From: an uncultured delta proteobacterium | Lineage (GTDB): Bacteria; Desulfobacterota; Zymogenia; Zymogenales; Zymogenaceae | Direction: 5' to 3' | Length of the DNA: 64,000 bases | Assembly (NCBI GenBank): GCA_963792965.1 | Contig: CAWBYW010000009.1 | Coordinates: 64,001-128,000 of the forward strand | Shown: piece by piece, positions 1 to 64,000 of the stretch | Numbering within the stretch: position 1 is the first letter of the stretch | Layout: every line of letters starts with the position of its first letter | The notes under the pieces: model-generated | What the model saw: the letters and a program-made list of their open reading frames with translations, nothing else | Told to the model about the DNA's origin: nothing | Databases searched by the model: none | Made by a program: the position numbers and the translations under genes

Positions 1-250
1 GCGAAAATCTGTCGGCAACGGCCCCACCGAATATCATGAAGAGCGCCCGCGGGATTGCCGCCGTCGCCAACACGGAGCCGAGGACAAGACCGGAGCCGGT
101 GATCTTGAGAGCGAGCCAGGTGAGTGCGATGAAGTAGAACATGCTCCCGATGAGCGAGGCCGCATACCCAAGCGATAGCCAGCGAAAGGTGGGAAACCCG
201 AGCGGGGTCAGCAAGCCCCTTGTCATGGAGAGTGACGCGGAGTCCACCAT
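1..250 (-). CDS. MFS transporter, N-terminal part (runs off window start)
   Basis: Manual translation of the minus strand: MVDSASLSMTRGLLTPLGFPTFRWLSLGYAASLIGSMFYFIALTWLALKITGSGLVLGSVLATAAIPRALFMIFGGAVADRFS. Contains MFS motif A (GxxADRF); GAGG upstream of the ATG at 250. Absent from the ORF track because it is truncated. Confidence 0.85.
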   Translation of the reverse strand, partial: MVDSASLSMTRGLLTPLGFPTFRWLSLGYAASLIGSMFYFIALTWLALKITGSGLVLGSVLATAAIPRALFMIFGGAVADRFS

Positions 251-444
251 CCTTACCTCACCCCTCGGCGCTCGCCGGAAGGATAGTCAAAACAAGACGA
301 TTGCCGCCTGGAGGAACGTCCGGTTGTTTCCTGTTTCCGGCAGCGGGCAGCGGCAAGGCCCGTCGGACCTCTAATGCCGCCTCTGGGCCTCAGGGAGAAC
401 GAGCGCCCCGGGCCTTGAGCATCATAGGGACGGCAGAGGTCCCC

Positions 445-2046
445 TCACGTAGACTTCTTGGTAAACGAGGTGACGATGATGTCTTCCTGCGGCTTGGGCG
501 CCTCCTCCTTCGTGGCGAAGGTGGGCTCATACTTCTCCGGCTTGCTGGCCAGCACGGCCCGGTTGAATGCCCAGCTCTTGATCCGCTTGATCTGTTCCTT
601 CATGGTCTTGGACAGCGGCACCATACGGCCGATGCCCCTCATGAGGTCGTCCATGGTAAGAGCACGCTTATCGTTGAAGGCGTCAAAGAGAGCCGCCAGG
701 ACGCACTGCTCAATCTCCGCGCCGTTGTATCCCTCGGTGGCCTTGGCCAGGTCCAGGAGGTTGAAGCTGTTGGGATCCTGGTTTCTCTTCTTGAGGTGGA
801 CGGCAAATACCTGCTTGCGCTCCGTGACGCCCGGCAGGTCAACGAAGAAGATCTCGTCGAAACGGCCTTTTCTGAGGATCTCCGGGGGGAGCATATCGAT
901 CTCATTTGCGGTGGCCGCCACGAAGACGTTTCCCTGCTTCTCCTGCATCCAGGTCAGGAACATGGCGAAGATCCTGCCGACGATGAGGTCCCGCTTCTCG
1001 CCGCCGTACGAACCGATCCCCTTCTCCACCTCGTCGATCCAGAGGACGCAGGGGCTCATGGCCTCGACGGTCTTGAGGGCGGCGTGCAGCGTCTCCTCCG
1101 GGGAGCCCATCACGCCGCTATAGACCCGGTTCATGTCCAGGCGCACCAGCGGCAGGTTCCAGTAGGAGGAGATGGCCTGGACGGTGACGCTCTTGCCGCA
1201 CCCCGAGATCCCGGTCATGAGGACACCCTTCGGGGGGGAAAGCCCGTATTTCTTGGCCTCGGGCGAGAAGCTCTTGGTCCGCGCCTCGAGCCACGCCTTC
1301 AGGTTTTCCAGTCCTCCGATTTCCTGTATGCTCGGTTTTTTTGCGATGAACTCGAGGATGCCGCTCTTGCGGATGAGCTGCTGTTTCTCCTCCAGGACGA
1401 TCTCGAGCGCGGAGATATCGAGGACCTGGCGGCCGAGCATCGCCTTGGTGAGGGCGTTCTTGGCCTCGTCCATCGTAAGGCCCGTGACCGCCTGAATGAG
1501 CGTTTCCTTCTGTGCCTCCGTCAGGTTTACCTTCATCCCCTTCGTCTTGACGAACGATTCGAGGATCGAATTGAAAAGGACGACCAGCTCCTCCGGAGAG
1601 GGGAGCTCCAGGTCGACGACCGACATCTCCTTATTGAGCTCAAACGGCATCGAGAGGACCGGCGCCACGATGAATATCGTCTTGTACGAGCCGCTCAGCG
1701 CGTCGTAGCTGTCGCGGAGCTTCCGGGTGAGAATCGGATTATGTTCCATATCCCGGTGGAGGTCTTTGAAAAGAAAGAGCGCGTTTTCCGCGACGCCCAT
1801 CACCTTGTCGAGGGCCGCGATGGGGTCCTTGGTCCCCTCGATCGATTTTCCGCCGAGCGTCAACCCCGTGGTGGATTCCCAGATGAAAAACTTGACGGGA
1901 TTTGAAAACATCGTCTTCGCCAGCTTGTCCAGGAGTTTTTCGAGCCGGTCTTCCTCCCACGTCACCACGTAGATAAGGGACTGCCGCGCCGAAATGAGCC
2001 TCCTGATGGTATCGAGGCTCTTGCCTCGTTCGCGTGTTACCTCCAT
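445..2046 (-). CDS. AAA+ ATPase, Ycf46/SpoVK-like (degenerate N-terminal AAA plus active C-terminal AAA)
   Basis: 533 aa; Walker A GISGCGKS, Walker B VLWIDEVEK, second region of homology PPEILRKGRFDE; N-terminal IYVVTWEEDR and FKDLH motifs are typical of the Ycf46 family. Confidence 0.85.
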   Translation of the reverse strand: MEVTRERGKSLDTIRRLISARQSLIYVVTWEEDRLEKLLDKLAKTMFSNPVKFFIWESTTGLTLGGKSIEGTKDPIAALDKVMGVAENALFLFKDLHRDMEHNPILTRKLRDSYDALSGSYKTIFIVAPVLSMPFELNKEMSVVDLELPSPEELVVLFNSILESFVKTKGMKVNLTEAQKETLIQAVTGLTMDEAKNALTKAMLGRQVLDISALEIVLEEKQQLIRKSGILEFIAKKPSIQEIGGLENLKAWLEARTKSFSPEAKKYGLSPPKGVLMTGISGCGKSVTVQAISSYWNLPLVRLDMNRVYSGVMGSPEETLHAALKTVEAMSPCVLWIDEVEKGIGSYGGEKRDLIVGRIFAMFLTWMQEKQGNVFVAATANEIDMLPPEILRKGRFDEIFFVDLPGVTERKQVFAVHLKKRNQDPNSFNLLDLAKATEGYNGAEIEQCVLAALFDAFNDKRALTMDDLMRGIGRMVPLSKTMKEQIKRIKSWAFNRAVLASKPEKYEPTFATKEEAPKPQEDIIVTSFTKKST

Positions 2047-2064
2047 ATCTCCCCGTTCCTGCCG

Positions 2065-2673
2065 TTAATGAACAAGTTTTATCGCCTGCATCAGGTCCTC
2101 GGCGATCATCTCTCGCTTGCTCTTCTCGATCAGGTAGTTTGTGCCGGTCTGCAGATACGACGGAAAGAACCTCTTATCGTCAAGGTAGAACTGATGCTTC
2201 CGTATCTTATAGGTCGAGCCCACCGGGATGACCTTCTTCCCATCGCGGCGTTTCGTTATGTAGTTCATCGACTTGATGGCCACATCCCCCATCAACAGGA
2301 AGACCGACGCTGAGGGAAAGAGCGCTATTTCCTTTTCTAAGAGATATGAGCACGTCTTTATCGTGTCGGTGGCGATCGAGTAGCGCGTCTTTGCGCACTT
2401 GACCGCCGTGGTCATATAGACGCCCCGGGCAACGATATCCGCCATATCCGAGACGTCAGCCCCCGCATCGTGAAACGCCTGGAGCGTCGTCTTCAGATGG
2501 AAGGGCTCTCCCGACGAGTAGAAATAGTCCTTCGGGTCCGTCGGGGGCGCTTCAGATATCATGACGATTTTTATCTTCCCGGGATCGATTTCCACCGACG
2601 GCGCCGCGTGCGCGTCCTTGTCTACACCCAGGCAGGGGAAACCTTTGCAGCGTATGATGTCGGAAGGTTTCAT
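2065..2673 (-). CDS. Uracil-DNA glycosylase superfamily protein
   Basis: IVMISEAPP motif, TTAVKC and LLMGDVA, matching the UDG-like fold motifs. Confidence 0.75.
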   Translation of the reverse strand: MKPSDIIRCKGFPCLGVDKDAHAAPSVEIDPGKIKIVMISEAPPTDPKDYFYSSGEPFHLKTTLQAFHDAGADVSDMADIVARGVYMTTAVKCAKTRYSIATDTIKTCSYLLEKEIALFPSASVFLLMGDVAIKSMNYITKRRDGKKVIPVGSTYKIRKHQFYLDDKRFFPSYLQTGTNYLIEKSKREMIAEDLMQAIKLVH

Positions 2674-2827
2674 TTCAACAGCTGTCGCCAGCCCTCATAA
2701 CCGTCGACCTCTTTTGGGCCATATCATCTCACATCAACAGCGTGGTTGTCAAGGTTTAAAAGGATTGACGATTTCGGTCCCGTTTGATACATTGGTTATA
2801 TTCAATCCCATTCTCATGGGGGACTCC

Positions 2828-5495
2828 ATGGCAAAAAGAAAGAAGGTCGCGCTTATCGACGGCAGCTCTTACATCTACCGGGCCTTCTACGCCGTCAGGG
2901 GGCTTGCCAACTCGAAGGGTTTCCCGACCGGCGCCGTCTACGGCTTTGTCGGAATGCTCAGAAAGGTGATCAACGATATCGGCCCGGACTACGTCGTGGT
3001 CGCCTACGACGCCAAGGGGCCGACATTTCGCCATGAGGTCTACCCGCAGTACAAGGCCAACCGGCCCGAGATGCCTGACGATCTCAAACCACAGATCAAG
3101 AAGATCAAGGAGCTGGTGGCCGCTTACAATATCGAGAGCCTCGAGGTGGGGGGGTATGAGGCCGACGACATCATCGCCGAAATCGCGAAGAGACTCCCCC
3201 CCGATCTGGACGTTATCATCGTCACGGGTGACAAGGACATGGCCCAGCTCGTCTCGGACCGGGTTACCCTCCTGGATACCATGAAGGACAAGGTCACGGA
3301 TCTGTCCGCCGTCAGGGAGAAATTCGGCACCGACCCCGCGGGGCTTGCGGAGATCTACGGGCTCGCCGGCGATTCGTCGGACAACATCCCCGGGGTGCCG
3401 GGGATCGGCGAGAAGGGAGCCGTTGAGCTGATCAAAAAGTACGGGACAATCGACGAGCTCCTCAGGCACAAGGACGATCTCACCGGGAAGAGACGCGAGC
3501 TCCTCGAGAAATACGGCGACCAGGCCCTCCTCTCAAAACGGCTCTTCATCCTCGATCACGCGGTGCCTGTCGATGTGAACCTTGACTCGATGAGACTTGC
3601 CCCTCCCGATATCGAAAAGCTGAAAGAACTCTTCTCAGACCTCGAGTTCCACACCTACCTCAGGGAGCTCGAGCGGCCCGGTGCGGGTATCTCCATCCCC
3701 TGGGAAGCGGTGATGGACGAAGCGGCCCTCGAACGGGTGATCCGCAACGCCGAGAAAGCCCCGATCCTCGCCGTCGACCTCGAGACGACATCGATCGACC
3801 CGATGGACGCAAAGATCGTCGGCGTTTCGCTCTGCTGTGCCGAGGATAAGGCATATTACATTCCGCTCGCACACAATTATCTCGGCGCGCCCGCGCAAAT
3901 CGACAGAGACAAGGCGCTTGAGACCCTACGGCCCCTGTTGACCTCGCGGACCGTCCCGAAAGCGGGTCAGAATATCAAGTACGATTATGTCGTCGCGCGA
4001 AACCATGGGATCGAGATATCCCCGGTGGCGTTCGACACGATGGTTGCCTCCTACGTCATCAACCCTTCCCGCAGGACCCACAACCTGGAGACGATTTCGC
4101 TGGAATACCTGGGCCACCGGCCCATCAGCTACAAGGACGTGGCGGGCACCGGCAAGGCGCAGGTCTCCTTCGACCAGGTCCCCGTGGAGGAGGCCGCCCA
4201 CTATTCCGCCGAAGACGCCTACCTCACCTACCGGCTCGTCCCGATCCTCAAACGGAAGATGGAAGAGCTCTCGCTCGTCCGCCTCTTCAGGGATATCGAG
4301 GTCCCCCTGATACTCGTCCTTGCCGACATGGAGATGACGGGCGTGCTGATCGACAAGGCGGCGCTTGCCGAGATTTCGGGAGAATTCGCCAAGAAGATCG
4401 TCGGGCTCGAGGAAAAGATCACGGACGAGGCGGGCGAGCGCTTCAATATCAACTCGACCCAGCAGCTCTCCCGCATCCTCTTCGAGAAGCTGAAGCTCGG
4501 CGCCGGCCGAAAAACAAAGACCGGCCTTTCCACCGACAGCGACGTGCTGGCATCCCTTGCGTCGGCACATCCCATCGTCCCGGACATCCTCGAGTATCGG
4601 ACGCTTTCCAAGCTGAAATCGACCTACGTTGACGCCCTGCCCAAGCTGATCAACCCGCGCACCGGTCGCATCCATACGTCCTTCAACCAGACCGTCGCCG
4701 CGACGGGGAGGCTCTCCTCGTCTGACCCCAACCTCCAGAACATCCCGATCCGCACCCCCGAGGGGAGGAGGATCCGGGCGGCCTTCATCCCGCGGGAGGG
4801 GTGCGTGCTGGTGAGCGCGGACTATTCCCAGATCGAGCTGAGGTTGCTCGCCCATTTCTGCGGCGATCCTGCCCTGACCCAGACATTCTTCAGGGACGAG
4901 GATATCCATGCCTCAACCGCGGCGACGATATTTTCGGTGGATCAGAAAGACGTCACGACCGAAATGAGGCGCAAGGCCAAGACCATCAATTTCGGGATTA
5001 TCTACGGCATCTCTCCCCACGGCCTGGCCCGGGAGCTCTCCATCCCCCACATCGAGGCCAAGGAGTTCATCGATACCTATTTCGCCAGGTTCTCCCGTGT
5101 CAAGCAGTACCTCGACGATGTCATGGCACAGGCCGAGAAGGACGGCTACGTCACCACGATCATGGATCGCCGCCGCTACCTCCCTGAGCTCAAGAGCTCG
5201 GACCGGAACGTGAAGGCATTCGCCCAGCGGATGGCCGTCAACACCCCGATCCAGGGGAGCGCCGCGGACCTGATCAAGATGACGATGATCAACTTGTTCA
5301 GACAGGATCAAGAATGAGCGCCTCGCGACGAAGATGATCCTGCAGGTGCACGATGAGCTCGTCTTCGAGACGCCGAAAGATGAGGAAGAGCGCGTCTGCG
5401 CTCTCGTGAAGGAGGAGATGGAGGGGGTCATGAAGCTCTCGGTGCCGCTGAGGGTCGATATCGACAGCGGGAAGAACTGGGCCGAGGCGCATTGA
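2828..5495 (+). CDS. polA: DNA polymerase I (one frameshift near 5300)
   Basis: 5'-3' exonuclease (LIDGSSYIYRAFYA), 3'-5' exonuclease (DLETT), polymerase motifs DYSQIELR, KTINFGIIYG and NTPIQGSAAD. The C-terminal MILQVHDELVFE...GKNWAEAH continues in another frame to TGA at 5495. Confidence 0.95.
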
Positions 5496-5577
5496 GGCGC
5501 GCCGGGAGCGCGATGTTTACCCGGCGGCGGTACACATGCCGCCGCACATGACAGCCAATAATAAAAATGAACGGGTA

Positions 5578-6222
5578 ATGAAGACCATGCCCACCGAACT
5601 CTCCGTCACCATCCCCTCCGGCGATGTGACGCTGGAGGGGGCGCTCGCCGCGGCCTTACCCGGAGCGCCCGCCGTCGTCATCTGCCACCCCCACCCGGAC
5701 TACGGCGGCAGCATGGAAAACAACGTCGTCTACGCCGTCCGGGACACGGCTATATCCCTCGGGCTGGCGGTGTTACGCTTCAACTTCCGGGGCGTGGGCG
5801 ACAGCGGCGGCCACTCCACCGGAGAGCTGATGGACGCCCGTGACGTGGGCGCGGCGGTCGACTTCATCGCGAGCCATAAGGATCTCACCCCAAAGGCGAT
5901 TTACCTCGTCGGATACTCCTACGGGGCCTGGGTGGGGATTTTTCATGCGGTATCCGACGAGCGGATTTCGGCCTGGGCCGCGATATCCCCGCCGACGGGG
6001 CTCCTGGACTTCTCCTATCTCGTGGGCAGCCCCGTGCCCAAGCTGATCGTTACCGGCGACGCGGACTACTTTGTATCCATGGAAGAGCTCAAGAAGATCT
6101 ATGACCGCCTCGCCGAGCCGAAGCGGTTTGCCACCATCAAGGGGGCCGACCACTTCTACTGGGGTCACGAGAACCTTCTCAAAAAGGAAGTGGGATCGTT
6201 CTTGCGAGAAGCGACCGCGTAG
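5578..6222 (+). CDS. Alpha/beta hydrolase
   Basis: CHPHPDYGGSM, RFNFRGVG, nucleophile elbow GYSYG and GADHF. Confidence 0.9.
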   Translation: MKTMPTELSVTIPSGDVTLEGALAAALPGAPAVVICHPHPDYGGSMENNVVYAVRDTAISLGLAVLRFNFRGVGDSGGHSTGELMDARDVGAAVDFIASHKDLTPKAIYLVGYSYGAWVGIFHAVSDERISAWAAISPPTGLLDFSYLVGSPVPKLIVTGDADYFVSMEELKKIYDRLAEPKRFATIKGADHFYWGHENLLKKEVGSFLREATA

Positions 6223-6250
6223 CATCCCGGCATGACATCGAGAGAAAATC

Positions 6251-6835
6251 ATGCGAGAATCGTCGAATATCGGCATCGTAGTCTATGACGGCGTGGAGCC
6301 GGCCGACTACGTCAACCCGATGGCCATCCTCGAAAAGACGAACGACTACATAGACAACAAGAATACCATCCGGCTCCTTTCGAGGGACGGATCGCCGGTG
6401 CATGCGTCCAATCGCACCATCGTCGGGCCGGCGATATCGTTCCGTGAGGCCGGCGCCTTTCCCGTTCTCATCGTCCCCGGAGGCGAAGGGGTATTTGGCG
6501 CGATAGCGGACCCCGAGATCGTTGGCTTTATCAAGCACAGCTACGAGAGCCCTGAGCTCCAGCATATACTATCCGTCTGCAGCGGGTCATACCTGTTGGC
6601 CGAGGCCGGGATCCTCCGCTGCAAAGAGGCGACGGTGACCGAGAGGCTCAAGGATGATTTTCGGAAGAGATATCCCAACGTTACCGTCCTCGATCGCACA
6701 CCGGTCATGGCGGACGGCGGCAGGATCATAACCTCGGGCCAGATATTCAAGGGCATCGAGGCGACCTATTGGCTCGTCGAGAAGTTGTATGGAGGCCGTG
6801 TCCTCGCCCTTATACGAGAGAGACTTGGATATTAG
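6251..6835 (+). CDS. DJ-1/PfpI family protein
   Basis: LIVPGG and SVCSGSYLLAEAGIL with the conserved Cys; IITSG. Confidence 0.85.
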   Translation: MRESSNIGIVVYDGVEPADYVNPMAILEKTNDYIDNKNTIRLLSRDGSPVHASNRTIVGPAISFREAGAFPVLIVPGGEGVFGAIADPEIVGFIKHSYESPELQHILSVCSGSYLLAEAGILRCKEATVTERLKDDFRKRYPNVTVLDRTPVMADGGRIITSGQIFKGIEATYWLVEKLYGGRVLALIRERLGY

Positions 6836-7178
6836 GCCGTGACGTTTCTCGCTACGCCTAGCCTTGCACAGGGTTTCTGTGACGACTCCTTTCACGACCC
6901 ACGTTTCCACTAACAACACAGATGTCATATCGACTCCACGCGTCCGAACCTCACCTGTACGGAAGCCGTAAGCCGACACGCCCGAGAAATAGATAGACCC
7001 GCGTAGGCATTCCTGAAAGGAAATAGCGTAATAGTTAAAATACTAATAATTTATCACTTTACTTCCCCGCTGAAAGGGGATATAAGATTCCCTTGCTGAC
7101 GCGGCGCCTGGGACGATAACGTACCGGATTTCTCACCCAAGGACACCAATACCTAACCCGAGCACAATTCATAGAGAC

Positions 7179-8958
7179 ATGAACACGACCAACCCCCTCG
7201 ACACCCCCAAATCCTTATCGAACGCCTACCTCTGGCTTGTCGTCATCATGCTGTTCGTGATGACGCCCTACTTCCTCGGCCTCGGCATGGCCGACGTTCG
7301 AGACATGGACGAATCGGCCTACGGCGAGATCGGGCGGGAGATGCTCCAGTCGGGGAATTTCGTGGATCCTACCTGGAACTATGTCCCCTTCTATGAGCAT
7401 CCGCCCCTCATGCTCTGGCTCATCGCCATTTCCATCAAGCTCTTCGGGACAAACGCCTATGCCGTAAGACTGCCCGGCGCGCTGCTGGCCGTCGTCGGGG
7501 TGGCTCTGACCTACCTCCTCGGCAAGATGGTTTACGGTAAGAGGACCGCGATCGCCGCGGCGATGGCGCTGCCCGCCGTCCCCTTTTATAACCTGATGAT
7601 CGTGGACGCACGGCTTGACATCGGTCTGTTGGTCTTTATGACCCTCACATTCTACTGCCTCATCGCCTTTCTCAAGAAGAGGAGTATCCTCTATCTGGTC
7701 GTCGCCTATATCGCGTGCGGGCTCAGTTTTCTCACAAAGGGACCCATCGGGGTCGCGGTGCCGTGCCTCGTCGTCGCGGCATTATATCATCGTCACCCGG
7801 CAGTGGCGGCTCATCAGGGAGCTGCGCCCGATTCTCGGCCTGTTTATCGTCGCGGCCACGGTCGTTCCCTGGTATCTGTTCATGTACGACCACCACGGCT
7901 GGGAATTTATTCAGAACCTCGTTATACGACAGAACTTCGAGCGTTTCTTCGGCGGAGGCAATTTCCAGCTGGAGGATCCGTCTTTTTATTTCCACACCTT
8001 CCTCTGGATGTTCCTCCCCTGGGTCGTTCCGCTCGGCTGGATGTTGATAAAGAAGATCCGCCGCTCGCATCCGGTCCGGCGGTTCCTCCAGCGGACGGAT
8101 AGTTCCGATAAGGAAGGCGATACCGCGCCGATCATGGTGGTCCTCTGGTTCGTCCTGCCGATCCTGTTGATGTCTCTCGGCGATACGAAGCAGGATCGCT
8201 ACATCTTCTTTGTCTTCCCCGCCGCCGCCCTCATTGCCGGGCAGTTTATCGCCGACTACCTTGACGGCGCCCTCTCTGAGCGGGAGACAAAGGGATACGG
8301 GATCTTTAATATCGTCCTTACGTCACTGCTCGCCGTTGCCCTCCTTTGGATGACGCTTTTCTTTTTCCCCTTCGATTCGTCAGTAATCTATTTCCTCTTC
8401 GCGGCGGTTGTTCTTTTTGTTTGCGTTCTCTCATTTGTTTCGTACAAGAAGGGCTTCCGGGTGGGCACGATTATATCGATCGCGCTGCTGTTGACGCTTT
8501 ACCACTTCCTCTACACGACCCATATCTCTCCGATGATCATGCAATACCAGCCATTCAGGGGGTTCGCGCAGGATATGAAAACCCTCCACGTTCCCGATGG
8601 CCCCGTATACCTCTATGAAAAGGATTGTGAGATAAAGCAGGCTGACAAGCCGTCTATCAATTTCTACAGTGGCAGGAAGGTCAACATCATATGGGGCCAG
8701 CGGCCCGAGATACCTACGGAGGGGGCGGCTGCCGGTGGGGGCGCCTATATCATCGTCGCTGAAAACCTCGTCCCCCGCCTCAAGGAGGCCGGGTACGACA
8801 TCCGCATTCTATCGATCCGCAAGCACTATGATATCATCACACCGACGAGGCGGGAATTCCTCTTTGCCCGTACCAGGCACGAGACGATAGATCGGTATCT
8901 GTTGGCGTATATAACTCGCGCCAGCGTGGAGCCGACGACCAAAGATTTGACAAAATAG
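7179..8958 (+). CDS. ArnT/PMT (GT39/GT83-like) membrane glycosyltransferase (frameshift near 7785)
   Basis: DESAYGEIGREM, EHPPL, RLPGA and LTKGPIG in ORF 7179-8102; the membrane-protein sequence continues in ORF 7882-8958 (FYFHTFLWMFLPW, KQDRYI). Confidence 0.85.
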
Positions 8959-9001
8959 AAGAGGACTACCCGCCACCGGCTTTCAACGGGTGTGATAACA
9001 A

Positions 9002-9027
9002 AAAACCCTTCATCACTGAAGGGTTTT
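9002..9027. terminator. Probable bidirectional intrinsic terminator
   Basis: AAAACCCTTCA-TCAC-TGAAGGGTTTT perfect inverted repeat between convergent genes. Confidence 0.55.
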
Positions 9028-9103
9028 CTCATGCACGGCATGTACGCCTGCGTTATATCGTATTATCTGCCAGGAGGCGAGAAGACCCCACCGGCGTCGT
9101 CGG

Positions 9104-9979
9104 CTACGGTCTGTGGCCCTCTCTCTTTTTCCGATCCACGATTGTCTTAATAAGGGCGAGCATCGCGATGAGCTTGCCCGCGTCATTTGCCTGCCCCGAG
9201 TGGTTGCCGTCCTCGTCCCGTCCCATGATATCTTCGTAAATCTCCACTACGCGCGGGTTGTCGGGGTCCATCCGAAGGGCCTTGGTGATCTCCTCCTTCG
9301 CCTCGGAAAGCCAGCCCCTATCGGCCATCGAAAGGGCAAGGTATGCCCGGGCCATTGGGTCTTCCGGGTCCACCTGGACGAGGTGAGAAAAAGTGCTCAT
9401 CGCCTCATCGACCATCCCCATATGCCCGTAGCAGATGCCGAGCTGGAACTGCCAGTCGCCGTCGGTGGGGCTGTCCTTAAGGTAGGCCGCGATCTCCTCG
9501 GCCGCCTCCTCGAACATCCCAAGGCTCATCAGACAATAGCCGAGACGGGCGTTAAGGTATGAGTTTTCCGGGTCGTCCGTGAGGATCTTTCGGTAGTGTG
9601 CGGTCGCCTCCGTGAACCGCTCTTCCTTTTCGAGGAAGTGTCCAAAGGAGATCTGCGCGTTGATGCTGTCGGGCTCCACCCGGATGGCCTCGGAGATGAA
9701 CCGGGCCGCAAGGTCGTTCCGCTCCATTGTCAGCGATGCGTCCGAGAGCCCCGACAGGATATCCGCATCCTCGGGACAGAGATCATTGGCGACCGAGTAG
9801 TAGCAGAACGCTTCCTCACCCATCCGGTCGTTAAGGGCACAGCACCCCATGAAGTAGAAGATATCCGGCTCATCAGGATACTTGGTCGACGCCTCCCTGA
9901 GGAGGGCAAGCGCCTCCCGATAGTAGTTGAGATCCATCAACTCCTTGGCTGCTTCCAATACCCTGTCGACATCGTCCAT
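9104..9979 (-). CDS. Tetratricopeptide repeat protein
   Basis: Multiple 34-aa TPR-like repeats (e.g. DPENSYLNARLGYCL, PTDGDWQFQLGICY, DPEDPMARAYLAL). Confidence 0.85.
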   Translation of the reverse strand: MDDVDRVLEAAKELMDLNYYREALALLREASTKYPDEPDIFYFMGCCALNDRMGEEAFCYYSVANDLCPEDADILSGLSDASLTMERNDLAARFISEAIRVEPDSINAQISFGHFLEKEERFTEATAHYRKILTDDPENSYLNARLGYCLMSLGMFEEAAEEIAAYLKDSPTDGDWQFQLGICYGHMGMVDEAMSTFSHLVQVDPEDPMARAYLALSMADRGWLSEAKEEITKALRMDPDNPRVVEIYEDIMGRDEDGNHSGQANDAGKLIAMLALIKTIVDRKKREGHRP

Positions 9980-10147
9980 CTTGTCTGCCCCCTCCGGGCT
10001 CGCACCTAAAAAAAAAGGGTGAAACCACCCTCTCAGTTACTCCAAACTGTTGAAAAGCACCGGAGACAACTCTTGAGTAGAAACGTGTGATTCCTCCTCA
10101 ACCCTTTTATACAGTATACCATATTCCTCAAGAAACACAAGCATATT

Positions 10148-12562
10148 TTACACCGGTACCCACAAAATGACGAGCGCGCCAAACACGATGTCGTTTTTGT
10201 CCAGCGAGATCTTCACCTCTTCAATCGCCTCCGCGCCCTTCTTCTTCTCCTCGGTGATCGCGGCGACCTCATCGTTGAGCTGCTGCGTCATCCGGGTCAG
10301 CTGCTCGTTGAGGGATTGTATCTCGGCTTCCGAATCCTCCATGAGGGTCTTCGATTTTACGGTCATCATCCGTTTCGTCGACGCCTTTGAGATGCCCGAC
10401 AGGCTCTTCCTCCCGAAAACGAACCCTAACACGGTCGCCCCGGCCGAGATCAGCTCATCCTTCTTGCGCTCGTCGTACTCCATTTCCCGGACCGAGCGCT
10501 CCCTCTCTTCCTTTTTGACCTTGTCCTGTATGGTTTGAATCTGACTCTTGTACTTATTGCTGATCTTCTCCACCGAACGTGCCGCCTCCTCCTCGCCCAT
10601 CGCCGAAATGCGCCCGATGAAGGCCTCCTTCGTCTCCCCGACCGCAGAAAAGACGTTAAAGCGGGGGCTCTTGAAGAGCGACAGAGTAAGGGACCCGTAG
10701 ATGAAATTCACGAAATCGGCCGATCCCTTCTTTACGCCGTCCTTTGCTACAAGCCAGCCCGGCAGCGGCGTAAAGCCGGCGGACTGCCCGCCGGCAACCG
10801 GTGGGGCCGCGAGGAACTCCACGTCCTGGCCCAGTTCGACGGACCCTTCCCATCCGCCCGGCCTTTCCGTCAGGGGGAAGAGCGCCCGTGCGATCTTCTG
10901 GGTCACGGCGACCTTCGCCGACGGATCGTCGAATCTGGCCTGTGCCCGGGCGACCAGCGCCGGCACGTAGCGAAACCCTTTGGCGCTCGCGGTCTTTTCC
11001 ACGGGTATGAGGCGCGAGAAGATCGGATAGGCCGCGCTCTGGGAGGAAAGGTAGGTGTTTTCCAGGCCGACCTCCGGGGCGCTGGGAAGCAAAGATTCGT
11101 CCGCCCCGGCGGCCGTTGCCGCGTCCCCGGGTGCAGGTTTTGCATCCTCTTTCTCTCGGCCCTCATACACGTGGGCGTAGGGGAGCTCTTTGAGCTTGTC
11201 TTTGGAGATCGGGCCCCTCAGATAGCACATGGCCCAGCGGGATCGCATCGTCGTAATGGTATCCTCCCGGACGCTGTGCAGCATGAAGGACCGGGGCGCG
11301 AGGGCGGAAATCGCCGCGTCGACCGCGGCGGGAGGCACGCCCCCCTTGGAGGCGGACGTCAGCCCCTCTAGCACCCGGTCCTTGTCGTTTTTTGTCTGGA
11401 GCCTGCCGATGAACCAGGTGCCGGCGTTGGTGAGGGCCTTGTAGTCGATATCGACCGGGTTTTGCGTGGCAAGCACCATCCCGATGCCGTACGCCCGCGC
11501 CTGCTTGAGGAGCGTCATGATCGGTTTCTTTGTCGGCGGGTCTTTCGGGTACGGCGGCAATAACCCCACCGCCTCGTCGATATAGACCAGCGCCCTGAGC
11601 TTGGTCGAGCCCTCCTGCCCTCTCATCCAGGTGACGAGCCGCCAGAGGAGCAGCCCGACGAAGAAATCCCGCTCTGCGTCCGAGAGATGCGAAAGATAGA
11701 AGACCGAGACGCCGGGCTTTGTCCCACGGGGCTTCAAAAAGAAATCTATGTCCAGCGGCACGCCCTTCCTCCATCCCGTGAAGGCGGGCGACGCCGCCAC
11801 CGTATTGAGCGAAAGGGCAAGCTTCATGCGCTCCGCCCGCGGGTAGAACTCCTCGAGGTCAAAGACCCCCACGCGCTTCATCGGCGGATCCTGGATGAAG
11901 GTGATGATCTTTTCGAGGTTGAGGTCCTGCTCCCTGGCCCAGGACTCCTGCCAGATCTGAGAGAGGAGTATATGCTCCCGGCTTGTGATGGGGTCGGCCT
12001 CGATGCCGACCAGCGACAACAGCGCCGATACCGATCCCGAGATCAGCTCGAGGATCGCATCCTCGTCCTTCTTGATCTGGCCGCGGGGGACCTGGAACGA
12101 GTTGAGGACGTTGACCGGCACACAGGCACTGCTCCCGGGCGTATAGACGACGAAATCGGCCGACTCTTTGTACCGCTTGATCCGCGCGGAATCAATCCCC
12201 CAGTCGGCGAGCCCTTTCTTCCATGTGGCCGCGGTATCGGCGGCGAATTGATCGAGGCTCTTTCCCTTGCGGTCGGCCTCCGCGGGATCGACCCACGGGG
12301 CAAAATCCTTTGGCGAAAGCTCCGGGAAGGCCAACAGGAGGTTCCCCATCTCCGCCTTGGGGTCGATCACCAGGCAGGGAACCCCGGAAAGGATCGCCTC
12401 CTCAAGGAGCGTCACGGCAAGCCCCGTCTTCCCGCTCCCGGTCATCCCCACGATCACCCCGTGGGTGGTCAGGTCGCGTGGATCCAGGAGGATCGGCGTC
12501 TGGGTCACCTCGTTCTTTGCGGGGTCAAAGACCCTGCCCAAATAGAACTTTTCGTCGGCCAT
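10148..12562 (-). CDS. HerA/FtsK-like P-loop ATPase (DUF87/DUF853 type) with C-terminal coiled coil
   Basis: THGVIVGMTGSGKT, LVIDPK, YIDEA, QARAYGIGMVLATQNP; charged coiled-coil C-terminus. Confidence 0.85.
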   Translation of the reverse strand: MADEKFYLGRVFDPAKNEVTQTPILLDPRDLTTHGVIVGMTGSGKTGLAVTLLEEAILSGVPCLVIDPKAEMGNLLLAFPELSPKDFAPWVDPAEADRKGKSLDQFAADTAATWKKGLADWGIDSARIKRYKESADFVVYTPGSSACVPVNVLNSFQVPRGQIKKDEDAILELISGSVSALLSLVGIEADPITSREHILLSQIWQESWAREQDLNLEKIITFIQDPPMKRVGVFDLEEFYPRAERMKLALSLNTVAASPAFTGWRKGVPLDIDFFLKPRGTKPGVSVFYLSHLSDAERDFFVGLLLWRLVTWMRGQEGSTKLRALVYIDEAVGLLPPYPKDPPTKKPIMTLLKQARAYGIGMVLATQNPVDIDYKALTNAGTWFIGRLQTKNDKDRVLEGLTSASKGGVPPAAVDAAISALAPRSFMLHSVREDTITTMRSRWAMCYLRGPISKDKLKELPYAHVYEGREKEDAKPAPGDAATAAGADESLLPSAPEVGLENTYLSSQSAAYPIFSRLIPVEKTASAKGFRYVPALVARAQARFDDPSAKVAVTQKIARALFPLTERPGGWEGSVELGQDVEFLAAPPVAGGQSAGFTPLPGWLVAKDGVKKGSADFVNFIYGSLTLSLFKSPRFNVFSAVGETKEAFIGRISAMGEEEAARSVEKISNKYKSQIQTIQDKVKKEERERSVREMEYDERKKDELISAGATVLGFVFGRKSLSGISKASTKRMMTVKSKTLMEDSEAEIQSLNEQLTRMTQQLNDEVAAITEEKKKGAEAIEEVKISLDKNDIVFGALVILWVPV

Positions 12563-12719
12563 AGATGGCTCCTCTTACTAAATATATATGGCGCCTATTT
12601 TGAACGTGACTCCCGGCGCAACAGCGGAATCGAGAGATTCATTAAAAACGCAATGCTCAGATCGCTCGCTGATGAATCGGAGGCGCTGAAGGCGCGCGGC
12701 CCGAGGTGATACATAATGA

Positions 12720-13781
12720 CTACTTCCCTCCGGTTCCCTCGGGCTTCTCGAAATAGGCCGAAATCTTCTTCATGTGGGCCAGTATCTCATCGGCCTGCGC
12801 CCCCTCGGCGACCGCGGGCTGGAAGCCGCAGGTCACCGGGATCATCTTGTACGATGTAACCCCACTTTTCGTCAGCGTCAGCTCGAGCATGATGCTCTTC
12901 GTCTTCCAGACCGAATGCTCCGTCGTCTGGTGATAGGCGAAGTTGCCGAGCGAATAGATGATAAAGGCGCCGTTGTACCGATCGATCCCCTCGGGCACGT
13001 GGGGATGGCCGCCAAGGATGATGTCCGCCCCGGCATCTACCATTTTGTGTGCGAGCGCCACGATCTCGCCCGCGGGCCTGTCCTGATATTCCGCCCCCCA
13101 GTGCGCCGCCACGACGACGAGGTCTACGTCATTTCGTACCTTCTTGATGGCGGGAGCAAGCCGGTCCATGTCCGCCCAGGCGGTGTATTTGAAGGCCTCG
13201 TGCTCCGGTCCCCCGAAATTGAAGATTCGGGTCACCGAAAAGAAGGCGATCCGTATTCCCTTGACCTCGAGGATCGCGGGTGAGAAAGCCGCGTCGAGGT
13301 CCGGGCCCGTCCCCGTATGTTTGATCCCGACGCGGTCCAGATAGGTCGGCGTCTCCAGGAGCGCCCTCCTGCCGAAGTCCCACACATGATTGTTGGCAAG
13401 TGACACGACGTCAAAGCCCGCGTGCGCCAGCGTTTCGGCGGCTATCGGCGGGGCCGTGAAGCACCATACCCCGTTCTGGGTCACGCCGTTCTGCTCTGAT
13501 ATCGTGCTCTCGAGGTTGGCAAAGGCGATGTCCGCACTCGAGATGATATCCTTGGTCTTTTCGAAGGCGTAATCGACGTTCCCTCCGAGGATAATCCTGC
13601 CGGCCTTGCGGCCGAGGTTTATATCGCCGACCGCCAAAAGCGTGATCTCGGACGTTGGATGGGGGATTTCAATGGCGCCCTCGGCCGCAGCGGTGGGGAC
13701 GGCATCTCCCGAAACGCCCGCGCACGAGAAAACGGTCAACAGGAGCCAAACGGCGAGAAGATAAGAAATAACGCGTTTCAC
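12720..13781 (-). CDS. CapA family (PGA_cap) metallophosphoesterase lipoprotein
   Basis: VGDI, ANLE, SLANNH, HWGAEY, GGHPH and YSLGNF motifs; lipobox VFSC. Confidence 0.9.
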   Translation of the reverse strand: MKRVISYLLAVWLLLTVFSCAGVSGDAVPTAAAEGAIEIPHPTSEITLLAVGDINLGRKAGRIILGGNVDYAFEKTKDIISSADIAFANLESTISEQNGVTQNGVWCFTAPPIAAETLAHAGFDVVSLANNHVWDFGRRALLETPTYLDRVGIKHTGTGPDLDAAFSPAILEVKGIRIAFFSVTRIFNFGGPEHEAFKYTAWADMDRLAPAIKKVRNDVDLVVVAAHWGAEYQDRPAGEIVALAHKMVDAGADIILGGHPHVPEGIDRYNGAFIIYSLGNFAYHQTTEHSVWKTKSIMLELTLTKSGVTSYKMIPVTCGFQPAVAEGAQADEILAHMKKISAYFEKPEGTGGK

Positions 13782-13973
13782 TCTGTCCTCCCGGGTCCAT
13801 ACATCGATAATTAAAAACCTCCTCCCCCCTTGACACCCCCCGATTCTCGCCCTACAATATAGCAGAGATTGCAGCCCAAAAAAAGCCTTTTCTGGAAGCG
13901 GCCGTGCCGTTTAAAGAGCGTGTAACGGCATTTTTTGTAAACAAACCGTCTACATTAGAAAGGTGAGAATCGT

Positions 13974-14933
13974 ATGAGAACCACATCGCGACTTTTTCCC
14001 TCCTTCGTTTTTTTCACCTTGCTCGTGCTGATCATAGCCGGGTGTGCTACCGTCCCCGAAAAGACGGCGTATGTCCCACCCTACACTCCCAATTACGGGG
14101 TCTTCGTCGATCATATCGTGGCCGACGGCCTGGAAGGGATTGTTCCCAAGCTCACGGGTGATCCCGCCGCGCTTCCGGCCTACTGGCACCTCTTGATGGA
14201 CGATGGAAAGCTGACTGTTGCGCTCTGTATCGGCACCGAGGACCTCGTCAGCAAGATCTACACCGAGACGGGCGGCGGCGCCGTGCTGGACGTGAAGGTG
14301 AGGGATACACAGATCCCGGTCACGATATACGGGAAGAAAGTGATCGTCGACGTGACCGTGGTAACCAACAAAGAACAGCTCATCAAGGCGCTGGGTGAGC
14401 GGGAGGTCATCTTTGTCTATTCTCACTCGCGCTACGGAAACGGATGGGCGCTGCATGACAACGGCCTGGACGACCCGTTCAGGATGCAGTCCGACCCTAT
14501 CAGGACACCGAAAAATCAAATGCACGGATACAAGGGGGAGATCGTCGGAGAGTCGGGCGGTTACTACCTCCTCAAGCCGAACACCGAGGACCTCGACAAA
14601 GTCGTGCCGTACCCCGGCTATCAGATCATCGTGGGGCTTTCCTGCACGAGCAAGCAGCACTTCCTCAAAGAGCTCATCAAGATGCGGGCGGGAAACCCGA
14701 CAACCATGATTCTCACGACGGGGGCGGGGGGTTTTCTGGAGATGCGTTTCACGATCTTCAAGCGCTTCCTGCAAGGTATCGTGGCCGGGGAGGATACGAA
14801 GAAGCTCGTCTCGGGGCTGAATGACACCTGGCAGAAGGTGCCGGACGTATTTTTCGATATATATAAGATCCGCGCCAACGTCACTGCTTATCGCGTGATC
14901 GATCTGTCGTACGATAATCTTGGGAAGCAGTAG
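13974..14933 (+). CDS. Hypothetical lipoprotein, possible caspase/CHAT-like His-Cys fold
   Basis: Lipobox IAGC; motifs VIFVYSHSRYG and YQIIVGLSCTS. Confidence 0.6.
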   Translation: MRTTSRLFPSFVFFTLLVLIIAGCATVPEKTAYVPPYTPNYGVFVDHIVADGLEGIVPKLTGDPAALPAYWHLLMDDGKLTVALCIGTEDLVSKIYTETGGGAVLDVKVRDTQIPVTIYGKKVIVDVTVVTNKEQLIKALGEREVIFVYSHSRYGNGWALHDNGLDDPFRMQSDPIRTPKNQMHGYKGEIVGESGGYYLLKPNTEDLDKVVPYPGYQIIVGLSCTSKQHFLKELIKMRAGNPTTMILTTGAGGFLEMRFTIFKRFLQGIVAGEDTKKLVSGLNDTWQKVPDVFFDIYKIRANVTAYRVIDLSYDNLGKQ

Positions 14934-15286
14934 ATAAGAGGGTGAATCGGAAAACGAAAGGCCTTCGGATTACCGGGCATCGGCCCATGCCGCCCGAGCA
15001 GGCGGCGTCCTTCTGATACTGTTAGCGGATGCGAGTCGATAGGTTGGACCGGCGGCCGCGCCCTGCAACCGGCGAGGCAGCTCACCGTTTGTCGTGGGTC
15101 GGTATCGGCCGATGGGAGCCGCCCGCGATAGTCGCCCCCCATCCGGGAGAGAACGAGTAGCCGCGCCTGCACATTTGTCACACGAACGCACCCGGTTTCG
15201 CGTCGACACGTCCCAAGCCTCTGGAGACGGGGCGACCCGTCCCCGTCAGCTGACCCACACAAAAAGGTCGGCTTGAGAGACGGTGC

Positions 15287-15772
15287 CTATAGCCCTTCAA
15301 GCTCTTGCGTGACCTCCAAGAGCGCTTTCTCATCCCCCGATTTCTTGTAGAGCTCCGCCGCGCCGTTAAGAAGATAGCGCGCCTCGTCGACCCGGTTTTT
15401 CTGCACCAAAAGCCCCGCGAGCTCCCGCATTACCCCGGCAAGCTCATTGTCTCCGACCGCGTCCTTGTGATCCTTGGCGTAGGTGAGCGCCTCAAAGTAG
15501 GTTGCGATCGCCTCATCGGCGTCGCCGGAAAGGTAATACCCTCTGGCGATGTACGGGTAGACCCCGAAGGCCGAGAACGTATACCCCGCCGAGTCGTAGA
15601 AGGCCAGCGCCTTCTTGAACTCGATGATCGCCAGCGCGATCTTCCCCTCGTTGAGGAGCTCTTTGCCGTAGTTGAAGGACGCCGTCGCGTTTTCTACCGG
15701 TGGATTCACCCTGGCGCACCCGAGAGTGATGACCAGTAAGATGAGCGAGAAGAAAGCAACGTTTCTTTTCAT
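15287..15772 (-). CDS. TPR-like lipoprotein
   Basis: Lipobox TLGC followed by helical TPR-like repeats. Confidence 0.7.
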   Translation of the reverse strand: MKRNVAFFSLILLVITLGCARVNPPVENATASFNYGKELLNEGKIALAIIEFKKALAFYDSAGYTFSAFGVYPYIARGYYLSGDADEAIATYFEALTYAKDHKDAVGDNELAGVMRELAGLLVQKNRVDEARYLLNGAAELYKKSGDEKALLEVTQELEGL

Positions 15773-15781
15773 CGGTATTCT

Positions 15782-16660
15782 CTATAAACTGAAGATGTCA
15801 AATACGATTCCTTCAAAGTCGATGAACAGCAGGCGGTTACTGAGCAGCTCGCCTTTCCCGATCAGGAGCTTGATCACCTCGACCGTCTGGATGTTAGCGA
15901 TGGCCCCCACGACGCCCGGCAGGTTACCGAGGGTGACCTCCACCCCCTTCTCGGGGAGGCTCTCCCTGTCTCCAAAGATCGCGGTGAATCCGGCGTCCCC
16001 GGGGGCAATCGAGCTGACCTGACCCACGAATCCCGCGACCGACCCGTGCACGAGCGGAATCCTCAAACGTGTCGCCGCGTCCGAGAGCGCAAACCGCGAA
16101 GGGATGTTGTCCAGGGCGTCCACCGCCGCATCACAGCCCGCCAACAACTCGACGAGATCGTCGGTGCCGACGTTCCGGTATATCGTCGTCACCTCAACGG
16201 CGCTGTTTATCGCCCTGATGCGTTCGGCCGCCACCTGGACCTTGGGCCTTCCGATCGCATCCTCGGAGCAAAACTCCTGTCGGTTGAGATTATCCTCGGA
16301 AAAGACGTCCCCATCCACAAGGCAGAGCCTCCCGACCCCGACGCGCGCCAGATTCAGGGCGATGGTGCCCCCCAGCCCCCCGATGCCGATAATCGCCACG
16401 GCGGACCTCAAGAGTGCTATCTGGCCCTCTTTCCCGAGGGCGCCCAGGTTCCTGAGATAGCGCCGAGGCACGATACCTGAGGCGAGGGCTGCGGTCTCGA
16501 CCTCTCTGAGCGAGACCCCGTGCCCTTCCGCAATCGCGCGGGTGGCTCCGAGGTCGAGCGTCTTCTGAGTCGATCCGGAAGGCAGCGCCACATCGACCGC
16601 ACGGGACCGTATCGCCTCCAGCAGCTTCTCGTCTATTTTATCGATGTCCACATGTTTCAT
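15782..16660 (-). CDS. HesA/MoeB/ThiF family adenylyltransferase
   Basis: GIGGLG, DGDVFSEDNLNRQ and DALDN motifs; likely start MKHVDI at 16660. Confidence 0.9.
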   Translation of the reverse strand: MKHVDIDKIDEKLLEAIRSRAVDVALPSGSTQKTLDLGATRAIAEGHGVSLREVETAALASGIVPRRYLRNLGALGKEGQIALLRSAVAIIGIGGLGGTIALNLARVGVGRLCLVDGDVFSEDNLNRQEFCSEDAIGRPKVQVAAERIRAINSAVEVTTIYRNVGTDDLVELLAGCDAAVDALDNIPSRFALSDAATRLRIPLVHGSVAGFVGQVSSIAPGDAGFTAIFGDRESLPEKGVEVTLGNLPGVVGAIANIQTVEVIKLLIGKGELLSNRLLFIDFEGIVFDIFSL

Positions 16661-16741
16661 CGGTTGCTCGCAAGAGGAGAGCCGGCTTATAACACGATGT
16701 GGAATGCACGTCCCACCCTGTATAAGGTACCCGGGACAAAT

Positions 16742-16772
16742 AAAAAGGGGGGAAAGGTTGCCCCCTCCCCCC
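16742..16772 (-). terminator. Intrinsic terminator after the ompA-like gene
   Basis: G/C-rich imperfect stem followed by a U-tract on the minus strand (AAAAAGGGGG...CCCCC on +). Confidence 0.45.
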
Positions 16773-16791
16773 ATAAGGTATTCCGATGTGA

Positions 16792-17415
16792 TTACTTGTA
16801 GATGATCTTGAACTCAACCCTTCTGTTTTTCATACGGCCGGCTTCCGTCGCATTGCTCTCTGCGGGCATATATTCGCCCCAGCTGACGGTGGAAAGCCGT
16901 GATTCGGGAACCTCATAAATCATGAGGGTCTCTTTCACGGACTCGGCACGCTTCTGGCCGAGCCAGCAATTGTACTTCTCAGTACCGATATCGCAGGTAT
17001 GTCCCTGAATCTCTACGTTGACATCGGGATACCGATTCATGGTATCGGCCATGTGGTAAAGAACGGGATAATACACGGGCCTGATGTAGTACTTATCAAA
17101 GTCGAAATAGATGACCTTGCAGAGTTTGAGCTTGTCTACGCCCTCTGCGATCTTCTCATTGGCGATCGCCAGATGTTCTCTGAATCTGTCGATCTTGAGC
17201 TCGTTGAGGTGATGCTCAGCGAACTCGAGCTCGGCCTCGGCGATCGCGTACTCAACGGGAGTACACTTCTTCATTCCAAGGGCCGTAGCTTTTTCAAAAT
17301 CGGCCTTTGCCGCATTCAGCGCATCATAGCTGGGACCGGAGGTAACCGCTCCACATCCCACCAGAAGCGCCACTGCAGCAAATGCCATGATTGCTACAAT
17401 GATTCTCCCCTTCAT
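16792..17415 (-). CDS. OmpA-family lipoprotein with DUF4398-like N-terminus
   Basis: Lipobox LVGC; IYFDFD, GHTCDIG, LGQKRA and NRRVEF (OmpA C-terminal domain). Confidence 0.9.
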   Translation of the reverse strand: MKGRIIVAIMAFAAVALLVGCGAVTSGPSYDALNAAKADFEKATALGMKKCTPVEYAIAEAELEFAEHHLNELKIDRFREHLAIANEKIAEGVDKLKLCKVIYFDFDKYYIRPVYYPVLYHMADTMNRYPDVNVEIQGHTCDIGTEKYNCWLGQKRAESVKETLMIYEVPESRLSTVSWGEYMPAESNATEAGRMKNRRVEFKIIYK

Positions 17416-17433
17416 TTATAATTACCTCCATTG

Positions 17434-17760
17434 TTAATCCATCATCGATAAGCACGGCGACACGGCACACGGAGGAGCTGCCAGGGCGGCGTCGGACATC
17501 TTCTTGGACTTGTTAGCCCACTCCAGAGCCTTGCACCAATCCTTATCGGCCTTGACCTCCTTAGCGCCGGCGAGATACGCGATACCGCTGGCCGTCTCGT
17601 ACGGAGCGCAGGTAATGGTACCCTTCGCCTTGGCCTGATCAACCGCTGCCTGAGCGTCGGCGATAGCGTGCCTGCTGGCGAAGTAGCAGCAACCGAAGGA
17701 CGATGCCGCAAAAGCCACAACCAAAATAGCTATTAATACTTTTCTCATTAGGTTTTTCAC
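17434..17760 (-). CDS. Small DUF4398-like lipoprotein
   Basis: Lipobox SFGC; Ala-rich helices with APYE motif; directly upstream of the OmpA gene, as is usual for DUF4398 pairs. Confidence 0.65.
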   Translation of the reverse strand: MKNLMRKVLIAILVVAFAASSFGCCYFASRHAIADAQAAVDQAKAKGTITCAPYETASGIAYLAGAKEVKADKDWCKALEWANKSKKMSDAALAAPPCAVSPCLSMMD

Positions 17761-17986
17761 CTCCTTTCAAAAAAACTGCGAACTGTTTCCCTCTCTTTTT
17801 TCCCTGCAAAACATTAGAAATACCCTACAGGGTTTTAATATATTATGAAAGTGTACCTCTTGTCAAGCAAAAGATGTGCTGGAAATTAGATATTTTTAAT
17901 ATTTATCGAGAGTTATCAGATACTTCCACCAAAATAGGTATTCCATTCTCGCGTCTCGATGAATCCGTTTCCCCGTAGGGCGCCTA

Positions 17987-18877
17987 TTACATCACGCCTT
18001 CGTGCTCCCACCCCTTGGTGAGGGCATCGACGGCCCTGATTCTCTCCAATAGTGCCGAAAGGCCAGCGAGGGGGAATTGGTTGGTGGCGTCGCAGAGAGC
18101 CCGCGGCGGGTCGGGGTGCACTTCCATAAATATCCCGTCCACCCCCACGGCGACCGCCCCGAGGGCAAGATATGGGATAAAGCGACGGTCTCCGCCCGTT
18201 GTCGTCCCGCCCGCCCCGGGCAGTTGGACGCTGTGGGTGGCATCGAAAACCACCGCCGGATGCTCGCCGGACGCGGCTGTGCCGGAGGAGCCTTCCCTGG
18301 CGGCGATCAGCCATTTCCGCATGATCGGCAGCGCCCGAAAATCGACGACGAGATTATGATACCCAAACGTCGCCCCCCGCTCGGTGATGATGATAGAGCG
18401 ATTGCCGACGCTCTCGATCTTCTCAACGATCCCGACGACATCCTCGGGCGCCAGGAATTGCCCTTTCTTGACGTTTACCGGTTTGCCGGTCTTTCCCGCC
18501 GCCACCAAAAGGTCGGTCTGGCGGCAGAGAAACGCCGGTATCTGGATGACATCGAGGACCTCGGCCGCCCGCCGGGCCTCATCCACGCTGTGCACGTCGG
18601 ACAGCACCGGGACCCCGACCTCTTTCTTGACCCGATCCAGGATGTTCAGCCCCTCGTCGAGCCCGGGCCCGCGGGCCGACGAAACGCTCGTGCGGTTGGC
18701 CTTATCGTAGGACGACTTATAGATATAGGGAATGGAAAGCTTCTCAGCTATGGCTCTGATCTTCTCGGCGACCTCAAGCGCCGTCTTCTCGCCCTCGATG
18801 ACGCAGGGTCCCGCGATCAGGACGAACGGCCTGCCTCCGCCCATCTCTACTGGGCCGATCTTCACGATCCGGGTCAT
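17987..18877 (-). CDS. kdsA: KDO8P synthase
   Basis: [24 protein letters not shown] and FDATHSVQ; start MTRIVK overlaps the pyrG stop. Confidence 0.95.
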
Positions 18878-20466
18878 TTGGCCGCCGCCTCGATAAATGC
18901 GACAAAGAGCGGATGGGGCGCGATGGGTCTGGACTTGAACTCCGGGTGAAACTGGCAGCCCAAAAACCATTTGAGGTCGGGAAGCTCGATGATCTCGACG
19001 AGATCCCGCGCCGGATTTATGCCTGAGATCACCATCCCCTTCTTTTCCACCTCGGCCCGGTATTTGTTGTTGAACTCAAAGCGATGTCGGTGCCGCTCCC
19101 AGATGGTGAGGGATTTATAAGCTTTATGAGCAAGGCTGCCCTTCTTGAGCTCGCACTCATAGGCACCCAGCCGCATTGTTCCACCCATCTTATCGATATT
19201 TTTCTGATCAGACATAAGGTCGATGATCGGGCAGTCCGTGTCTTTATTGAACTCGGTGGAGTTTGCCCCCTCGTATCCGCACAGCGTCCGCATGAACTCC
19301 GCCACCGCAAGCTGCATACCCAGGCAGATCCCGAAGAACGGGAGGTTCTTCTCACGGGCGTACCTGATCGCCTTGATCTTTCCCTCGATCCCCCGCGATC
19401 CAAAGCCCCCCGGCACGAGAATGCCGTCGGCCTTCCCAAGCAGTGTTTCCGGCCCCTGGGACTCGATCTTCTCCGCGTCCACAAAGTCGACGTTGACCCG
19501 GCATCCGCTCGGGATACCGCCGTGGACAAGCGCCTCGTTGAGGCTCTTGTACGATTCTACCAGGTTCACGTACTTGCCGACGATGGCGATGGTAACCTCG
19601 GACACGGGGTTCTTGATCTTGTTAACGATGCCCTCCCAGACTGACAGGTCGGGGGCCTTCGTCCACATGTTGAGCTTCTCTACGATTCGGTCGTCCAGCC
19701 CCTCCTTGTTGAACATGAGGGGGACCTCGTAGATCGAGGCCACGTCCGCGGCCGATATCACCGACTCCACCTCGACGTTGCAGAAGAGCGCGATTTTCTT
19801 CTTGAGATCTATGGACAGAGAACGATCCGAGCGGCAGATAAGGACGTCGGGCTGGATACCGATCTCCCGGAGCTTCATAACGGAATGCTGGGTCGGTTTC
19901 GTCTTGAGCTCGCCCGCGGTCCGGACGTAGGGCACGAGCGTCACGTGAAGATAGAGGGCGTGGTGGTCTCCGAGGTCCCATCGAAGCTGGCGGATCGCCT
20001 CGAGGAATGGGAGACTCTCGATATCCCCGACGGTGCCCCCGACCTCCACGATCACGATGTCGACGCCGTCGGAAAGCGCCACGATGTTGCTCTTTATCTC
20101 GTCGGTGATGTGCGGGATTACCTGGACTGTGCCGCCGAGGTACTCTCCTTTGCGTTCCTTGGTGATGACCGAGTCGTAGATCTTGCCGGTGGTGATATTA
20201 TTGGCCTTCCCGAGGCGTGCCGACGTGAACCGCTCGTAGTGGCCCAGGTCGAGATCGGTCTCGGCCCCGTCATCGGTGACGAACACCTCTCCGTGCTGGA
20301 AGGGGTTCATGGTACCGGGATCTACGTTGATGTATGGATCGAGCTTGAGGAACGTGACCGAAAGCCCCCGGCATTCCATGAGGGCCCCTACCGACGCCGC
20401 CGTAAGGCCCTTGCCGAGGGATGACAGGACCCCACCCGTGACAAAGATGAACTTCGTTTTTCTCAT
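18874..20466 (-). CDS. pyrG: CTP synthase
   Basis: [34 protein letters not shown] and QFHPEF. Confidence 0.98.
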
Positions 20467-21227
20467 AACACCAACCTTCCGTCTTGTACGAGCCGCTCGA
20501 GTTTTTTCAGATCCTCCGGCGTGTTCACATCCGCCCCACTGTAGTCGGTATGAACCACCCGGATAGGATACCCGTGCTCGAGGGCGCGCAGTTGTTCGAG
20601 GTTTTCGGCCTTTTCGAGCGGTGTCTGATTAAGGCCGATAAAGGTCAAGAGGAAATCGCGGCGAAAGACATAGAGCCCGACATGCCACCGATAGGTCCCC
20701 GACGAAACATCGTAGGTGCCCTCTCGCGAGCCCGGCAGCACGCTGCGGGAAAAATAGAGGGCATTGCCGTTGATATCGGTGACCACCTTGACAACGTGGG
20801 GCGACAACAGGTCGTCTATATCGGTAATCGGCGCCGCGAGCGTCGACATCACGATCGCGTCGTCCTCAAGCAAAGGTGAGATGGCTGCATCGATCGCCGC
20901 AGGGTCAACGGCCGGCTCGTCCCCCTGGACGTTCACAACGATATCGCACGAGATATCACGGACGGCTTCCCCGATGCGGTCGGTGCCGGTCGGATGGTCC
21001 GGGGAGGTCATGACGACCTCTCCTCCGAATCCTTTCACACAGTCAAAAATCCGACTATCGTCGGTGGCGACCAGCACGCGGTCGACGTATCGTGCCCGAG
21101 ACGCCTTCGTGGCCGCGTACTGGATCACCGGTTTCCCGGCAAGAGAAGCGAGGAGTTTTCCGGGAAACCGGCTGGAGGCATACCGGGCCGGGATCACGGC
21201 AACAACTCCCTTCCTTTTTTCGCTCAT
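20463..21227 (-). CDS. kdsB: CMP-KDO synthetase
   Basis: [21 protein letters not shown] and LEQLRALE. Confidence 0.95.
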
Positions 21228-21282
21228 CCTCTCCTTTCAAAGGCGAGGGACGATAACGCCTCCCTCGAGACTAGCGGGGTCA

Positions 21283-22389
21283 TCAATGGCGCACGTCGAC
21301 GATCATCCCCGTTTTCACGTACGGCATCAGCCTCTCGAGGTCCTCATTTCTCATCCTGATACACCCCTCGGAGGCGGGCCCGCCGAGCTTTTCGGGCTCG
21401 TCGGTCCCATGTATGCCGATCCCCGACCACGGGGGAGTGGAAAGACTGATAAACCACGGCCCGTACGCGGGCCTTCCCTCGAAGATCCAGTCGGAGCTGT
21501 CATCAACAGACGAAACGGTGAAAGATCCCTCGGGCGTCCGGTTGTCACCGGCCTCTTTCTTGTCGGCCAGGTCCGGGTTCTTTCCGATCGAGACCGGATA
21601 GCGGGCAAGTAAGGTTCCCGCCAGATCGTAGACGGATAGCGTAAAGTCGGTCTTGCTAACGACGATCCTGACCTGAGGAATATGGACGCCCTCCGTCAAT
21701 CCGAGACGCTTCCTTGTGTTCTGATCAAACTCGAGCCCGAGCACCACCACGATATCTTTGAGCGAATCGACCGGCTCCATGGCGCCCGTACCCACCGCGG
21801 AAAAGACTTGTTTGGCCGGCCCCTCGAGGGACGGAGGGTAATAGGTTATGGTCTCGTAATAGTAGCGGTCGGCGTTGTCCGACGTATAGAACGCGTACTT
21901 CTTCGTGAGCCTCTGGTTGATCTTTATGGTCATCTCCTTTGCCAGTCCCTTCACGTTCGTGGCATTGAGGATGAGAATCACGGGCTCAATCTTGAGGGTC
22001 GGAAACGCGCCGACGATCGAATCCATGCCAAGGATGACCTGGATTCCGCCCGGGGCCAGTTCCTGCTGCGCGATGAGTTCACCGACCCCGATGATCTCTT
22101 TGATCTTCTTGGCCTGTTTCTCGTCGGAGGGGTTGTAGACGATTTCCGTGGTGACCTTATAATTGGAGAGATTCTTCGGCTCCCCGACGATATACTCGTT
22201 TTCCACGAGCTTCTTATTGATCTCTCGGGCAAGCCCCATCACGCCGACTTTTGTGCAGTACGCGTTGCACCCGTTGTAGATATTAACAATGGGTTTGGCC
22301 TTCCCGGGGAAAATTGAAGAGCCGCACCCCACTGTCGTCAAGAGGCAGATCGTCCCGGCGAGAAGGATCGCCGTCCATTTTTTCGGCAT
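21283..22389 (-). CDS. Lipoprotein with two LytR_C-like domains and a C-terminal YkuD L,D-transpeptidase
   Basis: Lipobox TVGC; two repeats of (V/I)xxxN...GLA...(I)xVxLG; YkuD motif GIGIHGT...ASEGCIRM. Confidence 0.8.
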   Translation of the reverse strand: MPKKWTAILLAGTICLLTTVGCGSSIFPGKAKPIVNIYNGCNAYCTKVGVMGLAREINKKLVENEYIVGEPKNLSNYKVTTEIVYNPSDEKQAKKIKEIIGVGELIAQQELAPGGIQVILGMDSIVGAFPTLKIEPVILILNATNVKGLAKEMTIKINQRLTKKYAFYTSDNADRYYYETITYYPPSLEGPAKQVFSAVGTGAMEPVDSLKDIVVVLGLEFDQNTRKRLGLTEGVHIPQVRIVVSKTDFTLSVYDLAGTLLARYPVSIGKNPDLADKKEAGDNRTPEGSFTVSSVDDSSDWIFEGRPAYGPWFISLSTPPWSGIGIHGTDEPEKLGGPASEGCIRMRNEDLERLMPYVKTGMIVDVRH

Positions 22390-22689
22390 GAAGAAAACCT
22401 CCGGAAGTGGTGCTGACCGACCAATATATAACTAATTGATTATACTGGAGCGATCCGGGTGATGTCAATAAAAACCGCCGCCCCGACCGAGCGAATATCA
22501 TACTATTTGAGTTCGGTCGGGGAACCGACGCAGTCGATCTCACGTGCCTCAGACCCCGCGCACCCATCGGGCCGGCCGCTTGCCCTCGACGCCCCGACCG
22601 GATCGAGCTCCCGTTGTGTCGAAATAAATAGTTTTACAAAGCAACTCCTTTCGGGTATAATTTCGTTGGTCTTTAGATATCGGCGGACT

Positions 22690-23286
22690 ATGAGAATTAA
22701 CTGGAACCAGAAAGAGATGATCATGAAGATCGTCTATTTTGGACCCAGCCTTGGGGGGAAGACGACCAGCCTCCGCTACGTCCATTCGCAGCTGGCGCCT
22801 CAGGTAAGGGGCCAGTTCATGTCCGTCAATACGATGGAGGATCGCACCCTCTTTTTCGATTTCTTCGACCTTTCGATGAATGCCCAGGTCGGCGGGGGGA
22901 GGGTCAAGGTCCGCTTTGAGCTTTATACCGTGCCGGGCCAGGTGAAATACGAGGAAACGCGGCGGATTGTCATGAAGGGGGCCGACGGTGTCGTCTTCGT
23001 GGCCGACTCACAGAAAAGCAAAATGCCCGAAAACCTCTTCTCGCGCGCGGACCTCGATGAGATCCTTGTCGCCTATAACCAGGACCCCGAGACCTTTCCC
23101 ACCGTCATGCAGTACAACAAGAGGGACCTGGCCAACATCTCCTCGATAGAGGAGATGGCCGGCGCACTGAACCCCCGCAGCAGCTCGGAGTTCGCATCGG
23201 TCGCCATCACGGGCCGGCAGGTCATGGAGGCCCTCAAGGGAATATCGGCCGAGGTGATCAAAACCAACAAGAATAGATATTTATGA
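22690..23286 (+). CDS. mglA: MglA-family small Ras-like GTPase
   Basis: KIVYFGPSLGGKTT (G1), EDRTLFFDF (G2), YTVPGQV (G3), QYNKRD (G4); start MRINW at 22690. Confidence 0.85.
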   Translation: MRINWNQKEMIMKIVYFGPSLGGKTTSLRYVHSQLAPQVRGQFMSVNTMEDRTLFFDFFDLSMNAQVGGGRVKVRFELYTVPGQVKYEETRRIVMKGADGVVFVADSQKSKMPENLFSRADLDEILVAYNQDPETFPTVMQYNKRDLANISSIEEMAGALNPRSSSEFASVAITGRQVMEALKGISAEVIKTNKNRYL

Positions 23287-23320
23287 GCACCCGCCGCGAG
23301 TCGGCGGGCTCTCTCGGCAA

Positions 23321-23353
23321 CGAAAAAGGGGGACTATCGGTCCCCCTTTTTCG
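23321..23353. terminator. Bidirectional intrinsic terminator
   Basis: CGAAAAAGGGGGAC-TATCG-GTCCCCCTTTTTCG perfect inverted repeat between convergent genes. Confidence 0.8.
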
Positions 23354-23366
23354 TTGCCCGGAATCT

Positions 23367-24415
23367 TTATCGCTTCAGGTAGATGAACTTCGCATTGGGT
23401 CTGCCCACATAGCAGACTTTCGTGAACCCATAGTACTTGATGATATCATAGGACCTCTTGGCATTGTCATAGTTCTGGTTGAAGTCAAAAATCCAATGAC
23501 TCCCGTCCACGATCTTCCAGCTGCCCGACACGTATTTGACCTCGATGGTGTTGGGGTCAAACGAGACGCAGTCCTCCCCCCCACGTCGCCCGACGGCGCG
23601 GCGCCCGCGACCAGCCAGTATTCAAAGGGTGCGTTAGGCCGCCCCACAAAGCAGTGGCTGTCCATCCGATAGTATTTGATGATATCCAGCGACCTCTTGG
23701 CGTCAATGATGTTAAACCCGAAATCGAGCAGCCAGTGGCTGCCGTCGACGATCTTGAAACCTCCATTGACAAACGTGACGGTGAGGTTATCTACATTAAA
23801 GCCAATACAGTCCTCCGCAGGTTTCGTGGGGACAACGGGCGGAAGGATCGGTCCTATGGGCGTGATCGGCCCTATGGGAGTTATCGGCGTGAACACGGCG
23901 GTCTTCTTGAAGTAGGTCATCGAAGGGCTGGGCCTGCCGACGTAACAGATCTCGGAAAAGCCGTACTTCTTGATGATGTTAAAGGCCTCGTTTGCCTCGG
24001 CCTGGCTTTGCCCGAAATCGAGGAGCCAGTTACTTCCGTCGACGATCTTCCAGTTCCCGCCGACGTACGTGACCTGGATGGTGGCCGGGTTAAAGGAGAT
24101 GCAGTCCTCTCCGGGGATGCTCCCCATCGGGGCCGCCCCGCTCGCGAGCCAGTATTCCATGGAAGGATTAGGTCTGCCGACAAAACACTGGCTGTTGAGC
24201 CGGTAGTGCTGGATGATCTGGAGCGCTTTATACGCCTCGTCCTTATTGTTGCCGAAATCAAGGAGCCACATTGACCCGTCGACGACTTTATAGCTGCCGT
24301 TGAACAGGCCGACCTTGCAGTTGTCGGGGTTAAACGGGATACAATCCTCGGCCGCCGACAGCACAAAGGGCAGCGAGAGCAGGAGCATCACCATGATAAA
24401 GATGATTTTTTTCAT
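23367..24415 (-). CDS. Secreted protein of four ~75-aa Cys-containing repeats (frameshift in the C-run near 23580)
   Basis: Signal peptide MKKIIFIMV...; repeats EDCIxFN...KIVDGS(H/N/M)WLLDFG...II..Y...C(F/Y)VGRP. The fourth repeat (EDCVSFDPN...VCYVGRPNAKFIYLKR*) is read after the frameshift and stops at 23367. Confidence 0.75.
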
Positions 24416-24889
24416 AGTTCCTCCATACCAATAATAGGCGGTTTGTTTTAGATACATAGGATAACATTGCATGAGGGTCCTTTTCAATAGAAATCCCCGT
24501 GCTGTGGACGGCGACCCGCACCCGCTACGGGACCCTCGCCGATACCCTCAGACCCTGTTGTCACTATATCGCGTATCCCCCATGTTGCCTTGCGCTCGGT
24601 CACATTATCGGCAAAATTGCGTCCGCGGCGCGCTACGGGCACGCCAAACCCACGAGCCTCAAGAGGGTAATATTCACTGAAATGAATAGACATAAGATAA
24701 GATATGTATAAGATCAAAAATATTATATTGTATATTAGTAAAATTCTTTAGCACTAGGATTTTTTTCTGGTATAATATCTAACACACCAAAGCACGTGAA
24801 CTCTTTTTCTCGCTCAAGAACCACTCCGGGAAACCGGCAAGCGGGGTCCCCGTTTTACAAAATGAATCGGCCGTTTAAAGGACTCCCAT

Positions 24890-26927
24890 ATGGGTGAAAG
24901 ACCGATACAGGTTTTACTCATAGAAGACAATTCCTTTGACGTACAAGTCATACAGGACCTCCTTTCGCGCATCGACGGAAATCCATTCGAGCTGACCTCT
25001 TGCGGATGTCTGACCGACGGCATCGACGCCTTGATAAAAGATGGGCCGGATGTCCTTCTGCTTGACCTTAATCTTCCGGAGAGTAAAGGGCTCACCTCTC
25101 TCAACACGATCCTCTCCCTCAAGGCTCGGATACCCATTGTGATCGTCTCCGCCGACGGGGACCAGCGCATCGCCTTTGAAGCGGTAAAGCTTGGCGCCCA
25201 GGACTACCTCGTCAAGGGCCAGCTCTCCGATCATATCATTTCCCGCTCCATTCGCTACGCGATAGAGCGAAACCGCATCGAGGAAGAGCTCAAAAAGGCA
25301 CGCGAAGAGCTGGAGCAGAGGGTAATCGAGCGCACGGCCGAGCTGGCGCGGGTAAACGAGGAGCTGAAAAGGGAGATCATCGAGAGGAAACACGCGGAAG
25401 CGGTCCTCCGAGAATCCGAGGAAAAGTGGAGGAATCTCTTCGAGAACTCAATCGAGGCCGTCTTTACACTGGATCTCGAGGGGAGGATCACATCGGTGAA
25501 CGAGGCCGTGTTAACCCTCACGGGATATACCCGGGAGGAACTGATCGGGAAAGGCATACTCGACTTCATGAAGCACGACGCGGAGCACCAGCTCAATGAG
25601 CCGTTCACGCATCTTTTGAGGACCGGCCAGCCCCTTGTTAACCTTAACTACACACTGCTCACTAAAATCCGGCGACGAGCGGATCGTCGAGGGATATATC
25701 AACATCATCAGGAAAGAAAACAAGGCAAACGGTTTCCAGGGAACGCTGCGCGATATTACCGACAAGAAGAGGCTCGAGGCCCAGATCCTCCAGACCCAGA
25801 AGATGGAAGCTGTTGCCTCCCTGGCCGGGGGGATGGCGCACAATTTCAACAACATTCTCGTGGGGATCATGGGGTATGCCGAATATCTCCTGGCCAAGAA
25901 GGATAAAGAAGATCCCGACTACAAGGCCCTCACGACAATCTACGAGGGAACCGTCAGGGCCTCCGAATTGACCCGCCAGCTGTTGAACACCGCGCGGGCG
26001 GGAGAATATTATCCGCAAGAGATCAATCTCAACGACATCATCAAAAAGCTCCTTCCCCTGATACAAGGGACCTTCGACAAATCCATTGAGATCAAAACGG
26101 ACCTTGCCGCCAACCTCGCCCCGATCGAGGGAGACGCGGGTCAGCTGGAGCAGTCGCTGCTGAACCTTGCCATCAACGCGCGGGACGCGATGTCGTCCGA
26201 CGGGGTGCTCACGTTCAAGACGAAGAACCAGCATTTAGACGAGCGTTTTGTGAAAAACCACCTGGATGCCGGGGAGGGAGACTACGTGCTGTTGTCGGTC
26301 TCAGACACGGGCCACGGCATCTCACCACAGATACAGGGACGAATATTCGAGCCCTTCTTCACCACCAAGGAAGACAAGGGCGGCACCGGCATGGGGCTCT
26401 GTTCGGTCTACGGCATCGTCAAGAACCACAAGGGATTGATAACCGTCGCAAGTGACGTCGGGAAGGGAGCGACGTTTACCCTCTACTTCCCGACCGGCAG
26501 TGAGAAGGTTGAAGAAACGCAGTGGCCCGTGCTCAAAAAGAGGAAAGGCAAGAAAAATGAATTGATACTTCTTATCGATGACGAGCCGGTTGTGCGGGAA
26601 ATGTGGGGTGATTTCCTCAACACCCTCGGATACCGGGTCATCACGGCCCGGGACGGGAAGGAAGGCATCGGGGTGTTCGAGCAGAACCGAGACCAGATCG
26701 ATCTGGTGATTCTCGATCTGATCATGCCTCGTCTTGGCGGAAAGGAGACCCTCATCAGGATCAAGGAGATCAACCCTGACATAAAAGTGATCATCACCTC
26801 GGGGTACACCGAGTATGAAAAGATGAGGGAAATGCTCGGGAAAAAGACTGTCGGGTTTATACCCAAGCCTTCGCAGCTGGCGGAGATATCGCTGAAGATA
26901 CAGGAAGTCCTGCATAAGAAAGGGTGA
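24890..26927 (+). CDS. Hybrid sensor histidine kinase REC-PAS-HisKA-HATPase-REC (frameshift near 25670)
   Basis: N-terminal receiver (VLLIED, LLDLNLP), PAS, H-box AHNFNNIL, NARDAM, FFTTK...GTGMGL and C-terminal receiver (ILDLIMP). Confidence 0.9.
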
Positions 26928-27003
26928 CGAGCCGGAAGGCCCGCCACCCCTCATTGAGAAAACCGTTTGTCAGTTCAGCACTCGCCAGTCAATTCTCGCT
27001 GGC

Positions 27004-28473
27004 TCACTCTTTCGGCCGCATGTCCACAACCCGTGTCGCTTTGAGGGCGGTCGTCGGATCGAAGATCTCGGAAGGCGGCACGAAGGCTACTTCCGGGCGC
27101 ATCTCCACGGTCTGGCGTGCCGCCTCGATAACCTCCGCCGCCACCGCCTTCTCGTCCCGGTCGGGATTTCCGATCTTAATGAGGAGCAGATCCATTGAGT
27201 AGGGATCGTTGGGATCCTCCTTCGTGAAGACAATCTGATACTCGGTGACCCCCTTGATGTTCGCGATGGCGTCCCTGAGCGTCTCCGGGTTTATGAGGGT
27301 CCCCTTGAGCTTGACCAGCTCCGAGGTCCGCGTGCCGTAGGTCGACCCGACGGCGGTGATCAGCCGAGCCGAAAGTCTCCCGCAGTGGGGGCACGGCTCG
27401 TGCGTCATCGCGACAATATCACCCAAGACGTATCTCAGCAGCACGGTCCCCCGCCGGTCGAGATGAGTAACGGCAAGGAGGCCGGTCTTGCCGTCCTCGA
27501 CGCGCTTTCCGGTCGTCTCGTCCACTACCTCCAGGAAATAGTAGTAGTCGTCGGTCACATGGTTTCCCCCGAACTCGACGCACTCCTGGAGCGACGTCTG
27601 GAGCTCGGTCGCCCCAAATCCGTTGCCGATATAGACGTCTCCCGCGCCCATGTTCTGAAGCCGCCGCCGCATATCGTCACGCATCCCCTTGGGCACCGCC
27701 TCACCGAGCGCGCCCACGGACCGCACGGCACTGTAGTCTTTTTTCTGTTTTTCCGCCTCGACGATGACCCTCCTGATATAGCTGCCAATCCCCGATAGGA
27801 GTGTCACACGCTTAATCTCGATATCATCAATGACGTCCTGGATGCTGCGGTGAATGGGCGGCTCCATCCCCGGATAGGGAGAGCCGGTAAACCCCCAGCA
27901 CATCGAGCAACCGATGGTCGCCGAATAATGGAGGGTCTTGTAGTAGCCGAGGTGCGGGATGAAGTGGAAGGGGAACACATTCATGACCATATCACACGGC
28001 TCGATGCAGCCGATGGCACACCCCCGGATAAACTGGATCGCTTCTCGAAACATGTCGTAGGTCGTGTTGTAGAAACGAGAGGGGAGCCCGGTTGTAGTGC
28101 CGGTGGTGTAGTTGATTTCATAGGGGATCCACTCGAGCCCCGGCGCGGGTGGCGTCAGCACAAACCGCATCCCCCTGTCCACCATGTAATCCTTCTTGAA
28201 GGTAAGGGGGATCTTCTCCAGATCCTCCATCCCCTTGATGTCGCCCGGCGCGATGCCGTGCGTCTTGAAAAACTCCGTGTAAAAGGGCGAGTATTTATGG
28301 AGGAGGTCGATCTGGTTTTTTAACAGCTCGCCCTGCTTTGCCGTCACCTCGTCGCGGGACTTCCAGGCCGGGTCGGTATCCGCGTCCTTGGCATAGACCG
28401 GCCATTTGCGCACAAAGGCCTTATGCTCGGCGGGTGTCGACGGCCGCTTCGTGTAGGGTTTGATCTTTGCCAT
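27004..28473 (-). CDS. Phenylacetate-CoA ligase (PaaK)-like adenylate-forming enzyme
   Basis: LEKIPLTFK, TTGTTTG P-loop, FGATE, LRYVLGD and KLKGTLINP. Confidence 0.8.
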   Translation of the reverse strand: MAKIKPYTKRPSTPAEHKAFVRKWPVYAKDADTDPAWKSRDEVTAKQGELLKNQIDLLHKYSPFYTEFFKTHGIAPGDIKGMEDLEKIPLTFKKDYMVDRGMRFVLTPPAPGLEWIPYEINYTTGTTTGLPSRFYNTTYDMFREAIQFIRGCAIGCIEPCDMVMNVFPFHFIPHLGYYKTLHYSATIGCSMCWGFTGSPYPGMEPPIHRSIQDVIDDIEIKRVTLLSGIGSYIRRVIVEAEKQKKDYSAVRSVGALGEAVPKGMRDDMRRRLQNMGAGDVYIGNGFGATELQTSLQECVEFGGNHVTDDYYYFLEVVDETTGKRVEDGKTGLLAVTHLDRRGTVLLRYVLGDIVAMTHEPCPHCGRLSARLITAVGSTYGTRTSELVKLKGTLINPETLRDAIANIKGVTEYQIVFTKEDPNDPYSMDLLLIKIGNPDRDEKAVAAEVIEAARQTVEMRPEVAFVPPSEIFDPTTALKATRVVDMRPKE

Positions 28474-28580
28474 AGAGCAACTCACTAAATATATGATTTA
28501 TACTATATACGGATAGCCTGCGATCACCTCTTCTTCTTTCCGGCAGTCCCCTAAGAAATCGTGGATTCCTTGGGGCGCTA

Positions 28581-28802
28581 TTATCCTCCCGTCAGCAGCG
28601 TCACCAGCTTTACCTCGTCCCCATCAACGAGCGCCTGATCCAGGTCCCGCTTCTTCCCATTGACGTAGGAGGCCATTTTGAGCTCCCGCGGGATCTTGAG
28701 CACAAGGATGAGCTCGCGGGAGGTCGTCCCTTCCTTCACATCCAGGTTTTCCCCCTGAGCATATTTCTTGATCAGCCCGATGGGTACAACCGTTATCTTC
28801 AC
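28581..28802 (-). CDS. MoaD/ThiS sulfur-carrier protein
   Basis: 73 aa; ubiquitin-like, ending in GG; adjacent to the AOR gene. Confidence 0.85.
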   Translation of the reverse strand: MKITVVPIGLIKKYAQGENLDVKEGTTSRELILVLKIPRELKMASYVNGKKRDLDQALVDGDEVKLVTLLTGG

Positions 28803-28811
28803 GTGTCCACC

Positions 28812-30680
28812 CTACCAGACCGCCTGTGCCTCATCATTCATGCCGTACTCGGCCAGCGTGTCCTTTGTCGGGATCCCTTTTTCCGGGTCGATTCCGGCCA
28901 GCCCGTAAAATTTCTCCTTCATGCCGGCAAGGTCCATCTGGACTCCCTCGGGCTCTCCATCACGGGCGGGCTCGAGCATGCGCGGGGTCAGGTCGTCGTC
29001 GGCCGCGGTCCTGCCGAAGCGGAAGTTGATAAGTCGCTTGAGGTAAAAGACCCGGCGTCCGGCCCGGAGCATCTCGGTGGCGTCCCACCCGTAGCCGGGG
29101 ACCGTGTTGAAGAGGTCTACCCACTGGGGAATCTTCATCTCCCGATCGGCGAATTGACACCAGCAGGCGCTGTTCTCGATGCTCCCGATCTCCCACGCCG
29201 TGACGGTGGATTCGGCCTTATACTGATCGGTCTTCGGCTCCAGCTCATACTCGAAACCGATCTCCGGCCAGTAGCAGGCACCCATCTCCATGAAGAGCAT
29301 CGGCGTGGCGACATGACACGCCCCCCGGGGACTCGTGGCGTAGGTAAGGGCCAGGCCGTGCCCCCCCCCGCGGGGGTCGTGCATAGGCGCCTCCATTCCC
29401 TTGCTGTGGCACGTGTAGTCGATTGAGCCCTTCCCTATCTTCTTTGCCGCGTTCACGCTCCCCTCCGCCAGGAGCTGCCCCAGCTTTCCCGTCCGCAGAG
29501 CGATGGCGGGGACAATCGTGTTGATGACCGTCTCCAGGTCCGCCCAGTGGATCTCGATTCCGTCCGTGTCGTCCTTGCCGAGGTGTCCTTTTTCGAACGC
29601 CTCCATCGCCCAGGCGATCGTCATGCCGCAGGAAATGGTGTCGACCCCGAGGTTGTTGCACACACGGTTGACCTTGACCGTCGCGGCAAGGTCCGCAGAG
29701 TTCATCAGAGACCCGAAGGCGGCGATCGTCTCGTACTCCGGCCCGGGCCCCTCCGGCGTCGCATACGGCCCCTCCTTGACCTCGGCGACCCGTTTACAGG
29801 CCACTCCGCAGAAGGCGCACGAAGTCGTCTTTGTCAGGTACCGGTCGGTCAGCTCCGAGCCGGTCAGCGCCGACCCCATCTCCTCGTTGAAATTCGAGGT
29901 GAAGTTCTTGATCGGGAGGTCGCCGCCGTACATTCCGCCCTCGAGGTTGGCGGCGGTGCCGTTCTCGTGGAGCACCACGGCGGCCAGCGCCTCCTTTAAA
30001 GCGGGGTTGACCTCCTTTCGGAGTTTTTCGTATGCCGCGGGATCGGCGAAGCTCATTTCCTTTTTGGTTGCCTTTACGACGATCCCCTTGAGGTTCTTGG
30101 AGCCCATCACCGCGCCGAAGCCGGCGCGCCCGAACGCATGGTGAGCCTCGTTCATGATGTTGGCATACTTCACGAGATTTTCACCCGCGGGGCCGATGAG
30201 GACGGTGCGGTAGTCTTTCCCGTGCTTTTGTTTCAGTTCGCTGTTGACTTCCTCGATTCCCTTGCCCCAGTACGGGGCGGCATCAGTGATCTCGACCTTA
30301 TCATCCTGGATCATCAGAAGGGAGGGTTTGGCCGCTTTCCCGGTGATGATGATCCCGTCATACCCCGCGTATCTGAGCTCCGGGGCGAAGTACCCGCCGC
30401 AGGATGAATCACCCCACGAACCGGTCAGGGGAGAGCGCCCGGCGACGCTGTTGCGGCTGGCGCCCGACATCCTGATGCCCGCAAACGGCCCGTTCATGAA
30501 GATGAGCATCGCCTCCGGAGAGAGGGGGTCGGCCGTAAAGCTTCCCCGTTCCCAGAAGATCTTCGCCGCAAGCCCGCTGCCCCCGATGTATTTCTTGTAG
30601 TCCTCCTCGGGCAGTGTCTTTATTTCGATGCTGCCGGCGGTGAGATCAACCTCGATGATTTTTCCCGTATTTCCAAACAT
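28812..30680 (-). CDS. aor: Aldehyde:ferredoxin oxidoreductase (W/Mo-pterin AOR family)
   Basis: SPLTG, GPAGENLV, GRAGFGAVMGSKNLK, CAFCGVAC, GPEYET, DTIS and RGACH. Confidence 0.93.
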   Translation of the reverse strand: MFGNTGKIIEVDLTAGSIEIKTLPEEDYKKYIGGSGLAAKIFWERGSFTADPLSPEAMLIFMNGPFAGIRMSGASRNSVAGRSPLTGSWGDSSCGGYFAPELRYAGYDGIIITGKAAKPSLLMIQDDKVEITDAAPYWGKGIEEVNSELKQKHGKDYRTVLIGPAGENLVKYANIMNEAHHAFGRAGFGAVMGSKNLKGIVVKATKKEMSFADPAAYEKLRKEVNPALKEALAAVVLHENGTAANLEGGMYGGDLPIKNFTSNFNEEMGSALTGSELTDRYLTKTTSCAFCGVACKRVAEVKEGPYATPEGPGPEYETIAAFGSLMNSADLAATVKVNRVCNNLGVDTISCGMTIAWAMEAFEKGHLGKDDTDGIEIHWADLETVINTIVPAIALRTGKLGQLLAEGSVNAAKKIGKGSIDYTCHSKGMEAPMHDPRGGGHGLALTYATSPRGACHVATPMLFMEMGACYWPEIGFEYELEPKTDQYKAESTVTAWEIGSIENSACWCQFADREMKIPQWVDLFNTVPGYGWDATEMLRAGRRVFYLKRLINFRFGRTAADDDLTPRMLEPARDGEPEGVQMDLAGMKEKFYGLAGIDPEKGIPTKDTLAEYGMNDEAQAVW

Positions 30681-30859
30681 GGTGTCCCCCTTCTTGAGGT
30701 GAGCAAAAGACGGGCGATTCCGGGGATGCGGCTCCGATGCAGCACGACACGCGGCCGATTGATAAGCCCCCGTTCGGGACCTGCGTGCGCGGTACGGCGC
30801 CGGCCGGTCGGATATCGCCCATCTCTCTGAGAGAGGCGGAAAAAAGTCCTATGGCGACC

Positions 30860-31279
30860 CTACTTGATGATCTTGCTTGCCTGGCCCGTCTCCTGGAGGA
30901 CCTGGTTATAGTACTCGGCGACCTTCTTGAGCTTGGGCGCCAGCTTCAACAGCCCCGTCGCCGACCCCTTCACCTTGATCTTGCCGCGGGTGATGGCCAT
31001 GACCGGGTTGAGTTTGTTGGACCAGGAGCGGTGGGCGTCGTCAGCGGAGAGCGTCATGACGAGATCCGGTTTGTCGGTCGGCTTGCCGGCTCCAGCCATG
31101 ACCTTTCCCCCCCGGGTGTCCCAATACCAGGCGCAATTGGGGCCGTCCTGGGTATAGTCAAAGAGGATGAGCTGGTTGACTTTCTTGAGCCCTGCGCCGA
31201 GATCGGGGTCTTTAATGCATTTGTCAAACATCTTCAGAAAGGTATCGATCGGTTCCTTTTCGTCTTTCCAGAATTCCAT
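30860..31279 (-). CDS. SCP2 sterol/lipid-binding domain protein
   Basis: PDLVMTLSADD...LNPVMAITRGKIKVKG is the SCP2 signature; GGAGG RBS upstream of 31279. Confidence 0.85.
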   Translation of the reverse strand: MEFWKDEKEPIDTFLKMFDKCIKDPDLGAGLKKVNQLILFDYTQDGPNCAWYWDTRGGKVMAGAGKPTDKPDLVMTLSADDAHRSWSNKLNPVMAITRGKIKVKGSATGLLKLAPKLKKVAEYYNQVLQETGQASKIIK

Positions 31280-31391
31280 CGTATCCTCCACAATGAACGG
31301 TTAATTATATAGTACCAAAAAATTCTCTCTTTTCATCGGCTGCCCTCATGCTCAGGCGCCCACGGCGCGGCAGACATTCGACGGCCGGGAC

Positions 31392-32591
31392 CTACTTCAT
31401 CGCCTTCATATAGAGGTCCAACACATTGCTCTCCTCGACCGGATTCGGGTTATAGCCGATCTGCGAGTCGCCCATGGCCGTCTCGGCCAGGGGCTGCAGT
31501 TTGGCCCTGTCCTCCGGTACGCCGAGAGACTTCAGGGTATCCGCGAGCCCGATCTCCTTTTTGAGGTCTTTCACGGCCTGGACGGCCTTCTTCCCGGCCT
31601 CGACGGGATCCATCCCGTTCACGTTGATCCCCATGGCGTCGGCCACCATCTTGAAGCGCTCCGGCACGGCCTCCACGTTGTACTCCATCACCAGCGGCAG
31701 CATGATCGCGTTTGCCAGCCCGTGGGGGATGCCGTAGACGCCGCCCAGCGCATGGGCCGTCGCGTGGACCGCGCCCGTCATGGAGTTTCCGAACCCCATG
31801 CCGGCCATGCAGCTGGCGATCAGCATCCCGCCCCTGGCGTCTATATTGTCCGGTTCCTTGACGGCAAGCGGCAGAAACTTGAAGATCATCCGGATCGCGT
31901 GGAGGTTCAGTCCGTCCGCGATCGGCTCGGCCGACGTCGCGGTGACCCCCTCCACCGCGTGGGTGAGGGCGTCCATGCCGGTAAATGCCGTTACCTTGGG
32001 CGGAAGCTTAACCGTCAGCTCGGGGTCGAGCATCGCCAGGTCGCAGTTCGCGTAGGGGTGCGCCACCGAGAGCTTCGTATGCGCCTCCGTGTCAAGCACC
32101 ACCATCGCAAACGTCACCTCGCTTCCGGTCCCCGCCGTGGTCGGAAAGGCGATGTGGGGCGGAAGGAGCTTTGCGCCCTCAAAGAGCGCCGCCTGATCGG
32201 CCAGCGGTTTGAAGTCAGTATAACCCTGCCCGATCATGATGTTGACGGCCTTGGCGGTATCCATGACGCTCCCGCCGCCGATGACGATCATGCAGTCGGC
32301 GCCGTTTTTCTTATAGAACTTCGTTCCCTCGTTGATGATGTCGATCCGGGCGTCCTGGACGATCCCGTCGAAGATCCCCACCAGCTTGAGATCGGACTTC
32401 TTCACCTCATCGGCGACCATATCGCAGACACCGGCCTTGACGATCCCTTTGTCTGTAAAGATGACCGCTTTCGTCCCCCCGAGCACTCCCATTTCGTAGC
32501 CGACCTCGGCCCGGAGCCCCGGCGAGTACATGATTTTGGGACGGTGCAGGAAGACAAAGAAAGGATCAAACGTGATATCGGGATACTTCAT
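31392..32591 (-). CDS. Iron-containing alcohol dehydrogenase
   Basis: GGGSVMDTAK, PTTAGTGSE, DALTHAVE and HATAH...PHGLANA. Confidence 0.93.
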   Translation of the reverse strand: MKYPDITFDPFFVFLHRPKIMYSPGLRAEVGYEMGVLGGTKAVIFTDKGIVKAGVCDMVADEVKKSDLKLVGIFDGIVQDARIDIINEGTKFYKKNGADCMIVIGGGSVMDTAKAVNIMIGQGYTDFKPLADQAALFEGAKLLPPHIAFPTTAGTGSEVTFAMVVLDTEAHTKLSVAHPYANCDLAMLDPELTVKLPPKVTAFTGMDALTHAVEGVTATSAEPIADGLNLHAIRMIFKFLPLAVKEPDNIDARGGMLIASCMAGMGFGNSMTGAVHATAHALGGVYGIPHGLANAIMLPLVMEYNVEAVPERFKMVADAMGINVNGMDPVEAGKKAVQAVKDLKKEIGLADTLKSLGVPEDRAKLQPLAETAMGDSQIGYNPNPVEESNVLDLYMKAMK

Positions 32592-32688
32592 AGAAGGCCT
32601 CCTTTTTCAGGTTGATACATAGTATATAATATAAGTGCTTGTGCGCTTCGACTCACCCGCGATCGCGTCAAATAGGGGGCCACGGACG

Positions 32689-33291
32689 TCAGCCGCGTGA
32701 GACCATCGAGAGGACCTGGTCGATCACCTTTTTGTTCATTTCGGCAAAGTCAAACGCGCGAGAGTCAAAGATGTGCTGGAGCGACGCGCCGAGCACCGCT
32801 GCGATAACGAAGGATGAGGTGCTCTGTAACACGAGGTCCGCCTTGAAGACGCCCCGGGAGATGCCCATCTCGAGGATCTTTTCGATCTCACGTCTCCAGT
32901 GCGAAAACAGCTTCGCGTTGATTTCCTTAATGAACTCCTTATGGTTGATCTGTGTCCAGAAGACCATAATGACACGGTAGAACTCCATATGCTCGTGCAC
33001 GATATCGAGGCTTATCTCGATGACGTTTCTGAGCTGCTCTTCCGGCCCCGAGCTCTCCTTCCTAACTTCGGCGAATCTTTTGTCGATGACGGCGATGATG
33101 GAATCGAAGAGCGAGACCATCATATCATCTTTGCTCTTAAAATAGTAGTAGACTATTCCTTTAGAGAAGCCGGCGTGATCGGCGATATCCTGAACCGTGA
33201 TATTTTCGTACCCGTTCTTGGCGATGATTTCGTACGCGGCGCGCGTAATCTGGGTCTCGCGGCGGCTCTTGAGGTCTTCTTTTGAAACCAT
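32689..33291 (-). CDS. TetR/AcrR family transcriptional regulator
   Basis: N-terminal HTH TVQDIADHAGFSKGIVYYYFKSK. Confidence 0.93.
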   Translation of the reverse strand: MVSKEDLKSRRETQITRAAYEIIAKNGYENITVQDIADHAGFSKGIVYYYFKSKDDMMVSLFDSIIAVIDKRFAEVRKESSGPEEQLRNVIEISLDIVHEHMEFYRVIMVFWTQINHKEFIKEINAKLFSHWRREIEKILEMGISRGVFKADLVLQSTSSFVIAAVLGASLQHIFDSRAFDFAEMNKKVIDQVLSMVSRG

Positions 33292-33310
33292 ATGCGTGGC
33301 CTGGAAGGTT

Positions 33311-33326
33311 TACTGACCAGTCAGTA
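33311..33326. promoter_or_regulatory. Palindromic putative TetR operator
   Basis: TACTGAC-CA-GTCAGTA perfect 7-bp inverted repeat about 20 bp upstream of the tetR start. Confidence 0.6.
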
Positions 33327-33405
33327 TTCTAACGCCTCGATCACCGTGAGTCAAGGCTTTTCAGAGAGAAGGCCACCCGCAGGGCGTCGTCGAAGAAGGG
33401 GTGTC

Positions 33406-34234
33406 CTATTGCGCATCCAGCACACGGATAAAATCGACGAGGATCCCAAAGCTCTCCTCAAGGATGTCCGTGTTCACCACCGAGCGCCGGTCCCTGTCCG
33501 TATCGAGGATGAAGAGCCCGATCCTCGGGATGCCTTCCACCGTTATCGCCGGATACCCCGCGTCGAGGAAGACCTGTGAGTCGGCCCCTACGCCCGGTAT
33601 CGAGACGGGAGACAGGTCGTACCCCCGGCGCTTCCCGATCATGGTGAGGATCTCCTCCAGCCGGTCGGAAGACCCCTCCGCCCAGGAGCGGGGCGGTGCC
33701 ATCCCCAGGCACTCGAGGTTGACGGCGGCGGTAATCCTCGCGGGCATACGGGGACTTGTCTTTGACAAACCGCCGGGAGCCGACGTGCCCCTCTTCCTCA
33801 CCGTCGAAGGCGACGAACAACAGGGTGTGCCTGTTGGACCTGTCACGAAAGCACGAAAAGAGGGCGACCAGCATCGTGACACCCGAGAAGTCGTCCAGCG
33901 CCCCCTCCCCCTCCCCCTCCTGGGCCCGGTCGAGGTGGGCACAGATGATGATCGTATCCGGGAGCTTTCCGGCAACGGTGACAATCACGTTCCCCGGGCA
34001 CCCCTCCCCATCCCCGAGCGGCTCAACAGCAACCTCTTTTGCGCCGAACCCGGCAAAGAGGTCGCGGACAGCCACGCACCTTTCGCCGCTTTCCCGGGGG
34101 ATGGCCGAAAAACGGTCCCAGATGCGCGCCGGCCCGGCGCAGGGATCTGCAGACAACGCCCTCGCCGTAAAAAGGAGAAAAAGTAGGAGGACGAACCCGC
34201 CGACACGCTTTATGGGGGCACATCGATTACTCAC
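33406..34234 (-). CDS. M28 family metallopeptidase (frameshift near 33735)
   Basis: ICAHLD, GALDDFSG and FDGEEEGHVGS in one frame; AAVNLECLG...ADSQVF...GYPAIT in the next. Confidence 0.8.
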
Positions 34235-34272
34235 ATCCTATCCTCATGCTCCGCCGGCACCAGGGGCCGGCT

Positions 34273-35112
34273 TTACCACGGTTTGACGTCGCGCAGCGGC
34301 GACTCCGACCGGAGAATCATGGCGGTGGCCTTCGCCTCACATCTGTCCGCACAGAGCCCGCACCCCTGGCAGTTGAGCACCCGGGCAACCCGATGCTTCC
34401 CGTTGCGGGCGCGCCCGGCGACAAGCTCGCGCTCGTCGAAGGGGCAGACGTCGATGCACGTGCCGCATCCCCTGCACTTCTTCTCGTCCACCGTCGAGAC
34501 CGATCGGGAGGGGTAGAAGGTGTATGGCTCGTCTTTGAAAAGTCGGTACGCCACCAGCGGGACGCATGACTCTTTGCAGCAATTACAGACGACGAAGTAG
34601 TTTTCGCTCTGCCGGTAAAAGAGGTGTCGATCGATAGACTGGATCATGCCGTCCGCCCGCGACTTTCTACAGATCTGTTTAGCCTCTTGTTTCGTGATGA
34701 TCCGATAGTCTTTCGGGAAAAGGTCCTTGTACCAGATCGTGGCGGACTGTCTGATGACGATATCGGTCATGATCTCATGGTCGCAGTTTTTGTTGCCGAC
34801 CCGGCAGCGACACGGCCCGACGGCGATGGCGTGATCGTCGGAGAGGCCGTCGATGAAGGAAAGGGCCTCATCGAGCGTCGTGGCCTGGCAGACAACCCCG
34901 CGCGTGCCCAGGAAGTGGGCGAAAAGGTAATAGAAGGGCTTGCGAAACCAGGCCTTCTTCATGACCGAAAGGCGGCTGACCCGGAACAGGATCCTGAGGA
35001 GCTCCACCTCGTGCCAGGCGTAGCCCTTGAAGAGAAATCGTCTGAGTCTGGAGCCCTCGTCGGTGATGTGCCCGATCAGCGACAACGACAGTGCCGCGAG
35101 TATCGCTTCCAT
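34273..35112 (-). CDS. 4Fe-4S dicluster ferredoxin-domain protein
   Basis: CRCR, CNCC..SC, CRGCGTCIDVCP and CQGCGLCADRC motifs. Confidence 0.85.
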   Translation of the reverse strand: MEAILAALSLSLIGHITDEGSRLRRFLFKGYAWHEVELLRILFRVSRLSVMKKAWFRKPFYYLFAHFLGTRGVVCQATTLDEALSFIDGLSDDHAIAVGPCRCRVGNKNCDHEIMTDIVIRQSATIWYKDLFPKDYRIITKQEAKQICRKSRADGMIQSIDRHLFYRQSENYFVVCNCCKESCVPLVAYRLFKDEPYTFYPSRSVSTVDEKKCRGCGTCIDVCPFDERELVAGRARNGKHRVARVLNCQGCGLCADRCEAKATAMILRSESPLRDVKPW

Positions 35113-35161
35113 CTTACCTTCCTCACGTATCCCACGGAGATATGGGCATCAGACCTTCGGG

Positions 35162-36779
35162 CTATTGGCCGGTCTTTTCAAACTCCTCTTTGAGCCTGAG
35201 CTTCATGATCTTGCCCACCGGCGTCAGGGGCAGGGAGTCGCGAAAGACGATCTGCCGCGGCACCTTGTAGTCGGCCAGGTGCTCCTTGCAGTAGGCCTTG
35301 AGCTCCGCCTCGCTGGGCGCACTTCCCGGCTTCGCCACGATATAGTAGCGGCCCACCTCCCCGAGGACCGGGTCGGGCACGCCGATGCCCGCGGCCATCA
35401 ACACCTTCGGGTGCTTGGAGAGGAGATTTTCCACCTCCACCGGGTAGACGTTGTAGCCGCCCTGCAGGTACATCTCCTTCTTCCTCCCCTTGAGCGTGAT
35501 GTACCCCTTCTCGTCGACGTATCCCATGTCCCCGGTATGGAGCCACCCGTCGGCATCGAAGGTCTCGGCGGTCTCATCCGGCATCATGAAGTAGCCCCGG
35601 CAGACCGCGTCCCCGCGAAAGCAGAGCTCACCGACCTCACCCACCGGCAGCTCCTTGCCGTCGGCGTCAACGACCTTGACCTTGAAATCTCCGATCGGCT
35701 TGCCGATGGAGCGCACTGTCGTCTCAAAATCGCTGTCCCAGGGGGAAAGCACGACCGCGCCGGAGGTCTCCGAGAGCCCATAGAGGTTCATGACCATGGC
35801 GTTTGGAAAGACTTCCTGGATCCTCGTGAGGAGGGCCGGCTCGGAGTTGGAGCCTCCCGAGATCGCCAGCCTCACCCGGCTCATATCGAGCTTCAGAAAA
35901 TCCGGGTTCATAAAGAGGAGCGTGTAGAGGGTGGGGACTCCCCCGTAGACCGTCGGCTTGTAGATCGAGGCCTGTTTCACTATATCGTTGAGATCGGGCG
36001 TCGGGATAAGGACGCCGGGGGCCTTGGCCAGGAGGCTGGACAGTATCGCGCAGGTGATCCCCCCCACGTGGTTGAGCGGCAGCACCACCAGCATGCTGTC
36101 GTCGGCGCTCATCCGCGCGTGCTCGACCTGCGCCCGCGCCGAGGCGAGCTGGCTCTTGTGGGAGATCGCCGCGCCCTTGGGCTTGCCCGTCGTGCCGGAG
36201 GTATAGATAATGATGATCAGGTCATCGGGGACGACCGCCTTCTTCGCGGCGCGAAAGGGCGGCAGTGTCCACCGTGGTCTGTTGAAGCGAGCGGTACGTC
36301 CGGCCGCCGGCAAAACGCGCCACGGCCCCCGGCGGGGTCGTCTCCGTTTCGATGAAGATGAAATCAGTGACGGTCGGGATCTTTTTCCGAAGCCCGTCCA
36401 GAAAGGACAGGTAGTCAAAGCCGGCAAGGTCCGTCGGGGCGACCAGGGCCCGCGCCCCGCTCTGGTTGAGCATATAGTCAAGCTCCATGTCCCGATACCG
36501 GACGTTGAGCGCCACTACTACCGCGCCGATCTTTGCGGCGGCAAAATAGGTATAGAGCCACTCGGGCTGGTTGAGGCCGATCATCCCGATCCGATCCCCC
36601 TTCTCGAATCCGAGCGCCAACAGCCCCGCGGCCACGCGGTCCGACGCCTCGTCCACGTCCCGAAAGCTGATCTCACTTCCCCGGTAGATATATGCCGTGC
36701 GAAAAGAGCCGTCCGGAAGCGGACGCGCCGCCTCGGCCAGCGCTTCGTGGATCAGGTTCGTTTTGCCGCTCTGTTTCAT
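35162..36779 (-). CDS. Long-chain fatty acid-CoA ligase / class I adenylate-forming enzyme (frameshift at ~36270-36330)
   Basis: N-terminal GFEKGDRIG...AAKIGAVVV; YTSGTTGKPKG, YGLSET, TGDMG, GRKKEM and GKIMK. Confidence 0.88.
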
Positions 36780-37037
36780 GGGCGGGCTCCCACAGAGGTT
36801 ATGATGCTGCGTGCATCGGATCGCCAAAACGAGTGCCGCCGCCACGCTGAATGGCAGCGTCTCTTCGAATTATCGTAGGGGAATTTTCCAACAACAATAC
36901 ATGAGAAGGCCGGCACAATCAATCAAAATAGTACGGAAGCGCGCCGCCCCTCGGACCGAGGCCTACTTTCGGAGGGGCTTGACAACGGCGACGGCTGCTG
37001 TTATTGTTCCTTTTCTTGAAGAGGACTGAGAAGAGAG

Positions 37038-37397
37038 ATGGGACTCGAGATTATCCTGACGGAGGGCGTAAACCCGCCCGAGCTTTCCCACGGCGGGACG
37101 TACGACGATACGCGGCACGCCGTCGTCCTTCCCCGCGGCGCCTGTATCATCGGGGTGGGGGGATTTTTGTTCGATGAGGTGTCGCCGGACGGCACAATGA
37201 AAGAAGCGACCAACCGCTTCTGGCTGAGATTCGTTGACATCAAGTATATCAAGACGACCGAGGGGACCGTCCTCTTCAGGAACTTCGACCTCTGCCCTTC
37301 CTGCGACGTGATGGATCATGTCTTCAAAAACGACCGGAGGCGCGGGGTCGTCCGCACCTGCCGCCGCTGCGGAAGGGATATCCCTATACGCGAATAA
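37038..37397 (+). CDS. Hypothetical protein with C-terminal Zn-ribbon-like CxxC-x18-CxxC
   Basis: 119 aa; purine-rich leader; CPSC...CRRC. Confidence 0.6.
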   Translation: MGLEIILTEGVNPPELSHGGTYDDTRHAVVLPRGACIIGVGGFLFDEVSPDGTMKEATNRFWLRFVDIKYIKTTEGTVLFRNFDLCPSCDVMDHVFKNDRRRGVVRTCRRCGRDIPIRE

Positions 37398-37426
37398 CCG
37401 ACAGTAACGAGCCTTAAAAACTCCAC

Positions 37427-37477
37427 CCTTACCTTTGAACAAATCAAGACCCAATCCCACATCTTCCCATTTTCATC
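37427..37477 (+). repeat. Conserved upstream block, copy 1
   Basis: CCTTACCTTTGAACAAATCAAGACCCAATCCCACATCTTCCCATTTTCATC, similar to 39546-39597. Confidence 0.8.
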
Positions 37478-37780
37478 CCTCCCACGTATAGCCGACAAAA
37501 AAGAGGGAGCATTCGTCTCCCCCTTCCTGATCCCCGGTTTGCCGTTTGGGGTGGCGTCCCCCAAGGGAGACGTTCGCTTGACGCCGGGACAGGCCTCATG
37601 TTTTTTGTACATGCCTGCAAAATAATTTGCACTTTGCGTTACATAAAAGTATTAATAATAACAGGCGGTTCCCTCCAGTGCCAAAATAGTCTGCATACTG
37701 AATAATTCCTGCCCCCTCGAAGAGAATCCATGTCATGGATAACCGGGTCATACGTACCACAAACCGCGTCTTTTCTCTCA

Positions 37781-37833
37781 TAACCAATTGAAATAATTCA
37801 ATATTTAGTGCTTTAAGTTGGCACGACGATTGC
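37781..37833 (+). promoter_or_regulatory. IHF-like site plus sigma54 (-24/-12) promoter
   Basis: TGGCAC-GACGA-TTGC at 37819-37833; TAACCAATTGAAA at 37781 (its reverse complement resembles WATCAAN4TTR). Confidence 0.75.
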
Positions 37834-37923
37834 TCTTAGAATACTCAGCCGCGATTACGCATCAATATAGGCCGTTGGTCATGCCTCGGTCGGATGTGTA
37901 GCGCTAATACGTAGGAGAAAGCC

Positions 37924-38613
37924 ATGACACATTTGAAAGCAGTTGGTGTTCCGCCCGATCTCGTTCCCGTTTTCGAAGCTGCTGAAGAAAAAATCAAGGG
38001 ATTCTTCGACACCATTAAACCCTATCCCGAAAAGGGGAGAATAGAGATCGGTGGAACAAGGTTCATGTGGGCCCAGGCGCGCGGAATGGCGCTTTCTTTC
38101 CGTGATACGATAATAGACATATACGGTGAGAAAGGGACTGAACAAATTCTGTATAAGTTCGGCCACTCCCTCGGTTCTCACGAGGCCAAGGCCTTCATCG
38201 AGCGCTTCAAACTGAAAGATCCGGTGGAAAAGCTTGCGGCGGGCCCGGTCTACTTCGCCTATACCGGCTGGGCATTCGTCGAATTTCTCCCGTCCAGCAG
38301 GCCCGCTCCGAATGAGGACTGCATTTTGACGTACAACCATCCCGGCTCTTTTGAGGCCGAGTTCTATCTCGCGGACAAGAAAAAAGCCGACCACCCCATC
38401 TGCTTCATCAACGCCGGGTATTCGTCGGGGTGGTCGGCGGAAAGCTTCGGTCTCCCGCTCGAGTCACGGGAGGTCACCTGTCAGGCGCGGGGAGACGAAC
38501 ATTGCACGTTCGTTTTGACCCACCGCAACAAGATGCTGGAGAGGCTCGAGAAATTCAGAGAGCTCCTGAAGACGAAGAAACGCTCCGAGATTACGACGGA
38601 AGACCTGCTCTGA
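37924..38613 (+). CDS. Stand-alone XylR-N/V4R domain protein, copy A
   Basis: PEKGRIEIGG, AAGPVYFAYTGWAFVE, CFINAGYSSGW and EVTCQARGDEHCTF (V4R Cys/Glu metal ligands); AGGAG RBS; no output domain. Confidence 0.88.
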   Translation: MTHLKAVGVPPDLVPVFEAAEEKIKGFFDTIKPYPEKGRIEIGGTRFMWAQARGMALSFRDTIIDIYGEKGTEQILYKFGHSLGSHEAKAFIERFKLKDPVEKLAAGPVYFAYTGWAFVEFLPSSRPAPNEDCILTYNHPGSFEAEFYLADKKKADHPICFINAGYSSGWSAESFGLPLESREVTCQARGDEHCTFVLTHRNKMLERLEKFRELLKTKKRSEITTEDLL

Positions 38614-38634
38614 GGACGGTTCGAAAGACTGTTG

Positions 38635-38786
38635 AAGAGGTTGAGATTTGCATGCTCTCCAAGCGGCTGGGGGCGCGGCATGGCCCTTGCTTTCCGAGAT
38701 ACTATGCCCGATACCTACGGTGAAAAGGGGACGGAATAGACCCTCAATAAATTCGACCAATCACCGGGCTCCAGCAAAGCGAAGGG
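38635..38786 (+). pseudogene. Decayed fragment of the same V4R gene
   Basis: Translates as ...GMALAFRDTMPDTYGEKGTE*TLNKFDQSPGSSKAK, versus GMALSFRDTIIDIYGEKGTEQILYKFGHSLGSHEAK in the intact copies; in-frame TAG. Confidence 0.75.
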
Positions 38787-38840
38787 AATTGTATAACATC
38801 AAATCCTTATCCTGAACAATATTCACAGGAGCCAGCCATT

Positions 38841-39446
38841 ATGAGCGGCGATGAGAAAATGGCGACGAATATGTCCATTCGGGCGGCCGTCGATTGTTTC
38901 ACCGAAATCATGGGGAAGAACGGTGCGAGAATAATCTTCAGGAATGCGGGGTTCGAGCACATCTATGACACCCCCCCGCCGTACGACTTGAATCCTAATA
39001 TTTCCGTAGAGTCACAAACTCGACTCTATATTGAGGTCGCCCAACTCGTCGGGCTCAAAGGAGCGCTGAGCATATGGAGGCGAGTCGGATATGCAGCCGT
39101 AAAATACGGGAATGAGTTCGGCCATGCATTTGACGCATATACAGATCTTCCTCCCGATGAAAAATACAACAAATCCAGCGAGCTCCTCTCGATGGTGATC
39201 GGCAAGGGGAAGACAGTGATGAGTGGCACGGGGAGGGTTGATTTTGACTGCTTTGACTGCACGGTATGCTCCCCGTACTTCTCCTCGGAGACCAAGAGGC
39301 CGGTTTGTCTTCTCTATACGGGTGCACTTCAGTATATTGCCGATTGGGCGTACGGGAAAAACGCCGCACAGGTCGTCGAGACGAAATGCAAGGCAAAGGG
39401 TGACGACACGTGCTACTACGAGCTGGTAATGACTGAGCCTTCTTGA
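38841..39446 (+). CDS. Stand-alone V4R (4-vinyl reductase) domain protein, divergent type
   Basis: CFDCTVC...PVCLLYTG...VETKCKAKGDDTCYY; AGGAG RBS. Confidence 0.85.
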   Translation: MSGDEKMATNMSIRAAVDCFTEIMGKNGARIIFRNAGFEHIYDTPPPYDLNPNISVESQTRLYIEVAQLVGLKGALSIWRRVGYAAVKYGNEFGHAFDAYTDLPPDEKYNKSSELLSMVIGKGKTVMSGTGRVDFDCFDCTVCSPYFSSETKRPVCLLYTGALQYIADWAYGKNAAQVVETKCKAKGDDTCYYELVMTEPS

Positions 39447-39545
39447 TATGACCTGCTTGGCCGGGTTGTCCGCTCCCGTAGCGGCTGCTGAAGACAGATC
39501 CCGATGAGGGGGTAGCCGACAGCAACGATCCCCCCAAAATGTCAT

Positions 39546-39597
39546 CCTTACCTTTGAACGAATCAAAGCGTAATCCCATATCTTCCGCCTTTTCATC
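39546..39597 (+). repeat. Conserved upstream block, copy 2
   Basis: CCTTACCTTTGAACGAATCAAAGCGTAATCCCATATCTTCCGCCTTTTCATC. Confidence 0.8.
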
Positions 39598-39900
39598 TAT
39601 CGCGATCCCCGCAAATCTGACAGTGGAGATTAATAAGCCAAGAGGAAAGTCGCCATGGCGATTAACCTCCCTCTCGATAATGCCAAAACAATAGAAGATA
39701 GTATGCTGACATATGATATTCGTTTTTATGCGCATGTGCAAGAAATCTTGCACCCTTGATTTTCGGAAATACCAATGATAATAGGCTGTTTCCCGAAACG
39801 TGACAAGAATTATGCATAGCGCGCCTCCCCTCCCCCCGGCCAAACGGATATAGGCTCGACAGGTGAGCCATTAGGATAACAAACTAAGTGTTTTCTTCTA

Positions 39901-39954
39901 TAACCAGTTGATGTCGCTTAAGGCTCCCCGCGCCTAAGGTGGTACACTATTTGC
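39901..39954 (+). promoter_or_regulatory. IHF-like site plus sigma54 (-24/-12) promoter
   Basis: TGGTAC-ACTAT-TTGC at 39940-39954; TAACCAGTTGATG at 39901 (reverse complement CATCAACTGGTTA). Confidence 0.72.
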
Positions 39955-40048
39955 TACTTACCATATCTTGGCCGTAAATACTTACCGGGCAAGATAGAAA
40001 GTCAGGCTCTATGTCGGATAGATTACATCAATTAGTAAGGAGAAATTC

Positions 40049-40738
40049 ATGACAGCATTGAAAGCAGTGGGTGTCCCACCCGATCTTGTTCCCGCCTTCC
40101 AGGCCGCTGAAGAAAGAATCAAGGGATTTTTCGATATGATTAAGCTCTATCCCGAAAAGGGGAGGATAGAGATCGGCGGCACGAGGTTCATGTGGGCACA
40201 GGCGCGCGGAATGGCGCTTTCTTTCCGTGACACGATAATCGACATATACGGTGAGAAAGGGACTGAACAAATTCTGTATAAGTTCGGCCATTCCCTCGGT
40301 TCCTACGAGGCCAAGGCCTTCATCGAGCGTTTCAAGTTGAAAGACCCGGTGGAAAAGGTCGCGGCGGGCCCGGTCTATTTCGCCTATACCGGCTGGGCAT
40401 TCGTCGAATTTCTCCCGTCCAGCAGGCCCGCGCCGAATGAGGACTGCATCTTGGCATACAACCATCCCGGCTCCTTCGAGGCCGAGTTCTATATCGCGGA
40501 CAAGAAAAAGGTCGACCATCCCATCTGCTTCATCAACGCCGGATATTCGTCCGGGTGGGCCGCGGAGAGCTTCGGCCTCCCCCTCGAGGCCCGGGAGGTC
40601 ACCTGCCAGGCGCAGGGAGACGAACATTGCACGTTTCTTCTGACCCACCGCAACAAGATGTTGGAGAGGCTCGAGAAATTCAGAGAGCTCCTGAAGACGA
40701 AGAAACGCTCCGAGATTACGACGGAAGACCTGCTCTGA
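40049..40738 (+). CDS. Stand-alone XylR-N/V4R domain protein, copy B
   Basis: 229 aa with 15 differences from 37924-38613 by manual alignment; AAGGAG RBS. Confidence 0.88.
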   Translation: MTALKAVGVPPDLVPAFQAAEERIKGFFDMIKLYPEKGRIEIGGTRFMWAQARGMALSFRDTIIDIYGEKGTEQILYKFGHSLGSYEAKAFIERFKLKDPVEKVAAGPVYFAYTGWAFVEFLPSSRPAPNEDCILAYNHPGSFEAEFYIADKKKVDHPICFINAGYSSGWAAESFGLPLEAREVTCQAQGDEHCTFLLTHRNKMLERLEKFRELLKTKKRSEITTEDLL

Positions 40739-40786
40739 GGACGGTTCGAAACTTACCGGTGGAGTAGTCATACTCCGCAAGGGGAT

Positions 40787-40814
40787 GGGGGGCGCGGCGC
40801 CCCCCTTTTTTCTT
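40787..40814 (+). terminator. Intrinsic terminator
   Basis: GGGGGGCGC-G-GCGCCCCCC stem followed by a T-run. Confidence 0.7.
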
Positions 40815-40946
40815 CGCACCTCGCGGTTCCCTCACCTCGCCGCAAATCTCCGCCCAATAGAATATCCCAAAATAAAATAATATACATCTCACTTCCACCA
40901 CAGTATAATGAGCCCAGTCTTTTCCATTTAAGAGAGGAGGGCATCT

Positions 40947-42440
40947 ATGGTTCGACTCAGATACTTCTCTATTTTGCTCCTTGCCGTGCTGATTCTTTTG
41001 CCCGTGAGCGGCTTCGGGATCGACGTGGCCAAGGTACCCACCCAGGCCGAGATCACGGGGTGGATCGACACGCTCTGTACCCCGAATAACCGAAGGCCCG
41101 GCGAGGCCGGCGACCGCATGGCCGAGGATTTCATCTACCAGAAGTTCACCGAATTCGGCCTGAAAGACGTGAAGAAGGAGCCCGTCGATCTCACCGTCTG
41201 GCATGCGAACTCCTGGTCCCTTACGGCGGGCGATCAGAAAGTGCCGTCATTTTATGTCCTCAACACCGGCTTTACCCCGAAAGAGGGGATAACCGCCCAG
41301 CTTGTCTACCTCAAGAACGGGACCGTTGAGGACTTCAAGGCGGCCGACGTGAAGGGGAAGATCGCCGTGATCGACCTCGACTTCGGGATACTCCCGGCGC
41401 TCCCGCTGATCCTCATGGCATCCTACTACGTCTACGATCCCGGCCACACCTTCCTCTGGTGGGAGTGGCAGCCCACCACCTGGGTGAGGGAGAACTGGGA
41501 CGCAGAGCCCGCCAAGAAGGGTGTCGAGAACACGAAGAACGCCTATGACCTCGCCATAAAAAACGGCGCCGCGGGCCTCGTCTGGATATTGAAGGATCAG
41601 CCCACGAACATCAATTCCTACTATAGCCCCTACGAGGGTATCATGACCGAGCTTCCCGCCCTCTACGTGGGAAAGTACGACGGAAAAGAACTGAAAGAGC
41701 GACTCAAGAAGGAAACCCTGAAGGGCACAATGGTGCTCTTAGGGACCAAGACCCCCGGCATCATGCATGACGTCTACGGGGTGCTTCCCGGCAAATCCAA
41801 GGATAGCTTCCTCATCACCACCCACCACGATTCCCCGTTCAAGGGATACATCGAGGACGGCACCGGGGTGGGGATGATACTGAGCCTGGCAAAATATTTC
41901 TCCCGGATCCCGGAGAGCGAGCGGGAAAAGACGCTTATCTTCGTGGCGTCGGCGGGTCACTTCTACGGCTCCAAGGGCATGGAGTCCTGGATCAATACCC
42001 ACAAGAAGGATTACGTCAAGGATATCGTGCTCAACCTCAACATGGAACATATCGCCGCGAAGGAATTCGTGGAAAACAAACAAGGCAACTTCGAGTATTC
42101 GGGCAAGATGCAGACGCGGGGCATCTTCATCTACAACAATAATCACTATAAGCAGGCGATCGCCGAGGCGCTGAACGACACAAGGCTGGGGCGCTCCATC
42201 GTCGTCGCGATCACCGCGCTTGGCGAGGATCCACCGGGCGAGGGCATTTACTCCAACAGGGCCGGTATCCCGATCATCCACTACATCAGCGGGCCGACCT
42301 ACCTGCTGGTCGACGCGGACACAAGAGACAAGATAAATTTCGATGAGCTGGTCCCCGCGGCGAAGACCTTCATCGAGGTCATCGAAAAGCTTGCGCCCCT
42401 GTCCAGAGAAGAGCTCAGAAAGAAAGAGAAGGAGGAGTAG
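40947..42440 (+). CDS. Secreted PA-domain/M28-like peptidase
   Basis: Signal peptide; PA domain (ADVKGKIAVID); THHDS, EDGTG and NMEH metal-site motifs. Confidence 0.75.
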   Translation: MVRLRYFSILLLAVLILLPVSGFGIDVAKVPTQAEITGWIDTLCTPNNRRPGEAGDRMAEDFIYQKFTEFGLKDVKKEPVDLTVWHANSWSLTAGDQKVPSFYVLNTGFTPKEGITAQLVYLKNGTVEDFKAADVKGKIAVIDLDFGILPALPLILMASYYVYDPGHTFLWWEWQPTTWVRENWDAEPAKKGVENTKNAYDLAIKNGAAGLVWILKDQPTNINSYYSPYEGIMTELPALYVGKYDGKELKERLKKETLKGTMVLLGTKTPGIMHDVYGVLPGKSKDSFLITTHHDSPFKGYIEDGTGVGMILSLAKYFSRIPESEREKTLIFVASAGHFYGSKGMESWINTHKKDYVKDIVLNLNMEHIAAKEFVENKQGNFEYSGKMQTRGIFIYNNNHYKQAIAEALNDTRLGRSIVVAITALGEDPPGEGIYSNRAGIPIIHYISGPTYLLVDADTRDKINFDELVPAAKTFIEVIEKLAPLSREELRKKEKEE

Positions 42441-42443
42441 AAA

Positions 42444-42722
42444 ATGAAAAACAGAAAAGTGGTGAGCTTTCTGATCTCGCTGTTCTCCCCGATCCTCCCT
42501 ATCGCCGCCGTTCTCCTCATTGACCGAATCGAACAGGCGGCAGCTCTCCTCGTTGTCTCGGTCATCATCCTGGCCGTGGTGGTCTGCTCGGTGATTATGT
42601 TGTTGAAGACAAAGGAAAAATCGCCGGGGATGAAGATCATCGGGACGATCTGTGCCGTCCTCGGCATTCTGATCACGGTGATCGTCGGACTTATCGCCGG
42701 ATGGACGCTGACGAAGATATAG
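42444..42722 (+). CDS. Small three-TM membrane protein
   Basis: 92 aa, hydrophobic; GGAGG RBS within the end of the preceding gene. Confidence 0.65.
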   Translation: MKNRKVVSFLISLFSPILPIAAVLLIDRIEQAAALLVVSVIILAVVVCSVIMLLKTKEKSPGMKIIGTICAVLGILITVIVGLIAGWTLTKI

Positions 42723-42744
42723 TCCGGATAAAACGCCACATTGA

Positions 42745-42777
42745 GGGGGGAACCTCCCGGAGGTCCCCCCTTTCTTT
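42745..42777 (+). terminator. Intrinsic terminator
   Basis: GGGGGGAACCTCC...GGAGGTCCCCCC followed by TTTCTTT. Confidence 0.7.
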
Positions 42778-43196
42778 GTGGCACGCCGGTTAAGCCCGGA
42801 AGCCCGGCATCATCCTTTCACGCGCTTTTTGGCCTTATGCCTTCCACGAGAAACATCCGTCCGGCCTGGCCACGTGCCGGCACGACGTTTCATTGCTCCT
42901 TCCCCGTGCAACACGTCAGCAACTTGCCCGAAGCCGCTCCATGATGGGGCCCGTAAGGTGATCGTGGAGTAACCTGTTATTATTATCTATTCCGCACCAC
43001 GACAAAGAGGGAATCCGCGCGGACCCCCCGCGCCGCCCGTCGAACCATGACCGTTCATCTCTGCAACAGATCAACCAATCGTCACGTGAAAGGCCCCCTC
43101 GGCCCCCGAGACCCCCCAAAAAGGCCAAAAAAACGTGAAAACGGGGCAAAAGACGGCACAATCGGAGGTCTATACCCGGCCTGCCTCACGACTCTG

Positions 43197-43211
43197 TGGC
43201 ACGCGGATTGC
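43197..43211 (+). promoter_or_regulatory. sigma54 (-24/-12) promoter
   Basis: TGGCAC-GCGGA-TTGC, a full consensus match, 66 bp upstream of the 28-aa ORF. Confidence 0.75.
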
Positions 43212-43276
43212 TTAATAGAAGACAGAGAGAAAGTCAGAACGCGTTTTCAACAGCGCTCGTAATGGGGGGAAAGACG

Positions 43277-43363
43277 ATGAAAGATGACGACGTTGGAAGC
43301 TGGATCATGGTTGTTCTCATGCTTTTTTTAACGATGTATCTGTTATATATGACCGTCGCCTGA
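43277..43363 (+). CDS. 28-aa single-TM small protein, paralog 1 (MKDDDVGSWIMVVLMLFLTMYLLYMTVA)
   Basis: ATG...TGA; GGGGGA leader; 22/28 identical to 44462-44548, with mostly synonymous DNA differences. Confidence 0.8.
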   Translation: MKDDDVGSWIMVVLMLFLTMYLLYMTVA

Positions 43364-43527
43364 AGACGGCCGAACAAGGGAGTGAGTGGAAATCGAGTGG
43401 AGTTTTGATAGGCAAACCGGCCGCGGACTTCGCGCCGTCCTTTATCTCTCTCTTCTCACCTTCCGCTCATTGCATCCGGCAAAGTCGCGAGCGTTTCATT
43501 AGTAATTTTAGCCTGCGCGGTGGAACT

Positions 43528-44076
43528 ATGAAAGTCGGTGAGTTTAAATTCGACGAGCTCTTGAGCTTTGACCCTCATTGGGGACAAATCCTCTTCAAAG
43601 GCGAAGATTTACGCAGGATGAGCGCCGAGTCATTCGGAGACCTCCTCAATGAAACCATCGATATCGCCGGACCCAACATGGCCCGGGTATTGATGGAGCA
43701 CATCGGCCGCACCGCCGGAAAGAGCGACGCACACACGATCAGGGAAACGCGTCCCGCCGGGACCGATCTGGACTGGCTGGCCTTCGAGCCCACCATCCGT
43801 ACCTGGGAGGGAATCGTCGAAGGGGTCCCGGAGACCGTAGACATCGACCGGAGATCGGGAAGGTTTTACATCAAGGGGATCTGGAAGAACTCGTTCTTTG
43901 CCGAACAGTACGTCAGGCATTTCGGGAAGTCAAAAGACCCGGTCTGCTGGTTATTGAACGGATACGCCACGGGCTATGCGAGTGAGTTCTTCGGCGCCCA
44001 CCTTGTCGCGCGTGAGCTTACGTGCAGGGGAATGGGCGACGATGCCTGCCGCTTCGAGATCGCGCCCATGCAGTAG
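43528..44076 (+). CDS. Stand-alone XylR-N/V4R domain protein (DmpR/XylR A-domain-like)
   Basis: LSFDPHWGQILFKG, WEGIV, WKNSF, CWLLNGYATGYAS and ELTCRGMGDDACRF; ends without an AAA+ domain. Confidence 0.85.
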   Translation: MKVGEFKFDELLSFDPHWGQILFKGEDLRRMSAESFGDLLNETIDIAGPNMARVLMEHIGRTAGKSDAHTIRETRPAGTDLDWLAFEPTIRTWEGIVEGVPETVDIDRRSGRFYIKGIWKNSFFAEQYVRHFGKSKDPVCWLLNGYATGYASEFFGAHLVARELTCRGMGDDACRFEIAPMQ

Positions 44077-44461
44077 CACGCCCTCTCTCCGGCCGACGCG
44101 CATGGGGCCCCGCCTTCTATTCGGTATCGCCGTGGGGTCGGGGGCGGATTTCACGGCCTGGTGGAATCGAGACCCGAATCGACGCCCCCAAGGGGCATTG
44201 CGTCAGGAGCCGCACGATCCGTAGATCAAATACGTTCATGCCCGTTCCATAGAAAAGACGATTGCAAAAACCACCGTTACCCCGCACACGCGTGGCCCCA
44301 TACCGTATAAAAAAGGTTACGGACAAGGCAAAATTCTCCGCAAACAGAAGTTTACTGTTAGCTGCGTCACAGCTCAAGCGATAAGAGCTGTTAACATGGA
44401 TGATGAGAGATGAACCGAAATACCTATGGTTTCGATAGTGCGGAAAATGAGGAGACAAGCA

Positions 44462-44548
44462 ATGAAGTATGATGATGTCGGTAGTTGGCTTATGGTGATT
44501 ATTATGCTCTTCCTGACGATGTACCTCCTTTATATGACCATCTTCTAA
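44462..44548 (+). CDS. 28-aa single-TM small protein, paralog 2 (MKYDDVGSWLMVIIMLFLTMYLLYMTIF)
   Basis: GAGGAG RBS about 7 nt upstream; ATG...TAA; paralog of 43277-43363. Confidence 0.82.
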   Translation: MKYDDVGSWLMVIIMLFLTMYLLYMTIF

Positions 44549-44850
44549 TATCACTCGGAGAGCATTCGACGACGGACGACGACCACCGGATGTCTCCGCC
44601 ACCCCTCTCCACGCCCGCCACAACTTTCCTTCACGCATTTCAGAACGACGACACCTCGCCCGTAATTTTAGCCCGGCTGACCCTCTGCATTTTCGCCCCT
44701 GGCCCGTCCGGAAGACGCATGCGCTTACACTCGGGGGGGATAATCGTGGGCGGCGGTGGGGGCACACAGGCGAGATACCTTCGTAACCTTAGGGCGGGCC
44801 GGCTTCTCTTGAAGGAAGCCAACGGCGTGCTCAGGAAAGTTCTATCTTCT

Positions 44851-45265
44851 TTATTTCTTCTCCTTTACCGTTGCGATGGTGAGCTTCTCAAACCCCGCCC
44901 GTTTCGCGGCGTCCATGACGGACACGACCGCCCCATGCGTCGCGTCGGAGTCCGCCCGGATGACGATATTCCCGGAGGGATTCGTTTTTTTGAGCGCCGG
45001 TGAGCTTATCCAGAAGAGTATCCGGAGTATAGGCCTGGTCTTCCATCATGATCTCGTTTTGCCTCGTCACCACCACGACCACCTCCTCGCCCGGTTTTGG
45101 GAGCTCTTCCACGGCGGATTTGGGCAGCTCCACCTTGAGGCCGGACGGATGGACAAAGGTCGTGGAAAGGACGAAGAATATGATAAGGTTGAGCACCACA
45201 TCGATAAGAGAGGTCAGGTTAATAAATACCTCTCCCTGCGATTTTGCCTTTTTCCTGAAGTTCAT
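44851..45265 (-). CDS. exbD: ExbD/TolR biopolymer transport protein (frameshift near 44995)
   Basis: INLTSLIDVVLNLIIFF; after the shift IVIRADSDATHGAVVSVMDAAKRAGFEKLTIAT, ending at TAA 44851. Confidence 0.85.
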
Positions 45266-45274
45266 GCCCCCCCC

Positions 45275-45892
45275 TTACTGGTCTCCCTTGATGATATCTA
45301 CCAGCCCGATGGAATACTGCTGCATATCCAGCACGAGGTCCTTGACCTTGCCCAACAGGTAGTGATAACCGATGAGCGCGGGGATTGCAACGGTGAGGCC
45401 GCTGGCGGTGGTGATGAGCGCCACCGAGATGCCCCCGGCAAGCTGGGACGGATCGGCGACATTACCTCCCACGACCTTTTCAAAAACCTGGATCATCCCC
45501 TGGACGGTTCCCAATAGCCCCAGAAGCGGGCTGACCTGGGCGATCACCGAGAGGACTCCCACGTATTTCTCGATATACTCCGCCTCCTGTCCCCCGACCT
45601 CCTCGACGGCGACCTTGATGGCGTCCCGTTTCTTTCCGTAGTTGTTCATCGCGGCCTGAAAGATCCGCCCCATGGGGGAGCGATCACGCTCGAGGAGTAC
45701 CGTCACGTCGTCTATTCGGTTCTGTTTGAGCAGCACCTCCACATCTCTCAGAAGATCGTCCGGGATGATCCTCTTCCTCCTGAGGAAGAAGATCCTCTCA
45801 AGGAAGACCCCGAGGGCAACCACGGAGCACAGGATAATCGGGATCATCAACACCCCGCCGCTGATGATAAAATCAAGGAAACTCTTCATCAT
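45275..45892 (-). CDS. exbB: MotA/TolQ/ExbB proton channel protein
   Basis: SPLLGLLGTVQGMI and GISVALITTASGL. Confidence 0.9.
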   Translation of the reverse strand: MMKSFLDFIISGGVLMIPIILCSVVALGVFLERIFFLRRKRIIPDDLLRDVEVLLKQNRIDDVTVLLERDRSPMGRIFQAAMNNYGKKRDAIKVAVEEVGGQEAEYIEKYVGVLSVIAQVSPLLGLLGTVQGMIQVFEKVVGGNVADPSQLAGGISVALITTASGLTVAIPALIGYHYLLGKVKDLVLDMQQYSIGLVDIIKGDQ

Positions 45893-45899
45893 TGCTCCC

Positions 45900-47165
45900 C
45901 TATTTATTCAACAGGTCTTTGACCCGGACCACTTCCACCTCGGAGCCGGCCAGCCTCTTTTCCATCTCTTTGAGGGCCTGGATTGTCTCCGGACGGGGAT
46001 GGCAGATGGCAAGGGCCTTCCCGTTCTTTTTTGCCTTCTTGATGAGCTCATCGATCCTCATCTTGATCTTTTCTACGTCCGATTCGTTATCCAGGAAGAC
46101 GTCTCGCTCAAGCGCGGCCACGCCGAGATTCCTGGCAAGATCGTAAGCGATGGATTTTGAGGTCGTCCTCGAATCGACGAAGAAGAGCTGCCTTTCCTTT
46201 ATTTTCAAAAGGACGATCTTCATTTTCTCCCGGTCCTGGGTGAGGAGGGAGCCCATATGGTTATTGACTCCGCTGATATACGGGACCCCGTCGAGGTCGC
46301 CGGCCAGCGTGTTAACGAATTCTTCATCGCCCATAAAGACGAAAAGGCCCCCCGGCCCGGGATTATACTTCGGGTAGTCGATGGGCTCCATCGGGAGATG
46401 GAGCATCACCTCTCTCCCCTTTCCATGCGCCCGCTTTGCCACCTCGGCCGTATAGCTGTAATGGGGGAAGACCGAAAAGGTGACGGGATATTTCAGGGCC
46501 AATAGGTCTGTGACGAAGTTCTTATTGGGCCCCATGTCGTCGATGATAATGGCCACCCTCGGGAGGACTCGATGGGGGGGGACCGGTGTCGGGGGCTTGG
46601 TGGAGACAAAGGTGAGGCTCCGGATCGGCACCCCGTAGGCATAGACGGTCATCTCGAAGCCGCTCTCTATAACCTCGCCCGATTCCTCCCTGAGAACGCC
46701 CGGATACCCTCCGACATACCCGGAGAGGTACTCTCTGATCTTCTCCGCCCTCAGTCCCTCGGGGATCGTATAGCGCTCCCCGATCTCCGTGTACCCAATA
46801 CCACCCTCCCGGCGGGCGGTCTCTTGTCGATCGGCGAGAGAATCGGCGCCGATCCCGAGGTCCGCGATCGCTCCCGTGATGTCTTCATTGAGGATCGCGA
46901 TCCTACGCGAGATCTCGTCCTTCCCGAGGGGCAAGCGGACAGCATTTGGAACGGCAGGGGAGGAAGGGAGCTCCCCCCCTCCCCTTTTGCCGATCGCGTA
47001 CATCAATAATAAAACGGCACAGGTCAACACGAGAAGAAGAAAGGCGGAAAAGATAAGATATCGTCGTGTGCGAAACCGGGGCGATTTCCTCTTCGCCGAA
47101 CGGATGGCCGCTCTCGATGATCCTCCTCTTCCCCTCCCGGTTTTATCTGCCATAGTCATCGGCAT
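45900..47165 (-). CDS. Divergent polysaccharide deacetylase (YibQ-like)
   Basis: AIIIDDMG, HLPMEP, NNHMGS, FVDSRT, RDVFLD and ICHP. Confidence 0.9.
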   Translation of the reverse strand: MPMTMADKTGRGRGGSSRAAIRSAKRKSPRFRTRRYLIFSAFLLLVLTCAVLLLMYAIGKRGGGELPSSPAVPNAVRLPLGKDEISRRIAILNEDITGAIADLGIGADSLADRQETARREGGIGYTEIGERYTIPEGLRAEKIREYLSGYVGGYPGVLREESGEVIESGFEMTVYAYGVPIRSLTFVSTKPPTPVPPHRVLPRVAIIIDDMGPNKNFVTDLLALKYPVTFSVFPHYSYTAEVAKRAHGKGREVMLHLPMEPIDYPKYNPGPGGLFVFMGDEEFVNTLAGDLDGVPYISGVNNHMGSLLTQDREKMKIVLLKIKERQLFFVDSRTTSKSIAYDLARNLGVAALERDVFLDNESDVEKIKMRIDELIKKAKKNGKALAICHPRPETIQALKEMEKRLAGSEVEVVRVKDLLNK

Positions 47166-47287
47166 CGGCTCGAAGTTCGTTCTTTTTGCATGTCTTGTCG
47201 CCTGTAAGGCGTCCGTCCGTGCGCCCGGCCGGCGTCCCGGTGATCGTCCCGGATAGGTGCCGCGCCGAGACGCACGGTGCCGTCGCC

Positions 47288-48533
47288 CTATTTGCCAATA
47301 ATCCCTTTATACTTGTTCCAGTTGAGGATGACTTCTTTGGCCTTATCGAGCTGGATATCCGGTTTTTTCGCCGTCTCAGGTGCGACCGGAAGCTCTCCGC
47401 CGTTGGTCCCCTCTCCAGTGTCCTTGACCTCGACGATGATGTCCGGGATAATCCCCTTGCCGTCGATGGAAGTGCCGTTCGGCGTATAGTACTTGGCGGT
47501 CGTGAGCTTGAGGCCCGATCCGTCCGGGAGCGGTATGATCGTCTGCACCGATCCCTTGCCGTAGGTCTTCTCGCCGATGAGGATGGCCCGTTTGCGATCC
47601 TTCAGCGCCCCCGAGACAATCTCCGACGCGCTGGCGCTGCCGCCGTTAACCAGGACGACCATAGGGATGTCAGCCGGCAGTGTCGAGTCCTTTTTCGCGG
47701 TAAAGGTCATGTCGCTCCCCGCAACCCGTCCCTTGGTGGAGACGATGATGCCCTCATCGATGAAGAAATTGGCGACCTCAACCGATTGCACCAACAACCC
47801 GCCTGGGTCGTTTCTGAGATCGAGGATGATGCCCCTGATGTTGCCGTTGGTCTTCTTGACGATCTCATCCAGCGCAGCCCGGGTATCCTCTCCCGTCCGT
47901 TCCTGGAACTGGGTGATCCGCAGATAAGCGACATTGTTGTCGTATATCTCATATTTGACGCTCTTGATGTTGATGACCTCGCGGGTGATGAGATAGTCCC
48001 TGGGCTTCGTCAACCCCTTTCGAATGATCGAGATGGTCACCTTCGTGCCGGCCGGTCCCCGGAGCTTCTTCACGGCATCTATGAGCGACATCCCGTCGGT
48101 CGGGCTTACCCTCGATCGAGACGATCTTGTCGCCCGCCTTCAGGCCCATCCGCCATGCCGGCGTGTCCTCGATCGGCGAGATGATGCCGGGGTAGCCGTC
48201 GATGATGCCCAGCTCTATCCCGAGCCCCCCGAAGCTCCCCGACGTCTCCACCTGGAATTCCTTATATTCGTCCGGGGTAAAGAAGGCGCTGTGGGGATCC
48301 AAAGAAGAGACCATCCCCCTGATGGCGCCGGTGATCAGCGTGTTGACGTCAACCGGGTCGACGTAGTTCTCCTTGATAAGGTTCAGTACGTCGATGAACT
48401 GCTCGAGATCCTTGTAGCTGTTGGCCGGAGTGGCCGCCAACACCCTATCCAATCCCTTTCCCACCGAGATCCCGACAAGAAAGATCAGGGCGCAGACGAT
48501 GATGACCCTGACCCTGCCGTTTTTTCCTGACAT
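47288..48533 (-). CDS. ctpA: S41 carboxyl-terminal protease (frameshift near 48100)
   Basis: LDPHS and FGGLGI (PDZ); DLRNDPGG, SASASEI and KTYGKGSVQ. Confidence 0.9.
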
Positions 48534-48580
48534 TGTTTTATCTCCTTTTTGTGATTAACGGCCGTACGCGGACACATCCC

Positions 48581-49800
48581 TCATTTCCGCGCAAGCCAGT
48601 TTTCCGGATCGGTTGTGTCGCCGTGATGGCGTACCTCAAAATAGAGCATGGCCCCTTTCAAAGACCCGGTATCGCCCACCGTAGCGATCTTCTCCCTGGA
48701 CGCGACCCTGTCACCGACCTTTTTGAGAAGATCCTTTGCGTGGGCGTAGACCGTGTAGTAGTTGTCTCCGTGATCGATGATGATAAGGTTACCGTAGCCC
48801 GAGAAATAGTCCGCATAGATGACCTGTCCGTCCGCCACGGCGATGATCGGGCTGCCGGTGGGCGCCTGAATCTCTATCCCCTTGTTGTATATCGGGTTGT
48901 CGTATTTCGGGTCTCTGCCCCTGCCGTATTTCGTAATGATAGCGCCCGACGCCGGGTACGGGAGTCTTCCTCTCAGGCCGGCAAAATACCCGCCCGGAAG
49001 GGGTCGACACATGTTCCGTCGTCGGGGCCTTCTTTTCTTTCCTTTCTTTCTCCTGTTGTTCCCGTTCCCTGTTCTCCTTTTCTATCTGCAGCGTCTCGAT
49101 GAGGGAGGTAAGCTTCTTTTCGGCCGTCTCGAGCTCCAGGAGCGCCTGTTCGTATGACGACTTCTCCACCCTGATGCCGTTCAGATAGTCCGTCCTCTTT
49201 TCCTTTTCTTCCAAGAGGTCGAGGGTCTTCTTATCGGCGTTATCCTTCAGCAGGGAAAGGGTGTTCTTCTTTACCTTCAGGTCACGCACGTTCTCCTTCA
49301 GGACAGCGAGATCCGCCCTGAAGGAGGCAAAGAGGACCCGATCGGAATAGATAACGGCCGACAGATATTTCCCCCTGCGCTGAAGATCATCGGTGCTTTT
49401 CGAGCTAAAGAGGACGGGCAAATATCCGGTTCCCCCAAGCTTATAGAGGCTGACGAGCCTCTTGGAGATGTCCGCACTGCTTTGTCTCGAGTTTTTTCGT
49501 CAAATCGGCAATCCGAGCTTCAAGTCCCTCGATGTCGATGTTTGTCGTGTCAATCTCACGACTGATGGAAACGAGCTCCTTTTCCTTGCCGGAGAGTCTG
49601 TTGTCCATCTCCGAGAGTTGCGTCAGGATCGATTTCTCTTCCCGTGAGGCATCATCGATCTTCTTGTGCTTCTCCTGGATCTCCTCCTTTATGGTGGAGA
49701 GCTCTTTCTGCTTCTCCCCGATCTCCTGGGCAACTCCCCCGAGGGGGATACAGACAATGACAAACGCGAGGGCGGCTGCTGCTTTTGCCCACGGCCTCAT
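48581..49800 (-). CDS. envC: EnvC-like murein hydrolase activator, coiled coil plus M23 (two frameshifts, ~49470 and ~49010)
   Basis: Signal peptide and coiled coil in ORFs 49441-49800 and 48789-49421; M23 domain (NKGIEI, IDHG, LYFEVR) in 48581-49012; follows ftsX. Confidence 0.85.
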
Positions 49801-49801
49801 A

Positions 49802-50701
49802 CTATGCCTTTAATAATCTCCCGAACGAAAAGAGACTCCCCATAACTCCGATGACCACGCCGCCGAGGATGATGGAGACCACGACAGCGGGCGAGAAAAA
49901 TACGAGTTTCTCGGTGCCAAACAGAAGGCTCATCCCCTGGTAATAGTGTCTCATAAAATAGTCAAATAGGAAAGAGAGCCCGACAAGGGCGACAGCGGAG
50001 CCCAAAAGCCCGACGATCATTCCTTCCATAACGATCGGTATCTTGATGAAGGCGTCGGTCGCACCCACGAGCTTCATGATCTCGATCTCCTGTCTGCGGG
50101 AGAGGATGATGAGCCTGAGCGTATTGGAGATGATCGCGACGGCCGAAAGCGACAGCATCATCCCCGCGGCAACCCCCGCCGCCCTCACCAGCCGGACGAA
50201 CTCGTGAAACCTCGAAAGCCACTCCTGGGCATAGGCCACATCCTCGACGCCGGTCATGCGCCCGATCTTATCGGCCACGAGCTTCACGTCTTCGGGTGAC
50301 CGGGATTCCTCCTTGAGCGTCACCTCAAACGAGGCCGGCAGGGGGTTGCTCTCCAGCCCCTCCAGGACGTCGGCCTGTTCCTGAAACGACTCCCTGAGAT
50401 AGGCCAGCGCCTCGTCCTTGGAGACGTAGGAGACGTCCCGGACCTCCTTTATGGAAAGGATCGCGTTCCTCACCTCTTCGGTGGCGTCCTTTGAGATAAA
50501 ATCGGAAAGGTACACGGTGACGTGGACTTTTTCACCGATGCCCGAAAGGATCCCCGTGAGGTTGACGAAAAACAGGAGATACGCGCAGAAAATGAAGACG
50601 GCGACGGCGATCGTCGAGGCCGCCAGGAGGTTGACAAAGGGGTACGCCTTGATATTCGAGAGTGATTTCCTGGTAAAGTAGGACAGCCTTTGAAGGAACA
50701 T
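49802..50701 (-). CDS. ftsX: Cell division permease FtsX
   Basis: NPLPASF, ISNTLRL and EIEIMKLVGAT. Confidence 0.93.
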   Translation of the reverse strand: MFLQRLSYFTRKSLSNIKAYPFVNLLAASTIAVAVFIFCAYLLFFVNLTGILSGIGEKVHVTVYLSDFISKDATEEVRNAILSIKEVRDVSYVSKDEALAYLRESFQEQADVLEGLESNPLPASFEVTLKEESRSPEDVKLVADKIGRMTGVEDVAYAQEWLSRFHEFVRLVRAAGVAAGMMLSLSAVAIISNTLRLIILSRRQEIEIMKLVGATDAFIKIPIVMEGMIVGLLGSAVALVGLSFLFDYFMRHYYQGMSLLFGTEKLVFFSPAVVVSIILGGVVIGVMGSLFSFGRLLKA

Positions 50702-51355
50702 TCAGTTTATGATCCTTCCCCCGTTCAGGGAGATGAGCCGTTTATGAAACCGCTCGACGATATCCTTGTTATGGGTGGCCATGATGACGGTGGCCCCGCG
50801 CTTGTGGATGTAGTCCATGAGCCTGATGATGTCGAGCGTGAGCTCCGAGTCGAGGTTGCCCGTCGGCTCGTCGGCGATCAGGATCGGCGGCTCGTTGGCG
50901 ACGGCGCGCGCGATGGCCACCCGCTGCTGCTGGCCTCCGGAGAGCTCGAGGGGCTTCGCGTCGTACTTATCCTCGATGCCGACGAACTTGAGGACCCGCG
51001 TGACCTGTTTCTTGATCTCTCTGTTCGGCATCCCCATGACTTCAAGGGGGAAGGCGATATTCTCGAAGACGCTCACCGTATTGATGAGCTTGAAGTCCTG
51101 GAAGACCACGCCCACCGCCCGCCTGAGGTAGGGAATCTTACGCTCTTTGATGGTGCTGACGTTGACCCCGTTGATGAAGACCTGCCCCTTGGTGGCCCGC
51201 TCGGCGAGATAGAGAAGCTTGAGGAGGGTGGTCTTGCCCGCGCCCGAGGGACCCGTCAGGAAGACGAATTCACCCCGCGCGATGGAGAGCGTGATATCGG
51301 AAAGGGCGTCCGTTCCCGTCCCGTAGGTCTTATAGACATGGTGAAGACGGATCAT
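50702..51355 (-). CDS. ftsE: Cell division ATP-binding protein FtsE
   Basis: [24 protein letters not shown] and ADEPTGNLD. Confidence 0.93.
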
Positions 51356-51436
51356 CCGACCGCGTATCCCTTAAAAAAAGAATCATTATCCGAAAGACAC
51401 CGGCCTACTGTCTCGGAAATGATTCTTTTCGATCCA

Positions 51437-51817
51437 TTATTTCTTTGAATCGGTGTCCTCGGCGGCGAGATAATCGAGAATAACCTCGTCGAGAGATTTC
51501 TCGGAGATTACGGTGTCCCCGAATACGACCTCTCCCTTTTTCGCCTCGACAACCGCTTCTTTCCCTGCCCTCTCAAACACGCCGTTCTTGAGATCGAAGA
51601 GCATCAGCTTATGCTGTTCTTTCATAATCTCCCGCACCACTTCTTCCATCTTATCGGAGCTGACGATATCCGAGTAGCTGGTGCGTTTTGAAGAAAGGAT
51701 AGTCCCGCCTTTATACAGAAGGGTTGTTACCACAGGATTTTCTATGCCGCTGTCCTCAGTCTGGATATGATAGAGGACGCCCCGATACCGAATGTTGTGA
51801 TTGAATCCCGGAATCAT
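51437..51817 (-). CDS. Conserved protein, probable RomY-like MglA polarity-module component
   Basis: GFNHNIRY.G..YHIQTEDSG..NP N-terminus and ISEKSLDEVIL C-terminal motif; lies upstream of ftsEX, as recalled for Myxococcus romY. Confidence 0.6.
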   Translation of the reverse strand: MIPGFNHNIRYRGVLYHIQTEDSGIENPVVTTLLYKGGTILSSKRTSYSDIVSSDKMEEVVREIMKEQHKLMLFDLKNGVFERAGKEAVVEAKKGEVVFGDTVISEKSLDEVILDYLAAEDTDSKK

Positions 51818-51925
51818 ACCATACAACCCCTCTCCACTATGATAGGAGAGTCTTCGGATACCGATACTAATTTATCGGGTTTGATCATTTTTTATACCAT
51901 AACCACCGGATTTCCGCAAGAAAAT

Positions 51926-52945
51926 TTATTCAAAGAGACCCTTTTGCTTCTCCTTGGGTATACGGTCAAAGTGTTGATAGGCGCGCCGTGTCGCAACCCT
52001 TCCCCGCGGCGTCCGGTCAAGATACCCTTCCTGGATCAGGTACGGCTCATAGAGGTCTTCAATGGTATCCTTATTCTCACCGATGGCGGCAGACAGCGTC
52101 TCGATGCCCACCGGCCCCCCGTCGAATTTGTCTATGATCGTCAGCATGAGTTTCCGGTCCATCTCGTCAAATCCGGCCTCATCGACGTTGAAAAGGACGA
52201 GCGCCTCGTGCGCCACGCCACCGTCGATGACGCCGTCCGCCCTCACCTGGGCGAAGTCCCGAACCCTCCTGACCAGCCGGTTGACCACGCGCGGCGTCCC
52301 CCGGGCTCGGGAGGCGATCTGCTGGGCCCCATCCCCGGTCATCTCGATGCCGAGGATCGAGGCGGTGCGGCGGGCGATCGTAACCAGGTCCTGCGCGTTA
52401 TAAAAGTCAAGCCGCGCCACCACCCCGAACCGGTCCCTCAGGGGGGAGGTGATGAGGCCCGCCCTCGTGGTGGCCCCGATCAGGGTATAGTGGGAAAGGT
52501 TCAGCTTGATGCTGCGGGCGCTCGGACCCTGCCCGATGATGACGTCCAGCTCGTAGTCCTCCATCGCCGGGTAGAGGATCTCCTCGACCACGGGAGAAAG
52601 GCGGTGGATCTCGTCGATGAAGAGGATCTCGCGCTCCTCGAGATTGGTGAGGATTGCGGCCAGGTCCCCCGCGCGCTCGATGACGGGGCCGGAGGTCGTC
52701 CTGATGGGGACGCCCAGCTCATGGGAGATGACGTAGGCAAGCGTCGTTTTACCGAGGCCCGGCGGCCCATAGAGGAGGACGTGATCGAGTGCCTCCTTGC
52801 GCTGCCGGGCCGCCTCGATGAAGATCGAGAGGTTTTCCTTGATCTTCTCTTGCCCGACGAACTCGGTCAGACGTTTGGGCCTCAGTCCCTCCTCGAACAA
52901 ACGGTCGTCGTCAAGCGGCTGGGGGCTGTTTATTCGAGTGTCCAT
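51926..52945 (-). CDS. ruvB: Holliday junction helicase RuvB
   Basis: [20 protein letters not shown] and RTPRGR. Confidence 0.98.
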
Positions 52946-52954
52946 AGGGTCATC

Positions 52955-53545
52955 CTACAGCTTTGAGAGGGTCTTCAGGGCCCGTCTGAGTATATCGCCG
53001 AGGTCGCTTGTGCCCACGCCCGCCGCCTCCCTGACCGCGCCGGCGGCCTCCGAGCGGGAATAGCCGAGGTTAACGAGGGCCTCCACCACGTCGGAGAGAT
53101 CCACCGAATCCCCCGGCCGCGCGGTCTCGCCACTCAGGGCTCGTTTCGAGAGCTTCTCCTTGAGCTCCAGCACGATCCTCTCGGCCGTCTTCTTGCCGAC
53201 GCCGGGAAGCCTGATGAACGCGCTCGTGTCCCCCGCGGCGATGTACGATTCGATATCACGGGCCGACGCCCCCGAGAGGATCGTCGTGGCGAGCTTCGGC
53301 CCGATCCCGGAGACGGAGATCAGGTCGACAAAGAGGGCCCTCTCTTCTTCCGTTGCAAATCCGAAAAGAGAGATGGCGTCCTCCCGCACGTGCGTGTGGA
53401 TGACGAGGTGGACGGTCTGGCCGTTGTCGGGCAGCGCCGCGAACGTGGACAGCGGGATCGTCACCAGATAGCCGACCCCGCCGACATCCAGCACCACATG
53501 GTTGAGGGCCTTCTTGGCGATCCTTCCCGTGAGCGATGCGATCAT
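52955..53545 (-). CDS. ruvA: Holliday junction protein RuvA
   Basis: GVGY, HVRED, VSGIGPK and PGVGKKTAERI. Confidence 0.97.
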   Translation of the reverse strand: MIASLTGRIAKKALNHVVLDVGGVGYLVTIPLSTFAALPDNGQTVHLVIHTHVREDAISLFGFATEEERALFVDLISVSGIGPKLATTILSGASARDIESYIAAGDTSAFIRLPGVGKKTAERIVLELKEKLSKRALSGETARPGDSVDLSDVVEALVNLGYSRSEAAGAVREAAGVGTSDLGDILRRALKTLSKL

Positions 53546-54021
53546 AGGGCCCCTCTGGTCAGGTGTGACTTCCGGGTGTGGAGATGACAGACGGCCACCG
53601 CAAGGGCGTCGCAGATGTGCTCGGAGGTCTTCCCCTTGATACAGAGGATTGCGCGGATCATCGACTCGACCTGCGCCTTTTCGGCGGCGCCGTATCCGGT
53701 AACCGCCGATTTTACTTCCCTCGGTGCGTATTCGAATACCGGGATACCGCGGCGTGCGGCGGCCAGGAAAACGACGCCCCGGGCGTGGGCGAGCTTGAAA
53801 GCGCTGGCAGTGTTCTTCGCATGGAAGAGGCCTTCCACGGCCACCGCCTCGGGGGACGTCTGGTCGAGGATGCTCTCGATACCCGTACAGATGATATCGA
53901 GTCTTTCTCCGAAAGTGAGCACGGCCCCCGGCCGCACCTCACCCATCGAAACGACCTGAAGCGGCTCCTCCCCACAGATCACCCCGTAGCCCGTGACGGT
54001 GATCCCAGGGTCTATCCCCAC
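53542..54021 (-). CDS. ruvC: Holliday junction resolvase RuvC (start uncertain)
   Basis: GIDPG, AVE, ARGV, TGYG.A.K.QV and DALAVA. Confidence 0.92.
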   Translation of the reverse strand: MGIDPGITVTGYGVICGEEPLQVVSMGEVRPGAVLTFGERLDIICTGIESILDQTSPEAVAVEGLFHAKNTASAFKLAHARGVVFLAAARRGIPVFEYAPREVKSAVTGYGAAEKAQVESMIRAILCIKGKTSEHICDALAVAVCHLHTRKSHLTRGAL

Positions 54022-54031
54022 TATCCTTCCG

Positions 54032-54781
54032 CTAAATATCCAGCCCCTCCATGACCTCTTCCGAGATGTCGAAATTGGCATATACGTTCTGGACGTCGTC
54101 GTTGTCGTCCAGCGCGTCCATGAGCCTGAGCATCCTTTCGGCGTCCCTCCCGGTGAGCGGAACGCTGTTCTTGGGGAGCATGGTGACCGACGCGGAGGAA
54201 ATGGGAAAGCCCTTTTTTTCGAGCGTCTCCCTGACGGTCTCGAACTCGGAAGCCTCCGTGAGGACGTCAAAGGCGCTCCCCTCGTCACTGACGTCCAGCG
54301 CTCCGGCGTCAAGCGCCGCTCCCATGAGCGAGTCTTCGTCCGTGCCTTTCTTATCGACCGTGATGACCCCCCTTTTCTCGAAGATATAGCTCACCGAGCC
54401 CGCCTCGCCGAGCCTGCCCGAGTTTCGTGAGAGGATATAACGGATGTCGGCCACCGTCCGATTTCTGTTGTCGGTGAGGACTTCAACCATCAGCGCGACG
54501 CCGCCGGGCCCGTACCCTTCATAAATGGCCTCCTCATAGTGGAAGCCTTCCGCATCTCCGGCGCCCTTCTTGATGGCCCGATCGATGTTGTCCTTGGGCA
54601 TATTGGCGGCCTTAGCGGCGGCGATGGCGGTCCGGAGCCGCGGATTGAAATTCGGGTCGGTGCCGCCTGCCCGCGTGGATACCGTCAGCTCTTTGATCAA
54701 CTTGGTAAACATCTTCCCCCGCTTCGCGTCCACCTCTCCCTTTTTGTGTTTGATGCTCGCCCATTTTGAATGGCCGGACAT
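54032..54781 (-). CDS. yebC: YebC/PmpR family protein
   Basis: [22 protein letters not shown] and DDVQNVY. Confidence 0.97.
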
Positions 54782-54962
54782 ATGAATCCCCCTGTCGTAC
54801 TAGATCACTCAATCCAAAAAACCATCCTCATATTAGCACAAAAATGCCTCTTTTCAATGAAAAAAAGGAGTACCGGGATACCCGTCCATGGACGGATGAG
54901 GTCATCCGTGATACTCCTTGGCCCGCGCTCATGGGCACGTTCGGCCCAACTTCGCCCCTTGC

Positions 54963-55694
54963 CTAAAGATCCGGCTCGGTGTTGATGACGATATCCTCGA
55001 TGGAGGTTCTGCCGGGCATCGGTGTATGAAAGCGCGGATCGATCGACTGACCGCCGACGGTGAGCGTTATGCCGCCCGCGCCCGTCTCCGCCTCAAAGAC
55101 GTCCCCGGACCTTGGTCCCCAGAACCATTCGGCGCGGATCGTCTGCCCGTCGATGGTATAGCGTCCCCGAACAAGGTCCATGGTCAGGTACTTGCGGCTG
55201 ATCTTCTCGCCCGAGAAGTCGACGTTCCACGACAGCGCGATATACTGGGCCAGCCCTTCGGGCTCAAAGGTATAGATGATTGCGGGAGACGAGCTGTAAA
55301 GCGCCCAGTCGCCGAGGATCTGTTCGGGTCTTATCGACGTCTTGGTGATGGACGGTTTCTGGGGAGCGGGCGTTCCCTCATCCGGCACGATGACGCCCGC
55401 ATCAAGCGTGATAAATCGGCCGAAGATGTATCCCTTCTTCCCCTTGAAGACGACCGCGTACCACACATCGAACTGCCCGTTGATAGTTTCGGAGACGTTC
55501 GTCCGCGCGCTCACCTCCAAGCGTGTCCCCTTGTTGATTTGGTCGAGTATTGTGGCGGTGGCTTTCGGCGCTTCCCGGATCCGTACCCCGTCGCCGGCGA
55601 TGGTCGCGTTCTCCACCCCGAACAGCGGGGCCGATACCACGGATACGACGCACAGGGCCCATAACAAGAAAATGGGGAGCATTGTCTTTCTCAT
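54963..55694 (-). CDS. Secreted SH3b-domain protein
   Basis: Signal peptide; VRIREAP...WYAV...GYIFG SH3_3-like motif. Confidence 0.75.
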   Translation of the reverse strand: MRKTMLPIFLLWALCVVSVVSAPLFGVENATIAGDGVRIREAPKATATILDQINKGTRLEVSARTNVSETINGQFDVWYAVVFKGKKGYIFGRFITLDAGVIVPDEGTPAPQKPSITKTSIRPEQILGDWALYSSSPAIIYTFEPEGLAQYIALSWNVDFSGEKISRKYLTMDLVRGRYTIDGQTIRAEWFWGPRSGDVFEAETGAGGITLTVGGQSIDPRFHTPMPGRTSIEDIVINTEPDL

Positions 55695-55775
55695 ACATCC
55701 CTCATGCATGCGGGTTTTCTTATCGGCCTGGCCGCATCTTATCCAGGGGCGACGTCCGCCGGAACGGCCGGGCAC

Positions 55776-56228
55776 CTAAGGAAAGACCTCCTTCCCCTTC
55801 TGAGAGAAGAGCTTCAGGGCGTCCGACGCTGAGCGGATAAACGTGAAGGTAACCATCCCCGTCGTCACTTCCGAAGGTCGATTCGATCCCGTCATCCTCG
55901 TCTTTTTCCAGCGGGCATCCATGAACACCTCGTTTTTCTCGTCGCCCGTCCAAATCCGCTCCGGGACGATTTCGAGCTCAATCGAGGAGGCCGTATCGAG
56001 ACTCTTCTCGATCCGGGCCTGAAGATCCCCGTACCCCTCGAGGTATCGGGCGGACACAAGGGCCATGAACCCCCTTCCGTCGCGGCTTTCATAGGCCAGG
56101 CAGAGCTTGTCGACGACGTTTCGGGCGAGGTCTTCGGTCGACATCTTTGGAGGGGGGGTAGCGGTGGTCGTCGCGCAGGCAAAGAGGACAGCGATGGCCA
56201 CCATCGGATACCAGTTTCTGATTCTCAT
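55776..56228 (-). CDS. Hypothetical lipoprotein (NTF2-like)
   Basis: Lipobox LFAC; AYESRD..GFMALVS..Y pattern. Confidence 0.6.
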   Translation of the reverse strand: MRIRNWYPMVAIAVLFACATTTATPPPKMSTEDLARNVVDKLCLAYESRDGRGFMALVSARYLEGYGDLQARIEKSLDTASSIELEIVPERIWTGDEKNEVFMDARWKKTRMTGSNRPSEVTTGMVTFTFIRSASDALKLFSQKGKEVFP

Positions 56229-56282
56229 CTCTCTTCCGTCTAAAAATTGTTTTATACTACACTACCGGCGATTCGGTAAAGC

Positions 56283-56315
56283 AAAAAAAGGCCCCGCGTC
56301 AGGACGTGGGGCCTT
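56283..56315 (-). terminator. Intrinsic terminator
   Basis: AAGGCCCCGCGTC...GACGTGGGGCCTT stem with an A7 run on + (U-tract on minus), downstream of the ompA-like gene. Confidence 0.7.
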
Positions 56316-56332
56316 GCGTGCGTCGCGCTCCG

Positions 56333-56992
56333 TCAGTGGGTCGGCGAGACGATGGTGGCTTCCACGCGGCGGTTGCGCTGCTTATTGTACGGGGTGTCGT
56401 TGGGAACCAGGGGCCGGTCTTCGCCATATCCATAGGCGGTGATTCTCCGGGGATCTACCCCGTAGGACACCAGGGCGGTCCTCACGGCGTTTGCCCGCAG
56501 CTCGGAGAGGATCTGGTTATATTCCCGTGTGCCGTCGCTGTCCGTGTGCCCCTCTACGATCACCGAGGTGGACGGATCGTCGTTGATGATGCCCGCCACC
56601 CGTGACAGCTCTGCGTAGGCGCCGGGCATTAGCTCGGCGCTCCCGGTGGCAAAAAGGGTATCGTTGGGGAAATAGGCAGTAAGCCGGTTGCCGTTTCGCG
56701 ATGTCTCGTAACCCATGTCCCTGAGGTCCTGTTCCTGTCTCTCGAGCGCATACCCGATCGCGCCACCGACGATAACGCCACTGGCGGCCCCGATGGCCGC
56801 CCCCGTGCCGGCATTCCCCGACGCCGAGCCGATGGCCGCCCCAAGACCCGCGCCGACCAGCCCCCCAATCAGGGCGCCGCTTTCGGTCTTCGTCAGCCCG
56901 CCCCCGGGGGCACAGCTGACGAGGACGAAGATCAATGCCGTCGCAAGGAGAAGAAACGACGAGAAACCTTCTTTCCTACGTATCCGGTTCAT
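56333..56992 (-). CDS. Glycine-zipper OmpA-family lipoprotein (YiaD-like)
   Basis: Gly zipper GALIGGLVGAGLGAAIG; EGHTD, LSELRA and RNRRVE. Confidence 0.9.
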   Translation of the reverse strand: MNRIRRKEGFSSFLLLATALIFVLVSCAPGGGLTKTESGALIGGLVGAGLGAAIGSASGNAGTGAAIGAASGVIVGGAIGYALERQEQDLRDMGYETSRNGNRLTAYFPNDTLFATGSAELMPGAYAELSRVAGIINDDPSTSVIVEGHTDSDGTREYNQILSELRANAVRTALVSYGVDPRRITAYGYGEDRPLVPNDTPYNKQRNRRVEATIVSPTH

Positions 56993-57022
56993 GGACCGCG
57001 CCTCCTCTCGTTGTGGAGATAG

Positions 57023-57622
57023 CTACTGGCCGTTATACCCGGGAGACATCAAGCGGCGATTCTGCTTCTGGTAGTAGTCTTCGGAATAGGGTGTTGTGCT
57101 CGGTGTGGAAGGGCCGGTGTCGTTGCCCGAGTAGGCGCCCTCATTCCCGGAGGGATAACGCTCCTCGGGAGCTGGGCCGTTTCCGTAGTCCTGTCGATAT
57201 CCGTAGCCGGGGTCGTATCCGTAGTTGGGCTCGTATCCGGAAGGCGGCCTGTTATCACATCCTCTCCGATAATACCGGTCGTTGTAGTAGGAATCACCGT
57301 AGTAGGAGTTGTTGTAATAGGAATCGTCATAGGAGGGATCGTAGTAACCGTATCGGTCATTATATTCGGTGGTGTACCCGAGCAGTCCGCCGACGATCGT
57401 GCCCGCCAGGGCCCCGATGCCCGCGCCCTCGCCGGCGTGGCCGGTCGCCGAGCCGATGGCCGCCCCGAGCCCCGCGCCGTAGAGCGTTCCCAAGAGGGCC
57501 CCGCCCCCGGTATAGGTGAGCCCGGGTCCGTAGGGTCCGTAGGCGCAGCCAAAGAGGAGAACGGCGGCCGCCGCGATGAGCAAAACCCTGCCTCTCGTTG
57601 TCTTTATTGTCTTGTTGCTCAT
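57023..57622 (-). CDS. Glycine-zipper lipoprotein with Tyr/Asp/Pro-rich tail
   Basis: Lipobox LFGC; Gly zipper; low-complexity YYD/SYY tail; GGAAGGAG RBS. Confidence 0.75.
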   Translation of the reverse strand: MSNKTIKTTRGRVLLIAAAAVLLFGCAYGPYGPGLTYTGGGALLGTLYGAGLGAAIGSATGHAGEGAGIGALAGTIVGGLLGYTTEYNDRYGYYDPSYDDSYYNNSYYGDSYYNDRYYRRGCDNRPPSGYEPNYGYDPGYGYRQDYGNGPAPEERYPSGNEGAYSGNDTGPSTPSTTPYSEDYYQKQNRRLMSPGYNGQ

Positions 57623-57853
57623 GATCGTTACTCCTTCCATCTCACGTTAAATACACGATAAGAATATCGTCATTTCAAGCGCAATTATATGACCGGGGTC
57701 ACAGTCGAGGGGCGTCGCGAGGTTAAATATAACGGATTTAGTAGCGTATTACGGGGCGCACTCCGCACCGCTCGCCGGAGTCGGCCTCAAGACGGGAGAA
57801 GGGACCCGAAAAGGGAGAGAAGTCGTGCCGTTTACCGGGTTCGGCGGGATTTT

Positions 57854-59050
57854 CTACAGGGAGATACAGTAGAGCCAGCCCTGGTCCGTCCCGATATAGA
57901 CCCTTCCGAAATAGATGGCGGGCTTCACCCGGACACCCCCTTCGAGCTCCGCACCCCAGAGAGTTCTTCCGGTCTTTGAGCAGAGGCAGAGGACTTTGCC
58001 CTGATAATCGGCGACAACGAGGAATTTCCCGGCCAGGACCATCTTCTGGACGCAAATCTCGCCGGTATCGGCCTCCCAGAGCGTCCGCTTGTCTGCCAGG
58101 TCGACGGCCGCGATTCGCGAATAGCCGCCCGGATCGCCCGAGAGCGCCCTGAGGCTCCCGTTGAGGAAGTAGAGCCCCCCGGCGGTATACAGCCGGTTTC
58201 TCATGAGGATCGGGGGCGCCCCGGCCTCGATCGCGTTAAGTCCGATGGATCCGAGGTAGCGCCGCCACGAGTTGTAGTGGGTGTCCCCGCTCTTGCTCCG
58301 ATAGGGGATGAGGTACTCATCGCGAAACAAATAGACGGTCTGGTCCCAGACCACCGGCGCCGAGAAGTAGATGATGTCCCGGTAGCCCTCTTCCTTTTCT
58401 TTACCGGTGAGCTTGGTGATCCAGGCGATCTCGCCGTTCTTGGCCCACACCGCCAGCAGGTGGGAGAGCGTCCGAAAATATATCCGCTCTCCGTCGGTGA
58501 CGGGCCCGAACTTCAGGATGATCCGGTGACCCGCCAGGTCTTTTTCCCACAGGACGCGGCGCCGCTTCAGGTCGTATCCGATGAGGGCCGAATCCCCCCC
58601 GTCTCCCACAAAGCCGAAGAAAGCCTTCTTCCCAACCACGAGCGGGACTCCCGCGGTGCCGGAGTTCTTAGCGTAGATCCGCTCCATGGTCGACAGGTCG
58701 TAGATATGGTTGCTCTTGACCGAATTGGCCTCGGGCGGTGGCGGGGCCACTCCTTTGATATCGGCGCTGCCCAGCCCGGAGAAGGAGAAATAGTGGGCTT
58801 CCGCGTGCCCCATCCGCTCGGCGTACTTTTCGGTATCGGCCATGGTGCCGCTCGTCGCGTTGAAGGCGTAGAGGTACCCCCCTGATTCGATGACCAGATA
58901 GCGGTCCACGACGATCAGCGGGTTGACGACCGGCTCAGACAGCCTCCGCTTCCAGAGGACGGAGCCGACCCTGATCCCCTCTTCCTTCTTTTGTGGTAGA
59001 TGGTAATCCACGCTAACTCCCAGACGAAAGGGCTTTAGATTGTAGCACAT
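57854..59050 (-). CDS. PQQ-like beta-propeller repeat protein
   Basis: Repeated LYAFNA.SG / G...W / PVV....VY blade motifs. Confidence 0.75.
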   Translation of the reverse strand: MCYNLKPFRLGVSVDYHLPQKKEEGIRVGSVLWKRRLSEPVVNPLIVVDRYLVIESGGYLYAFNATSGTMADTEKYAERMGHAEAHYFSFSGLGSADIKGVAPPPPEANSVKSNHIYDLSTMERIYAKNSGTAGVPLVVGKKAFFGFVGDGGDSALIGYDLKRRRVLWEKDLAGHRIILKFGPVTDGERIYFRTLSHLLAVWAKNGEIAWITKLTGKEKEEGYRDIIYFSAPVVWDQTVYLFRDEYLIPYRSKSGDTHYNSWRRYLGSIGLNAIEAGAPPILMRNRLYTAGGLYFLNGSLRALSGDPGGYSRIAAVDLADKRTLWEADTGEICVQKMVLAGKFLVVADYQGKVLCLCSKTGRTLWGAELEGGVRVKPAIYFGRVYIGTDQGWLYCISL

Positions 59051-59150
59051 TGTAGGGCGGAGTCAATACTAAAAATACGCCGGACATACGCGGCCTCGGT
59101 GGGGGAAAGAGCCGGTCGGACGCCCGTTTTCGCCCCCGGAGTGGTTTGTA

Positions 59151-59666
59151 TCAGAGCATCCTGTCGTAACGCTGCTCCGTCCGTTCTTTTCCCCACATCT
59201 CTTTCTTGTGCTGATCCGTGAGGTCAAACCCCATCGACCGATAGAGCGCGGCGGCCTCGGTGTGGACATCCACGGTCATGAGGAATACCCGGCAATAGCC
59301 GGATTCACTGCAAAACGAGAGCGCCTCCTTAAGCAGGAGACGACCGATGCCGAGGCCCCGGATAGCGGGGTCAAGGAGAAACCACCGGAGCTGGGCCTCT
59401 TCGGGGGAGAAGTCCACGACGGCCAGCGAGCCGACGATCTTGTCGTCCTTTTGGAGGATCCATATGCGTTGACGATTGCTTCTTGACAACACGAACTGCG
59501 CCAGCGGAGCCGCCACATACGCCTCGAAGGTAGTGTCGTAGCCGTACTGGCTCGCGTAGAGAATCCCGTGAAGTTTGACGATCGCGCCGAAGTCGCCGGG
59601 CTTCAAATGATGTCTGACGGTAATGTTATCGGGGAGGCGGTCACCACGACGAGGTTTGTCGACCAT
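59151..59666 (-). CDS. GNAT family N-acetyltransferase
   Basis: AQLRWFLL.P..RG.GIG and A..LY...GF. Confidence 0.9.
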   Translation of the reverse strand: MVDKPRRGDRLPDNITVRHHLKPGDFGAIVKLHGILYASQYGYDTTFEAYVAAPLAQFVLSRSNRQRIWILQKDDKIVGSLAVVDFSPEEAQLRWFLLDPAIRGLGIGRLLLKEALSFCSESGYCRVFLMTVDVHTEAAALYRSMGFDLTDQHKKEMWGKERTEQRYDRML

Positions 59667-59899
59667 GACACCGGATTCCTTTCAACGGCAGAGATGAACC
59701 GTCGTCATGATAACCCCTTCATGGTGTCATTGCCAGAGAAAAAGGCCCCCCGTCTTTCCGGTGTCCTGTCTCAGGAAAACGGAAGGAATCGCTATCGCTT
59801 TTTATTTTCTTGTCCCGTAAGCGATTGTCGACACTCGAAAGGTGTGGACATGCGCGACGATCTGTGATATGAAAAATAAACTAAATCGATACCAGTTCA

Positions 59900-60766
59900 T
59901 TGACGGCAGACTCTACCGTGAAAAAGATCGGCATCATCGCCAAGAGAAACAAGAAAGAAGCGGTCGATATCGTGGCCGAGCTTGTCCCGTGGCTCAACGA
60001 GCGCGGGATTGAGGCCCTTGTCGACACTGAAACCGCCGACAGGGCCGGGATCGCCTCCGATATCCGCGCGGAGGATATCCCGCGTGACGCCGACGGAATA
60101 ATCGTCCTCGGCGGAGACGGGACGCTCCTTTTGGCGGCACGGCTCACCGGCGAGCGCGAGATCCCGATCCTCGGGGTCAACCTCGGCAGCCTCGGCTTTC
60201 TCACGGACGTGGCGGTCCCCGAGCTGAAAAACGTCCTTTCGAGCATGATCGCCGACGATTTTCGTGTGGGACGGCGCATGATGCTCGAGGCGGTGGTGGA
60301 GACACACGGCAGGAAGGAGACCTTCTCGGTCCTCAACGATGTCGTCGTCAACAAGGGAAACCTCGCCCGGACCATCAGGCTCGAAGTGTCGGTGAACGGG
60401 GCCTTCCTGACGGTATTCAACGGTGACGGCCTGATCATCTCGACGCCGACCGGCTCCACCGCGTATTCGCTCTCGGCCGGCGGGCCGATCGTCCACCCGA
60501 CGCTCTCGGCCGTCATCATCACCCCGATCTGTCCCCATACCCTCACCAACCGCCCCATCGTCGTCCCCGACTCATCGATGATCGACGTGCGCCTTGCCTC
60601 CGGCGACGGCAACGTCTCGGTCACGCTCGACGGCCAGGTGGGGACGGACTTTTCGCACGAGCACCGGCTGACGATTCATAAATCGGCCAAGGAGATTTTG
60701 CTGGTCGAGCCGCCCGACCGGGATTACTTTGAGATCCTCAGGACCAAACTGAACTGGGGAAGGTAA
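59900..60766 (+). CDS. nadK: NAD kinase
   Basis: GGDGT, GVNLGSLGFL, LND and STPTGSTAYSLSAGG. Confidence 0.96.
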   Translation: MTADSTVKKIGIIAKRNKKEAVDIVAELVPWLNERGIEALVDTETADRAGIASDIRAEDIPRDADGIIVLGGDGTLLLAARLTGEREIPILGVNLGSLGFLTDVAVPELKNVLSSMIADDFRVGRRMMLEAVVETHGRKETFSVLNDVVVNKGNLARTIRLEVSVNGAFLTVFNGDGLIISTPTGSTAYSLSAGGPIVHPTLSAVIITPICPHTLTNRPIVVPDSSMIDVRLASGDGNVSVTLDGQVGTDFSHEHRLTIHKSAKEILLVEPPDRDYFEILRTKLNWGR

Positions 60767-60772
60767 GGGAGC

Positions 60773-62473
60773 ATGCTCGTTGATCTGTCCATACGCAACT
60801 TCGCCATCATCGATGAGCTCTCCGTGACTTTTTCGCGCGGCCTCAATATCCTCTCCGGGGAGACGGGGGCGGGAAAGTCGATCATCATCAACGCCGTCAA
60901 CCTGATCCTCGGCGATCGCGCCGCAAACGACCTCATCCGCACCGGCTCCGAGGAAGCCGTTGTCGAGGCGACTTTCACGCTCCCCGAAGATAACCCGATC
61001 CACCAGTTCCTCGCCGAAAAGGGGATCGACAACACGCGTGAGGGCCTTATCGTCAGGCGGGTCATCTCCCGAACGGGGAAGAACCGGACCTTCATCAACG
61101 GCGCCCAGGTCACCCTCTCGACACTCTCGGACGTCGGCGAGGAGCTCATCAACATCTCCGGGCAGCACGAGCACCAGACGCTCCTCATCCCCGACCGCCA
61201 CATAGATATCATCGACGCCTACAAGCGGCTATTTCCCCAGCGGGCCGAGGTGGCCGCGTCGGTCAAGCGGCTGAAAGCCCTCCTCGAGGAGTTCAAGTCC
61301 CACTCGCTCAACGAGGAAGAGAAGGCGCGGCGCATCGATTTTCTCAAGTTCCAGATCAAGGAGATCCAGGACGCAAAGCTCGTGCCCGGCGAGGAGCACG
61401 AGCTTAAGGCCGAGCGCGACCTGCTCGTCAACGCCGAGCGGCTCTTCAGAAACGCCGAGGAGGCCCACGAGCTCCTTTACTCGATGGAGGGCTCGGCGGC
61501 CGAAAAGATCGCGGCGTCTCTTGCCAGGATCAGGGAGATATCCGAGATCGACAAGACGCTGGCCCCTCTGCTTGAATCGCTCAACGGGGCGCTCTACGCC
61601 GTCCAGGACGCGGGCAAGGAGCTGGCCGCCTACGCCTCCCGGGTCTCCTTTGACCCCGACCGCCTCGAGGTGCTCGAGGCCCGGCTGAAGCTGATCGGGA
61701 CGCTCAAAAAGAAATACGGCAACTCGGACCAGGAGGTCCTTGACTTTCTGGCTCGGGCCGAAAGCGAGCTCTCGGGCATCGAGCGGGGGGAGGAGCGGAT
61801 CGAGGAGCTCGGGCGAGAGATTGAGGCGGAAAAGAAACGCGCGCTTTCCCTTGCCCTCACGCTCTCGGGGCAGAGGGAACAGGCCGCGCGGGAGTTCGGG
61901 GCGGCGGTCGAATCGGAGGTCTCGTCCCTTAACATGAAGGGGACGAGGTTTGTGATCTCCATCAGGCGGGATAAGGCCGCCCCCACGGAGGACCTCTGTG
62001 CGGACGGCTATCTGTTGACAGTGCGGGGCATCGATAAGGTCGAGTTCCTGATCGCCCCCAACGTCGGCGAAGAGCCCCGGGCGATGGCCAGGATCGCCTC
62101 CGGCGGCGAGCTGTCGCGAATCCTGTTGGCGATGAAGAAGACGCTTGCGGCAACCCAGGTCATCCCGACGCTGGTTTTCGACGAGGTCGACGCCGGGATC
62201 GGCGGGGCGACAGCCGAGGTCGTGGGCAAGAAGCTCAAAGAGGTGAGCCGCTTCCAGCAGGTCATCTGCATCACGCATCTGGCGCAGATCGCGGGCTTTG
62301 CCGACACGCACTACACCGTGGCGAAGCAGTCACGCGGCGACAGGACCGTTACCTCGATGGAGCGGCTGTCGGCCGACGAGCGGGTTATGGAGATCGCCCG
62401 GATGCTGTCCGGCGAGAAGATCACCCAGATCACGATTAACCACGCCAAGGAGATCATCGAATCGTCACGGTGA
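60773..62473 (+). CDS. recN: DNA repair protein RecN
   Basis: GETGAGKS, ASGGELSR, FDEVDAGIGG and ITHLAQIA. Confidence 0.97.
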   Translation: MLVDLSIRNFAIIDELSVTFSRGLNILSGETGAGKSIIINAVNLILGDRAANDLIRTGSEEAVVEATFTLPEDNPIHQFLAEKGIDNTREGLIVRRVISRTGKNRTFINGAQVTLSTLSDVGEELINISGQHEHQTLLIPDRHIDIIDAYKRLFPQRAEVAASVKRLKALLEEFKSHSLNEEEKARRIDFLKFQIKEIQDAKLVPGEEHELKAERDLLVNAERLFRNAEEAHELLYSMEGSAAEKIAASLARIREISEIDKTLAPLLESLNGALYAVQDAGKELAAYASRVSFDPDRLEVLEARLKLIGTLKKKYGNSDQEVLDFLARAESELSGIERGEERIEELGREIEAEKKRALSLALTLSGQREQAAREFGAAVESEVSSLNMKGTRFVISIRRDKAAPTEDLCADGYLLTVRGIDKVEFLIAPNVGEEPRAMARIASGGELSRILLAMKKTLAATQVIPTLVFDEVDAGIGGATAEVVGKKLKEVSRFQQVICITHLAQIAGFADTHYTVAKQSRGDRTVTSMERLSADERVMEIARMLSGEKITQITINHAKEIIESSR

Positions 62474-62548
62474 TGTGACGTCACTGCAAGCGATACAAAG
62501 CAATCCCTTTACTACTTCGAGAGCTTCAGGAAAGAGAACAGGAAGGTT

Positions 62549-63006
62549 ATGATTCGCAAAGCAAAAGTCCAGGACATCCCGGCCATCAGGAAGCTGATCG
62601 AGCCCTACGGCAAAAGCGGGGCGATGCTGCCGGTATCGCTCTCGGAGATCTACGACCGGATTAGGTCGTTTGTCCTGTTCGAGGACGAGGGGGGCGCCAT
62701 CGTCGGGGTGGCGGCGCTGCACATCTCGTGGGACGACCTTGCCGAGATCAGGTCCCTTGCCGTGACAAAGGAATACAAGAAAAAGGGGATCGGCCGCCGG
62801 CTTGTCAGACAGGTGCCTTGTGGAGGCGAAAGAGCTGGGCGTCGGGCGCGTCTTTGTCCTGACCTACCTCCCGGAATTTTTTAAGAAGCTCGGTTTTGCA
62901 GGAATTCGACAAGGCCAAGCTCCCCCATAAGATCTGGACCAACTGCCTTAAGTGCGTCCACTTCCCCGATTGCGACGAGGTGGCGCTGATCAGGGAAATC
63001 ACGTAG
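62549..63006 (+). CDS. Short ArgA-type amino-acid N-acetyltransferase (frameshifts at ~62810 and ~62898)
   Basis: LAEIRSLAV; after the shifts RVFVLTY.PEFF and LPHKIWTNCLKCVHFPDCDEVAL, stop at 63006. Confidence 0.82.
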
Positions 63007-63088
63007 GCGCCGATCGCCGAACGGCGTCGGGCGCCTCTTAGCCAAGATGTGCGGGAAAACGTTTCCCGCTTACTCGATGGAGGATACC

Positions 63089-64000
63089 ATGAAACGTTTC
63101 GACGCGGATATCGTCATCGTCGGCGGCGGCACCGCCGGCTCTTACACCGCCTGGCGGCTGGCCGAGCGGGGCCATAAGGTCCTCGTCGTCGAGAAGAAGA
63201 AGCGCGGGACGCTCGGCTCCCATATCGGCATCTTCCACATGGACGAGATCAGGTTTGCCGAGTTCGGCGTCCCGATACCCTCGGGCAAGGAGCTGATCGG
63301 ACACTATGAGGACGGGCTGGCCTGGCCGCCGGACGGCAACAAGACAAAGAAGGTCAATTACGCCTTTTACGTCATGGAGCTTCCCCTCTTCATAGTAAGG
63401 ATGCAAAAATACGCGGAAGAGGCGGGGGCCGACTACCTCTTCGAGACCCAGTATGCCGGCCCGATCCTTTCGGGAGGGAAAGGTCTCAGGGATCCGGGTC
63501 AAAAAGGGCTCGGAGAGCGTCGATATCCCGGCAAAGATCGTCATCGACGCCTCGGGAGTCGACGCCGCCGTCCGCACGTCGCTCCCGAAAAGCATGGGGC
63601 TCGAAACCGACCCCATCAAGCCCGCCGACTTCCTCTACGTCATTTTGCAGTATTGGGACGACGTCGAGGGGAAGAAGACGGGGAAATTCCCCACGGGCCT
63701 GAATTTCTACCCATTCCACAAAGCCTTCATCAACCCGAGCTACGGCAACGGCTCCATCGTCGGCATCGGCCAGCCCGGCAGCCTCGAGACGGCCGAAAAG
63801 ATACAGGCCGAGTTTCTCGCCGAGCGCTTCCCACACGTTAAGCACAAGCTCGTGCGCAAGACATGGGGGAAGACGCCCTTCCGGCGTCCGCCGCTCTCCT
63901 CGTGGCGGACGGGTTCATGACGGTGGGGGACGCCGCCTTCATGACCAAGCCCTTCTCGGGCGAGGGAGTCACCTCGGGTTTCACCGCCTGCCGGATTGCC
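63089..64000 (+). CDS. FAD-dependent oxidoreductase, geranylgeranyl reductase/FixC-like (frameshifts at ~63480 and ~63900; runs off window end)
   Basis: VGGGTAG Rossmann motif, IDASG and VGDAA....PFSGEG. Confidence 0.8.

Follow-up and report, generated by a model that had tools for sequence, protein, structure and literature searches.

Two paralogous genes in the 64,000-nt stretch of DNA analysed here (the window), which comes from an uncultured member of the Zymogenaceae, encode 28-residue peptides that belong to a previously unnamed and lineage-restricted family of predicted small membrane proteins, most of whose genes are preceded by a σ54-type promoter element. The reading that we prefer, at slightly better than even odds (about 0.55), is that the peptide acts as a small single-pass membrane modulator or effector gated by an enhancer-binding protein. 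Proteins of fewer than 30 residues fall below the limits of gene callers and are missing from databases. This peptide family is a statistically solid example of such a small protein, from an uncultured class represented by metagenome bins alone; it is well supported and narrow in range, useful for annotation and a candidate for expression tests. The features of the window on which the analysis rests are listed in Table 1.

Table 1. Features at the peptide locus of the window
Feature	Position	Strand	Remark
σ54-type -24/-12 promoter element TGGCACGCGGATTGC	43197..43211	+	65 nt 5' of copy 1 ATG (43277)
Purine-rich ribosome-binding region GGGGGGAAAG	43264..43273	+	end 3 nt before copy 1 ATG
Peptide copy 1 MKDDDVGSWIMVVLMLFLTMYLLYMTVA	43277..43363	+	28 aa plus stop
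XylR_N + V4R gene, stand-alone, 182 aa	43528..44076	+	Pfam V4R 57.6 bits, XylR_N 49.8 bits
TGT-N10-ACA palindrome TGTTAGCTGCGTCACA	44356..44371	+	106 nt 5' of copy 2 ATG
Weak GG-N10-GC element TGGTTTCGATAGTGC	44427..44441	+	5' of copy 2
GAGGAG ribosome-binding site	44449..44454	+	7 nt before copy 2 ATG (44462)
Peptide copy 2 MKYDDVGSWLMVIIMLFLTMYLLYMTIF	44462..44548	+	28 aa plus stop

Two paralogous genes under purifying selection

The two 28-aa ORFs are found where a preliminary description of the locus had placed them, and their translations read exactly as quoted there. The pattern of change between them is also as described: 22 of the 28 residues are identical, four of the six changes are conservative (I10L, V13I, L14I and V27I, the other two being D3Y and A28F), differing codons are used at 13 of the 16 identical residues that have degenerate codons, and the flanks are unrelated, with ungapped identities over 100 nt of 35/100 upstream and 25/100 downstream, which is chance level. 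Nucleotide identity between the copies is 62/87, distributed over the first, second and third codon positions as 20/28, 27/28 and 13/28. By the Nei-Gojobori method, 16 synonymous differences over 15.7 sites stand against 8 non-synonymous differences over 68.3 (Fisher p = 1.2e-11 for this pair, rounded table); synonymous sites are saturated between copy 1 and copy 2. Used as a query against all six frames of the genome from which the window comes, copy 1 retrieves copy 2 with E = 2.7e-10.

The same signal extends to the ten copies of the family now known. Non-synonymous divergence is lower than synonymous divergence (pN < pS) in 43 of 45 pairwise comparisons, which bears out the earlier claim of purifying selection on the protein, and the variable columns number 18, 11 and 24 of 28 at codon positions 1, 2 and 3. 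The proposed frame is the sole one that stays open in every one of the ten copies: frame +2 contains one to three stops in each of the three copies from the window's genome, and the in-register antisense frame of copy 1 contains two. Judged by this conservation, the ORFs are genuine protein-coding genes and not chance ORFs, from which we infer that they are translated. These substitutions also bear on the reading of the peptide as a leader (upstream ORF) controlling the V4R gene, or of the locus as a conserved non-coding RNA. If the peptide and V4R genes are transcribed together, copy 1 does lie towards the 5' end of the transcript. However, a V4R gene directly 3' is lacking in nine of the ten copies, those of the sister genus and the third copy of the window's genome having instead a convergent gene or non-coding sequence after them; the substitutions are protein-like, with third positions saturated and second positions conserved; and no Rfam family matches at the peptide loci. 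Such a leader or RNA is therefore highly improbable.

Family size, distribution and database comparison

Three of the ten copies reside in the window's genome (the third, hereafter own copy 3, at C35:101123-101206), six come from four genomes (G002, G005, G007 and G009) that belong to a single sister genus, and one from a metagenome contig. Carrying genomes have one to three copies, with tandem duplicates in G005 and G007 (labelled a and b). All ten encode exactly 28 aa and have a ribosome-binding motif of the GGAG/GAGG/GGGAG type at the equivalent position; the GAGGAG site claimed earlier for copy 2 is indeed present. Within its class (10 genomes) the family occurs in two of the five genera, and no full-length match was found outside those two genera in 401 genomes of the phylum, 185,579 species genomes and viral contigs, the wider search being made with a degenerate DNA pattern derived from the invariant residues. 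The sweep of the phylum outside the class gave 14 weak matches (E 0.007-0.05), ten of them in open frames of at least 158 aa and four in short frames; among the latter, G269 was inspected and rejected, being unrelated to the family past the first residues, and G057, G127 and G346 were left out. The family is restricted to two genera of an uncultured fermentative lineage.

The homolog search proposed in the preliminary description thus returned full-length 28-aa relatives that keep the reading frame. Likewise, comparison with described small-protein and toxin families gave no match to a known one: Pfam returned no family at E <= 1 and NCBIfam none at E <= 10 for the two window copies; for nine copies, the best Pfam values were 0.0055 (MitoNEET_N, an unrelated membrane-anchor model) and 0.011 (DUF2633), none near its curated cut-off, and PADLOC gave no match; the best PHROGs value was E = 0.12. 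The idea of a small membrane peptide family without a previous name is upheld by these homologs, by the conserved frame and by the unmatched family models. In the ESM Atlas the best score was 0.85, and the nearest named clusters, YncL, PmrR and YkgR, scored 0.81-0.82, which, with the mark at 0.9, makes them leads only. The description of both peptides as unannotated stands in part. None of the ten exact 28-aa sequences is found in a collection of 15 billion proteins, but copy 2 is present there as a nameless 40-aa call that begins at an in-frame upstream ATG (44426); used as a query, this extended frame matched only itself in that collection.

Peptide build and predicted membrane character

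Each peptide begins with an acidic head of eight residues, of the form M-K/R-acidic-x-acidic and followed by W9, with a charge between -1 and -3 across copies. Residues 9-28 contain no charged residue in any of the ten copies, have a mean Kyte-Doolittle hydropathy of 1.7-2.3 in all of them and form a hydrophobic 20-residue stretch that reaches the C-terminus. Head charge and uncharged stretch bear out the acidic N-terminus followed by one hydrophobic helix that had been proposed, and the peptide is accordingly predicted to be a single-pass membrane peptide. M1, W9, M15, L16, T19, L22, L23, Y24 and T26 are invariant in a nine-copy alignment. One helix face takes in M15, T19, L22/L23 and T26, which suggests helix-helix packing of the peptide with itself or with a larger membrane protein. 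Prediction of a four-copy complex gave 0.11 and 0.07 against a mark of 0.42, values that count neither for nor against self-association, the controls not having been folded and the chain being below the calibration lengths.

It is unusual for a membrane peptide to have an anionic head and no basic residues flanking its helix at either end, and this makes the predicted topology uncertain.

σ54-type promoter and upstream elements

The σ54 promoter reported before copy 1 proves to be a real motif that is conserved in relatives. Six of the ten copies, spread over both genera, have a strict TGGCAY-N5-TTGC element placed 65-71 nt 5' of the ATG (window copy 1, G009, G002, G005a, G007a and the metagenome contig). 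The other four lack it: in place of the strict element, G007b shows a weaker GGCAA-N5-TTGC form and own copy 3 a σ70-like TTGAAA-17-TATATT, read by eye, the remaining two being window copy 2 and G005b. The promoters of copy 1 and G009 have in common a GGATTGCTT(T)AATAGA stretch, and their regions from -90 to -1 are 69% identical, compared with 52% further upstream. The predicted leader of the copy 1 transcript is about 54 nt long. Across the genome there are 16 occurrences of TGGCAY-N5-TTGCW, where base composition predicts 5.7, and the genome contains rpoN (a Sigma54_DBD match of 213.9 bits at C7:43014-43490) together with about twelve enhancer-binding-protein loci, eleven of them full-length Sigma54_activat matches and one a gene split over three frames. 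At three loci examined, the DNA within 10 kb of the peptide genes contains no gene for an enhancer-binding protein.

In the sister genus, a TGT-N10-ACA palindrome is found about 74 nt 5' of the position of the -24 element in G009, G002, G007b and G005b. A composite motif of palindrome plus σ54 element is present in G002 and G009, where it matches the peptide promoters and nothing else, with zero control matches, and is absent from G005 and G007. The regulatory handle on this family is unusually clear, consisting of a conserved σ54 promoter and, in two of the four sister-genus genomes, a palindrome-containing architecture unique to the peptide gene. Window copy 1 has no such palindrome upstream, and no palindrome is common to the regions upstream of the window's σ54 sites at 37819 and 43197. 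Copy 2 is preceded by a palindrome that resembles the sister-genus one, about 72 nt 5' of the weak element (Table 1); that it is functional is doubtful. Transcription from the weak element would start about 12 nt past it, a position inferred from the usual -12 geometry, and hence inside the ribosome-binding site, which makes a functional promoter there improbable; copy 2 may depend on read-through for its expression. Taken over the family, the peptide genes seem usually to possess a σ54 promoter of their own, which would make their expression σ54-dependent in vivo.

Genomic context

The gene between the two copies encodes an XylR_N plus V4R protein, as had been stated. It starts 164 nt 3' of copy 1 on the same strand, a simple scan found no terminator-like site between the two, and both genes are possibly served by the promoter at 43197 in one transcript; copy 2 starts 385 nt beyond the end of the V4R gene. 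The preliminary description had gone on to propose that the peptides may act with stand-alone V4R sensors, for instance as anchors in the membrane or by serving as modulators under V4R control. This proposal finds some encouragement in the layout just described and in a second strict σ54 site, 5 kb upstream at 37819, which stands before three clustered V4R genes, but does not survive the synteny check that was proposed with it. Counting as loci the window, own copy 3 and the sister-genus locus common to four genomes, adjacency is seen in the window only: own copy 3 has no V4R match within 6.9 kb, the nearest V4R matches in G002, G005, G007 and G009 are about 8-16 kb from the peptide genes, and no V4R gene separates the tandem copies of the sister genus. 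Proximity to a V4R gene carries little information, moreover, because such genes are very numerous, the window's genome having 39 matches and each of the four relatives 33-41. The V4R protein has no predicted membrane part, and the peptide offers only eight residues outside its helix. A partnership with V4R proteins is very unlikely on this evidence, and the tempting link to V4R sensors is removed here as unsupported; the peptide-V4R-peptide order of the window is a local arrangement that looks incidental, not a conserved functional pairing. In the available text of the preprint that describes the class, neither 'V4R' nor 'sigma' is mentioned.

Immediate neighbours differ among the three loci of the window's genome and the sister-genus locus, and no partner protein is indicated by synteny; the ExbB/ExbD genes near the window copies (44888-45892) are not a shared neighbour either, since among 61 ORFs scanned around three other loci no member of the ExbB/ExbD family was reported. 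In the sister genus the peptide genes lie 3' of an esterase gene and are convergent with a 111-aa gene situated 5' of a patatin-like gene. When the 1.1-1.5 kb that follow the esterase gene were scanned in genera g1, g2, g4 and g5, six of six loci showed neither a short hydrophobic ORF with a ribosome-binding site nor a σ54 element, whereas the same scan recovered both controls (2/2) from genus g3. Bflower_2 and phosphoribosyltransferase genes are located 8-9 kb 5' of both own copy 3 and the sister-genus gene. Own copy 3 was considered as the positional counterpart of that gene and rejected, as the esterase of the window's genome lies on another contig with no peptide gene after it; the correspondence is therefore regional at best. 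The sister-genus genes are followed by a GC-rich hairpin with 18 predicted pairs, ten of which show some two-sided change among seven related sequences. As a terminator of the peptide gene it was rejected, since its T-run is on the opposite strand; the better reading assigns this terminator to the convergent 111-aa gene, with action in both directions as a possibility.

This variable context also weighs on the reading of the peptide as a stoichiometric small subunit of a membrane complex, of the KdpF, CydX or PetN kind, encoded away from the genes of its complex. Those subunits resemble the peptide in being about 30 aa long with one helix and a conserved packing face, and strong purifying selection would be in keeping with such a role. 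However, small subunits are as a rule encoded in the operon of their complex, whereas the peptide gene is autonomous, with neither a complex nor a conserved neighbour beside it. It is also not found in three of the five genera of the same bacterial family, though these share the neighbouring esterase gene, and occurs as several diverged paralogs per genome. A role as a small subunit is accordingly quite unlikely.

Proposed mode of action

In the modulator or effector reading that we favour, the ancestral gene would have been an autonomous mini transcription unit: a σ54 promoter, then some 54-60 nt of leader, a strong ribosome-binding site and the 87-nt ORF, with the TGT-N10-ACA palindrome upstream as well in the sister genus. 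Given the build of a σ54 promoter, expression should be off without an activated enhancer-binding protein, and would remain so until such a protein receives its signal. The peptide would then most likely insert into the cytoplasmic membrane and change how active a membrane protein, or the membrane itself, is, as a signal-induced modulator or effector of the PmrR/MgrB/YncL/YohP class. As an assignment to a functional class, the analogy with MgrB/KdpF-type peptides that was drawn earlier is a reasonable one.

A more specific and unlikely version of this mechanism is that of a dedicated circuit of enhancer-binding protein and σ54 whose sole output is the 28-residue anionic peptide, serving as a signal-gated membrane switch. 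In a fermentative anaerobe dependent on Rnf and ATPase for its proton motive force, such a switch might control a transporter or the membrane potential, and the tight σ54 'off' state would replace the RNA antitoxin of type I systems. If this is true, the peptide would be the sole target of its activator in G002 and G009, where the composite motif occurs nowhere else.

Comparison with known systems

The type I toxins TisB, Ldr, Ibs, Hok and Fst are expressed from SOS or constitutive σ70 promoters and are held in check by an antisense RNA antitoxin. Like them, the peptide is short and hydrophobic, and its genes are multicopy, tandemly duplicated in G005 and G007, of narrow and patchy range, and stand-alone within long non-coding stretches with variable neighbours. 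A toxin-like accessory gene would fit the patchiness, copy number, tandem duplication and variable context equally well, and the peptide could in principle be a single-helix toxin of the type I, TisB or YohP kind that depolarises or perturbs the membrane and slows growth, the σ54 'off' state acting in place of, or besides, an RNA antitoxin. Unlike those of type I toxins, the peptide loci give no signal of an antisense RNA: at the window locus, L007 and L004, antisense promoter-like sites are no more frequent than expected from shuffled sequence, in a simple scan that cannot exclude such an RNA, and Rfam has no match. Neither PADLOC nor Pfam matched a toxin model, the promoter is of the activator-dependent σ54 type, and the conserved polar or small helix face favours specific packing over generic membrane damage. 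A full-text literature search brought up, in titles and abstract openings, no work linking a type I toxin to σ54. We regard a toxin-like action as possible, at clearly lower odds than the modulator or effector reading.

The closest relatives in kind are PmrR (29 aa) and MgrB (47 aa), which are enterobacterial small single-pass membrane modulators, and YncL (31 aa) and YkgR (33 aa), which are stress-induced small membrane proteins. The peptide family has no sequence relationship with any of the four. It is like them in size class, in consisting of a single hydrophobic helix with no catalytic domain and in having expression tied to a specific regulatory input, here as a promoter motif only, and it differs from them in its anionic head, in the absence of a basic flank and in its σ54-type promoter. 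YohP of E. coli (27 aa) is nearly the same length and also has a single membrane helix, and no search detected sequence similarity between the two. In the accessible part of its description, YohP is stress-induced and its production reportedly lowers the proton motive force, which also speaks for a toxin-like action of the peptide, and σ54 appears there in the discussion of downstream responses only, not as the driver of yohP (PMC12719787). If the 28-residue peptide turns out to be a membrane modulator gated by a signal, or a brake on growth, a σ54-controlled case would join a small-membrane-protein field that is almost wholly enterobacterial.

A family of 28-residue predicted membrane peptides

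The two small peptides encoded in the window belong to a gene family and are not an isolated pair. A third member (own copy 3) turned up on a separate contig when the window's own genome (G000, genus g1) was searched in six frames. Of 41 related genomes searched with a profile, four gave full-length matches, all of the sister genus g3, with one copy each in G002 and G009 and two tandem copies, spaced about 760-830 bp, in G005 (G005a, G005b) and in G007 (G007a, G007b). One more member was found on a 1,124-bp metagenome contig (L050) with a degenerate DNA pattern derived from the invariant residues. Each of the ten copies is exactly 28 aa long and preceded by a strong ribosome-binding site (RBS). 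The peptide frame alone stays open across the ten copies; the in-register antisense frame of copy 1 contains two stops, and frame +2 is interrupted in the three own-genome copies.

Location of the peptide genes and associated features (coordinates refer to the window unless a contig or locus is named)
Feature	Location	Strand	Description
Peptide copy 1	43277-43363	+	MKDDDVGSWIMVVLMLFLTMYLLYMTVA-stop
Peptide copy 2	44462-44548	+	MKYDDVGSWLMVIIMLFLTMYLLYMTIF-stop
Own copy 3	C35:101123-101206	minus	MRDDDFGSWFTVVLMLLMTLFLLYQTVT, 28 aa; GGGAGG ahead of ATG
Sigma-54 element	43197-43211	+	TGGCACGCGGATTGC, 65 nt ahead of copy 1 ATG
RBS of copy 2	44449-44454		GAGGAG, 7 nt ahead of copy 2 ATG
Palindrome upstream of copy 2	44356-44371		similar to sister-genus palindrome
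Weak element upstream of copy 2	44427-44441		GG-N10-GC
Second strict sigma-54 site	37819-37834		TGGCACGACGATTGCT, about 105 nt upstream of first V4R gene
Stand-alone V4R or XylR_N+V4R genes	37924-38613, 38841-39446, 40049-40738, 43528-44076
92-aa ORF	42444-42722		hydrophobic segments; between M28 peptidase gene and peptide promoter
Split carboxy-terminal processing protease	47288-48533	minus	two overlapping ORFs: 47949-48533 (CtpB_N-like + PDZ) and 47288-48091 (Peptidase_S41)
Sigma54_activat domain	G000:C16:74533-74978	minus	three consecutive pieces, different frames
NrpR-like regulator, sister genus	L051 6136-7143; L052 12860-13870		NRD1_2 + HTH_12, E about 1e-78
GC-rich hairpin, sister genus	L004 1420-1443		alignment A3 columns 52-82; between peptide gene and convergent 111-aa gene

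Purifying selection on the two window copies had been proposed in the preliminary description, every number of which was reproduced: 22/28 residues are the same, four of the six differences (D3Y, I10L, V13I, L14I, V27I and A28F) are conservative, different codons are used at 13 of the 16 identical positions where the code is degenerate, and the 100-nt flanks are dissimilar (ungapped identity 35% and 25%, as expected by chance). At the DNA level 62/87 nt are identical (20, 27 and 13 of 28 at codon positions 1, 2 and 3), and Nei-Gojobori counting gives 16 synonymous changes over 15.7 sites versus 8 non-synonymous changes over 68.3 sites (Fisher p = 1.2e-11). The claim also holds for the family, in which pN is lower than pS in 43 of 45 pairs of copies, the exceptions being G007b and G005b, each compared with the metagenome copy, and in which 18, 11 and 24 of 28 alignment columns vary at codon positions 1, 2 and 3, respectively. 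No Rfam family matches any peptide locus, and a leader peptide or RNA element is a scarcely credible reading of such ORFs. The G+C content of the window copies is 0.40 and 0.38, versus 0.58 for the window, and their third-position G+C (0.57 and 0.64) falls below the 0.71-0.82 of the sister-genus copies.

The side chains of residues 1-8 carry a charge of -1 to -3, while residues 9-28, which extend to the C-terminus, contain no charged residue (mean Kyte-Doolittle 1.7-2.3) and form a hydrophobic, helix-forming tail. M1, W9, M15, L16, T19, L22, L23, Y24 and T26 are invariant in the nine aligned copies. The spacing of M15, T19, L22/L23 and T26 (i, i+4, i+7/8, i+11) places them on one helix face, which is therefore a predicted packing surface. 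The helix had been called Met-rich, a term that suits the window copies but not the family, in which M15 is the sole invariant Met within the helix.

These peptides constitute a real, previously uncalled family of the kind of bacterial small single-pass membrane proteins. The window copies match no family in Pfam or NCBIfam. Scanned singly, nine copies matched no PADLOC family, reached a best E of 0.12 in PHROGs, and in Pfam a best E of 0.0055, to an unrelated membrane-anchor model, with no curated cut-off approached. A collection of about 15 billion proteins contains no exact match to any of the ten sequences and has copy 2 solely as a 40-aa call starting at an upstream ATG (44426); this longer form has no relatives of 22-70 aa in the collection.

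Taxonomic range and genomic context

The family is limited to two genera of one uncultured class, whose members were described as anaerobic fermenters belonging to the rare biosphere (bioRxiv 10.1101/2021.03.22.436540). The window's genome belongs to an order and a class that comprise the same 10 genomes, of which five carry the gene (g1 and 4/4 of g3); it was not found in g2 (0/1), g4 (0/1) or g5 (0/3), at a genome completeness of 88-99%. Among 401 genomes sampled evenly from the phylum, full-length matches (E <= 2.4e-14) occurred only in the same five. Fourteen others gave one partial match each (E 0.007-0.05), ten of them within open frames of at least 158 aa; of the four in short frames, the one in G269 proved unrelated on inspection. 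The DNA pattern, run against one genome per species (185,579 species), returned six loci on four contigs, each contig from a different record, at the positions of the four g3 genomes, and had no match in viral contigs.

The immediate context of the peptide genes is not conserved among loci. The window locus reads M28 peptidase, 92-aa membrane ORF (no significant Pfam family), copy 1, V4R gene, copy 2 and convergent ExbD and ExbB, whereas own copy 3 has a MarR/enoyl-CoA hydratase pair on one side and an MFS transporter on the other. In g3 the order is esterase, single or tandem peptide gene(s), a convergent gene for a secreted-looking 111-aa protein, a patatin-like gene and an NrpR-like regulator. 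The esterase is present in all 10 genomes of the taxonomic family; g3 is the only genus in which a short hydrophobic ORF or sigma-54 site comes after it (controls 2/2 versus 0/6 other loci). With no conserved neighbour, a detached subunit of a membrane complex is an improbable identity for the peptide. The patchy, multicopy, tandem and context-free pattern fits a toxin-like depolarising peptide equally well, but a simple consensus scan of the loci gave no antisense RNA signal and no PADLOC or Pfam model matches, and this reading is considered unlikely.

Several features of these regions merit mention. NrpR is best known from archaea; the sister-genus NrpR-like regulator is separated from the peptide genes by about 2.3-2.7 kb, and genes with glutamate-synthase domains occur farther on in these 20-kb stretches. 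Some pairs of the sister-genus GC-rich hairpin are kept through two-sided base changes; its T-run lies on the strand that encodes the 111-aa protein, and in G005 and G007 the duplication of the peptide gene included it. A frameshift or a misassembly could account for the split of the window protease.

Promoter architecture

A sigma-54-type promoter is conserved with the ORF. Both the consensus promoter reported ahead of copy 1 and the RBS reported for copy 2 are present, and the strict TGGCAY-N5-TTGC element occurs 65-71 nt ahead of the ATG in six of ten copies (window copy 1, G009, G002, G005a, G007a and the metagenome contig). In G007b the element is weaker, GGCAA-N5-TTGC, and G005b has this same form with spacing one base shorter. 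From promoter to ATG, window copy 1 and G009 are 69% identical, versus 52% further upstream, and have GGATTGCTT(T)AATAGA in common, which argues for joint inheritance of promoter and ORF. The window's genome contains 16 strict sigma-54 sites (5.7 expected from composition), rpoN, and 11 intact and one broken enhancer-binding-protein genes; the Sigma54_activat pieces on contig C16, being in different frames, are probably such a broken gene. None of the three loci examined has an enhancer-binding-protein gene within 10 kb.

A TGT-N10-ACA palindrome (TGTGA-N6-TCACA type) is located about 74 nt upstream of the -24 position in four sister-genus copies. In G002 and G009 the peptide promoter is the sole site of the composite of palindrome and sigma-54 motif; searches of G005 and G007 did not recover it, and its reversed control gave zero matches. 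A palindrome of this kind is absent upstream of window copy 1. A start from the weak element upstream of copy 2 would land within the RBS, and we therefore think that expression of copy 2 depends on upstream read-through or on a promoter that is not visible. Own copy 3 is preceded by a sigma-70-like TTGAAA-17-TATATT, identified by eye.

Relation to V4R sensors

The gene between the two window copies (43528-44076) encodes XylR_N and V4R domains, as previously stated. The proposal that the peptides act with V4R sensors is unsupported by the relatives: the nearest V4R match is 0.16 and 0.39 kb from window copies 1 and 2, versus 6.9 kb from own copy 3, about 8.1 kb in G005, 8.5 kb in G007, 8.7 kb in G002 and, for a match below cut-off, 16 kb in G009 (computed from match coordinates), so that adjacency is peculiar to the window locus and a V4R partner is very improbable. 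V4R matches number 39 in the window's genome (32 above the Pfam cut-off) and 33, 38, 34 and 41 in the four g3 genomes, while only 3/14 well-known control genomes have any. The large expansion in these five genomes is one of stand-alone genes for V4R or XylR_N+V4R proteins, roughly 200-240 aa long; no V4R-bearing open frame exceeds 388 aa, and thus none is a full XylR-type activator. Because a simple scan detected no terminator-like site between copy 1 and the V4R gene, the 43197 promoter may well drive both as one transcript. The second strict sigma-54 site precedes a three-gene V4R cluster (37924-40738); the palindromes upstream of it (TGCAAAATAATTTGCA, ATCCATGTCATGGAT and ATTGAAATAATTCAAT) include none in common with the 43197 promoter region.

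Proposed function and comparison with known small proteins

The favoured reading, with a probability of about 0.55, is a signal-gated small membrane modulator or effector that is not V4R-specific. The peptide would be produced only on activation of an enhancer-binding protein and would then insert into the cytoplasmic membrane, where its conserved helix face may act on a membrane protein or on the peptide itself. In the ESM Atlas (scores <=0.85), the closest named clusters are those of the small membrane proteins YncL, PmrR and YkgR, a likeness that serves as a lead only; the family has an anionic head and an unusual dedicated sigma-54 promoter.
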